From Candidatus Saccharimonadota bacterium (lineage in GTDB: Bacteria; Patescibacteriota; Gracilibacteria; UBA1369; 2-02-FULL-48-14): a stretch of 32,000 nucleotides of DNA. A model generated the notes under the pieces. The model did not search any database. It was not told the DNA's origin and saw only the letters and a program-made list of their open reading frames with translations. Below are positions 1 to 32,000 of the stretch, one piece after another (the stretch's first letter is position 1; the number at the start of each line of letters is the position of its first letter). A program made the position numbers and the translations under genes. The stretch lies in NCBI GenBank assembly GCA_016699145.1, contig CP064962.1, forward strand, positions 570,001 through 602,000, in the 5' to 3' direction.

Positions 1-86
1 GCTTTTTCAGAGAAGCAATCTTAGCAATCATCAGCGCAATAGAAACAATCGAACGGAACAAAGGGGTAAGCACACTTCTATCAGCA

Positions 87-629
87 ATGGGACAAGTAAT
101 CACCCCCATCAGAGAGGCAGTCACGACTCTCTTAGACCAATTGGAGGGGATAGAACCAATCAAAGATGAAGAAGCCCTATTAAGAGTTGTTGAAAATAAA
201 CTCAGTAGTCTAGCGAGTATAGAAGAAGTCAATAAAAATTTTCTCGAAAAGTGTTTCGTTCCCCCTGGACCAAAAACAGAAACGTTCACTCGCCAGATAG
301 GAAGAGAATCAATTACTACAACTACGGTATCAGGAGATCAGCTACGCAACGCATTCGGACAGCTAAACAAAAACCCATTTGCCGAGACCCGAGAAACCTA
401 TGGAGACACTGCAGCAGATTTCCTACACGAGCTAACAATAGTTCTTCGAATAATCAGCGATTATGATGCAAGCTCAACTCATAAGTCAGATGCATTCTCA
501 ACAGCTTTTAACGAACTAAACACCGCATTAAGGGATTGTACAATGGGGGACGTGCCAAGACACCTCGAAAAATTTGTAAGGACACTCAAAGAAAAGGCTG
601 CAGGAAATGTAGTCCGACTGCATCCATAA
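87..629 (+). CDS. hypothetical protein, possibly 5' partial because the frame stays open to the window edge
   Basis: 180-aa ORF from the first ATG. The same frame has no stop from nt 3 onward, so the true start may lie upstream of the window. I recognise no family motif. Confidence 0.4.
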   Translation: MGQVITPIREAVTTLLDQLEGIEPIKDEEALLRVVENKLSSLASIEEVNKNFLEKCFVPPGPKTETFTRQIGRESITTTTVSGDQLRNAFGQLNKNPFAETRETYGDTAADFLHELTIVLRIISDYDASSTHKSDAFSTAFNELNTALRDCTMGDVPRHLEKFVRTLKEKAAGNVVRLHP

Positions 630-690
630 TCTTTGCCTTGAAACCCTCTAAAATGCTAGGGTGATTTTATCTGTATTTACTAAAAATCCT

Positions 691-1104
691 ATGCCCACCC
701 TCATCACCATCCAAGCCACCGTCAATGCTCCCGTCGAAAAAGTCTGGGACATGTGGACCCAACCCGAGCACATCACAAAATGGAACGCTGCTTCCGACGA
801 CTGGCACACCCCCAGCGCCACGAACGACCTACGCGTCGGTGGAAAATTCACCTCTCGCATGGAAGCCAAAGACGGCAGCATGGGCTTCGATTTCTGGGGA
901 ATTTATGACGAAGTGAAACCCAACGAACTCCTCGCCTCCACCATGGGTGACGGTCGTTCCCTCAAAGTCAGCTTCACGGCAAAAGAGGGCCAAACAGAAG
1001 TCGTCGAAACCTTCGAAGCCGAAAGCGAAAATTCCGAAAACATGCAAAAAGACGGATGGCAATCCATCCTGAACAACTTTAAAAACTACGTTGAAAGCTT
1101 TTAA
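691..1104 (+). CDS. SRPBCC-superfamily protein (AHSA1 / Aha1-like START-fold domain)
   Basis: ITIQATVNAPVEKVWDMWTQPEHITKWN...DLRVGGKFTSRMEAKDGSMGFDFWGIYDEV...GWQSILNNFKNYVE is the typical AHSA1-type SRPBCC pattern. ATG 691 is preferred over the GTG at 661 given in the ORF track. Confidence 0.75.
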   Translation: MPTLITIQATVNAPVEKVWDMWTQPEHITKWNAASDDWHTPSATNDLRVGGKFTSRMEAKDGSMGFDFWGIYDEVKPNELLASTMGDGRSLKVSFTAKEGQTEVVETFEAESENSENMQKDGWQSILNNFKNYVESF

Positions 1105-1120
1105 TGCGTCCTTAATAACA

Positions 1121-1804
1121 ATGACTTCTCAAAAAAAATTCCTCCTTTTCGGCTTAGTTCCCGCGCTCATCTTCCAAACAATAGGGGCCACCCTTTACTT
1201 CGATCTTTGGGCGGAAGGAACCGGGGCCAAAATCATTTACAGCCTGACCAAAGTGCTGCTTTTGATCTGGCCGTTGCTGTGGTGGAAGTATGTCAAAACA
1301 CCCCTAAAAATAACCCCTCATAAAGCAGCCAAAGAAATCGCATGGGGCCTGAGTACCGGCCTCTTTCTTTCTCTAGGAATTTTATTGGTCTTCACTGTCT
1401 TTCCAGAAAAAGACCTCTTAACAGAACAAATTCAAGAAAAAATCGATGCCTATTTTGGAATGAGCGCAGCGCTCTATTTGCTCTTCAGCGTCTTCTTATG
1501 TGTCGGACATTCTCTTTTAGAAGAATACTATTGGCGTTGGTTCACAGGTTCGGGCTTGAAACAAACCCTCCCAAAAATGCCGGCACTCTTCCTCACCAAC
1601 CTCGGTTTTGCAGCTCATCATTTCATCATCTTAAACTCGTTGACCACTGGAACCTGGGCCGTGTTTGGAACTTTCGGCGTCTTCGCGGGAGGAGTGATCT
1701 GGTCCCTGCTCCATGAAAAAACCCAATCCCTCTTCGCCCCTTGGCTCAGTCACCTCTGTGTGGATGTAACGCTCATGGGCATCGCTTACTATCTCCTTTT
1801 TTAA
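1121..1804 (+). CDS. CPBP-family intramembrane glutamic endopeptidase (CAAX protease / Abi-like)
   Basis: Polytopic membrane protein with the three CPBP motifs: LLEEYYWRWF (EExxxR), GFAAHHF (FxxxH) and SHLCVD (distal His). ATG 1121 is preferred over TTG 1091. Confidence 0.75.
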   Translation: MTSQKKFLLFGLVPALIFQTIGATLYFDLWAEGTGAKIIYSLTKVLLLIWPLLWWKYVKTPLKITPHKAAKEIAWGLSTGLFLSLGILLVFTVFPEKDLLTEQIQEKIDAYFGMSAALYLLFSVFLCVGHSLLEEYYWRWFTGSGLKQTLPKMPALFLTNLGFAAHHFIILNSLTTGTWAVFGTFGVFAGGVIWSLLHEKTQSLFAPWLSHLCVDVTLMGIAYYLLF

Positions 1805-2247
1805 TGGACTATTTTTGCGACACAAAATGGACACTCAAAAAGTATGTCATTTTTCTAGATATAGATGGAACTCTCGTCGGCGAGGGTGAAACAAAAATAG
1901 ACAGCAAAACAAAACGCGCTTTTGATGAGCTCAAAAAGAACAATTTCATTGTGCTCTGCTCCAACAGTCCCAATAAAAAACGCAGCGAAAAAATGGCTAA
2001 AGAACTCAAAGTGCTGTGGAACTCAGGCCCGCACAAAAAACCCAACAAAGAAGTTTTGACCTATATCAAGCTTCCCACGAATAAAAAACACGCAGTGATC
2101 GGCAACCTACACTGCATCGATGGGCGCTTTGCCAAAGCCATCGACGCTGAATTTTTTCCCGTCAAAACCTTGGTAAACCCCAAAGAAAATTGGATCGACA
2201 AAATCTTCTACTGGATCGACTCTCATCTCCTTTCCAAATGCATTTAA
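1804..2247 (+). CDS. HAD-superfamily phosphatase (subfamily IIIA, YqeG-like)
   Basis: FLDIDGTL (DxDxT motif I), LCSNS (motif II) and HKKP (motif III Lys). The ATG overlaps the CPBP stop codon (TAATG). Confidence 0.6.
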   Translation: MDYFCDTKWTLKKYVIFLDIDGTLVGEGETKIDSKTKRAFDELKKNNFIVLCSNSPNKKRSEKMAKELKVLWNSGPHKKPNKEVLTYIKLPTNKKHAVIGNLHCIDGRFAKAIDAEFFPVKTLVNPKENWIDKIFYWIDSHLLSKCI

Positions 2248-3068
2248 ACGAAATCCGAAAACTGCTGCGCCTCGAACAATGGTACAAAAACATCCTCATT
2301 GTGACGGCTTTCTTGTTCACTCAAAATCATCTTGCTCCGCTGCATCTCGCTCTCGGTTTCTTAGGCTTCTGCACGCTCTCGTCAACGACCTACATCATCA
2401 ACGATTGGATGGATCGAGAAAAAGACAGACATCATCCACAAAAAAAAGACCGCCCCCTTGCGTCAGGCAAAGTCACCGGCCTGCAAGCATTGATAACCGG
2501 GACCCTCCTACTCGCCTTCAGCCTTTACGTCTGCACTCAACTCGGCTCGCTCTACACCTTCAGCGCGGCCATCTACTTCCTTGGAACCAACGCCTATTCT
2601 TTTGGACTCAAAAACATTCCTCTGCTCGACATCGCCATAATCTTGCTGAATTTTAACCTGCGAACTTTGGCTGGATTTCAAGCATTTCCAGCCTTGAACG
2701 ACAGTGTCTACTTTGTGCTGCTCAGCGGTTTGGTGCTCTTTGCCATCACCTCCAAACGCAAATCCGATCGCGCCGTGCTGGGTGAAAAAGCCGTGGCTCA
2801 TAAACCTGTGCTCAAGTTTTACACCAAGGGCCTCTGCCGCATCATCATCACCTTTTCTTACTTCCTCGTCTGTCTAGGAGTCTTCACTCTCGCCATGCAA
2901 AAAGAAGAGCGCCTCATCGAAGCCCTACTCTTTGTGCTCATGATGCTCTACACCAACCGATGCTTCAAACAAAAACCAGAACTCGCCATCAAGCCGCACT
3001 ATCTGTTCACAAATCCAGTCTGGATCTTGCTTCTTTTAACACTGCTGCTCCTGCCACTGCTCGGATAA
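2238..3068 (+). CDS. UbiA-family prenyl-phosphate phosphoribosyltransferase-like protein (decaprenyl-phosphate phosphoribosyltransferase / DPPR synthase type)
   Basis: LRLEQWYKNILIV N-terminus and NDWMDREKDRHHPQKKDRPLASGKV (NxxxDxxxD plus HPxKxxRPxASG). Polytopic membrane protein. The start overlaps the HAD gene by 10 nt. Confidence 0.7.
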   Translation: MHLNEIRKLLRLEQWYKNILIVTAFLFTQNHLAPLHLALGFLGFCTLSSTTYIINDWMDREKDRHHPQKKDRPLASGKVTGLQALITGTLLLAFSLYVCTQLGSLYTFSAAIYFLGTNAYSFGLKNIPLLDIAIILLNFNLRTLAGFQAFPALNDSVYFVLLSGLVLFAITSKRKSDRAVLGEKAVAHKPVLKFYTKGLCRIIITFSYFLVCLGVFTLAMQKEERLIEALLFVLMMLYTNRCFKQKPELAIKPHYLFTNPVWILLLLTLLLLPLLG

Positions 3069-3070
3069 AT

Positions 3071-3099
3071 TTGACAAGCCTCCCGTTTTCCTTTAAAAA
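3071..3099 (+). promoter_or_regulatory. candidate sigma70-type promoter for the rpsJ leader: TTGACA-17-TAAAAA
   Basis: Perfect -35 TTGACA at 3071-3076, a 17-nt spacer, and an A/T-rich -10 TAAAAA at 3094-3099. It lies 3 nt after the UbiA stop codon. Confidence 0.4.
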
Positions 3100-3203
3100 A
3101 AGCGCACAACAAAAGTGAAGCTTCTGCTTTTAGACGCTTCCTCGGCCGCCAAAGCCGGGACACCTCGATTCAAACTTTCCCAGCGCAAGCTGCGTGAACC
3201 TAA

Positions 3204-3232
3204 ACCGAGGCGTACAACCCTCGGTATTTTTT
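3204..3232 (+). terminator. intrinsic-terminator-like hairpin plus U-tract inside the rpsJ leader (candidate attenuator)
   Basis: ACCGAGG (3204-3210), loop CGTACAAC, CCTCGGT (3219-3225), then A and TTTTTT (3227-3232). It ends 14 nt before the rpsJ ATG. Confidence 0.55.
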
Positions 3233-3245
3233 AACCCTCAATACC

Positions 3246-3656
3246 ATGGCTAAGCAAAAGATTCGTATCAAGATCAAGTCCTTTGACCACAAGGTCATCG
3301 ACGAAGCCGCTCGTCTCATTCTCGAAACCGCAGAAAAAACCGGCGCCATCGTCATGGGTCCCATTCCCCTGCCCACTGACATCGAAAAATTCACAGTGCT
3401 CAAGTCCACCTTCGTTCACAAAAACGCCCGTGACCAATATGAAATGCGCACCCATAAGCGCCTCATCGACATCACCGAGACCACTTCTGCCACCATCGAA
3501 GAGCTGTCCAACTTGTCTCTTCCTTCTGGAGTGGACATCGAAATCAAGATGATCATGGAAGCCAGTGAAGAAAAAGAAAAAGAAAAAGAAAAAGAAAAGG
3601 AAAGTGCAAAGAAAGCTCCTGCAAAGAAAGCTGCAACAAAAAAGAGCAGCAAGTAA
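3246..3656 (+). CDS. rpsJ: 30S ribosomal protein S10 (uS10) with a ~32-aa Glu/Lys/Ala-rich C-terminal extension
   Basis: [26 protein letters not shown]...RTHKRLIDI is canonical S10. The tail is [32 protein letters not shown]. Confidence 0.95.
3570..3599 (+). repeat. hexanucleotide microsatellite (GAAAAA)x4 plus one imperfect unit, inside the rpsJ 3' end
   Basis: Perfect GAAAAA units begin at 3570, 3576, 3582 and 3588, followed by GAAAAG at 3594. The repeat encodes the (EK)n tail. Confidence 0.9.
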
Positions 3657-3667
3657 GAAGTTGAACA

Positions 3668-4225
3668 ATGAAAAGCAGAAGAACCCACAATCTCATCCTG
3701 ATGGTCACGGTACCCCTCCTGCTTTTTTTGTGTCTCTACCTCATTCTGATTCTGCCTCCTCGCCTCTACAACGACATTAAAGTCAGGACTTTTTTAAGCA
3801 GCTTAGAAGAAATCAAACTTCCAAAAGACACCAAGGTACTCGATTCCGTCTCTCTTTTTGGAATCCTGTGGGAAAACAGTAATCATTGTGACGTAGAATT
3901 GATCTTGATTGTCGAATCCAATCTTGCCCCAGCGGATTTTCAGGCTGCTTTGGATACGGAACAAGACCTCAAACAGCCCTATTCAGTAGACAAAAGCTAT
4001 TTAAGTCTCTACTACTACCAAGATGAAAAGCTTTTGAACATAAGCCGCCAAGGGAAAATAGAGGAAGTGGACACAGAATGGCTGAGCAATGGCCCTCCAA
4101 CCCACACAAAATTTAAAGAACTCCTTGAAAAATATGTGTTAGACCCTCAGTCTCAGCTCTACTTCATAGAAGCAAGAGATCAAACCTTCCAAGGATACGC
4201 AATGAATGACTTTCGTTGCATGTGA
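3668..4225 (+). CDS. hypothetical N-terminally membrane-anchored protein inserted between rpsJ and rplC
   Basis: 185-aa ORF starting 11 nt after the rpsJ stop. It has one hydrophobic helix ([21 protein letters not shown]) and no recognisable family. It looks more AT-rich by eye than the flanking r-protein genes. Confidence 0.55.
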
Positions 4226-4246
4226 CTTAGAGGCGCAGAAATTCCC

Positions 4247-4275
4247 TTGACTCAGCCGTTCTCACCCATTAATAT
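4247..4275 (+). promoter_or_regulatory. candidate sigma70-type promoter upstream of rplC: TTGACT-17-TAATAT
   Basis: TTGACT at 4247-4252, a 17-nt spacer, and TAATAT at 4270-4275. This would leave a leader of roughly 90 nt before the rplC ATG. Confidence 0.45.
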
Positions 4276-4373
4276 CTGCGGGCATTTATCTTAGAAGCGA
4301 AGTCCAAGGCTCCCACGTGGATCCCCGGCAGGGAAAAAGACCAAGCACTTCAATTCCAACTAAGCACTGAATT

Positions 4374-4958
4374 ATGCCAGGAATACTCGGCAAAAAAATC
4401 GGTATGACCCGTCTCATCCAAGACGACGGCTGTGTGATCCCCCTTACAGTAATAGAATGCGCCCCCAACACGGTGGTGCAAGTCAAAACTGTAGAAAAGG
4501 ATGGATATCCGGCGCTAGTCCTTGGGTTCGATGCACTTAAGAAACCCACTAAGAACAAGAAATTCCGCTTCATGCGTGAATTCCGCACTGAAGGTGGGGA
4601 TTACAAAGCAGGAGACATGGTAACGCTCGACCAATTCGAAATTGGAGAGCATGCCAAGATCACGAGCACTTCTAAAGGTAAAGGTTTCCAAGGAGTTATG
4701 AAGCGCCACCACTTCCGTGGAGGACCTCGTACTCACGGTTCTCACTTCATGCGCGAACCAGGAGCCATCGGAGCACGTGCTCGTCCCGGTAAAGTCTTCA
4801 AAGGGATGAAGATGGCCGGCCATATGGGCCTGGACACCGTTACTCTTGAAGACGCAGAACTTGTCTACGTAGACAAGACCAAGAACCTTCTCGGGATCAA
4901 AGGTCCTGTAGCAGGAACCAAGGGTTCACTCGTAATCATTCGCAAGCATGCACGTTAG
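4374..4958 (+). CDS. rplC: 50S ribosomal protein L3 (uL3)
   Basis: MPGILGKKIGMTRL... and FQGVMKRHHFRGGPRTHGS motifs. Confidence 0.95.
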   Translation: MPGILGKKIGMTRLIQDDGCVIPLTVIECAPNTVVQVKTVEKDGYPALVLGFDALKKPTKNKKFRFMREFRTEGGDYKAGDMVTLDQFEIGEHAKITSTSKGKGFQGVMKRHHFRGGPRTHGSHFMREPGAIGARARPGKVFKGMKMAGHMGLDTVTLEDAELVYVDKTKNLLGIKGPVAGTKGSLVIIRKHAR

Positions 4959-4974
4959 TGCGCATTAAAATCAT

Positions 4975-5601
4975 ATGAAAGCACCTCTTTACAACCAGAC
5001 TGGAGAAAAAACAGGAGACATCACTCTCGTTAAAGAAATCTTCGAAATTGAAGGTGCGGAAGGGCTCGTGCACAGCTACCTCGTGTATCAACAAGCCAAT
5101 GCTCGCCGCCCCATCGCTCACGTGCTCACCAAAGGTGATGTACGAGGAGGGGGAAAGAAGCCTTTCGCTCAAAAACACACCGGGCGCGCCCGCCAGGGTT
5201 CCATCCGTAATCCTCACATGCGAGGCGGAGGAAACGCCTTCGGACCAAAGAAATGGCAGAACTTTGAAAAGATGATGAACAAGGGAATGCGTCGTAAGGC
5301 TCTCTTCCAAATCCTTTCTTCAAAAGCAAAGGATGGAAAGGTGCTCGCTCTCGATAAGTTTGAGCTCGACGCTCCAAAAACCAAAACGTTCTCTATGCTC
5401 GTTGAGAAGCTCCCTGTTGAGCGCAACGTGCTCGTAGTGCGCAGCCGTGATGAGAAGACGCTGTTCCTCTCCTCTCGCAACTTCGCTCGCGGAAAGACCA
5501 TTTTGGGAAACTATTTGAACCCTGCCGATCTGCTCAAATACGACAATGTACTGTTCACTTCTGCAGCTCTCAAAGACCTCGAGACTACTTATACTAAATA
5601 A
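4975..5601 (+). CDS. rplD: 50S ribosomal protein L4 (uL4)
   Basis: GGGKKPFAQKHTGRARQGSIRNPHMRGGG motif, and position after L3. Confidence 0.95.
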   Translation: MKAPLYNQTGEKTGDITLVKEIFEIEGAEGLVHSYLVYQQANARRPIAHVLTKGDVRGGGKKPFAQKHTGRARQGSIRNPHMRGGGNAFGPKKWQNFEKMMNKGMRRKALFQILSSKAKDGKVLALDKFELDAPKTKTFSMLVEKLPVERNVLVVRSRDEKTLFLSSRNFARGKTILGNYLNPADLLKYDNVLFTSAALKDLETTYTK

Positions 5602-5603
5602 TT

Positions 5604-5930
5604 ATGAACATCGCTCAGACCATTCTCAAGCCGATCATGACTGAAAAAAGTGTGAGTCAAGAAGTGAAGAACAAGTTTAGTTTCATCGTTCACGATGCAG
5701 CCACCAAAGTGGATGTGAAAAACGCACTCATGGAACTGTACGGAGTTAAAGTGGACAAAGTGAATATCCTTCACGGTCTACCAAAATTTCGCCTCGGGAA
5801 AAGCCGCAAGCCCATGCAAAAGCGTGCCGCCACTCGACGTGCCATTGTGACTCTAAAAGCAGGTGAAAAGCTCGATCTCGCTAAAACTGCAAAACCCTCT
5901 AAATCCAAAGCCGCTGCGGCTTCCAACTAA
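5604..5930 (+). CDS. rplW: 50S ribosomal protein L23 (uL23)
   Basis: ILKPIMTEKS...FIVHDAATKVDVKNALMELYGVKV pattern, with a short K/A/S tail. Confidence 0.93.
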   Translation: MNIAQTILKPIMTEKSVSQEVKNKFSFIVHDAATKVDVKNALMELYGVKVDKVNILHGLPKFRLGKSRKPMQKRAATRRAIVTLKAGEKLDLAKTAKPSKSKAAAASN

Positions 5931-5935
5931 AGCAT

Positions 5936-6793
5936 ATGCCACTCAAGAAAGTTAAAAAAACGGGAAACGCTCGTCGTGAAATGAGCATCCTCACCTATGA
6001 GGAAGTGACCACGAACAAGCCATTCAAAAAATTGCTCAAAGCTCAAAAAGAGTATGCTGGACGCAATGCACGTGGAGTCATCACCGTGCGTCACCGTGGA
6101 GCCGGTAATAAGACCAAGCTTCGTATTGTGGATTTCAAACAGACCGACAAACTCAACATCGAAGCCACCGTTAAAACAGTGGAATACGATCCCAATCGCT
6201 CAGCCTTCATCATGCTCGTTTGCTACAAAGATGGAGAGTATCGCTATCAATTGGCTCCCGAAGGGATCAAGGTTGGAGATCGCATTGTGACCGCAGACAA
6301 AACCCGTGCTCGCACCGGAAACCGCATGATGCTTGAAAATATCCCTGTGGGCTTCGATATATACAACGTGCAAGTGGACCTCAACGGACCCGGCCAATTG
6401 GCCAAGTCTGCGGGTTCTGTCGCAAAGCTTGTTTCCCTGGATGGGCAGTACGCTCAAGTACAACTCCCTTCCGGAGAAGTGCGCTTCGTTCAAAAGAAAT
6501 GTTTCGCTAGCATCGGACGGGTGTCCAACCTCGATCATGGAAATATATCGATTGGTAAAGCGGGACGCAGCCGCTGGATGGGTCTCCGCCCTGAAGTGCG
6601 TGGTAAGGTTATGAACCCTTGCGACCACCCTCACGGAGGAGGAGAAGGAAACTGTCCCATCGGTATGAAATATCCTAAGACTCCTTGGGGGCTTCACGCT
6701 CTGGGCGTAGCAACTCGCCGTCGAAAATACACAGATAAGTGGATTGTGAAGACTCGAAAGGGTAAGATGCTCGCTGAACTCAATAATCTCTAA
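5936..6793 (+). CDS. rplB: 50S ribosomal protein L2 (uL2)
   Basis: GRNARGVITVRHRGAGNK... and VRGKVMNPCDHPHGGGEG motifs. Confidence 0.97.
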   Translation: MPLKKVKKTGNARREMSILTYEEVTTNKPFKKLLKAQKEYAGRNARGVITVRHRGAGNKTKLRIVDFKQTDKLNIEATVKTVEYDPNRSAFIMLVCYKDGEYRYQLAPEGIKVGDRIVTADKTRARTGNRMMLENIPVGFDIYNVQVDLNGPGQLAKSAGSVAKLVSLDGQYAQVQLPSGEVRFVQKKCFASIGRVSNLDHGNISIGKAGRSRWMGLRPEVRGKVMNPCDHPHGGGEGNCPIGMKYPKTPWGLHALGVATRRRKYTDKWIVKTRKGKMLAELNNL

Positions 6794-6820
6794 CACGCAC
6801 ACTAGTGCGCCCTACGAACT

Positions 6821-7099
6821 ATGTCTCGAAGCAGTAACAAAGGTCCATATGTAGATGCCTCCCTCACCAAAAAAGTGATGGTCGCTGAAGGCAATACGAA
6901 GAAAGTGATCAAAACTTGGGCTCGTCGCTCAATGATTGCTCCAGAGTTCGTAGGATTCACCTTCGCGGTCTACAATGGTAAAGAACACATCCCGGTCTTC
7001 GTCACTGAAGCCATGGTGGGTCACCGTCTCGGAGAATTCGCTTACACTCGCAAGTTCCGTGGACATCCTCTAAAGAGCAAAGAATCAGCCGCTGCCTAA
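6821..7099 (+). CDS. rpsS: 30S ribosomal protein S19 (uS19)
   Basis: SNKGPYVD...[51 protein letters not shown]. Confidence 0.96.
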
Positions 7100-7118
7100 C
7101 CTCACAAGCATCTAAACA

Positions 7119-7499
7119 ATGAAAGCCTTACTCAGCAACATTCGCATCTCCCCTGAAAAAGCCAACCTCGTGGCGGGAATGGTTCGTGGCGCCATGGTCA
7201 ATGAAGCGCTGGAACAGCTCAAGTTCACCCCTAAGAAAGGTGCCAAAATTCTCTACAAGGTTGTGGCTTCTGCCGCTGCGAATGCCGAGCACAATTTGAA
7301 GCAAAACCGTGACCACCTTTACATCAAAGAAATCGTCGTGACCAAGGGTCCCACCTACAAACGTGGCGTATCCGTGTCTCGTGGACGTGTGCACCCTATT
7401 CTCAAGCGAACCGCTCAAATTCGAGTGACCGTAGACACCGCCGTGGCAAAAACGAAAAAAGTTTCAAAAAAAACTCCTCCTTCTAACCTTCAAGCATAA
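7119..7499 (+). CDS. rplV: 50S ribosomal protein L22 (uL22)
   Basis: IRISPEKANLVAGMVRG...ALEQLKFTPKKGAKILYKVVASAAANAEHN. Confidence 0.95.
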   Translation: MKALLSNIRISPEKANLVAGMVRGAMVNEALEQLKFTPKKGAKILYKVVASAAANAEHNLKQNRDHLYIKEIVVTKGPTYKRGVSVSRGRVHPILKRTAQIRVTVDTAVAKTKKVSKKTPPSNLQA

Positions 7500-7502
7500 G
7501 AT

Positions 7503-8147
7503 ATGGGAAGTAAAGTAAATCCAATTGGGCTTCGTACTGGAATCATCCGCACTTGGGACTCCAGCTGGTACGCAGGAAAACGCAACTTCGGAAAAATGCT
7601 TGCTGAAGACATGAAGATTCGTGCTTTTGTTCGCAAAAAACTGACCGATTCCGGAGTGTCTCGCATCGAACTGCTCCGCAATGCTAAAGACATCACTTTG
7701 AACGTCCACTCTGCTAAACCAGGAGTGATCATCGGACGCCAAGGAGCGAGTGTGGAAGGCCTCAAAGCAGACCTCGAAAAAACTTTCGGACACAAGTTCA
7801 CTATCAACATCAAAGAGATCAAGAAGCCTGAGCTCGATGCATGGCTCACAGCAGAAAACATCGCGATGCAAATTGAACGCCGTGTTTCCTACCGCCGTGC
7901 TGCCAAAATGTCTGTGAAGAAGGCTCTCGAAGCCGGTGCCAAGGGGGTTAAGATCCGTGTCGGAGGACGCCTCAACGGAGTTGAAATCTCTCGAAGTGAA
8001 TTCTATGCTGAAGGACAAATCCCTCTCCACACCTTCCGTGCGGACATCGATTACGCCCTTGCTGAAGCAAAGACCACCTACGGCATCATCGGTGTTAAGG
8101 TTTGGATCAACCGAGGAATGGTATTCAATAAACAAGCCACTAAATAG
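7503..8147 (+). CDS. rpsC: 30S ribosomal protein S3 (uS3)
   Basis: MGSKVNPIGLRTGI...W.S.WYA plus KH-domain and C-terminal-domain pattern. Confidence 0.97.
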   Translation: MGSKVNPIGLRTGIIRTWDSSWYAGKRNFGKMLAEDMKIRAFVRKKLTDSGVSRIELLRNAKDITLNVHSAKPGVIIGRQGASVEGLKADLEKTFGHKFTINIKEIKKPELDAWLTAENIAMQIERRVSYRRAAKMSVKKALEAGAKGVKIRVGGRLNGVEISRSEFYAEGQIPLHTFRADIDYALAEAKTTYGIIGVKVWINRGMVFNKQATK

Positions 8148-8149
8148 TT

Positions 8150-8569
8150 ATGTTACTCCCTTCAAGAGCTAAATATCGAAAATCCCAACGTCTTCGTGGA
8201 TCCTTCAAAGGAAATGCGAAAGGAGGTTCAACCCTCGCGTTCGGAAGCTATGGACTCAAGGCTATGGAGATCAAGGAATTGTCTTCTCGTCAGATTGAAG
8301 CCGCTCGCCGTGTACTCGCCCACCACATTCAACGTGTTGGAAAGATCTGGATTCGTATTTTCCCCCACAAGCCCATCACTGTAAAAGCAGCTGAAGTGCC
8401 GATGGGATCCGGAAAAGGTACCGTGGATCGTTACACCGCTATGGTGAAACCCGGAACCATCATGTTTGAAATGGATGGAGTCGATGAAAAAATAGCACGT
8501 GCCGCTCTCAAGATGGCCGGTTATAAACTCCCCGTGAAGACTCGTGTTGTATCCACTAAAGACCTTTAA
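8150..8569 (+). CDS. rplP: 50S ribosomal protein L16 (uL16)
   Basis: MLLPSRAKYRKSQRLR...IEAARRVLAHHIQRVGKIWIRIFPHKPIT. Confidence 0.97.
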   Translation: MLLPSRAKYRKSQRLRGSFKGNAKGGSTLAFGSYGLKAMEIKELSSRQIEAARRVLAHHIQRVGKIWIRIFPHKPITVKAAEVPMGSGKGTVDRYTAMVKPGTIMFEMDGVDEKIARAALKMAGYKLPVKTRVVSTKDL

Positions 8570-8574
8570 TCGAT

Positions 8575-8739
8575 ATGACAAACCAAGCTAAACCCATAGA
8601 CGAACTCAAAAAAGAACTGGCTCACCTTCGTGTGGATCTCAAGACCGGAAAGAGCAAGCAAAGCCATAAAGTAAAAGACCTTAAAAGGCAAATCGCTCGT
8701 ATTCATACCTTCAATAAACAGAGCTCTCCTAACAATTAA
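8575..8739 (+). CDS. rpmC: 50S ribosomal protein L29 (uL29)
   Basis: This gene is not in the ORF track because it is under 60 aa. My translation is MTNQAKPIDELKKELAHLRVDLKTGKSKQSHKVKDLKRQIARIHTFNKQSSPNN, with TAA at 8737-8739. It sits in the expected slot between L16 and S17. Confidence 0.85.
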   Translation: MTNQAKPIDELKKELAHLRVDLKTGKSKQSHKVKDLKRQIARIHTFNKQSSPNN

Positions 8740-8741
8740 TT

Positions 8742-8978
8742 ATGCGAAGTAAAAAAGGCGTTGTCGTCTCAAAATCTGGACTCAAGACCATCGTTGTGGA
8801 AGCAGAAACTTCCAAGACGCATCCTAAGTACAAAAAGCGCTACACCGTTCATGCTCGTTTCCACGCGCACGACGAGGAAAACGCTTACAAGGTAGGAGAC
8901 GTGGTAACCATCTACGAAACTCGTCCTCTGTCTAAACTGAAACGTTGGACCGTAACTCAGCCCACTCAAAGCAAATAA
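8742..8978 (+). CDS. rpsQ: 30S ribosomal protein S17 (uS17)
   Basis: [18 protein letters not shown]...HPKYKKRY...[27 protein letters not shown]. Confidence 0.95.
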
Positions 8979-8979
8979 T

Positions 8980-9348
8980 ATGATTCAGCAACAATCCAAT
9001 CTCATGGTCGCCGACAACAGTGGTGCAAAAGAAGTGATGTGCATCAAGGTTCTCGGCTCCTCCAAGCGTCGCTACGCTTACATCGGTGACGAAATCGTTG
9101 TGAGTGTAAAAAAAGCGGCCCCAAAGGGAGCTGTGAAACAAAAGTCTGTTCAACGCGCAGTGATTGTACGTATGACCAAGACGCTTCACCGAAAAGATGG
9201 ATCTTCCGTTCGTTTCGATGAAAACGCCGTGGTGATCGTCGGAAAAGACGGAGTGCCAAAAGGAACTCGTGTCTTCGGACCTGTAGCTCGTGAACTCCGC
9301 GAACGTGGATATCAAAAAATCATTTCTTTAGCACCTGAAGTACTTTAA
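8980..9348 (+). CDS. rplN: 50S ribosomal protein L14 (uL14)
   Basis: [26 protein letters not shown]... is canonical. Confidence 0.97.
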
Positions 9349-9352
9349 AACT

Positions 9353-9658
9353 ATGAAAATCAAGACTGGAGACAATGTCGTCGTGATCGCTGGAAAGGAC
9401 CGCAATAAAACCGGAAAGGTTCTACGCGTCCTCGAAAAGAGCAATCGCGTAGTGGTAGAAGGCCTCAACATGGTCGTTCGCCACGTGAAGAAGACCGCCA
9501 CCAAGAAAGGATCCAAGAGCACCTTCGAAGCTTCTATTGCAGCTTCCAATGTGATGCTCATCGACCCCAAGACTAAAAAAGCAAGCCGCGTCGGTTACCG
9601 TAATAACAAAGACGGTAAAAAAGAACGCATCGCTAAAAAAAGTAACACCGTACTCTAA
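9353..9658 (+). CDS. rplX: 50S ribosomal protein L24 (uL24)
   Basis: MKIKTGDNVVVIAGKDRNKTGKVLRV (KOW motif). Confidence 0.95.
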   Translation: MKIKTGDNVVVIAGKDRNKTGKVLRVLEKSNRVVVEGLNMVVRHVKKTATKKGSKSTFEASIAASNVMLIDPKTKKASRVGYRNNKDGKKERIAKKSNTVL

Positions 9659-9662
9659 CATT

Positions 9663-10241
9663 ATGCCCGCAAAGAAACCTGTACAAAACGAAGCCATGAC
9701 CGAACTCTTAAAAGAGTCCGGCCGCAGCAATCCTCATGCCCTCCCCATTCTTAAGAAGGTGAGCGTGCATGTGGGTATCGGCAGCATGGTCACCGGAGGG
9801 AACAAAGATTTCTCTCACGTTGAGAAGAACCTGCTCGACGTCACTGGTCAAAAGCCTGTGGTTCGCAAAGCCCGTATGGCCATTTCCAACTTCAAACTTC
9901 GTAAAGGTCTCCCTGTGGGCATTCACGTAACCCTTCGTGGAAACCGCATGAATGACTTCATTGGCCGACTTGTGAACATTGCCCTTCCCCGTGTACGCGA
10001 CTTCCGCGGAATCTCAGTTCGAGGTTTCGATGGACATGGAAATTTTGCACTTGGACTCGAAGACTGCACCATTTTCCCCGAAGTGAACCAAGAAAACATG
10101 ACTCGTGGCCACGGAATGCAAATCAACGTTTGCACCACTGCCAGAAGCAACCGCGAAGCCTATCTTTTCTTGAAAAGTCTCGGCTTCCCCTTCCGCGATG
10201 AAATCAACGTCGAAGGTAAAGTGGCTCGCAAGGCTCAATAA
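9663..10241 (+). CDS. rplE: 50S ribosomal protein L5 (uL5)
   Basis: ISNFKLRKGLPVGIHVTLRGNRMNDFIGRLVNIALPRVRDFRG. Confidence 0.96.
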   Translation: MPAKKPVQNEAMTELLKESGRSNPHALPILKKVSVHVGIGSMVTGGNKDFSHVEKNLLDVTGQKPVVRKARMAISNFKLRKGLPVGIHVTLRGNRMNDFIGRLVNIALPRVRDFRGISVRGFDGHGNFALGLEDCTIFPEVNQENMTRGHGMQINVCTTARSNREAYLFLKSLGFPFRDEINVEGKVARKAQ

Positions 10242-10261
10242 TCTAACTTTTAGAAACCACA

Positions 10262-10492
10262 ATGGCTAAACTCTCGATGATCAATAAGGCGACCAAAAGA
10301 CGTAAGGCAGTAGCCCACCGTCGCTCCTTGGGTCTCAAACCCAAGCCAGGTCAAGCGGTTAAAATGTACAACCGTTGTGGAAAATGTGGACGCGTTCGCG
10401 GTTACATGCGAAAATTCGACCTCTGCCGTATCTGTTTCCGAGAACTGGCTCGCAGTGGAGCCATCATGGGCCTCAAAAAATCTTCCTGGTAA
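10262..10492 (+). CDS. rpsN: 30S ribosomal protein S14 (uS14), zinc-binding (C+) form, 76 aa
   Basis: [28 protein letters not shown] carries four Cys. The gene sits between L5 and S8. Confidence 0.93.
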
Positions 10493-10524
10493 TCCTCAAT
10501 TTCTACCATCATACTGACATTAAA

Positions 10525-10911
10525 ATGACACTCACCGATCCCATTGCCGACCTTCTCACAAGAATCCGAAACGCTGCCCGCGCTCGCAAGAACTTCGTGC
10601 ACGTTCCTCATTCTCGTCTCAAAGCAGACATTTGTGCCGTGCTCAAAGAAACCGGATACATCCGTGAAAGCAAAGTCACAGGCGAAGGAGTGCAAAAAGA
10701 GATTCTGATTGAACTCTTTGAAGAAAAGCGCGACCTCACTCTGACTCTCATCAGCCGTCCGGGTCAACGCATCTATGTAAAGACCCGCGAAATTCCAAAA
10801 GTGCTCAACGGACTCGGCCTCGCCATCCTCTCCACTCCCAAAGGAGTGATGAGTGGTAAAGATGCTCGCAAGGCCAAGCTCGGCGGAGAACTCCTCTGTG
10901 AAATCTACTAA
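10525..10911 (+). CDS. rpsH: 30S ribosomal protein S8 (uS8)
   Basis: MTLTDPIADLLTRIRNA... is canonical from ATG 10525. The longer ORF-track start at 10375 would overlap rpsN. Confidence 0.95.
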   Translation: MTLTDPIADLLTRIRNAARARKNFVHVPHSRLKADICAVLKETGYIRESKVTGEGVQKEILIELFEEKRDLTLTLISRPGQRIYVKTREIPKVLNGLGLAILSTPKGVMSGKDARKAKLGGELLCEIY

Positions 10912-10928
10912 ACTATTCAATCTAAATT

Positions 10929-11483
10929 ATGTCTCGAATTGGTAAAAATCCGGTGCTCATCCCCTCTGGCGTTACCGTCACCAAGGATGCAAGCGGACTG
11001 CTCACGGTCAAAGGGCCTAAAGGAGAACTCAAATGGACTCCTCACCCCATGATCACAGTCACTGTTGAAGAAAGCCAAATCGTAGTGACTCGCGACGATG
11101 AAGATCGTTTCAAACACGCTCTCCATGGACTCACTCGCACTCTCATCCAAAACATGGTGACCGGTGTGACTACAGGCTTCAGCAAAGTGCTCGAGATCAA
11201 CGGAGTGGGTTACCGTGTTTCTGTCGCAGGAAGCAAGCTCGTGCTCAACTTGGGTTACTCTCACCCGATTGAATACCCCACCCCTGCTGGAATCACATTC
11301 AAAATCGACGATGAAAAGAAGAATCTGCTCACCGTTTCTGGAATCGACAAGCAACTCGTAGGTCAAGTGGCAGCAGAAATTCGCGGCTTCAGACCTCCAG
11401 AGCCTTACCTCGGAAAAGGAATCAAATACGCAGAAGAACGCATCCGTCGCAAGGCGGGTAAGACAGCTTCTAAAGCTGCATAA
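10929..11483 (+). CDS. rplF: 50S ribosomal protein L6 (uL6)
   Basis: MSRIGKNPVLIPSGVTV...GYSHPIEY...PYLGKGIKYAEE. Confidence 0.96.
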   Translation: MSRIGKNPVLIPSGVTVTKDASGLLTVKGPKGELKWTPHPMITVTVEESQIVVTRDDEDRFKHALHGLTRTLIQNMVTGVTTGFSKVLEINGVGYRVSVAGSKLVLNLGYSHPIEYPTPAGITFKIDDEKKNLLTVSGIDKQLVGQVAAEIRGFRPPEPYLGKGIKYAEERIRRKAGKTASKAA

Positions 11484-11551
11484 CAAGCACGCAGTGCTAG
11501 ACAATAACCGTCGCTCAAGCGACATCAACTCTAAGACACCAACTCTAAGAC

Positions 11552-11902
11552 ATGAACTCTCAAAAAGCTAAAAATCAGAAACGCGCTCAGCGCCATGTGC
11601 GCATTCGCGCGCGCATCTCCGGCACAGACAAGTTGCCTCGCCTCATTGTGTTCCGCAGTTTACGCTACATTTACGCTCAACTTGTGGACGACACCTCTGG
11701 CAAAATCCTTGTGGCCGCTCACGACATGCAAGCCAAATCAGGCAACAAAGTGGAACGTGCCAAAGCCGTTGGTCTAGAAGTCGCTGAAAAAGCCAAGACA
11801 GCCGGTCTCAAAGCCTGTGTCTTCGATCGCAATGGTTACAAATATCACGGCCGCGTTGCTGCCCTTGCTGAAGGCGCTCGTGAAGGTGGCCTCAAGTTCT
11901 AA
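11552..11902 (+). CDS. rplR: 50S ribosomal protein L18 (uL18)
   Basis: RLIVFRSLRYIYAQLVDD..GKILVAA...FDRNGYKYHGRVAALAEGAREGGLKF. Confidence 0.96.
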   Translation: MNSQKAKNQKRAQRHVRIRARISGTDKLPRLIVFRSLRYIYAQLVDDTSGKILVAAHDMQAKSGNKVERAKAVGLEVAEKAKTAGLKACVFDRNGYKYHGRVAALAEGAREGGLKF

Positions 11903-11919
11903 TCTCACTATTAAACCCT

Positions 11920-12561
11920 ATGCCTAAACCTGGAAAAAGACCCTTACCCAAAGAAACCAAGGAATTCGAAGAAACCGTGGTTGAAGTCGCTCGTGTAACA
12001 CGTGTGGTTAAAGGAGGGCGCCGCATGCGCTTCCGTGCCACCGTTGTGATCGGGAACAAGAAAGGCACCGTGGGTTATGGAATTGGAAAAGCCGTGGAAG
12101 TGCAGCTCGCCATTCAAAAAGCAGTGGCTAAAGCCAAAAAGCGTTTGCTGCGCGTGCCTCTTTATAAAGGAAGCATCCCCCACCAAATTCAAGTGAAATT
12201 CAAATCTTCTGTGGTCTTCGTCAAACCTGCCAGTGAAGGTACCGGACTCATTGCCGGAGGAGCCCTTCGCCAAATTCTGGAACTCGCCGGCGTACGCAAT
12301 GTGCTCTCCAAATCTCTCGGTTCCAACAATCGTGTGAACACTGCTAAGGCCGCCTACAAGGCGCTCACCAAGCTGCGTGAACGCCCCGACATGGAAACCG
12401 ACAAGGTTCGTGAAGAAGCTCGTGAAGACACCGAACGCGCTGATCCTGAAATGAAGAAAATGTCTCGCAAAGAAGCCCACGAAATGGTGAATGCAGACAA
12501 ACGCATGAACAAACCCGATAAAAAACACGCTGACAAGAAAGCAGCCCCTAAAAAAGATTAA
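11920..12561 (+). CDS. rpsE: 30S ribosomal protein S5 (uS5) with a ~50-aa charged C-terminal extension
   Basis: VARVTRVVKGGRRMRFRATVVIGNKKGTVGYGIGKA... forms the core. The tail begins at ...RERPDMETDKVREEAREDTERADPEMKK.... Confidence 0.95.
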   Translation: MPKPGKRPLPKETKEFEETVVEVARVTRVVKGGRRMRFRATVVIGNKKGTVGYGIGKAVEVQLAIQKAVAKAKKRLLRVPLYKGSIPHQIQVKFKSSVVFVKPASEGTGLIAGGALRQILELAGVRNVLSKSLGSNNRVNTAKAAYKALTKLRERPDMETDKVREEAREDTERADPEMKKMSRKEAHEMVNADKRMNKPDKKHADKKAAPKKD

Positions 12562-12586
12562 TTAAAGATCCTCCTCTTAAATACTT

Positions 12587-13036
12587 ATGAAGCAACACAC
12601 ACTCAAACCCACCCCCGGTAGCACCAAATCCAAACTTCGTCGCGGACGCGGGCTCAGCCGTGGAAACTATTCTGGACGCGGAATGAAAGGACAAAACTCT
12701 CGTTCTGGAGGAGGTGTACGCCCTGGATTCGAAGGAGGACAAACTCCCCTCATCCGACGTATGCCCAAGCTCAAAGGATTCTTGAATCCGAATAAAGTCA
12801 CCTACATGCCCATCAATTTGGCAGATCTCAACGTCTTCAAGGACGGGGAAAAAGTGGACGCTAAAGTGCTGCATGCCAAAAAGCTCATCAAAGCACTTGG
12901 AAAAGTAAAATTGCTCGGAAACGGAGAGCTCACCGTAAAAGTGAAACTCACGGTGAATCGTGCTTCTGCTACTGCCCTTGAAAAGGCAGAAAAAGCCGGC
13001 GCAGAAGTCACTGTTTTAGAAAAAACGGCTGAATAA
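12587..13036 (+). CDS. rplO: 50S ribosomal protein L15 (uL15)
   Basis: LKPTPGSTKSKLRRGRGLSRGNYSGRGMKGQNSRSGGGVRPGFEGGQTPL. The gene starts 25 nt after the rpsE stop, so there is no L30 gene between them. Confidence 0.96.
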   Translation: MKQHTLKPTPGSTKSKLRRGRGLSRGNYSGRGMKGQNSRSGGGVRPGFEGGQTPLIRRMPKLKGFLNPNKVTYMPINLADLNVFKDGEKVDAKVLHAKKLIKALGKVKLLGNGELTVKVKLTVNRASATALEKAEKAGAEVTVLEKTAE

Positions 13037-13068
13037 TAACCTCGCGCAAGCGATTTCAAGGCTCAATC

Positions 13069-14367
13069 ATGAATGTTTTAAAGCAAATGTGGAAATCAAA
13101 AGACCTTCGCAAAAAGATCCTCTTTACGCTGGGGATCGTTTTGATTTACCGCCTCATGACTCACATCAGCATTCCTGAAGTGAATCGTGAAGCCCTGGCC
13201 TACGTCTTCGAACGAAATTCCCTTTTAGGAGCATTCAGCTTACTGACCGGAGGAAGTGGCGAAAGCTTTTCCATTGTACTGATGGGACTTTCCCCTTACA
13301 TCAATGCCTCCATCATCATCCAACTTTTGACCGTGATCGTGCCTCGCCTCGAAGAAATTTCCAAGGAAGGAGAACAGGGCCGCAAACGCCTCAACCGCTA
13401 CACCCGTTGGCTGACCTTGCCTTTGGCCATTCTGCAATCTTATGGAATGATTGCCCTCATCAACTCTCAAGCTCAAGTCGAAATCATCCCCAATATGAGC
13501 GATCCCATGGTCATTTTGCCCATCATGCTCACCGTGAGCATAGGGACCATTGCTCTGATGTGGCTCGGTGAACTCATTACAGAAAAAGGCATTGGAAACG
13601 GAACTTCCATCATCATCTTTGCAGGTATTCTTGCTGCCATTCCTCCTGTGGTAGGGCCTTCCCTCAAACTGGCTGAAGCCGAGCCCGAACGATTGCTGCC
13701 CCTCCTTGCAATTCTACTCTTCAGTCTGCTCTTCACCTTGCTCGTGGTCCTCTTCACCGAAGGACAGCGCCGCATTCCCATCACTTATGCAGGTCAAAGA
13801 GGGCGCGGCAAAGCGGAGCAAGCCTTCATGCCCATTCGCGTGAACCAAGCTGGAATGATTCCCATTATTTTTGCAGTTTCCCTCATCACCTTCCCTTCCA
13901 TCATCGGACAATTCCTTTTATACGCCGATTCCGAATGGGTGAAATCAATAGGTCGCGTGGCCACCACTCAACTCAACACTCAAAGCTGGCTCTACACTGT
14001 GCTTTACTTCTTCCTGGTGATCGGATTCACTTTCTTCTATGTGAGCATCGTCTTCAAACCTGAAGAAATCGCAGAAAACATCCAAAAACGGGGCGGCTTT
14101 GTGCCCGGCCTTCGTCCAGGAAAAGAAACCGCCGAGTACCTTGCCAAGGTGTCCAACCGCCTCAATCTTTTCGGAGGAACTTTGATCGCTTTCGTAGGAG
14201 TGCTCCCCATTGTCTTGCAACTCATCTTTACAGAAATGAACATCGGAGGAGTTCCCACTCTCATCAGTGGAGCCGGAATCATCATCGTTGTGGGTGTGGT
14301 TTTGGACTTGATTCGTCAAATCAACGCTCAGTTGCTCACTCATCATTACGAGCGTTTCTACCGCTAA
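13069..14367 (+). CDS. secY: preprotein translocase subunit SecY
   Basis: 432-aa polytopic protein with LGIVLIYRL..HI.IP, GLSPYINASIIIQLL and RIPI.YAG motifs, in the canonical position. Confidence 0.96.
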   Translation: MNVLKQMWKSKDLRKKILFTLGIVLIYRLMTHISIPEVNREALAYVFERNSLLGAFSLLTGGSGESFSIVLMGLSPYINASIIIQLLTVIVPRLEEISKEGEQGRKRLNRYTRWLTLPLAILQSYGMIALINSQAQVEIIPNMSDPMVILPIMLTVSIGTIALMWLGELITEKGIGNGTSIIIFAGILAAIPPVVGPSLKLAEAEPERLLPLLAILLFSLLFTLLVVLFTEGQRRIPITYAGQRGRGKAEQAFMPIRVNQAGMIPIIFAVSLITFPSIIGQFLLYADSEWVKSIGRVATTQLNTQSWLYTVLYFFLVIGFTFFYVSIVFKPEEIAENIQKRGGFVPGLRPGKETAEYLAKVSNRLNLFGGTLIAFVGVLPIVLQLIFTEMNIGGVPTLISGAGIIIVVGVVLDLIRQINAQLLTHHYERFYR

Positions 14368-14387
14368 ACGCTTCCTAACTTTCAAAC

Positions 14388-15032
14388 ATGGATCTCGTAC
14401 TCTTCGGAATGCAAGGCTCCGGAAAAGGCACGCAAAGCAAAGCCATCGCTGAACATTGTGGACTCCTTGTTTTTGAAACAGGAGCTGAACTTCGCCGTCT
14501 CTCCACAGAAGATTCCGAACTGGCTCACAAGGTGAAAAGCATCATCGAATCTGGACATTTGGTGCCCACCGAAGTGGTGATGGAAATCATCGCAGATTTC
14601 TTGCACCGCCTTCCCACGGGGAAGAATGCTCTTTTCGATGGCATACCTCGCAGTGGTGATCAAAAGGAACAATTCGATGCCCTGATGGTAAAAGAAGGCC
14701 GCTCTTTCAAAGGCCTACTCATTGAACTGAGCGAAGAAGAAGCGGTGAAACGTCTCACCACTCGCCGCATGTGCCCCGCCTGCAAAACCATTTATCCGGC
14801 CAGCTACAGCCAAGACAACTGTGAAAAAGACAGCAGCACACTGGTGACTCGTCAGGACGATACTCCCGAAGCCATTCGCGTGCGTCTAGACACCTTCCTC
14901 GAAAAAACTGTGCCTGTGATCAATGCCTACAAAACAGAAGGAAAAATGCTGACCGTTAAAGGAGAGCAAGCCATCGAAAAAGTGACTTTGGACATTCAAG
15001 AGGTCCTTAAAACGGACTTCTCATGGGCATGA
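14388..15032 (+). CDS. adk: adenylate kinase
   Basis: P-loop GMQGSGKGTQ, LID segment CPACKTIY...C...TRQDD, and position after secY. Confidence 0.93.
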   Translation: MDLVLFGMQGSGKGTQSKAIAEHCGLLVFETGAELRRLSTEDSELAHKVKSIIESGHLVPTEVVMEIIADFLHRLPTGKNALFDGIPRSGDQKEQFDALMVKEGRSFKGLLIELSEEEAVKRLTTRRMCPACKTIYPASYSQDNCEKDSSTLVTRQDDTPEAIRVRLDTFLEKTVPVINAYKTEGKMLTVKGEQAIEKVTLDIQEVLKTDFSWA

Positions 15033-15796
15033 CTAAAGTAAAAACGCCGGAACAAATCAAAGCCATGCGGGAAAGTTGCCACATCCTTGGGCTCATTTTA
15101 AAAGAGCTCGAAGACATGACGGTGCCAGGCATCACTCCCATGGATCTGGAGCGCCGCGCCGAAGAACTCTGCGCAAAGTACAAAGTGCGCCCCGCCTTCA
15201 AAGGCTATCACGGCTATCCCTACATTTTGTGCACCTCCGTAAACGACCAAGTGGTGCACGCCTTCCCGACTGAAGTCCCTCTGCAAGAAGGGGATATTCT
15301 TTCGATTGATGGTGGAGTCGTGGTGAGCGGCATGGTCAGCGACTCGGCTGTAGCGGTGGTGGTGGGACAAAAAACTTCAGACCTCGCTCAGCGACTCGTA
15401 GACACCTGCATCAAAGCCATGTGGGCGGGCATTCATCAGGTGAAGGATGGATGCCGTGTGGGAGACATCGGTCATGCCATTCAAAGGGTCGTGGAAGACG
15501 CCGGCTTCACTGTAATCACCGAACTCACCGGCCATGGCATCGGAGAAAACATGCATGAAGCTCCTTACATCTTGAATTACGGTGAACCTGGCAAAGGGAC
15601 ACAGCTTCGTGCCGGAATGACCATCGCAATCGAACCCATCATTTGCACGGGCAAAAATGCCATCGAAACCCTCGATGACGACTGGACCCTCGTGACCACC
15701 GACGGCAGCCTCGCCATGCAACACGAACACACCGTGCTCATCACCAAAACCGGCTACGAAGTGCTCAGCTTGAGGCCTGGGGAGAAGGAGGTATAA
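15023..15796 (+). CDS. map: type I methionine aminopeptidase
   Basis: FKGYHGYPYILCTSVNDQVVHAFP, DGGVVVSGMVSDSA, HGIGENMHE and TIAIEP...HEHTVLIT metal-ligand pattern. It overlaps adk by 10 nt. Confidence 0.95.
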   Translation: MGMTKVKTPEQIKAMRESCHILGLILKELEDMTVPGITPMDLERRAEELCAKYKVRPAFKGYHGYPYILCTSVNDQVVHAFPTEVPLQEGDILSIDGGVVVSGMVSDSAVAVVVGQKTSDLAQRLVDTCIKAMWAGIHQVKDGCRVGDIGHAIQRVVEDAGFTVITELTGHGIGENMHEAPYILNYGEPGKGTQLRAGMTIAIEPIICTGKNAIETLDDDWTLVTTDGSLAMQHEHTVLITKTGYEVLSLRPGEKEV

Positions 15797-15821
15797 AATG
15801 AACGCACCTTAAACTCCTCGC

Positions 15822-16370
15822 ATGAAAAAAATCTTCTTATTGCTCAGTCTCAGTCTTTTAATATTGACCGGCTGCGTTAACAGTGAAGAACAAAGCATGA
15901 AACTGACTGAACATGCAAATCCTGAAATTTGCCAAGAAGGAATCAAGGGTTCTGAACTTTCAGATGTTCTTCCTGAACAAATCACACGCTGTTTTTCTTT
16001 GGGGGATCTCACTCTCGCCTTTGTGACTCAACCCAACGCGTGGAATGCCCTCCCCGAAACTCGAGTCTGGGAATCAGAAGGTAATATTGCCTGGAGCGGC
16101 CTTCTTGCCAAACCGATCAAAGGAAAGTGGGAACTTTTATATAAAATCCCCGATGAAGATTTCAACCCTGTGAACCTCATCTTAGAGGGTGAGCAATTGA
16201 TTTTAGATGCCGCCGACGATTCCGGAGCCGGTAGTGGCGAAGGGGCCCTACAACGTTACGTGTATCCTGTAGGGGTAGCAGATGAACTACTCAAGACTTG
16301 GCAAAAACTCAAGTGCACAGGCCAATACATCCCTGAGACCTACAAGTACGAAGCATTTTTGTGTACATAA
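15822..16370 (+). CDS. hypothetical lipoprotein
   Basis: Signal peptide MKKIFLLLSLSLLILTGC with an L-T-G-C lipobox. No recognisable domain. Confidence 0.7.
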   Translation: MKKIFLLLSLSLLILTGCVNSEEQSMKLTEHANPEICQEGIKGSELSDVLPEQITRCFSLGDLTLAFVTQPNAWNALPETRVWESEGNIAWSGLLAKPIKGKWELLYKIPDEDFNPVNLILEGEQLILDAADDSGAGSGEGALQRYVYPVGVADELLKTWQKLKCTGQYIPETYKYEAFLCT

Positions 16371-16374
16371 AAAC

Positions 16375-17163
16375 TCATACTTTCTTCCTTTTCTCCTTGG
16401 AAGGTGCTTCCATCTGATATTTTTCTGCAGCCTCCCAAGCCAGTTCAAAAACCTGCTTAAACAAATGAGTGATCTCTTTGCTTTCAATGATGATCCCAAG
16501 TTTCTCCTTCCAATCAGCAATCATGATTTTATCGTCAAAGAAATTCACTTCGGGCGTAAAATCCAACTTTGATTTGGGAATGATTCGACTCGTTCTCAAG
16601 TGCAACTGATCTTTTTCGTGCAAGTCTCGATCCACCGGCGTATCCATCAAAATCCCTCGAATAGGAATTCCTTTCTCTGCACGACGTTCATAGTACCGCG
16701 GGAAATACCAACCCAAAAGATCTTGATTCACCTGAGCATTCGCAAAAGCACGGATTTCTTCTTTGGAAGTTAGGGTTTCTTCATACACACGGACCAGCCC
16801 TTCTTCTCCCTCATAAAAATACACACGTGGTCGATCCGACAAAGCGTGATAATGAGTCGTCAATTCAGGCAGTATCCTCTTTGCTTCCTGAGAAAGCCTC
16901 AAAAAACGATCCGCTTCTTCTTTAAGATAAGTGATGAGCTTCTCGGGGGGCTGCGCCCGATAACTTCGAAAGCCCTTATGTTCAGAAGAAACCAGAAGTC
17001 CGCGCTGCACCAAACTCTCCAGAATATCGTACGCCGTGGTCCGGTTTATACCCGCTTTCTTTGCGAGTGTCGAAACGGGTGACGCTTCCCCCATTTCTAA
17101 ACTGACCAAGTACAGTGCCGCTTCTTTAGAATTGAGCCCAAGTTTTTGCAATTGTTCCATCAT
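16375..17163 (-). CDS. TrmB-family transcriptional regulator
   Basis: The N-terminus LGLNSKEAALYLVSLEMGEASPVSTLAKKAGINRTTAYDILESLVQRGLL is the TrmB winged-HTH signature. About 170 aa of C-terminal domain follow. Confidence 0.8.
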   Translation of the reverse strand: MMEQLQKLGLNSKEAALYLVSLEMGEASPVSTLAKKAGINRTTAYDILESLVQRGLLVSSEHKGFRSYRAQPPEKLITYLKEEADRFLRLSQEAKRILPELTTHYHALSDRPRVYFYEGEEGLVRVYEETLTSKEEIRAFANAQVNQDLLGWYFPRYYERRAEKGIPIRGILMDTPVDRDLHEKDQLHLRTSRIIPKSKLDFTPEVNFFDDKIMIADWKEKLGIIIESKEITHLFKQVFELAWEAAEKYQMEAPSKEKRKKV

Positions 17164-17238
17164 AGAGCTGTGTGGGAAAATTTCGTCAGAATTACATTAA
17201 GGCTAATCTAACAGATTTAAAAAGTCAAATATTTTGTG

Positions 17239-17261
17239 GTAAAATTACAACGTAAATTTAC
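17239..17261. promoter_or_regulatory. candidate operator: GTAAAATTAC-AAC-GTAAATTTAC (the second unit is a perfect 10-bp palindrome)
   Basis: Read directly from the divergent TrmB / Cys-rich intergenic region. The site overlaps the -35 of the predicted Cys-rich gene promoter. Confidence 0.35.
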
Positions 17262-17284
17262 AAAACCTCAAAAAAAACTAGAAT
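17257..17284 (+). promoter_or_regulatory. candidate promoter of the Cys-rich gene: TTTACA-16-TAGAAT
   Basis: TTTACA at 17257-17262, a 16-nt spacer, and TAGAAT at 17279-17284, about 44 nt upstream of ATG 17328. Confidence 0.45.
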
Positions 17285-17327
17285 ACGGCTGTTTAACGCA
17301 TCGTATGGATTGGATCAAACTACTCTC

Positions 17328-18905
17328 ATGAAAACCTGTACCACCTGCCAAATTTCCTTTGAAGTCAGTCCCGAAGAAGTGGCCTTTTTGGAGAAAATTT
17401 CACCCGTTTACGGAACACAAAAATTTCCAATCCCTGAGCCTGAAAAATGCCCGGATTGTCGCCTGGCACAAAGAACCATTCAAAGAAACGAGCAATACCT
17501 CTATAACAACAACGGGAAAATTGCTCTCTATCATACAGACTCCCCTTTTAGAGTGGTGACCCACGAAGAATGGTGGAGCGAAAACTGGGATGCGCTTGCT
17601 TATGGACGTAACGTGGATTTTTCAAGAAATTTCTTCGAACAAATCCAGGAAATCAATTTGCAAATCCCTCGAGTGAACTTGATCCAAGTCAGCAATGAAA
17701 ATTGCCCTTACACCACGGGAACGGCCTACAGCAAAAATTGCTACCTCATCAACTGCAGTGAAAACGACGAAGATTGTTTTTACGGCAAGTTGATTCAATC
17801 CTGCAAAGACGTGATGGACTCGGCTTACTGCTACGACAGCGAGTTTTTATACGAATGTTTTTATGTTAAGAACTGCTACAATTGCCGTTACGTGTATTAC
17901 AGCCAAAATGCCTACGACTGCTCTTTTTGCGACAACGTGGCCCGCTCGAGCAATTGCTTCCTTTGCACAGGTTTAACTGGAAAAGAATATCACTTCATGA
18001 ATCAGCCTGTTTCAAAAGAAGAGTATGCGATCAAAGTCGCCGAGGCAATGAAAGATTTAACAAAAACAAAAGCCATTTTTGACGAAATGCGTGCCCGCAG
18101 AATTTATAAATACGCCAACATTGTAAGCAGCGAAAATTCAACTGGAGACTTTTTGACAAACTGCAAAAACTGCACCGAAAGCTACGACATGAACGACAGT
18201 GAAGACTGCAAATACGTGACAGTTGGCGTGCAAGTGAAAGATTTGATAGACTGCTCCAACATGTACATCAAACCCGAGTTGAACTATCAAGTGATGGGGA
18301 CGATCGGAACTTACAATGTGATTTTTTCGACCTATATTTTCAATTCACAAAATGTAGCCTACAGCCAATTTTGCTACAACTCTAAAGATCTATTTGGATG
18401 CGTGGGACTGCGAAACAAACAGTATTGCATTTTGAACAAGCAGTACACAAAAGAAGAGTACGAAACCTTAGTCCCCAAAGTCATCGCTTTGATGGGCAGT
18501 GATTTTGGAAAATTCTTCCCTGCCAAGCATTCAGCCTTTGCCTACAATGAAACTGTGGCCAACGACTATGTGCCTCTAACGCGAGAACAAGCCCTGGCCC
18601 AAGGTTATCGATGGCGCGAAAAAGACATGAAAGAGTATCAACCCGCTCACGGAGACCGCTTGGCTTGCGAGAGCTGCGGAAAAAACTACAAACCGATTCC
18701 TCAAGAAATCGCTCGTCTCAAAGAATTCCCGGTGCCAAGCAAATGCCCAGACTGTAGACACATGACACGGATGCGCTTACGCAATCCCCACAAGATTTAC
18801 TTACGCAACTGTTCAAAATGCAAGGGCCCCATGAATTCAACCTTTGCACCCGAAAGACCTGAAACCGTTTACTGCGAAAAGTGTTACCTGGCAGAGCTCT
18901 ATTGA
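17328..18905 (+). CDS. cysteine-rich, internally duplicated zinc-ribbon protein of unknown function (525 aa, 32 Cys)
   Basis: The terminal modules are CxxC...CPDCR (N-terminus) and CESC...CPDCR...CSKC...CEKC (C-terminus). Two central Cys-ladder blocks each end in C(T/V)GL..K.Y....N...(S/T)KEEY. ATG 17328 is preferred over TTG 17310. Confidence 0.75.
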   Translation: MKTCTTCQISFEVSPEEVAFLEKISPVYGTQKFPIPEPEKCPDCRLAQRTIQRNEQYLYNNNGKIALYHTDSPFRVVTHEEWWSENWDALAYGRNVDFSRNFFEQIQEINLQIPRVNLIQVSNENCPYTTGTAYSKNCYLINCSENDEDCFYGKLIQSCKDVMDSAYCYDSEFLYECFYVKNCYNCRYVYYSQNAYDCSFCDNVARSSNCFLCTGLTGKEYHFMNQPVSKEEYAIKVAEAMKDLTKTKAIFDEMRARRIYKYANIVSSENSTGDFLTNCKNCTESYDMNDSEDCKYVTVGVQVKDLIDCSNMYIKPELNYQVMGTIGTYNVIFSTYIFNSQNVAYSQFCYNSKDLFGCVGLRNKQYCILNKQYTKEEYETLVPKVIALMGSDFGKFFPAKHSAFAYNETVANDYVPLTREQALAQGYRWREKDMKEYQPAHGDRLACESCGKNYKPIPQEIARLKEFPVPSKCPDCRHMTRMRLRNPHKIYLRNCSKCKGPMNSTFAPERPETVYCEKCYLAELY

Positions 18906-18919
18906 TCCGGCTCCAGCCC

Positions 18920-19783
18920 CTACTCTTCCAAAAGCCCACTCACATACCACCGCATGAGATTCCAATTGCTGTTCTTGGGCTGCAAAGTATCGATGGCAAA
19001 GGTGTCTTTACAGGTTTCTGGCTTGGTTTCATCTTCACAAATCCTGATGGGATGAGAAGTCACGTAATCCACAGGCACAGGCACTGCCGATAAAACATTG
19101 ACCGTAGAGATCACATTGCCTCCATCGATTTCATAATTTTGATACTTCAAAACGTATTGCGTGGCCTGCGCCAAAGTGATGTCTGTTTCCAAGGCACCCA
19201 AAATCGTGGTCATGAGATCGAACAAAGTCGCGGCATCCTCCACACCCAAGCTTCTAAACTTATCTTGAATTCCTTGTAAAATGAGCTGCTGACGTTCCGC
19301 GCGAGAATAGTCCGACGTGGTGTGTCTAGAACGAGCCACGCGCAACGCCTCAGTTCCATCCAAATGATGCAGCCCCGCTTCATAGTACAAAGTCGAGCAA
19401 ACATCTCCATCGCAAACCTTATAAGTGGGGTCGATGAGATCCTCTTTCAAAGTCACATCAATGCCTCCCAATTCATTCACAATATCGCGGAAAACATACA
19501 TGTCCACCAAAGCATAATGCTGAATCTTATAACCCACCACATCTTCCACCGCTGCGAGCTGAGCCAAGACCCCTTTCCCAGCATAAATGCTGTTGATTTT
19601 TCTATTCTGATAATAAAGATCACGAGGAATACTGACCAAAACCACCTTCCCATCGACAGAGTCGACATGCGCAAAAATCATGGTGTCCACATTGGAACCA
19701 TGCTTCCCCATCAATAAAACATTCAAATTGTTAGGGTCATCAACGAGCTCAACATAGTCCGGGACGAAACTGGGGAGGTCCAA
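18920..19783 (-). CDS. LytR-CpsA-Psr (LCP) family domain, probably the C-terminal part of a frameshifted longer gene
   Basis: NVLLMGKHGSNVDTMIFAHVD...VSIPRDLYY...KINSIYA...GYKIQHYALVDMYVFRDIVNELGGIDV...LDGTEALRVARSRH...DYSRAERQQ is the LCP core. It has only a TTG start and no TM or signal peptide of its own. Confidence 0.8.
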   Translation of the reverse strand: MDLPSFVPDYVELVDDPNNLNVLLMGKHGSNVDTMIFAHVDSVDGKVVLVSIPRDLYYQNRKINSIYAGKGVLAQLAAVEDVVGYKIQHYALVDMYVFRDIVNELGGIDVTLKEDLIDPTYKVCDGDVCSTLYYEAGLHHLDGTEALRVARSRHTTSDYSRAERQQLILQGIQDKFRSLGVEDAATLFDLMTTILGALETDITLAQATQYVLKYQNYEIDGGNVISTVNVLSAVPVPVDYVTSHPIRICEDETKPETCKDTFAIDTLQPKNSNWNLMRWYVSGLLEE

Positions 19784-20946
19784 AGTTTTTTTTTACTCGA
19801 GAACTCAAGCAGCTGCACCGCCGTCACCAAACCTTGAGTGTCTTGTCCATCGGACAGGCTGACTTTCACTTCCCCTGTAGACTTGTCCAAAATTAAAAGA
19901 CGCAAGACAGCGCCCCCGGCATTCACAATAGGATACTGAATGGCCGTCTCTGTTTCCGTAGCAGAGCCCACGCTCAAACCCGCATTTTTCAAAGAGGCCT
20001 TAAAAGCAGGATCTTCCAAAACTTCGGCAATTTTAGCTTTCTGCTCATCCACTTTCTTCTGTAGTGCCGTGCGGGCATCCATTGCAGTGAATAAAGCGAG
20101 CAAGTCTTCTTGCACTTCAGCCACCGAAGCTCCGCTCAACTCCTCGGCAGGGGCCTGGGTGCTGCACACCAGCTGCGCATTCTTCTTTAGAACCTCACAT
20201 TCTGCAATAGGAGTGGCCTCCGAATTTTGAAAAACAATCACATAAGATCCCAGTTGATCCGCTTCAGGAAGCACTTTAAGTGATTTTTCCATCACAAGCG
20301 TTTGAAAATCTTGCCCGAGAATAAAAATGGACAAAGCTGTGCGCTGCGCGTTGACCTTTTGAACAGTGCTTCTCAACGTGTCCAAGTCCGTGTCCAGATG
20401 AGCCTTCACTTCAACGATGGAACTGTCCACCGACTGTCCATCGCTAAGCTCAAATTCAGACCCATAAACGTGTACCTCCACCTTGCCATCGTAAGCCAAA
20501 GAAAGAGTCAACAAAGGCACATTGCCCACACTGGCATCTAAAAAGATGTAGTCCAAGTCTTGCTCTGTATAAGTGCCCTGTGGGTTGCTCAGACTCAAAC
20601 CTTTTCCATTCCAGTAAGCATCTTGCACAGCGGTCTGCAAAGCAGCCAAATTGGCTTCATAACGCGCTTTGTTTTCTTCATAGACGCCCAAATTGTTCAC
20701 AAAATCAAAAAGCAAAGTACCGAGCTCATCTTCTTCGGATTCCTCTTCACCTCCAAAAAAATCAGACAAGCCACCGCTATCTTCAGCACCTGGGCTGAGT
20801 TCGACCAGCTTCTTTTCTAAGTGAGAGATTTGAAAAAATTGAAACACAACCGCCAAAATCAAAAGCGTGAGCAGGCCTCCTTGAAGGGAGAGTTTTTTGC
20901 TTTTAACAGAGGGTTCAGGAGTGGCGGGAGTTTTCTTGGCTGACAT
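19723..20946 (-). CDS. membrane-anchored hypothetical protein, the probable N-terminal part of the LCP protein
   Basis: MSAKKTPATPEPSVKSKKLSLQGGLLTLLILAVVFQFF (one TM helix) followed by an extracytoplasmic region of about 340 aa. It ends 20 codons after an A9 tract, where the LCP frame opens. ATG 20946 is preferred over the ORF-track start at 21081. Confidence 0.6.
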   Translation of the reverse strand: MSAKKTPATPEPSVKSKKLSLQGGLLTLLILAVVFQFFQISHLEKKLVELSPGAEDSGGLSDFFGGEEESEEDELGTLLFDFVNNLGVYEENKARYEANLAALQTAVQDAYWNGKGLSLSNPQGTYTEQDLDYIFLDASVGNVPLLTLSLAYDGKVEVHVYGSEFELSDGQSVDSSIVEVKAHLDTDLDTLRSTVQKVNAQRTALSIFILGQDFQTLVMEKSLKVLPEADQLGSYVIVFQNSEATPIAECEVLKKNAQLVCSTQAPAEELSGASVAEVQEDLLALFTAMDARTALQKKVDEQKAKIAEVLEDPAFKASLKNAGLSVGSATETETAIQYPIVNAGGAVLRLLILDKSTGEVKVSLSDGQDTQGLVTAVQLLEFSSKKKLWTSPVSSRTMLSSLMTLTI

Positions 20947-21007
20947 CGGACATGAGTCTACCGCAGAGCAGAAAACTACAAAAGAGATTTTTGAATTAAA
21001 AATTCCC

Positions 21008-21036
21008 TTGCAAAAGCCAAACCGCCCATGTAGAAT
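21008..21036 (+). promoter_or_regulatory. candidate promoter of infA-rpmJ-rpsMKD-rpoA: TTGCAA-17-TAGAAT
   Basis: TTGCAA at 21008-21013, a 17-nt spacer, and TAGAAT at 21031-21036, 28 nt upstream of the infA ATG. Confidence 0.5.
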
Positions 21037-21064
21037 CCCGCTGCTTTTATCTTTAACCAGATAA

Positions 21065-21391
21065 ATGACCAAACAAGTCATTCAGATTAAAGGAATCGTC
21101 GTAGAATGTTTACCTAATGCGACATTCCGTGTGAGACTGGATGACCCTGCCTACCCGACTGACCACGTAGTGCTCTGTCACCTCTCAGGCAAGATGCGGA
21201 TCAATTACATCCGAATCATCCCGGGAGATGCGGTCACCGTCGAGTTGACACCTTACGATCTATCGAAGGGGCGTATTGTTTTCCGCCACAAGAAAGGTGG
21301 ACCTCCAATGCCTACCCAAGAGGCTCCAGCTGTAGAAGCTGCTCCTCCAGCTCCCACTGAAACTTTAGACCCTAATAGCCCGGCTCAATGA
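21065..21391 (+). CDS. infA: translation initiation factor IF-1 with an internal insert and a ~33-aa Pro/Ala-rich C-terminal tail
   Basis: [17 protein letters not shown]...[37 protein letters not shown] is the S1-like IF-1 core. The tail is [31 protein letters not shown]. Confidence 0.93.
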
Positions 21392-21501
21392 AAGTCCGAT
21401 CCTCTGTAAAAAACATCTGTGAAAAATGCCACAAAATCCGACGCAAGGGAGTGGTGCGCATCATCTGTGAAAACCCCAAGCACAAACAACGCCAGGGTTA
21501 A
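21388..21501 (+). CDS. rpmJ: 50S ribosomal protein L36 (bL36), zinc-binding form
   Basis: This gene is not in the ORF track. My translation is [37 protein letters not shown]. Its ATG overlaps the infA stop (ATGA). Confidence 0.9.
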
Positions 21502-21537
21502 CCTGACACTTTCTCTAACTGAATAAATAATCTCATT

Positions 21538-21915
21538 ATGGTCCGTCTCGCTGGAGTTCAACTGCCTATGGAAAAACGTGTGGAAGTGGGTCTCACCTAC
21601 ATTCATGGTGTGGGCCGTGCCATTTCCAAGAACATGCTGAACGAATTGAACATCCCTCTAGATAAGAAAGTGAAAGACCTCAGTGAAGATGAACTTGCTA
21701 AACTCCGCGATGCTCTCACTAAACTTCGCACCGAAGGTGATCTTCGCCGCAAAGTACAAATGGACGTCAAACGCCTGCAAGACATCGGTTCTTACCGTGG
21801 TTTCCGCCACAAAAAGCGCCTCCCCGCTCGTGGACAGCGCACCAAGACCAATGCTCGTACCAAACGTGGACGCCGTATGACCATGGGCAGTGGACGTAAG
21901 AAAGAAACCAAGTAA
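21538..21915 (+). CDS. rpsM: 30S ribosomal protein S13 (uS13)
   Basis: MVRLAGVQLPMEKRVEVGLTYIHGVGRAISKNML.... Confidence 0.96.
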   Translation: MVRLAGVQLPMEKRVEVGLTYIHGVGRAISKNMLNELNIPLDKKVKDLSEDELAKLRDALTKLRTEGDLRRKVQMDVKRLQDIGSYRGFRHKKRLPARGQRTKTNARTKRGRRMTMGSGRKKETK

Positions 21916-22024
21916 AACTCACTCCAACTATTAATTTCATTATGACCGAAGAAACCAAGACTACCGCTGCAGCAGGTGCTGCAACCGCCACAGGGACTGA
22001 ACCTGCTGGAGAAGAAAAAAGACC

Positions 22025-22393
22025 GTGCGTCGCAACAAGAGGAAAACTGTTGTGAGTGGTACAATCTATGTACAAGCCGGTTTCAACAACACCATCATCA
22101 CCTTCACTGATGCTGATGGAAAAGTGATTTCTTGGGCCACTTCTGGGTCTTGCGGATTCAAAGGATCAAAGAAGGCGACCCCCTACGCGGCGCAAATGGC
22201 CGCCGAAGCCGCCGCTGAAAAAGCCAAAGCTTATGGATTCGAACGTGGAGACGTATTTGTAAAAGGAATCGGTCATGGACGTGAACAAGCCCTTCGTGGA
22301 CTCATTGCCCAAGGCATCACCATCCTCAGGATCGTAGACACCACTCCGGTGCCTCACAACGGATGCCGTCAACCTCGCACTCGACGAGTATAA
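22025..22393 (+). CDS. rpsK: 30S ribosomal protein S11 (uS11). The GTG start is as drawn; an upstream ATG at 21942 becomes in frame if one A is added to the A6 tract.
   Basis: GTIYVQAGFNNTIITFTDADGKVISWATSGSCGFKGSKKATPYAAQMAA...TPVPHNGCRQPRTRRV. Confidence 0.9.
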   Translation: MRRNKRKTVVSGTIYVQAGFNNTIITFTDADGKVISWATSGSCGFKGSKKATPYAAQMAAEAAAEKAKAYGFERGDVFVKGIGHGREQALRGLIAQGITILRIVDTTPVPHNGCRQPRTRRV

Positions 22394-22416
22394 CTTAACT
22401 CAATAATTTAAAGCTC

Positions 22417-23031
22417 ATGTCTCGATACACTGGACCAAAAGGACGCCTCGTACGACGCTTCGGAGTCGACATCTTTGGCACCGCCAAGATGACGGCCCTT
22501 CTTGAAAAGCGCCCTCAAGGACCTGGAATGCACGGTGGAAACCGCCAAGGAAAGGCCTCCGAATACAAGAAGCAACTTTTGGAAAAGCAAAAGATGCGCC
22601 TTATGTACGGACTCACTGAAAAACAACTCCGAAACTATTACCTTAAGGCAACAACCAAGAAAGAAGCGACCGGTGTGGCTTTGCAAAAAATGCTCGAAAG
22701 CCGCCTCGACAACGTGGTGTACCGTGCAGGATTTGCAAAAACCCGCGCTCAGGCTCGTCAAATGGTGAACCACGGGATGTGGACTTTGAACGGCCGCCGC
22801 GTGAGCATTCCTTCTATGCAAGTGCACGAAAACGATGTGATTGAAGTGCGTGAAAAATCAAAAACCAGCCCCCTTTTCACCGCAGTGAAAGAGGACAAGG
22901 ATTTCGGATCTGCTCGCTGGCTCAAAGCTGAGCAAAAAGGCCTCAAAATCGAGGTGAGCTCACTTCCTGAACAGGAAGACCTCGATAAAATCATAGACAC
23001 TCAGCTCATCGTTGAGTTCTATTCCAAATAA
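22417..23031 (+). CDS. rpsD: 30S ribosomal protein S4 (uS4)
   Basis: MSRYTGPKGRLVRRFG...LESRLDNVVYRAGFAKTRAQARQMVNHG (S4 domain). Confidence 0.96.
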   Translation: MSRYTGPKGRLVRRFGVDIFGTAKMTALLEKRPQGPGMHGGNRQGKASEYKKQLLEKQKMRLMYGLTEKQLRNYYLKATTKKEATGVALQKMLESRLDNVVYRAGFAKTRAQARQMVNHGMWTLNGRRVSIPSMQVHENDVIEVREKSKTSPLFTAVKEDKDFGSARWLKAEQKGLKIEVSSLPEQEDLDKIIDTQLIVEFYSK

Positions 23032-23047
23032 TCCATAACCCGCCGAT

Positions 23048-24028
23048 ATGCACATCATTCAAGCAGAAATCGGTCTCCCAAAAATCTCAGAACAGAAGAT
23101 GGGGGACTTTCACTCCACGTTTGCTATCAGTCCTCTCCCTCAAGGTTATGGAACCACGCTCGGAAACGGACTGCGTCGTGTGATGCTTTCCTCTCTTCCT
23201 GGAGCCGCAGTGACCGGAGTCAAAATCAAAGGTGTGACTCATGAATACGCCGCTCTCAAAGGCGTAAAAGACAGCGTGCTCGACATCATGCTCAATCTGA
23301 AGCAACTGGCAGTCAGCCTCGATGGAACGACCAAGCAAACGCTCAGCCTCAAGGTGAAAACCGGAGGAATTGTGACGGCTGCGGACATCGATGCTCCTTC
23401 TGGAGTGACCATCCACAACCCAGACCTCTACATCACCACCATCGATAAAGGAGGTTCTTTGGAGATGGACATCCGCATTGAAAAAGGCGTGGGTTATCGC
23501 GCTTCTGTGATCGGTCAACACCAAGATGACGATGCCGAAATCATTGAAATCGACGCGGTATTCTCCCCATTGAAACGCATCCACTACACCGTGGAAGCCA
23601 CTCGTGTGGGTCAAGAAACCAACCTCGATAAACTGCTGCTCGAAGTGAAAACCAACGGTTCTCTCACCCCTGACGATGCGCTAAAATTCGCCGGAAAAGT
23701 CTTGGAATCTTACTTCAACATCTTCAACCGCGACGAAGCCCCTGTAGAACCTGAATTCATGAGCGATTTCGAGAAAATCGCCGCCAAAGCGAAGGCAGAA
23801 GAAGACAGCACTCGCCCTCAACAACAATCTTACACTCCCATCGAGATCCTCGGACTTTCTCCTCGAACGCTCAATGCGCTCATCAACGGAGGAATCGGCT
23901 CCATCGAAGAACTCACTCACTCCTCTGAAGCTCGCCTTTCCAACCTCCGCGGTTTTGGAAAGAAGGCTCTCACCGAAGTGGCAGACGCTCTCGAGAAGCG
24001 TGGACTCAACCTCCCCATGGAAGATTGA
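23048..24028 (+). CDS. rpoA: DNA-directed RNA polymerase subunit alpha
   Basis: PLPQGYGTTLGNGLRRVMLSSLPGAAVTGVKIKGVTHEY... and the C-terminal domain IEILGLSPRTLNALINGGIGSIEEL. Confidence 0.96.
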   Translation: MHIIQAEIGLPKISEQKMGDFHSTFAISPLPQGYGTTLGNGLRRVMLSSLPGAAVTGVKIKGVTHEYAALKGVKDSVLDIMLNLKQLAVSLDGTTKQTLSLKVKTGGIVTAADIDAPSGVTIHNPDLYITTIDKGGSLEMDIRIEKGVGYRASVIGQHQDDDAEIIEIDAVFSPLKRIHYTVEATRVGQETNLDKLLLEVKTNGSLTPDDALKFAGKVLESYFNIFNRDEAPVEPEFMSDFEKIAAKAKAEEDSTRPQQQSYTPIEILGLSPRTLNALINGGIGSIEELTHSSEARLSNLRGFGKKALTEVADALEKRGLNLPMED

Positions 24029-24057
24029 TTGACTTTACTATCCCTTTACTTTAGATT
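24029..24057 (+). promoter_or_regulatory. weak candidate promoter before rplQ: TTGACT-17-TAGATT
   Basis: TTGACT at 24029-24034 lies immediately after the rpoA stop, followed by a 17-nt spacer and TAGATT at 24052-24057. Confidence 0.3.
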
Positions 24058-24097
24058 CTTGAGCCCCGCACAAACCCGTGCGTAGCCCCCCAACGAT

Positions 24098-24451
24098 ATG
24101 CGTCACCAAAAGAAACAACTCAAGCTGAACATGCAACGCGATCACCGCGCTGCCCTCATCCGCAACCTGGCCACTTCCATCATCTTATTTGAAAAGGTGA
24201 AGACCACGGTGGCTCGTGCCAAAGCGGTGCGCCCTGTAGTGGAAGATCTCATCACCAAGGCCAAAACCAAAGACGCTCGTGAAGCAATCCGTCAAATCAA
24301 TCAAGTGGTGTTCGACAAAAATGCAACTCGCAAACTCATTGAAGTTTTGAAACCTCGCTACCAAGACCGCACAGGAGGATACACTCGCCTCGTAAAAATG
24401 GGTTTCCGCAGCGGTGACTCAGCGGCAGTCGTACAAATTCAACTCGTTTAA
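24098..24451 (+). CDS. rplQ: 50S ribosomal protein L17 (bL17)
   Basis: MRHQKKQLKLNMQRDHRAALIRNLATSII..EKVKTT.ARAKAVRP.VE.LIT. Confidence 0.96.
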   Translation: MRHQKKQLKLNMQRDHRAALIRNLATSIILFEKVKTTVARAKAVRPVVEDLITKAKTKDAREAIRQINQVVFDKNATRKLIEVLKPRYQDRTGGYTRLVKMGFRSGDSAAVVQIQLV

Positions 24452-24480
24452 CACGCACCCCGTGTGCTACACTAAAAAGT

Positions 24481-24921
24481 ATGCAAAAGACCACTCACAC
24501 AAAACTCGAAGACGCTAAAAAGTCTGAAAAATGGTACCTCATCAATGCCGATGGCAAAATTGTGGGAGACCTCGCAACCACCATTGCAACCATCATTCGT
24601 GGAAAGAATAAGCCTCTCTTCCATCCTTCCATTGCTTGTGGAGACCAAGTGGTTGTGATCAATGCTGAAAAAGTGGTTTTGACCGGAAATAAAGAGACTC
24701 AAAAGACCTACGTACACTACACCGGATTCCCCGGTGGGCTCCGCACCACAACTCCTGAAAAGCTGCGTAAAGAAAACCCTGAAAAAATTCTCGAGCTCGC
24801 AGTGAAAGGCATGGTTCCTCGAAACCGCCTTCGTAAACACGTGCTCGCTAAGCTCCATGTTTATGCAGGAACCGAGCACCCTCATGGACCTCAAAATCCA
24901 CAACCCTTAACTTTGGCTTAA
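24481..24921 (+). CDS. rplM: 50S ribosomal protein L13 (uL13)
   Basis: WYLINADGKIVGDLATTIATIIRGKNKPLFHPSIACGD.VVVINAEKV.LTGNK...Y.HYTGFPGG. Confidence 0.96.
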   Translation: MQKTTHTKLEDAKKSEKWYLINADGKIVGDLATTIATIIRGKNKPLFHPSIACGDQVVVINAEKVVLTGNKETQKTYVHYTGFPGGLRTTTPEKLRKENPEKILELAVKGMVPRNRLRKHVLAKLHVYAGTEHPHGPQNPQPLTLA

Positions 24922-24925
24922 TCCA

Positions 24926-25336
24926 ATGACTGAAGCAACGACCTTTTCCGGAACTTATTTCTACGCCAATGGAAAGCGTAAAACCGCTGTGGCTCGCGTT
25001 CGCCTCTACAAAGGGAACGGTCGCGTCGTAGTGAATGGCCAGGATGCACGCGAATACTTCACGACTGAAGAAATGGTCAATGTGTTCATGGCCCCTCTCG
25101 CATTGGTGCACATGGAAAAACAATTCGACATCTCTGCTATGGTTCAAGGTGGAGGCATACAAGGACAAGCCGAAGCCCTTCGTCACGGAATTGCAATGGC
25201 TCTCTTGGAATTCGATTCCAGCCTGCGCTCCCTTTTAAAACCAGAAGGCTACCTCACTCGAGACAGCCGTGCCAAAGAACGCAAAAAGCCCGGTCTACAC
25301 CGTGCTCGCCGCGCTCCTCAATTCAGCAAACGTTAA
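24926..25336 (+). CDS. rpsI: 30S ribosomal protein S9 (uS9)
   Basis: GKRKTAVARVRLYKGNGRVVVNG...GGGIQGQAEALRHGIAMAL...RDSRAKERKKPGLHRARRAPQFSKR. Confidence 0.96.
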   Translation: MTEATTFSGTYFYANGKRKTAVARVRLYKGNGRVVVNGQDAREYFTTEEMVNVFMAPLALVHMEKQFDISAMVQGGGIQGQAEALRHGIAMALLEFDSSLRSLLKPEGYLTRDSRAKERKKPGLHRARRAPQFSKR

Positions 25337-25358
25337 TCATCTCATCAATTCAAGACTC

Positions 25359-25382
25359 AAAACCGGCTTTGGCCGGTTTTTT
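25359..25382 (+). terminator. rho-independent terminator after rplM-rpsI
   Basis: AAAACCGGC-TTTG-GCCGGTTTT followed by further T residues (T-run 25377-25382). Confidence 0.75.
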
Positions 25383-25419
25383 GGTTCCCGACTCTTAAGA
25401 AACCCGTTAAAATACATCC

Positions 25420-26103
25420 ATGCGCTTCGACATCCTCACTCTCTTCCCCAAACTTGTGCAGCCTTATTTTGAGGACTCCATTTTAAAACGCGCGATTGAA
25501 GCGGGTCACATCACTGTGGCGGTGCACAACATTCGCGATTACAGCAAAGAACGTCATCACAAAGTGGACGATACCCCATACGGCGGAGGCAGCGGCATGC
25601 TCATGGCCTGCCAACCTCTTTACGATGCCATCAAAGCCATAAAAAAACTCAATACAGGACCAGTGCTCTACATGAGTCCTGTTGGACAACGCTTCACACA
25701 AAAAAAGGCCTTAGAACTTGCAGAAAGTGGCCTCGCGGCACGCAAAAATTCCAAGAAAGGACTCATCCTGCTCTGCGGGCGCTACGAAGGCATTGATGAG
25801 CGCATCATCGAATTGCTAGTGGATGAAGAAATTTCCATCGGTGACTTCGTGCTGACCGGGGGTGAGCTGCCCGCCCTGACCATTGTAGATGCTGTAGCCC
25901 GACTGCTCCCGGGCGTGCTCGGCGATGAACAAAGCGCTCACGAAGAATCTTTCAGCGACGCCCTAGAAGGCATGTTGGAATACCCCCACTACACCAAACC
26001 CGAGTCCTTCAAAGGTAAAAAAGTCCCCCCTGTACTGCTCTCGGGCAACCATGCCGAAATCGCAAAATGGCGCAGAGCTCATAGGCGCCATCCTCATTCT
26101 TAA
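25420..26103 (+). CDS. trmD: tRNA (guanine37-N1)-methyltransferase
   Basis: [10 protein letters not shown]....PYFE.SILKRA...V.NIRDY...[17 protein letters not shown]...[12 protein letters not shown]...[16 protein letters not shown]. Confidence 0.95.
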
Positions 26104-26114
26104 ATTCACGCCGA

Positions 26115-27722
26115 ATGAATCCTTTGTACACCCTCGCCACCCCCGCTGTATTTAAAGAAGTGAAAAGCAGTCTGAGCGGCCTCACAAGCAAAGAGGCACA
26201 AAAAAGACTGGCGGAATTCGGTCCGAATCGCATTGAAAAAAAAGGCGGAAAAGGGCCTTTAAAAATCTTCCTCAGCCAGTTTTGGAACCTGATGGTACTC
26301 ATCCTGATGGTGGGAGTGAGCATCAGCAGTTTTTTAGGAGAATGGATCGATGCAATCGCCATCCTTATGGTCATCGTGCTCAATGCCGTGATTGGTTTTT
26401 TACAAGAATACAAAGCCGAAAAAGCCATTGAAGCTTTGAGGAAAATGACCGCCGCTTACGCCCTTGCCTTGCGAGACGGAAGCATACAAAAAGTGCCTGC
26501 GGAACAATTGGTCCCCGGCGACATCGTCATTCTAGAAGAAGGCACCCAAGTGCCGACCGACGGCAAACTTTTAGAGGTGGAAGGGATGAAGACCATTGAA
26601 GCCAGCCTGACCGGAGAAAGCAATGCCGTGGAAAAAAGCTTAAAAATGCCAAAAAAGGCCGAGAGTTTAGGGGATTTATGTCACATGGCATTCATGGGCA
26701 CGGTGATCAGCCAAGGTCATGGACGAATGGTGGTGCTGCAAACCGGCATGAAAACAGAATTCGGACAAATCGCTCAAATGGTCCAAGAGCAAAAAGACGA
26801 AGCCACTCCTCTGCAAAAGAAAATCACCCAACTCATTCAAACCCTAAGTCTTTTGACACTCGGTGTCATGGGAGTGGTTTTTCTGCTGGCGGTATTGCAA
26901 GGAAAGAGCATGAGTGAAGTTTTACTGCTCTGCATCAGTTTGGCCGTGAGCGTGATCCCCGAAGGCCTGCCCACCATCATCACTCTCACTTTGGCGCTGG
27001 GAGTTCAAAAATTGGCCAAAGAAAACGCGGTGGTGCGACGTCTTTCCGCGGCAGAAACTTTGGGAAGCACCGACATCATTTGCACCGACAAAACCGGCAC
27101 TCTGACGCAGAACCAAATGACCGTCGAAGCCCTTTACATAAACGGCTATTGGAAGGACATCCAAGGGAACGGCTACGCCCCCGAGCCCCAATTCAAACCT
27201 GGCTCCCAAGAAGAGACCCTGCTCCTACAAATTGGCGGACTCTGCAACAACGCCACTCTTTTTAAAAGCAAAAACCTTTGGAACATCACCGGCGATCCCA
27301 CAGAAGGCGCCCTGCTGACCTTAGCAGAAAAAGGAGGACTGGATTTAGAAACCTTGCAAAAAAAATGGCCGCGAAAAAAAGAATTGGTTTTTGATTCTTT
27401 TCGTAAACGCATGTCCACTTTGAACCAAAGCACTTTGTTCACTAAAGGAGCTCCGGACAGTGTGTTGGAAACCTGTACCCACCTTTTGGAACGAGGCAAA
27501 GAAGTGCCCCTCACACCTGCTCTTAAAAAATCCATCCTCAAAGAAATAGAACAAAAATCTTCGGAGGCGTATCGCCTTTTGGGAATGGCTTATGGAAAAC
27601 ACAAAAAAATCCCGAAGAAAAAAATCTGGTTTTTGTGGGCTTGGTGGCACTCATGGATCCGCCGCGTGAAGAAGCTAAAAAAGCCATCGAAATTTGCAAA
27701 GAAGCTCAAATTGAAGTGCTGA
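26115..27722 (+). CDS. P2-type cation (Ca2+-type) transporting ATPase, N-terminal fragment. The authentic sequence ends near 27609; the remainder is an out-of-frame tail.
   Basis: TGES (SLTGESNAVEK), PEGLP (VIPEGLPTIITL) and the phosphorylation site ICTDKTGTLTQN. The final ~37 aa (IPKKKIWFLWAWWHSW...) look like frameshifted nonsense. Confidence 0.85.
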   Translation: MNPLYTLATPAVFKEVKSSLSGLTSKEAQKRLAEFGPNRIEKKGGKGPLKIFLSQFWNLMVLILMVGVSISSFLGEWIDAIAILMVIVLNAVIGFLQEYKAEKAIEALRKMTAAYALALRDGSIQKVPAEQLVPGDIVILEEGTQVPTDGKLLEVEGMKTIEASLTGESNAVEKSLKMPKKAESLGDLCHMAFMGTVISQGHGRMVVLQTGMKTEFGQIAQMVQEQKDEATPLQKKITQLIQTLSLLTLGVMGVVFLLAVLQGKSMSEVLLLCISLAVSVIPEGLPTIITLTLALGVQKLAKENAVVRRLSAAETLGSTDIICTDKTGTLTQNQMTVEALYINGYWKDIQGNGYAPEPQFKPGSQEETLLLQIGGLCNNATLFKSKNLWNITGDPTEGALLTLAEKGGLDLETLQKKWPRKKELVFDSFRKRMSTLNQSTLFTKGAPDSVLETCTHLLERGKEVPLTPALKKSILKEIEQKSSEAYRLLGMAYGKHKKIPKKKIWFLWAWWHSWIRRVKKLKKPSKFAKKLKLKC

Positions 27723-28726
27723 TGATCACCGGCGACCACGCCCTAACGGCCATCGCCATTGGACAAAAATTGGGCCTAAATTCAAAACACGCCCTCACGG
27801 GAGCTGAGATCGAAAAAATGAAAGATCACGAATTGACGGCGGCACTCAAAACGACTCGCATCTTCGCTCGGGTGAGTCCGCAACATAAGGTTCGAATCCT
27901 AGAACTTTTGCAAAAAAAAGGCCACATCGTGGCCATGACGGGGGATGGGGTCAACGACGCCCCCGCCTTGAAAAAAGCAGACATAGGAATCGCCATGGGC
28001 ATCACGGGAACAGACGTGTCCAAAGAAGCCAGCGACATGGTGCTCATGGATGATAATTTCAGCACCATCGTGAGCAGCGTAAGCCGCGGACGAACCATTT
28101 ATTCAAATGTCAAAAAATTTGTACGTTTTGTACTCAGCGCCAATTTTGGGGAAATCACCGTGGTGAGCGCCATTTTCATCATGGGGGGCCCTATTCCTTT
28201 CTTGCCTTTGCAAATTTTATGGGTGAATCTGCTCACGGACTCTCTTCCGGCTCTAGCTCTGGGGGTGGATGAAGGAGAAGCGGGCCTCATGAAAAAAGCT
28301 CCTCGTAAAATGAATGAAAACATTTTAAAAGACCTCATTGGAGTCGGTCTATTGGCCGGACTCATCTGCGCCGGGGTCAGTTTGGTGCTGTATGGTTTTT
28401 ACAAAGAAAGCAGCACTTTGCCTCACCTGCGCACCGTACTGTTGTGCACCATCGTGGTCTTTGAAATGCTGCTGGTGTTTTCGGTGCGCTCAGAAAACAA
28501 ACATTATTTTCACCATTTTTTCCAAAATCCTTACCTTTTGCTGGGAGTGGGCAGCAGTGTGCTTTTGCAAATCGCTGCTGTCTACTTTGTGCCCCTACAG
28601 AAGCTGCTGGGCACGGCGGCTCTCAGCACCCACGACTGGATACGCATTGTGATCGCCTGCGCCGCAGGCGTAGCCCTTTTGGAAATCTGGAAATTTTTTA
28701 AAAATCTTGCTCATGGGCTTCGCTAA
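27635..28726 (+). CDS. P2-type cation transporting ATPase, C-terminal fragment (-1 frame relative to the N-terminal fragment)
   Basis: GLVALMDPPREE, MITGDH, TGDGVNDAPALKKADIGIAMG and the C-terminal TM helices. The frame is open upstream through ...NPEEKNLVFVG. Confidence 0.85.
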   Translation: MGLVALMDPPREEAKKAIEICKEAQIEVLMITGDHALTAIAIGQKLGLNSKHALTGAEIEKMKDHELTAALKTTRIFARVSPQHKVRILELLQKKGHIVAMTGDGVNDAPALKKADIGIAMGITGTDVSKEASDMVLMDDNFSTIVSSVSRGRTIYSNVKKFVRFVLSANFGEITVVSAIFIMGGPIPFLPLQILWVNLLTDSLPALALGVDEGEAGLMKKAPRKMNENILKDLIGVGLLAGLICAGVSLVLYGFYKESSTLPHLRTVLLCTIVVFEMLLVFSVRSENKHYFHHFFQNPYLLLGVGSSVLLQIAAVYFVPLQKLLGTAALSTHDWIRIVIACAAGVALLEIWKFFKNLAHGLR

Positions 28727-29516
28727 AAAATCGCTGGGACAAAATTTCCTGCACGACGAAAGTGTGCTGCAGGACATCCTAAAAGCCAGTGACTTATCGC
28801 CCACCGATCGAGTTTTAGAAATCGGCCCGGGACAAGGTTTTCTAACCCGTGCCCTAATCGAAAAAGCCGGCCACGTGACCGCCCTTGAGCTTGACGGCGA
28901 TTTGATCCCTTGGCTAAAAATGGACTTTGGAAAAGCCAAAAACTTTGACCTCATCCACACCGATGCACTCAAATATCAGCCCGCCTCCGGGCCCTATAAG
29001 CTAGTGGCAAACATCCCGTATTACATCACTTCGCCCATTCTGAATCACTTTTTATTGGAGCAATTCCGAAGCGGAAACCCACCCACACGCATGGTGCTGA
29101 TGGTGCAACGCGAAGTCGCCGAAAAAATCGTGGCCAAAGATAAAAAATACTCTCTGCTCTCTTTGGAAGTGCAGCTTTTTGGCAAAGCCGAGCTGGTGCG
29201 CATTGTGCCACCGACAGCATTTAAACCTCGACCCAAAGTGGACTCCGCTGTGCTCAAAATAGACATTTACGACAAGCCCCTACTGGAGGGCAATTTGAAA
29301 CAAATTTTTTGGCTTTTCAAAGTGAGTTTTGCACAAAAACGAAAAAAACTGTCCAACAATTTGCGCAGTGCCTTAAAAATGAACGGCATGGAGGTCAAAA
29401 ATCTGCTGCATCATGCAGGCCTTCCAGAAGATTTGCGCGCCGAAGATTTAAACTGGGAACAATGGCAAAAACTCTTCAACGCACTCGGTTCACATCTTCC
29501 TTCATTCGCAAAGTAG
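28713..29516 (+). CDS. rsmA: 16S rRNA (adenine1518/1519-N6)-dimethyltransferase
   Basis: KKSLGQNFLHDESVL..I......PTDRVLEIGPGQGFLTRAL......VTALELD..L and NIPYYITSPIL. ATG 28713 overlaps the ATPase 3' end. Confidence 0.93.
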   Translation: MGFAKKSLGQNFLHDESVLQDILKASDLSPTDRVLEIGPGQGFLTRALIEKAGHVTALELDGDLIPWLKMDFGKAKNFDLIHTDALKYQPASGPYKLVANIPYYITSPILNHFLLEQFRSGNPPTRMVLMVQREVAEKIVAKDKKYSLLSLEVQLFGKAELVRIVPPTAFKPRPKVDSAVLKIDIYDKPLLEGNLKQIFWLFKVSFAQKRKKLSNNLRSALKMNGMEVKNLLHHAGLPEDLRAEDLNWEQWQKLFNALGSHLPSFAK

Positions 29517-30393
29517 CCGTGCGAGCCGCCTCCGCAAAATTTTCACCATTGGCGAGCCCCCCCTCAGCAAAGGCATAAATAATGCCACGAGCGTTCACGA
29601 TCAAAGCCCCTAAACCATCGTTATTGAAACAAGGAGCGATGTCTTGCGCCGTTCCCCCTTGAGCGCCGTAACCCGGCACTAAAAAGAAATTGCGGGGCAT
29701 AATGGCACGCAGTTTTTCTGCTTGAACGGGATGTGTAGCACCAACAACAGCTCCCACACTGCTATAGCCTTCTTCCCCTTCCAAATCACTGCCCCACGAC
29801 TCGACAAAATGCCCCATGAGTTCCGCCATGGACATGTTTTCATCAGCCGTAACTCGATCTTGAACGTCTCCGGAAGATGGATTGGAGGTGCGCACCAAAA
29901 CAAAAATACCCTTGCCCTTGGCACAAGAGCCCAAGAAAGGGCTGATGCCATCAAAGCCCAAATAGCCATTCACCGTGAGGGCATCCACATGCGTCTCACG
30001 CGTTTCACCCAAAATTTCGCCTCCAAAAAAAGCCCGCGCATAGGCCTCTGCCGTAGACCCGATGTCGTTGCGCTTGCCATCGGCAATGACCAAAAGTCCT
30101 GGCGCTTGAGCATAGCGACAGGTCTCTTCAAAAGCCCGAATGCCATGGAATCCCAATTCTTCATAAAAAGCCAGTTGCGGTTTCACGGCCGGCACCAAAT
30201 CTTTCACGGCATCGATGATCCCTTTGTTGAAAGCAAGATACGCCTCCGCCGCTGCCTCCACAGTTTGACCATGTTCCTCTACAGCCCGTTTGAGCAAAAA
30301 AGCAGGCAACTTGGAAACTTGCGGATCCAGCCCCACACAAAGCGCACTTTCTTTAGCCTTGATGGATCGAACGAGAGCGTCAGCAAAGTGCAT
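29476..30393 (-). CDS. pyrF: orotidine 5'-phosphate decarboxylase, type 2 (long form)
   Basis: LCVGLDPQ, VKPQLAFYEELG, IADGKRNDIGSTAEAYA and LVPGYGAQGG motifs. Confidence 0.88.
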   Translation of the reverse strand: MHFADALVRSIKAKESALCVGLDPQVSKLPAFLLKRAVEEHGQTVEAAAEAYLAFNKGIIDAVKDLVPAVKPQLAFYEELGFHGIRAFEETCRYAQAPGLLVIADGKRNDIGSTAEAYARAFFGGEILGETRETHVDALTVNGYLGFDGISPFLGSCAKGKGIFVLVRTSNPSSGDVQDRVTADENMSMAELMGHFVESWGSDLEGEEGYSSVGAVVGATHPVQAEKLRAIMPRNFFLVPGYGAQGGTAQDIAPCFNNDGLGALIVNARGIIYAFAEGGLANGENFAEAARTATLRMKEDVNRVR

Positions 30394-30430
30394 AAGCAGG
30401 GTTAGTCCCAGAATTTATAGCACAAAACCC

Positions 30431-30703
30431 TTAAAAACGAATAGTGATTTCCTGGACGGAGGGATCTTCACTAAAAGGAGGCACTGACAAAGCTTGACCA
30501 TTCAAGGTCAAACCCTGAACCGGAATAAATCCTTTGTAGAAACCATTTCTAAAAAGCTCCTGCTCAATGTTTTTGAGTAAAGCAGGGTCATCTCCAAAAG
30601 GTTTTCCACCAGACAATTGCAATTCAGAAAAATCGCCCTTCAATTCAATGCGTACATAAGCATAATAAGGCTGCATACCAAGCTCAACTTCATGAAAAGC
30701 CAA
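30431..30703 (-). CDS. hypothetical protein, or the C-terminal part of the upstream ORF after a -1 shift
   Basis: 90-aa ORF with only a TTG start. It overlaps the upstream ORF by 64 nt, and its frame is open back to about 30736. Confidence 0.4.
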   Translation of the reverse strand: MAFHEVELGMQPYYAYVRIELKGDFSELQLSGGKPFGDDPALLKNIEQELFRNGFYKGFIPVQGLTLNGQALSVPPFSEDPSVQEITIRF

Positions 30704-31107
30704 GCATAAGACGCAGATAAGCCCTTCAATTGTTCTCTAGCTTTCACTTCTTGTTCCCATTTTTGAGCAAGCTGCTGATTCGCTTCATCTCCTCGATAAA
30801 AATCGACCAAAGCCTGTGCAATCAGAATACCAGCTTTATAAACTTCTTCGTTCTGCAAAACTGAAGCAGAAGTTAAATTTTTATAGATTTCATTCAACGC
30901 CACAAAAGCATTCAATGGATTGGCTTCCTCCTTCATTTCATTAAGATCTTTTTGCAACTCAAGCCCGCGTTCATACTGCTCATTGATGTCGGTGGGCAAC
31001 GTCAAACCCGCTTGATCAATCTCAGCAAGCAAAGCCTCATAGGCAAGAAGCCTACGTTCAATATAAACGGAATAATCCTTGCTGTCTTTGCCTTTTTCCA
31101 CAGGCAT
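30640..31107 (-). CDS. hypothetical, predominantly helical protein
   Basis: 155-aa ORF. The last ~15 aa (FMKLSLVCSLIMLMYALN) may be an out-of-frame tail. No recognisable family. Confidence 0.45.
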   Translation of the reverse strand: MPVEKGKDSKDYSVYIERRLLAYEALLAEIDQAGLTLPTDINEQYERGLELQKDLNEMKEEANPLNAFVALNEIYKNLTSASVLQNEEVYKAGILIAQALVDFYRGDEANQQLAQKWEQEVKAREQLKGLSASYAWLFMKLSLVCSLIMLMYALN

Positions 31108-31140
31108 TTCATAAGCCGCTTGAGCCCCCTTCAGATGATC

Positions 31141-31977
31141 CTAATAGGGAAGCATCACTCCCGAAGAAGATAGATTTTGATACGCTCGATCTGCACTAGG
31201 CCATGCCTTCATAGAAACTGCTTCTAAAAATTCTTTTTTTCTAGCGTCATAGTATCCTCTCTCTTGTCCAGACAAATCATCCAAAGGACGCAAAGAATTC
31301 ATAGGGACAAAGACAGGTTCGCCCGATTCAATGTCAATATTCTCCGTCACAGAATGAGATGCCGGCTCAAGAGTTTGCTCATGTCCAGACAAGTGCCTTT
31401 CCACTGTCCAACCCGCTCCACAGTGGACTCCCGCATAAGCAGGGTGGAAATAAAGACCTTGATGCAGCTCAGCTTCAACAGAACATGCAAGAATGACAGG
31501 TTTTAACTTGCCACCCTCAAAGGGATGAAATTGGAAATCCACAGATACATGCGGAATAGGATGCAATTCATGGCCTGTTTCAGATGACTCATGTCCAAGT
31601 TCCAATTCCAAAGCCGGCCCCACTCCAAAATCTATACTGCCCTTTCCCCCCACACGCCCACCTTCAAGTTCACCATCAACAGTCAGAGATGCTAGGTCAT
31701 GATTCCAATACCCGGCAGTGGACACCCCTAAAGACAATCCATTAGAAAACACGGCAGTACCTCCCAAATGTGGACCAAAAGAAAGAGGAGACCCTCCACG
31801 CACTCGAGCCGTACCTGGATCTAAAGTATAAGGCCCGCCCAAAACAGCCATCTCTCCCTCTAGAGCCACTTCCCGAGCCTGCTGCGCTGTATCATGAGTC
31901 ACGCCATCCACTGGAGTCACCTCCCCTGCCTCAACAGGTCCAGCAGCAAGAGCCCCTAAAAGTAGAGCAGGAGCCAA
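31141..31977 (-). CDS. hypothetical secreted Gly/His-rich protein, possibly 5' partial
   Basis: The N-terminus resembles the end of a signal peptide (LAPALLLGALAAGPVEAGE). Only a TTG start lies inside the window, and the frame stays open to nt 32000. No recognisable family. Confidence 0.45.
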   Translation of the reverse strand: MAPALLLGALAAGPVEAGEVTPVDGVTHDTAQQAREVALEGEMAVLGGPYTLDPGTARVRGGSPLSFGPHLGGTAVFSNGLSLGVSTAGYWNHDLASLTVDGELEGGRVGGKGSIDFGVGPALELELGHESSETGHELHPIPHVSVDFQFHPFEGGKLKPVILACSVEAELHQGLYFHPAYAGVHCGAGWTVERHLSGHEQTLEPASHSVTENIDIESGEPVFVPMNSLRPLDDLSGQERGYYDARKKEFLEAVSMKAWPSADRAYQNLSSSGVMLPY

Positions 31978-32000
31978 ACGGGGACTGAAAGACGTTGAGG

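Follow-up and report, generated by a model that had tools for sequence, protein, structure and literature searches.

A hotspot with a conserved core between map and infA in CPR bacteria: an LCP gene split at an A9 run and putatively read by slippage

Background

In a 1.34-Mb genome of a Peregrinibacteria-like member of the CPR, about 5.3 kb lies between map, which ends the spc-type ribosomal operon, and infA, which opens the alpha-type operon, and the question that this locus raises is whether the four genes found there belong together. A preliminary description of the window, by which we mean the whole analysed stretch of 32,000 nucleotides, had proposed a functional module in which a regulator and a metal-binding Cys-rich protein would be coupled to envelope glycopolymer attachment. 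Here, we compare the junction across 40 relatives, with gene positions mapped by tblastn, and consider it reasonably probable that the interval comprises three unrelated, independently evolving pieces (a stalk-LCP gene, a TrmB/Cys-rich pair, and a lipoprotein gene), the first of which would be read via slippage on an A9 run (Table 1).

Table 1. Features between map and infA, in window coordinates
Feature	Position	Strand	Description
map (methionine aminopeptidase)	15023..15796	+	Pfam Peptidase_M24, E 1.9e-44; last gene of spc-type operon, left flank of insert
Lipoprotein, 182 aa	15822..16370	+	ORF; signal peptide, lipobox LTGC
TrmB-family winged-helix regulator, 262 aa	16375..17163	-	Pfam TrmB HTH PF01978, 46.5 bits vs cut-off 25.6
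Divergent control region	17164..17327		Conserved box and best promoter-like site of island
Cys-rich protein, 525 aa (531 aa from TTG at 17310)	17328..18905	+	"Type-1" member of expanded CPR-only family
LCP (LytR-CpsA-Psr) catalytic domain ORF	18920..19785	-	-1 frame relative to stalk ORF; listed as ORF 18920-19783
A9 run, putative slippery site	19786..19794	-	Coding strand; -1 frame shift required, equivalent to one extra A in mRNA
Anchor and stalk zero-frame ORF, 407 aa from ATG at 20946	19723..20946	-	TM helix, then three-repeat extracytoplasmic stalk
Divergent promoter region, stalk-LCP gene / infA	20947..21064		infA promoter TTGCAA-17-TAGAAT at 21008-21036
infA (IF-1 with C-terminal tail)	21065..21391	+	Pfam eIF-1a, E 9.4e-24; first gene of alpha-type operon, right flank of insert

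An interval at a pre-existing operon boundary

The interruption is real: the map-infA spacer measures just 119-129 nt in other families of the order (G027 and G040), and the secY-rpoA distance is 8.7 kb in the window genome against 3.3-3.7 kb in most other families, reaching 5.0 kb in other families that carry other inserts and ranging from 3.8 to 12.8 kb inside the family. The orthologues of map share 55-87% identity across all relatives. The ORF list confirmed the gene set and strands first described, including two convergent gene pairs (gaps of 4 nt and 14 nt), and intergenic spacers in the interval are 4-146 nt. The island had also been called more AT-rich than the flanking r-protein genes, which is so beside these GC-rich operons (49-50% GC, 73rd-82nd percentile of 1-kb windows) but does not hold against the genome (46.8%), where windowed GC places its 44.8% at an ordinary 27th percentile.

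A promoter scan recovered the infA promoter (9/12 consensus match), which had been interpreted as a restart of the alpha operon after the island. The site is present, but it is not a consequence of the island: promoter and leader (TGTAGAATCC...GCTTTTA) are kept upstream of infA in 21/21 relatives examined, three of which lack an LCP gene at the junction (G006 and G027, with bare spacers, and G036, with unrelated ORFs). Its conservation does not depend on an insert being present. The promoter marks an ancestral operon boundary older than any of the inserts, and the interval itself is a composite gathered at this pre-existing transcription-unit boundary, where the spc-type operon ends and infA has its own promoter.

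A stalk-LCP gene broken at an A run

The most notable part of the interval is the LCP gene. It had been described as encoding a membrane-anchored LCP protein, and both anchor and LCP domain are indeed there, but not in one ORF, the halves lying in different frames joined at the A9 run. The downstream ORF matches LytR_cpsA_psr (PF03816, 112.9 bits vs cut-off 24.6) and TIGR00350 (104.8 vs 62.3) and itself carries neither a membrane anchor nor a signal peptide, while the upstream ORF stops 20 codons past the run. An AF2 model of the latter (pLDDT 84) places a TM helix at residues 21-50, followed by a unit of one long helix and a 4-stranded sheet in three copies, and gave no significant PDB match (best, the YpeB C-terminal domain, E 3e-3). 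The nine bases of the run fall on three zero-frame codons, AAA AAA AAA, which make a perfect A_AAA_AAA heptamer, and the predicted fusion across it reads ...SSKKKTLDLPSF...; in-frame relatives read ...KKKT(L/M)DLP..., exactly as predicted.

This break is conserved. An A9-A11 run occurs at 38/38 junctions examined, in six families of the order. Stalk and LCP frames differ in 18 of the 19 family genes, always by -1 and always at A9 (A10 in two); G012, with A10, is in frame and reads VKKKTMDLP. The same tract recurs in 19 further genes from five other families, and fused homologues of 637-756 aa align across the junction. Judged by the length of their open frames, about 33 genes of other families seem to be in frame and about 22 to be split, and the tract might just as well be an on/off switch at the evolutionary or population level. 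The same -1 correction is needed by 31/32 split genes read, and G092 needs +1, not -1. The stalk-LCP gene is order-wide, but sits at the map-infA site only within the family, and two genomes without the stalk have a plain TM-LCP gene instead.

Both halves are under selection. For the LCP half, dN/dS against relatives is 0.04-0.24, which points to strong purifying selection, and with dS at 0.8 to >2 synonymous sites have reached saturation; even so, none of the three AAA codons at the tract ever became AAG (AAA makes up 70% of Lys codons genome-wide).

We read the conserved A run as programmed slippage giving a short and a full-length protein. The stalk-LCP gene would then be an old antisense gene, present family-wide, that encodes a membrane-anchored glycopolymer ligase and is deliberately split at A9. 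Ordinary decoding would give the 407-aa anchor-plus-stalk protein, and a one-base slip on the run, whether through an A added by RNA polymerase or through a -1 ribosomal shift on A_AAA_AAA, would restore the frame and give a 675-aa stalk-LCP enzyme of about 75 kDa, so that two isoforms are proposed to arise from one gene. Neither a stimulatory hairpin nor an SD-like element was found at the A run, and no conserved downstream RNA structure was seen at the junctions, which makes ribosomal frameshifting, in particular, less likely. In several split genes, GTG or TTG codons come soon after the tract, and the LCP ORF may be initiated independently at these.

An improbable, though not negligible, reading is that the A run is a phase-variation (contingency) switch, in which slipped-strand mispairing of DNA toggles the frame and so turns glycopolymer attachment on and off in subpopulations. 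A pure homopolymer of 9-11 A in a surface-related gene would suit such a switch, as would a tract length that varies between lineages and the occurrence across the order of both in-frame and split states, with the tract retained in in-frame genes too. The states are, however, clade-consistent and not scattered, the split one holding in nearly the whole family despite synonymous saturation. Random toggling would also yield tracts one A above the in-frame length, yet none was seen and the split genes share their -1 need almost without exception; it would, moreover, make OFF the majority in consensus assemblies of nearly every family population, against an LCP dN/dS below 0.25. The one extra metagenome contig found has A9 as well.

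A hotspot with a conserved core

The gap is occupied in 21/23 family genomes, with the LCP gene as its sole common content; on tblastn maps, the antisense stalk-LCP gene adjoins infA in 21/23. Other content in relatives amounts to 0-7 kb of unrelated cargo, including a radical SAM enzyme with a PLP enzyme, an SLH/GH39-like protein, a MazF toxin, DUF3800, and ORFs without matches.

The TrmB and Cys-rich genes form a real two-gene unit, conserved across the order. Their divergent arrangement is found again in the window genome at 1,057,398 and on an Abawacabacteria contig, and the divergent pair is present at 8/9 type-1 loci in other genera and families, while it occupies the map-infA site in this genus only. 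The regulator, one of 11 TrmB paralogues in the window genome and with no recognised domain in its C-terminal half, has orthologues at this site in G002, G004, and G005 (85-96% identity) and, at other loci in other genera, beside type-1 Cys-rich genes (40-67%). Directly upstream of trmB lies a conserved box (TGACGAAAnnTTTCCACAC, trmB strand, about 17164-17190), kept in type-1 loci of g1, g9, g11, f8, and f10, with the remaining spacer not conserved. We regard it as a putative operator, near the start of trmB, through which TrmB probably controls the pair. The island's best promoter-like site (TTTACA-16-TAGAAT, 17257-17284; 10/12 match in the promoter scan) faces the Cys-rich gene. Phylogenetic trees group the island TrmBs in one clade (100/99) and place the island Cys-rich genes in three separate positions; the pair probably landed at the map-infA site in this genus, the regulator then staying in place while its Cys-rich partner was swapped between species.

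The Cys-rich product is, as first described, a 32-Cys duplicated zinc-ribbon protein, with 10 CxxC motifs. Paired zinc ribbons at each end (N-terminal vs C-terminal, E 6e-9) enclose two Cys-ladder beta-solenoid cores (32% identity, E 2e-7), and searches of PDB and BFVD with the AF2 model (pLDDT 81, pTM 0.82) gave no fold match at E<0.001. The protein has no signal peptide or TM segment and is cytoplasmic, and its role may be that of a zinc-ribbon-mediated binding protein. More than 6,700 homologues, all unnamed, occur in Patescibacteria, at 0-18 copies per genome among 41 genomes searched, mostly in tandem arrays elsewhere; the window genome itself has seven paralogues in tandem elsewhere.

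The lipoprotein gene is a genus-restricted third piece of the composite. It is single copy in the window genome and is found at the map-infA site elsewhere only in G003 (65% identity) and G004 (75%), hence in three genomes of the genus in all; the product has no Pfam match, and its NCBIfam matches are weak ones to a lipoprotein N-terminus and nothing else.

That these four genes form one module (regulator, metal-binding Cys-rich protein, lipoprotein, and LCP ligase) acting jointly on the envelope is distinctly unlikely. Gene order is identical in the closest relative, G004, where all four are adjacent, and TrmB, Cys-rich, and LCP genes are adjacent in G002 and G005; given the G004 adjacency, a genus-specific functional link among the four may exist. 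Outside one genus, however, co-occurrence breaks down, with the LCP gene either alone (G001, G009, G013, and G021) or beside unrelated cargo, and the TrmB/Cys-rich pair stands at eight other loci without an LCP gene. No Cys-rich gene exists in 9 of the 41 genomes searched, yet several of these retain the LCP gene. The Cys-rich partner at the site has been replaced by non-orthologous copies, and its product lacks any export or membrane signal, whereas the LCP domain acts outside the membrane. The comparison of map-infA junctions that the preliminary description had itself proposed therefore largely contradicts its module: a genuine recurrent TrmB/Cys-rich pair and a conserved LCP envelope function survive, but nothing ties the two together except that they are neighbours in one genus. 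The map-infA site is best called a hotspot with a conserved core, rather than a module.

We also find it very unlikely that the island arrived recently as a mobile genomic island, through horizontal transfer into the ribosomal super-operon. Its GC is lower than that of its flanks, MazF and DUF3800 cargo occurs at the same site in relatives, and the Cys-rich gene of G000/G004 nests in the clade of another genus (97/94 support, 83-84% identity; SecY 71%), but this last signal of transfer or recombination is limited to that gene, while inheritance has been vertical for the LCP part within the family and for the TrmB part within the genus. No integrase, transposase, tRNA, flanking direct repeats, or Rfam matches were found at the interval, the short spacers leave no room for recombination sites, and the GC is ordinary for the genome.

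Hardly credible, finally, is a reading of the split LCP gene as a pseudogene, as a sequencing error, or as two independent genes: homopolymers are classic sequencing-error sites, rpsK in this assembly breaks at an A6 run where the closest relative has A7 and stays in frame, and a TTG codon stands in the LCP frame just after the A9 tract, but the same break recurs in 31 other independently assembled genomes, the LCP frame has no stops and bears the mark of strong purifying selection, the -1-frame protein sequence is conserved from the first codon past the tract, and the LCP ORF lacks an export signal while the stalk-less lineage has TM fused straight to LCP.

Comparison with known systems

The terminal modules of the Cys-rich protein resemble the CxxC-x17-CxxC / treble-clef zinc ribbons of Pfam zf_Tbcl (PF13451) and zf_Tbcl_2 (PF23477), and its homologues carry precomputed PF23477 matches, but the window protein scores 17.9 bits vs a cut-off of 27, and no family or solved fold matches its bulk, the two solenoid cores. 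The regulator shares its N-terminal winged-helix match to PF01978 with TrmB, TrmBL1, and TrmBL2 of Thermococcales, is similar in length to TrmBL2 (264 aa), and lies divergent to a putative target gene, a placement typical of local regulators. It differs in having no detected sugar-binding C-terminal domain, in scoring 21-35 bits against NCBIfam equivalogs with cut-offs of 530-650, and in being bacterial (CPR), with its 11 paralogues in a 1.34-Mb genome.

The catalytic domain matches that of LCP glycopolymer-peptidoglycan ligases (such as B. subtilis TagT/U/V and S. pneumoniae Cps2A) well above curated cut-offs, with the motifs NVDT, SIPRDLY, ALR.ARSRH, and RQQ conserved in an alignment, and the order of N-terminal membrane anchor and extracytoplasmic catalytic domain is the same. 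The window protein, however, has a 340-aa three-repeat stalk between the two, its catalytic domain is reachable only via a frame shift, and it falls far below the cut-offs of the TagU, LytR, and Cps2A equivalog models.

Homopolymer-tract contingency loci occur in surface-glycan genes of Campylobacter, Haemophilus, and Neisseria. The stalk-LCP gene likewise has a homopolymer inside a gene of surface-glycan biology, with in-frame and out-of-frame versions among relatives, but its frame state has held over long divergence, with the same out-of-frame configuration in almost every case. In dnaX, a lysine-codon A run gives two products, tau and gamma, from one gene at a set ratio, by a -1 ribosomal frameshift on A_AAA_AAG in E. 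coli and by transcriptional slippage on A9 in Thermus thermophilus, and the orfA/orfAB fusions of IS elements also depend on recoding on an A run. With these the stalk-LCP gene shares a lysine-codon A run, a perfect zero-frame heptamer, and two predicted products. The shifted frame of dnaX stops immediately and yields the short product, whereas in stalk-LCP it would yield the long one, here without a detected stimulatory hairpin or SD-like element.

The T6SS gene tssM of Citrobacter rodentium and Yersinia pseudotuberculosis undergoes transcriptional frameshifting on a poly-A run (A11 in Enterobacteria), with action at the level of RNA polymerase shown experimentally; slippage yields short and full-length forms, and both, as well as their ratio, are needed (Gueguen et al. 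2014, PMC4256274). The stalk-LCP run, by contrast, is A9-A11, belongs to an LCP ligase of CPR bacteria, and is conserved order-wide. In both, an envelope protein gene is seemingly truncated just past an A run, and the full-length form carries, or in stalk-LCP would carry, a functional C-terminal domain.

Gene content and composition of the map-infA interval

The host genome (G000) is a single contig of 1.34 Mb, and the window's proteins have homologues in Peregrinibacteria, Gracilibacteria, and other Patescibacteria. Between map and infA lies an interval of ~5.3 kb whose features are collected in the table below. The gene list of the preliminary description was upheld by the ORF map and domain scans, as were the duplication of the 32-Cys protein, for which an internal repeat was found in both the zinc-ribbon ends and the cores, and the TTGCAA-17-TAGAAT promoter-like element. 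Its "membrane-anchored LCP protein" holds in part: a TM anchor and an LCP domain are both present, but not in a single ORF, as they lie in two frames that meet at a run of nine adenines (A9). The interval had also been called more AT-rich than its flanks, which we did not find to be meaningful, because 44.8% GC is unremarkable in a 46.8% GC genome of which the ribosomal-protein operons are the GC-rich part; compositional foreignness was rejected on this whole-genome comparison. A mobile genomic island was likewise rejected: the interval has no integrase or transposase, no repeats on its flanks, no tRNA as target, no compositional anomaly, and no Rfam element.

Features of the map-infA interval and of related loci in the host genome (window positions unless marked "contig")
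Feature	Position	Strand or place	Basis
map	end 15796	left flank	ORF map, domain scans
Lipoprotein, 182 aa, lipobox LTGC	15822-16370	+	ORF map
TrmB-type regulator	16375-17163	-	ORF map, domain scan
32-Cys protein	17310-18905	+	ORF map
LCP domain ORF	18920-19783	-	ORF map, domain scans
TM-anchored ORF	19723-20946	-	ORF map
A9 tract	19786-19794	stalk/LCP junction, on coding strand	
Promoter-like element	21008-21036		
infA leader	21037-21064	3' of the -10	
infA	start 21065	right flank	ORF map
IF-1 coding region	21065-21391		
S11 N-terminal extension	21916-22030	rpsM-rpsK spacer	
Array of seven Cys-rich paralogues	contig 1049821-1064353		
Divergent TrmB paralogue heading the array	contig 1057398-1058156		
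ORFs resembling transposase/HTH, interrupting the array	contig 1058330-1060438		

The map-infA boundary across relatives

We located secY and rpoA in 40 relatives, fetched these regions, and mapped the window proteins onto them. These two genes are 3.3-3.7 kb apart in most of the order's other families (at most 5.0 kb where other inserts are present) and 3.8-12.8 kb apart within the window's family. In the family, 21 of 23 genomes have an antisense LCP gene immediately 5' of infA, and the remaining two, G006 and G023, have a bare map-infA spacer; each of the four genomes examined from other families shows either unrelated genes or a spacer of 119-129 nt. The stretch from map to the 3' end of the LCP gene varies from 0 to 7 kb, with content mostly unrelated between genera. 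By Pfam, G003 carries a different TrmB paralogue together with one radical-SAM and one PLP enzyme, G022 a surface protein resembling SLH/GH39, G002 the toxin MazF, and G007 DUF3800.

The order lipoprotein, TrmB, Cys-rich protein, LCP is repeated only in the closest relative (G004); a TrmB and a Cys-rich gene occur at the site also in G002 and G005, the gap of G001 holds the LCP gene alone, and in 17 family genomes the LCP gene stands alone or beside other cargo. The interval is confirmed as real, while the four-gene functional module proposed for it is not, both because all four genes stand together only in G000 and G004 and because the TrmB/Cys-rich pair is found elsewhere without the LCP gene. 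The comparison of map-infA junctions that had been suggested for deciding the matter points to a hotspot with one conserved resident. The family-level resident is the stalk-LCP gene, predicted to be recoded; the genus-level arrival is the TrmB/Cys-rich unit; the third piece is the genus-restricted lipoprotein gene; and all three occupy a permissive operon boundary.

As to why this site is permissive, CTTGCAA-N17-TAGAATCC and a conserved leader precede infA in every relative, the insert-less ones included. Because the promoter is kept even without an insert, the junction is best read as an ancestral boundary between transcription units, at which insertions need not affect how the two ribosomal operons are expressed. 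Where the downstream operon has its own promoter, such a boundary is a safe landing place for genes, and adjacency, even within a genome's most conserved gene string, does not amount to a module.

Several side observations concern this region. By eye, the gap encodes a 313-aa protein with a prepilin-like N-terminus at L025 (a locus of G036, family f13) and an antisense patatin-like protein at L026 (G032, family f9), so the boundary serves as a landing site in other families too. In L032 (G020), a second, partial LCP-domain copy (5904-6350, 58% identity) lies ~650 nt past the first, at the contig end, which suggests a tandem LCP duplication at the site. The infA leader (TAGAATCCC..CTGCTTTTAYC) matches no Rfam family, equals the promoter in its conservation across genera and families, and may be a regulatory leader of the alpha-type operon. 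All 108 residues of IF-1, including its Pro/Ala-rich C-terminal tail, align in G002, G003, and G004 (same genus) and in G009 (genus g5); in most other relatives the match is confined to residues 1-80 to 1-100, hence the tail is a young, variable extension. Finally, an Ala/Thr-rich S11 extension of ~35 aa (MTEETK...EEKK) is conserved in the family and in frame in 10 of 10 family relatives checked, reading GAAGAAAAAAAGG with A7 in G004; the host genome has A6, which puts the extension out of frame and leaves a GTG-started S11. Unlike that in the LCP gene, this break is assembly-specific, due either to a recent mutation or to a homopolymer error.

A conserved frame break in the stalk-LCP gene

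The downstream ORF carries a clear LCP catalytic domain (PF03816, 112.9 bits against a cut-off of 24.6; TIGR00350, 104.8 against 62.3), with scores far below the cut-offs of the TagU, LytR, and Cps2A equivalog models. The upstream ORF, in the other frame, holds the TM anchor (AlphaFold2 helix 21-50), and its model (pLDDT 84) shows the TM helix and, after it, three copies of a unit made of one long helix and a four-stranded sheet, a stalk fold with no PDB match at E<0.001. Anchor and domain would share one chain only with a -1 slip on the tract, whereas in-frame relatives have both in one chain. The LCP ORF is without a hydrophobic segment of its own, and G010 and G018, two genomes of one genus that lost the stalk, have a conventional TM-LCP gene with no tract; this is evidence that the LCP domain would depend on the upstream half.

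In the window, the run coincides exactly with the frame junction and is phased AAA AAA AAA. The zero frame, ...LLEFSSKKKLWTSPVSS..., meets a stop 20 codons past the run, while in the -1 frame a TAA abuts the run on its 5' side, after which KKTLDLPSFVPDYVELVDD... is open straight into the LCP domain. The predicted -1 fusion junction peptide is ...LLEFSSKKKTLDLPSFVPDYVELVDDPNNLNVLLMGK and the predicted zero-frame tail ...SSKKKLWTSPVSSR. The gene is split in 18 of 19 family members, always by -1 and at A9 (A10 in two), the sole in-frame one being that of G012 (A10, reading VKKKTMDLP).

A stalk-domain search of 200 genomes of the order plus the host found the gene in 77 of 201 genomes, outside the family at loci other than map-infA. 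Nineteen junctions were read in five further families, all with an A9-A11 run; 14 are split (13 needing -1, one +1), 5 are in frame, and ten of the split genes have a zero-frame stop two codons past the run. Altogether, the tract is present at 38 of 38 junctions in six families, with 32 genes split, 31 of them by -1, and it is retained even in the in-frame genes. The exception was seen when L046 (G092, family f4) was set against L048 (G068, same genus): both have A9, and G092 has one base fewer just past the run and so needs a +1 correction, the only such case among the 32. Fused proteins in the databases (637-756 aa) can be aligned through the junction, reading ...KKTLDLP..., which speaks for the fusion as the product.

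Both halves of the gene are under purifying selection, with dN/dS of 0.04-0.24 for the LCP half (against relatives with synonymous sites near or beyond saturation) and 0.14-0.24 for the stalk, at dS of at least 0.8; for the LCP half this is evidence of expression. AAA makes up 70% of lysine codons, and at such usage three consecutive AAA codons left unchanged in dozens of saturated lineages argue for selection on the nucleotides themselves. Runs of at least eight A or T are common in the genome (15 A9 and 9 T9), and many sit in frame within long ORFs; the case for the LCP tract is therefore built on its conservation and not on rarity.

From these comparisons we conclude that the split is probably functional, the full-length product, a predicted LCP enzyme, arising when one base is slipped at the run. 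Given a run of 9-11 nt and the lack of a conserved downstream structure, minimum-free-energy folds of 70 nt 3' of the tract in the 38 genes giving no shared hairpin, the simplest mechanism would be transcriptional slippage; ribosomal -1 frameshifting is also compatible with the in-phase A_AAA_AAA heptamer. That the run is instead a phase-variation (contingency) switch seems to us improbable: in-frame and split versions do coexist in the order (~33 against ~22 outside the family, judged by open-frame length), yet frame states are consistent within clades, and nearly all split genes are broken in one and the same way. A9 is shared by the closest trio (G000, G003, and G004), and two pattern scans of JGI metagenome contigs, allowing 8-12 bases, returned 0 matches and 1 match (A9). 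Our literature search on LytR slippage or Peregrinibacteria frameshifts found nothing relevant, and the Peribacteria genome paper describes large exported Cys-rich proteins, of a different class, and no LCP recoding.

The TrmB/Cys-rich pair

The regulator has an N-terminal winged helix-turn-helix (PF01978, residues 5-74, 46.5 bits against a cut-off of 25.6), and residues 100-262 gave no Pfam or NCBIfam domain and no C-terminal sugar-binding effector domain; TrmB and TrmBL1, in contrast, carry such a domain. Scores against TrmB-family equivalogs were 35 and 21 bits (cut-offs 650 and 530).

In the family of the Cys-rich protein, >6,700 members were detected, none of them named, with 0-18 copies per genome among 41 genomes (host counted), usually in tandem arrays. 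In the AlphaFold2 model of the protein (pLDDT 81, pTM 0.82), the cores are solenoid-like and each end carries zinc ribbons. Nothing significant was found in Pfam, NCBIfam, PADLOC, PHROGs, a PDB sequence profile search, or Foldseek against PDB and BFVD; below threshold there were zinc-ribbon matches and a weak left-handed beta-helix resemblance (E>0.5). Only the C-terminal ribbon resembles PF23477 (zf_Tbcl_2, CxxC-x17-CxxC; 17.9 bits, below the cut-off of 27), for which some homologues have a precomputed match. The protein is without an export signal, hence a direct role beside the extracytoplasmic LCP domain is unlikely.

The island copy falls in a distinct clade, type-1 (support 100/99). In genera g9 and g11 and families f8, f10, and f14, type-1 genes are divergent to an orthologue of the island TrmB at 8 of 9 loci, none of the nine being at map-infA, and an Abawacabacteria contig has the same divergent arrangement. 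A second divergent pair in the host genome heads a seven-gene array at 1.05-1.06 Mb. TrmB and the Cys-rich gene thus form a two-gene unit with conserved divergent adjacency. At type-1 loci across families, the box TGACGAAAnnTTTCCACAC abuts the trmB start and is a candidate operator.

For the genus, the trees place the TrmB genes of the site in a single tight clade, but not the adjacent Cys-rich genes: those of G000 and G004 nest within g11 (97/94), that of G002 groups with an f8 copy, and that of G005 is an array-type paralogue. On these trees, the regulator has stayed at the site while its Cys-rich partner was replaced.

The paralogues of the host array have 24-43 Cys each, one being truncated to 274 aa. 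Small PF05635 ("23S rRNA intervening sequence protein") genes lie among the Cys-rich and TrmB genes of the Abawacabacteria contig (L041, 1646-5834), and on another contig (L043) an array is flanked by AAA_14/DUF4143 ATPases, RNase H, and a Phd/YefM antitoxin; both neighbourhoods are in the style of variable regions or conflict systems.

Significance and comparison with known systems

It is the individual parts that are noteworthy: a slippery tract, order-wide, in a predicted cell-wall ligase, and, from an unexplained CPR family, a regulator-anchored member that swaps partners. The first amounts to a predicted recoding site in a cell-wall ligase of uncultivable bacteria, documented over 38 genes and six families. 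Automatic annotation either divides this gene into two unrelated ones or reports a truncated protein and, beside it, an LCP that has no anchor, hence envelope reconstructions of Peregrinibacteria will miss or misread it. For the second, a family that can fill ~2% of these tiny genomes now has one subfamily with a dedicated regulator and a conserved upstream box, which offers an experimental handle.

A broader reading, which we put forward tentatively and regard as possible but rather doubtful, is that the whole CPR order makes its stalked LCP as an obligatory isoform pair (anchor plus stalk, and stalk-LCP) through the conserved A-run, with mixed catalytic/non-catalytic assembly, and that the TrmB/Cys-ladder pair is a fixed regulator with a swappable partner. 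If so, LCP enzymes of the stalked class would consist of mixed catalytic and non-catalytic subunits in a ratio set by the tract, and a fixed TrmB whose partner can be exchanged, and is drawn from a family that reaches 18 copies in a 1.2-Mb genome, would behave as a diversifying recognition or conflict system.

The stalk-LCP gene shares with programmed slippage genes of the dnaX, tssM, and IS orfAB type a slippery homopolymer or heptamer exactly at the junction, as well as a break and slippery site conserved in diverged species with both parts under purifying selection. Among these, tssM of Citrobacter and Yersinia (PMC4256274) is the experimentally proven parallel.

Follow-up and report, generated by a model that had tools for sequence, protein, structure and literature searches.

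A cysteine-rich protein with two predicted beta-helix cores and terminal zinc modules, member of a very large unnamed family of Peregrinibacteria and related lineages

The DNA considered here is a stretch of 32,000 nucleotides, called the window, which contains a cysteine-rich gene at 17328..18905 on the plus strand. This gene encodes a product of 525 aa followed by a stop codon and belongs to the orthogroup 'A' of its family. A mechanical reading opens the frame at a TTG codon (17310), the 525-aa product being obtained from the ATG at 17328, and the latter start agrees with the M-x-x-C N-terminus of the homologues. Over its full length the product is 100% identical to a deposited hypothetical protein of Candidatus Peregrinibacteria bacterium (P0001). 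The divergent gene (16375..17163, minus strand) codes for a TrmB-like winged-helix regulator of 262 aa (PF01978), and the two genes share a control region of 164 bp (17164..17327). Neither Rfam nor a tRNA scan gave a match in the window.

The cysteine content of the product was analyzed first from the translation of 17328-18905, which gives exactly the 525 residues and 32 cysteines announced by the original prediction. These are located at positions 4, 7, 41, 44, 126, 138, 143, 150, 159, 168, 177, 183, 186, 198, 201, 210 and 213 in the first half of the chain, and at 279, 282, 294, 309, 349, 358, 367, 447, 450, 473, 476, 495, 498, 516 and 519 in the second; they reproduce the predicted ladder NC-x10-NC-x3-NC-x6-C-x8-C-x8-C-x8-C-x5-C-x2-C-x11-C-x2-C-x8-C-x2-C. 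Cysteine represents 6.1% of the protein, for 1.0% in a set of 12 further ORFs from the window (binomial P = 2.5e-15), and 12 of the 13 cysteines of the first core fall in one phase modulo 3. A hydropathy scan over 19 residues found neither a signal peptide nor a hydrophobic or membrane segment (maximal Kyte-Doolittle score 0.96), and the protein is predicted to be soluble.

The TrmB-like neighbour matches PF01978 with E = 3.4e-12 (46.5 bits for a cut-off of 25.6). Its C-terminal 171 residues (window 16375-16890) gave no Pfam match at E <= 1, so that the sugar-binding domain of archaeal TrmB/TrmBL1 was not found, and its scores against the NCBIfam TrmB equivalogs are far under the cut-offs. The pairing of the two genes had already been pointed out and is conserved well beyond the window: TrmB-like homologues are present at 6 kb or less in 48 of the 80 related loci, and in 26 of 72 loci the TrmB-like gene is divergent and ends at most 500 bp upstream of the orthologous copy. 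To characterize the control region we aligned it with five orthologous intergenic regions. The best predicted sigma-70-like promoter of the cysteine-rich gene (17257..17284, plus strand) combines a -35 box TTTACA, a 16-nt spacer and a -10 box TAGAAT, i.e. 10 of 12 consensus matches, and its -35 box aligns with TTGAC in 5/5 orthologous loci. Transcription of the gene would proceed from this conserved promoter, in the region common to both genes, and the TrmB-like regulator probably controls the two genes that flank it. An invariant block of the same alignment is a 19-nt element, GTGTGG-N7-TCGTCA (17170..17188), situated 7 bp from the trmB-like start codon; this is the sole zero-mismatch site in the window. 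Exact matches to it were found in 12 other loci, 11 of which (L002, L004-L011, L013, L016) belong to the closest TrmB subgroup and mostly share its position beside the trmB-like gene. The element is a candidate operator or 5'-UTR element. Two palindromes at 17239-17261, GTAAAATTAC and GTAAATTTAC, were considered as a general operator and rejected, being present in only 4 of 27 other trmB/cysteine-rich intergenic regions.

The protein had been described as having a two-fold internal symmetry, with homologous end modules and homologous cores, and both duplications pass a formal self-alignment at the level of the single sequence and of profiles. Smith-Waterman comparison of the N-terminal part (residues 1-100) with the C-terminal part (440-525) gave z = 11.1, and that of core 1 (101-245) with core 2 (246-395) gave z = 14.1; in both cases 0/1000 shuffles reached the score. 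The controls gave z = -0.5 (N-terminal part with core 1) and z = 1.0 (C-terminal part with core 2). With sub-alignments of the family, hhalign assigned a probability of 98.9% (E = 1e-17) to the relation of the two ends and of 99.3% (E = 3.6e-20) to that of the two cores, for 0.1% and 2% in the controls. The paralogous strings which terminate the two blocks were also recovered, CTGLTGKEYHFMNQPVSKEEY at 213-233 and CVGLRNKQYCILNKQYTKEEY at 358-378, and the cysteine retention is as originally read, with eight residues in the C-terminal zinc module and four in the N-terminal one. The symmetry holds for composition only: the order is A-B-B'-A' (zinc module, core, core, zinc module) and not a tandem A-B-A-B, so that no single tandem duplication is implied.

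The N-terminal module (residues 1-66; 17328..17525, plus strand) is a zinc module of the treble-clef type and is basic. Its single Cys4 site, C4/C7/C41/C44, is conserved at 88-100% in the family and is followed by a helix which carries the arginine ladder R45/R49/R53 (96-98%). The C-terminal module (residues 444-525; 18657..18902, plus strand) is a basic double zinc module of net charge +7, with a first site C447/C450/C473/C476 and a second site C495/C498/C516/C519 which is an exact CxxC-x17-CxxC. Among 138 relatives, the N-terminal arginine ladder and its C-terminal counterpart R477/R481/R493 are each at least 91% conserved. The net charges are also kept across these relatives, +5 and +7 for the N- and C-terminal zinc modules (family medians) and -5, -4 and -7 for the middle segments. 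The last 30 residues, C495-x2-C498-x17-C516-x2-C519, recall the treble-clef fingers zf_Tbcl and zf_Tbcl_2 (PF13451, PF23477), and in one source a homologue carries the name "CxxC-x17-CxxC domain-containing protein". Of 33 family members, 26 match PF23477 (E = 6.3e-8 for the best), the protein of the window itself reaching 17.9 bits, under the curated cut-off of 27; these are however short domains of unknown function, which cover less than 10% of the protein. In a PDB sequence search the final finger weakly resembles LIM domains (best E = 0.0017), aligning with the second LIM half of CRP1/CRP2 and muscle LIM protein, and 7 of the 33 members touch Pfam LIM weakly. The similarity concerns one finger of about 33 residues with matches under the family thresholds, whereas LIM domains are eukaryotic double fingers. 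Conserved metal binding is predicted for the three terminal Cys4 sites and for no other part of the chain.

Besides the cores, three further segments lie between these modules. A degenerate second ribbon and a connector (residues 67-118; 17526..17681, plus strand) contain the motifs WWSxxWD and FFEQ. Position 63 is the only one of the second N-terminal ribbon which is often Cys (67%), and this ribbon is therefore degenerate family-wide; in the connector W82, D97, F102, Q105 and P114 are invariant or nearly so (alignments A1 and A2). A helical hairpin (residues 229-258; 18012..18101, plus strand; helices 230-241 and 244-257, pLDDT 94-98) separates the two cores. The second core is followed by a helix and a loop-rich acidic segment (residues 373-443; 18444..18656, plus strand; pLDDT 96-98) with consensus EWGxFFPxxxSPFxYNETxAxEYxPL...W, in which conservation reaches 90% or more at E392, G394, P398, S402, Y406, N407, A411, P416 and W429. 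This segment had no Pfam match, and its conserved part (393-429) could constitute a catalytic or ligand pocket.

Core 1 (residues 119-228; 17682..18011, plus strand) is made of about 17 hexads [CLIV]-x-x-[CS]-x-[DN]; it contains 13 cysteines and is acidic (pI 4.46). Core 2 (residues 259-372; 18102..18443, plus strand) is a more degenerate copy, with 7 cysteines and EEEE-- strands of period 6. The AlphaFold2 model obtained from a 138-sequence alignment (pLDDT 92.4, pTM 0.92) comprises two solenoid blocks whose strands have a period of 6 according to DSSP. It supersedes an earlier AlphaFold model from 33 sequences, in which the cores were of low confidence and the Foldseek search was meaningless. 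With the new model the best Foldseek matches in PDB and BFVD are left-handed beta-helix hexapeptide proteins, i.e. GlmU, LpxD, LpxA, gamma-carbonic anhydrase, sugar O-acetyltransferases and a phage "Hexapeptide repeat" protein. These matches are weak (E = 2e-4 to 1e-2; TM-scores about 0.1; rmsd about 20 A). The predicted cores resemble LpxA, LpxD, the C-terminal domain of GlmU and gamma-carbonic anhydrase in being a solenoid of six-residue units, as seen in the period-6 strands of the model and in the hexad consensus.

In view of these matches the protein could be a divergent left-handed beta-helix enzyme, such as an acyl- or acetyltransferase with sugar nucleotides or envelope polymers as substrates, working together with neighbouring cell-envelope genes. 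The gene context offers some points in this direction: the downstream gene in the window is an LCP glycopolymer transferase, and two arrays of family members (L083 and L085) lie among epimerase, nucleotidyl-transferase and glycosyltransferase genes. TrmB regulators are, moreover, classically sugar-responsive. The sequence of the cores speaks otherwise. Their repeat differs from the [LIV]-[GAED]-x2-[STAV]-x of hexapeptide-repeat proteins, and Hexapep (PF00132/PF14602) gave no match at E <= 1 with the protein or at E <= 0.05 with 33 members. The chain also holds two beta-helices with flanking zinc modules, unlike that of hexapeptide-repeat proteins. Hexapeptide-repeat transferases typically have a catalytic histidine at a trimer interface, but among the 138 relatives the conservation of His nowhere reaches 85%, conserved polar residues are few, and the cores present no other obvious catalytic residue. 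Envelope genes are not enriched among the neighbours either, with at most 2 of 101 flanking proteins. Taken with the TM-scores given above, we consider an enzyme of this kind highly improbable.

What had been read as a "Cys ladder" is this six-residue unit, [CLIV]-x-x-[CS]-x-[DN], repeated along the chain; in core 1 the Cys occupancy has an autocorrelation of 0.68 at lag 3. The original prediction proposed a metal- or disulfide-stapled solenoid, in which the ladder cysteines would bind a metal or an Fe-S cluster, or form disulfides, possibly as a metal or redox buffer. The solenoid is retained, from the model and its Foldseek matches. The staple is not supported, because the ladder cysteines swap freely with Ser, Leu or Val in relatives: most ladder positions are only 12-75% Cys among the 138 relatives, alternating with Ser, Leu, Val or Ile. 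About five core cysteines are at least 90% conserved (C138, C207, C210, C358 and C367) and the family consensus holds CxxCxxCxxC at 204-213, so that a metal site may exist in the cores of some paralogues. The protein of the window has nevertheless lost the family-conserved cysteines 204 and 207, with Ser at 207; it contains 32 cysteines for a family median of 38, and full-length paralogues vary from 24 to 49. The high Cys content with its strict period-3 phasing is in favour of a staple, as is the fact that Peribacteria proteomes are unusually Cys-rich (PMC4736985). A staple would have to form in a protein which, having no signal peptide, resides in the reducing cytoplasm, and ligand-like conservation is confined to the terminal zinc modules. 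The sole non-zinc-finger PDB sequence picked up by the family profile, the Tenebrio molitor antifreeze protein 1EZG, is a weak and non-significant echo (E = 4.2) of a stapled beta-helix; like the family it has Cys at multiples of three or six after Asp/Asn in a narrow beta-solenoid. The Tenebrio protein is a secreted one with coils of 12 residues, which depends on its disulfides and binds ice through a Thr-x-Thr face, whereas the cysteines of the family are exchangeable and no signal peptide precedes them. We regard the stapled solenoid as quite unlikely and the ladder cysteines as apparent small packing residues, interchangeable with Ser, Leu and Val, which are not conserved metal or disulfide ligands.

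The protein is a real but uncharacterised member of an unnamed and very large family. As originally supposed, it belongs to no characterised family: none in Pfam, NCBIfam, PHROGs, PADLOC or PDB spans it. The core region is not covered by any Pfam, NCBIfam or PDB family, and searches of the protein against Pfam, NCBIfam, PHROGs and PADLOC, and of 33 members against Pfam, matched the terminal zinc finger alone. Whether the query was the protein alone or the profile of 138 sequences, the PDB sequences gave only the LIM-like finger matches and the non-significant antifreeze match. A literature search (Peregrinibacteria, Gracilibacteria, CxxC-x17-CxxC, DUF8128) found no description of the family. 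The Cys-rich proteins of PMC4736985 are large secreted proteins and were rejected as members. The family is split into more than 7,000 clusters when grouped at 90% identity. Wherever the source is named, it is one of the Peregrinibacteria, Peribacteria, Gracilibacteria or Abawacabacteria, and a cluster look-up of distant representatives added one further name, Peribacteraceae. Searches of phage, plasmid and IMG/VR collections gave no relatives, hence nothing points to an origin from a mobile element. One member of 808 aa (P0247) has a C-terminal extension which looks winged-helix-like by eye and has no Pfam match.

The distribution of family members along the genomes was then considered, a point on which the original prediction was silent, as it was on the ATPase described below. 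They form tandem arrays, the largest with eight or more paralogues, and divergent TrmB-like regulators are interspersed among them. Paralogues of one locus have a median identity of 40%, and for 167 of 179 copies the closest match is in another genome; the paralogues are thus old and orthologous across genomes. Specialised subunits or adaptors fit such old orthologous paralogues better than rapidly diversifying copies do.

The conserved neighbour of these arrays is a P-loop ATPase which matches T4SS-DNA_transf, TrwB_AAD_bind and TraG-D_C. A precomputed annotation assigns DUF8128 to its N-terminus, where our own Pfam scan had no match, and its sequence is 67-76% identical across the lineage. 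No membrane anchor was detected in 19 ATPase sequences (no 19-mer of hydrophobicity > 1.3). The ATPase is present in 19 of the 80 family-anchored loci, distributed as follows: 16 of the 44 loci with two or more family copies and 3 of the 36 with one copy. Of six loci anchored on the ATPase, five carry full-length paralogues in the same orientation, numbering from one to six or more, which end 53-94 bp before the ATPase start, and four of these five loci hold a trmB-like gene, at the head of the array (L085, L086, L088) or inside it (L087). It is this arrangement, co-oriented arrays ending immediately before the ATPase start, which suggests a partnership. The ATPase is absent from this window and, within reach, from its closest relatives (L001-L004); the orthogroup of the window is often single-copy and unlinked to it. 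A Pfam census of 101 flanking proteins found, besides TrmB and the ATPase, no family in more than 2 of them. The ribosomal-operon position was examined as a functional clue and is not general, since apart from L001, and L087 where it is nearby, no locus shares it.

An adjacent, co-oriented ATPase with T4SS-DNA_transf/TrwB domains recalls the VirD4/TraD/TrwB systems. The paralogues could accordingly be exported effectors, i.e. patescibacterial T4SS substrates whose basic C-terminal module is read by the VirD4-like ATPase and which are delivered to host cells, on the surface or inside. Type IV secretion signals are known to include C-termini of positive charge, and here the basic C-terminal module is conserved (median +7). 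The position of the arrays directly upstream of the ATPase fits such a relation, and one locus (L089) has a T4SS pilin gene 9 kb from it. A 2025 survey of Patescibacteria counted 5,713 homologues of VirD4-like type, of which no more than 148 lie near virB4; it finds them abundant and for the most part without linkage to secretion genes, and leaves their role unexplained (PMC12102498). Several observations are hard to reconcile with export. Canonical type IV coupling proteins are anchored in the membrane, whereas this ATPase is soluble, has DUF8128 in place of the anchor and is adjacent to neither a relaxase nor VirB4; VirB4 and relaxase Pfam families were not found in any of the array neighbourhoods examined. 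Conservation extends over the full length of the proteins as old orthologous groups, and not as variable payloads on a common signal. A protein of compact fold (pTM 0.92), with three zinc sites that are tightly folded, would also be awkward cargo for a secretion channel. On balance we find exported effectors unlikely.

The same ATPase belongs to the FtsK/HerA/VirD4 superfamily of DNA translocases, which raises the possibility of a nucleic-acid mimic or binder: the acidic beta-helix would imitate DNA, or the zinc modules bind DNA or RNA, and so modulate a DNA-handling enzyme or the translocase-like ATPase. The charge distribution is in agreement, an acidic solenoid body (pI 4.5-4.9) lying between basic zinc modules with arginine ladders, and so is the adjacent winged-helix gene. 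Pentapeptide-repeat proteins are DNA mimics. Their repeat has a period of 5, while that of the cores is 6. No DNA- or RNA-binding family was matched in Pfam, NCBIfam or PDB sequences, and no defence system in PADLOC; the absence from phage, plasmid and IMG/VR collections also weighs against this function, which we judge very unlikely.

The reading that we favour, tentatively and with not quite even confidence, takes the protein for a scaffold or adaptor without catalytic activity, whose basic zinc modules would be its "hands" and which would work with the ATPase under TrmB-like control; architecture and gene order are the basis of this reading. The lack of catalytic activity is argued from the lack of a conserved His, the few conserved polar residues and the absence of any Hexapep or enzyme family match. 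The protein would be rigid, its acidic double beta-helix serving as a spacer or oligomerisation body. The two basic zinc modules, each with a conserved arginine ladder on the helix that follows the zinc knuckle, would be the hands that bind nucleic acid or a partner protein. Family proteins would be clients or adaptors of the soluble ATPase, probably of hexameric type, in which DUF8128 is fused to a VirD4/TrwB-like P-loop domain.

At the scale of the lineage, paralogues, TrmB-like regulators and the soluble DUF8128/VirD4-like ATPase may together constitute an undescribed cytoplasmic machine specific to Peregrinibacteria/Gracilibacteria, or the substrate repertoire of the ATPase, the paralogues being subunits, adaptors or cargo; we hold this to be possible but rather uncertain. 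The hexapeptide repeat [CLIV]-x-x-[CS]-x-[DN] appears to be a distinct sequence solution for a beta-helix. Patescibacteria genomes are tiny, yet relatives spend at least 10 kb on the arrays (about 560 codons per gene, with eight or more genes in the largest), and the maintenance of distinct paralogues across species implies an important lineage-specific function. The gene-order link provides a concrete, testable partner for the coupling-protein homologues surveyed in PMC12102498 and, if true, the proposed machine or repertoire would for the first time place in a functional context a part of the "orphan" type IV coupling-protein homologues of Patescibacteria, which number in the thousands. If the link with the ATPase holds, it would open a route into DNA or protein handling by episymbionts.

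The Cys-rich gene occupies an open frame on the + strand running from 17310 (TTG) to 18905 in the six-frame ORF list of the window. Read from the ATG at 17328 it encodes 525 residues, identical over the full length to P0001, a deposited hypothetical protein of Candidatus Peregrinibacteria bacterium; the resulting M-x-x-C start is common to the protein and its homologues. The original prediction had counted 32 cysteines, quoted their spacings and described two paralogous strings terminating the Cys-ladder blocks. The translation gives exactly this count, every spacing is reproduced by the Cys positions, and both strings were found (residues 213-233 and 358-378). The Cys content of the protein is 6.1%, compared with 1.0% for twelve other window ORFs (binomial P = 2.5e-15). 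The proteome of the lineage is described as generally Cys-rich (PMC4736985).

The same prediction held that the two end modules are homologous, as are the two core blocks. Both homologies passed formal tests, i.e. a single-sequence test scored against 1000 shuffles and a profile test using hhalign on family sub-alignments. The N-terminal region (1-100) matched the C-terminal one (440-525) with z = 11.1 and 98.9% in hhalign (E = 1e-17), and core1 (101-245) matched core2 (246-395) with z = 14.1 and 99.3% (E = 3.6e-20); none of the 1000 shuffles reached the observed score in either case. Control comparisons gave z = -0.5 and 0.1% for the N-terminal region with core1, and z = 1.0 and 2% for the C-terminal region with core2. 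The modules follow the mirror-like order Zn module - core - core - Zn module, which would not be the product of a single tandem duplication. With an input of 33 sequences, AlphaFold2 gave low-confidence cores; rerun with 138 diverse relatives, it reached pLDDT 92.4 and pTM 0.92. In the predicted structure, residues 1-66 form a zinc-knuckle module that continues into a helix. A conserved connector (67-118) leads to the first beta-solenoid (about 119-228), which a helical hairpin (229-258) joins to the second (259-372), where regular "EEEE--" strands recur with period six. A long helix and a conserved loop-rich segment (373-443) come next, and the chain ends in a C-terminal module that contains two zinc sites (444-525).

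Conservation of the cysteines differs between cores and zinc modules. When the family alignment is laid out in sixes, each core contains about 17 hexads with the consensus [CLIV]-x-x-[CS]-x-[DN]. In core1, 12 of the 13 Cys fall in one phase modulo 3, and Cys occupancy is autocorrelated (0.68 at lag 3; lags 9 and 12 give further peaks). Most ladder positions are Cys in 12-75% of the family, alternating with Ser, Leu, Val or Ile, and only C138, C207, C210, C358 and C367 reach 90%. In the window protein itself, Val at 204 and Ser at 207 interrupt the family consensus CxxCxxCxxC, and full-length paralogues contain from 24 to 49 Cys (median 38). Unlike these, the Cys of the zinc modules are mostly well conserved: 88-100% for the N-terminal site (C4, C7, C41, C44), 97-100% for C-terminal site 2 (C495, C498, C516, C519), and 49-99% for C-terminal site 1 (C447, C450, C473, C476), which is degenerate in some paralogues. 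A solenoid stapled by metal or disulfides, as originally proposed, is quite unlikely given that the ladder Cys are exchangeable and not ligand-like. Since the ladder positions are exchangeable and neither a signal peptide nor a hydrophobic segment was found in the protein, we read the core Cys from the alignment as small residues that serve packing in a narrow beta-helix.

Charge is also partitioned along the protein. In the 138 relatives, the basic zinc modules have median net charges of +5 and +7, and the two acidic cores and the acidic post-core segment have -5, -4 and -7. Each zinc module also carries an arginine ladder, R45/R49/R53 in one and R477/R481/R493 in the other, on the helix after its second knuckle; conservation of these residues is 91% or higher. 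From its charge pattern the protein might be taken for a mimic or binder of nucleic acids, which seems to us very unlikely. In fold, the protein is a variant on known themes, combining a hexapeptide-type beta-helix with treble-clef zinc fingers. That it would be a divergent hexapeptide transferase is highly improbable: no Hexapep signal was found, the catalytic His is missing, no His at all is conserved at 85% or more in the 138 relatives, and no catalytic pattern was recognised among the conserved polar residues D97, D164, D308, E392, S402 and E460. Searches of Pfam, NCBIfam, PHROGs and PADLOC yielded no model for the core. Only the last finger, an exact CxxC-x17-CxxC, has a match, to zf_Tbcl_2 (in 26 of 33 members); its resemblance to half of a LIM domain is weak.

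The family comprises at least 7,263 clusters at 90% identity. Among the matches listed there are 3,342 representatives at 50% identity (1,312 with E < 1e-30), nearly all 540-570 residues long and all annotated "hypothetical protein". Informative source names among these matches are all Peregrinibacteria, Peribacteria, Peribacteraceae, Gracilibacteria, Abawacabacteria or unclassified "Patescibacteria group", except for a few bins labelled Bdellovibrionales or Pseudomonadota (L019, L062, L068), whose contigs are probably mis-binned Peregrinibacteria/Gracilibacteria and not true occurrences outside Patescibacteria. No relatives were found in phage, plasmid and IMG/VR collections, and no comparable family or system is described in the databases and literature searched. 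One representative, P0247 (808 aa), has a 250-residue C-terminal extension (residues 556-808) with no Pfam match; on visual inspection the stretch …SSLAELGKISGVAPLAALKSLTDSLIQKDLV… resembles a winged helix, which hints that a regulator-like domain has been fused to the protein, a gene-calling artefact being another possibility.

The window contains only a minimal pair, the Cys-rich gene and a divergent trmB-like gene (16375-17163, - strand). They lie in a five-gene insertion (15822-21081) between map (15023-15796) and infA (21065-21391), in an otherwise typical secY-adk-map / infA-rpsM ribosomal cluster. The inserted genes encode a lipoprotein, the TrmB-like protein, the Cys-rich protein, an LCP glycopolymer transferase and a 452-aa protein without Pfam family. 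This position recurs only in locus L001; the array of L087 lies about 3 kb from a similar ribosomal cluster. The 452-aa ORF (19723-21081, - strand), whose true start codon is probably further downstream, overlaps by 61 nt with the start of the LCP gene (18920-19783, - strand) and by 17 nt with that of the divergent infA. Elsewhere in the window, a P-type cation ATPase (26115-28726) is split over two overlapping ORFs, one with the N-terminal, E1-E2 and Cation_ATPase domains (26115-27722) and the other with the Hydrolase and C-terminal domains (27635-28726), which points to a frameshift, a pseudogene or an assembly error. Across the window (1-32000), almost all 1-kb bins show negative GC skew, and outside the insertion nearly every gene lies on the + strand; the entire stretch is on one replichore arm, with C-rich coding strands.

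Genomic context was analyzed in 80 loci from species-representative genomes. These contain 215 family ORFs, in tandem, with up to eight or more filling a 13.6-kb stretch. Median identity between paralogues is 40% within a locus, the same as between loci, and 167 of 179 full-length copies have their best match in another genome; the copies are thus old, and the family represents a set of conserved paralogue lineages. The window protein belongs to orthogroup "A", present as one copy per locus. Small toxin-antitoxin genes (RelE/ParE/YafQ-like, Phd-like) occur repeatedly within or beside arrays (L029, L034, L079, L024, L031, L074, L081).

Besides the Cys-rich family, only two families recur near arrays; in a Pfam census, no other neighbour was enriched and no Pfam family occurred in more than 2 of 101 other flanking proteins. 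A TrmB-like winged-helix gene is present in 48 of the 80 loci; in 26 of the 72 whose upstream sequence is long enough, it is divergently oriented and ends within 500 bp of the orthologous copy. The second is an ATPase of about 745 aa. This protein, with DUF8128 at its N-terminus and matches to T4SS-DNA_transf, TrwB_AAD_bind, DUF87 and TraG-D_C, is present in 19 loci: 16 of 44 with two or more family copies versus 3 of 36 with a single copy. It is conserved far better than the Cys-rich family (67-76% identity). Reciprocally, six ATPase homologues were selected only for long contigs; in five, full-length family members in the same orientation (one to six or more) lie directly upstream, the last stopping 53-94 bp before the ATPase start. 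Four of these five also have a TrmB-like gene, at the array head (L085, L086, L088) or inside the array (L087). The sixth, L089, is devoid of array; large PKD-repeat proteins, one with a T4SS_pilin domain, are encoded about 7-9 kb upstream of its ATPase (L089 1-3340), an arrangement that may connect the ATPase with the type IV secretion apparatus of Patescibacteria. The type IV domains of the ATPase and the basic C-termini of the Cys-rich proteins would fit exported type IV secretion effectors, an explanation that is unlikely, as no membrane segment was found to anchor the ATPase and the Cys-rich proteins have a compact, zinc-bound fold conserved along their whole length.

The trmB-like and Cys-rich start codons are separated by 164 bp. 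The best sigma-70-like site of the neighbourhood (17257-17284: TTTACA, 16-nt spacer, TAGAAT) is a predicted promoter whose -35 aligns with TTGAC in five orthologous loci with otherwise diverged intergenic regions. A 19-nt element, GTGTGG-N7-TCGTCA, at 17170-17188 is invariant in six otherwise diverged intergenic regions; 7 bp separate it from the start codon of the trmB-like gene. It is exact in 12 other loci, 11 of which belong to the closest TrmB subgroup (L002, L004-L011, L013, L016), and in most of these it adjoins the trmB-like gene at the same position. We consider it a candidate operator for autoregulation, or a candidate leader element. A pair of adjacent AT-rich palindromes, GTAAAATTAC (17239-17248) and GTAAATTTAC (17252-17261), overlaps the predicted -35 of the Cys-rich gene; they are not conserved family-wide: of 27 other trmB/Cys-rich intergenic regions, only 4 have a similar GTAA..TTAC. 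No recognisable sugar-binding domain was found in the TrmB-like protein. Control of the Cys-rich gene by the TrmB-like protein would thus be plausible, in line with the conserved gene order.

We tentatively propose that the Cys-rich protein would be a rigid, non-catalytic scaffold or adaptor, whose basic zinc modules would bind a partner and which would work with the soluble DUF8128/VirD4-like ATPase under TrmB-like control. The anatomy of the protein is much more secure than this reading as a whole; the partnership with the ATPase is less secure, and the function of the Cys-rich protein is what we infer. A 2025 survey of Patescibacteria counted 5,713 VirD4-like homologues, only 148 of them near virB4, with no role assigned (PMC12102498). 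The arrays supply a conserved genomic partner for at least the Peregrinibacteria subset of these homologues.
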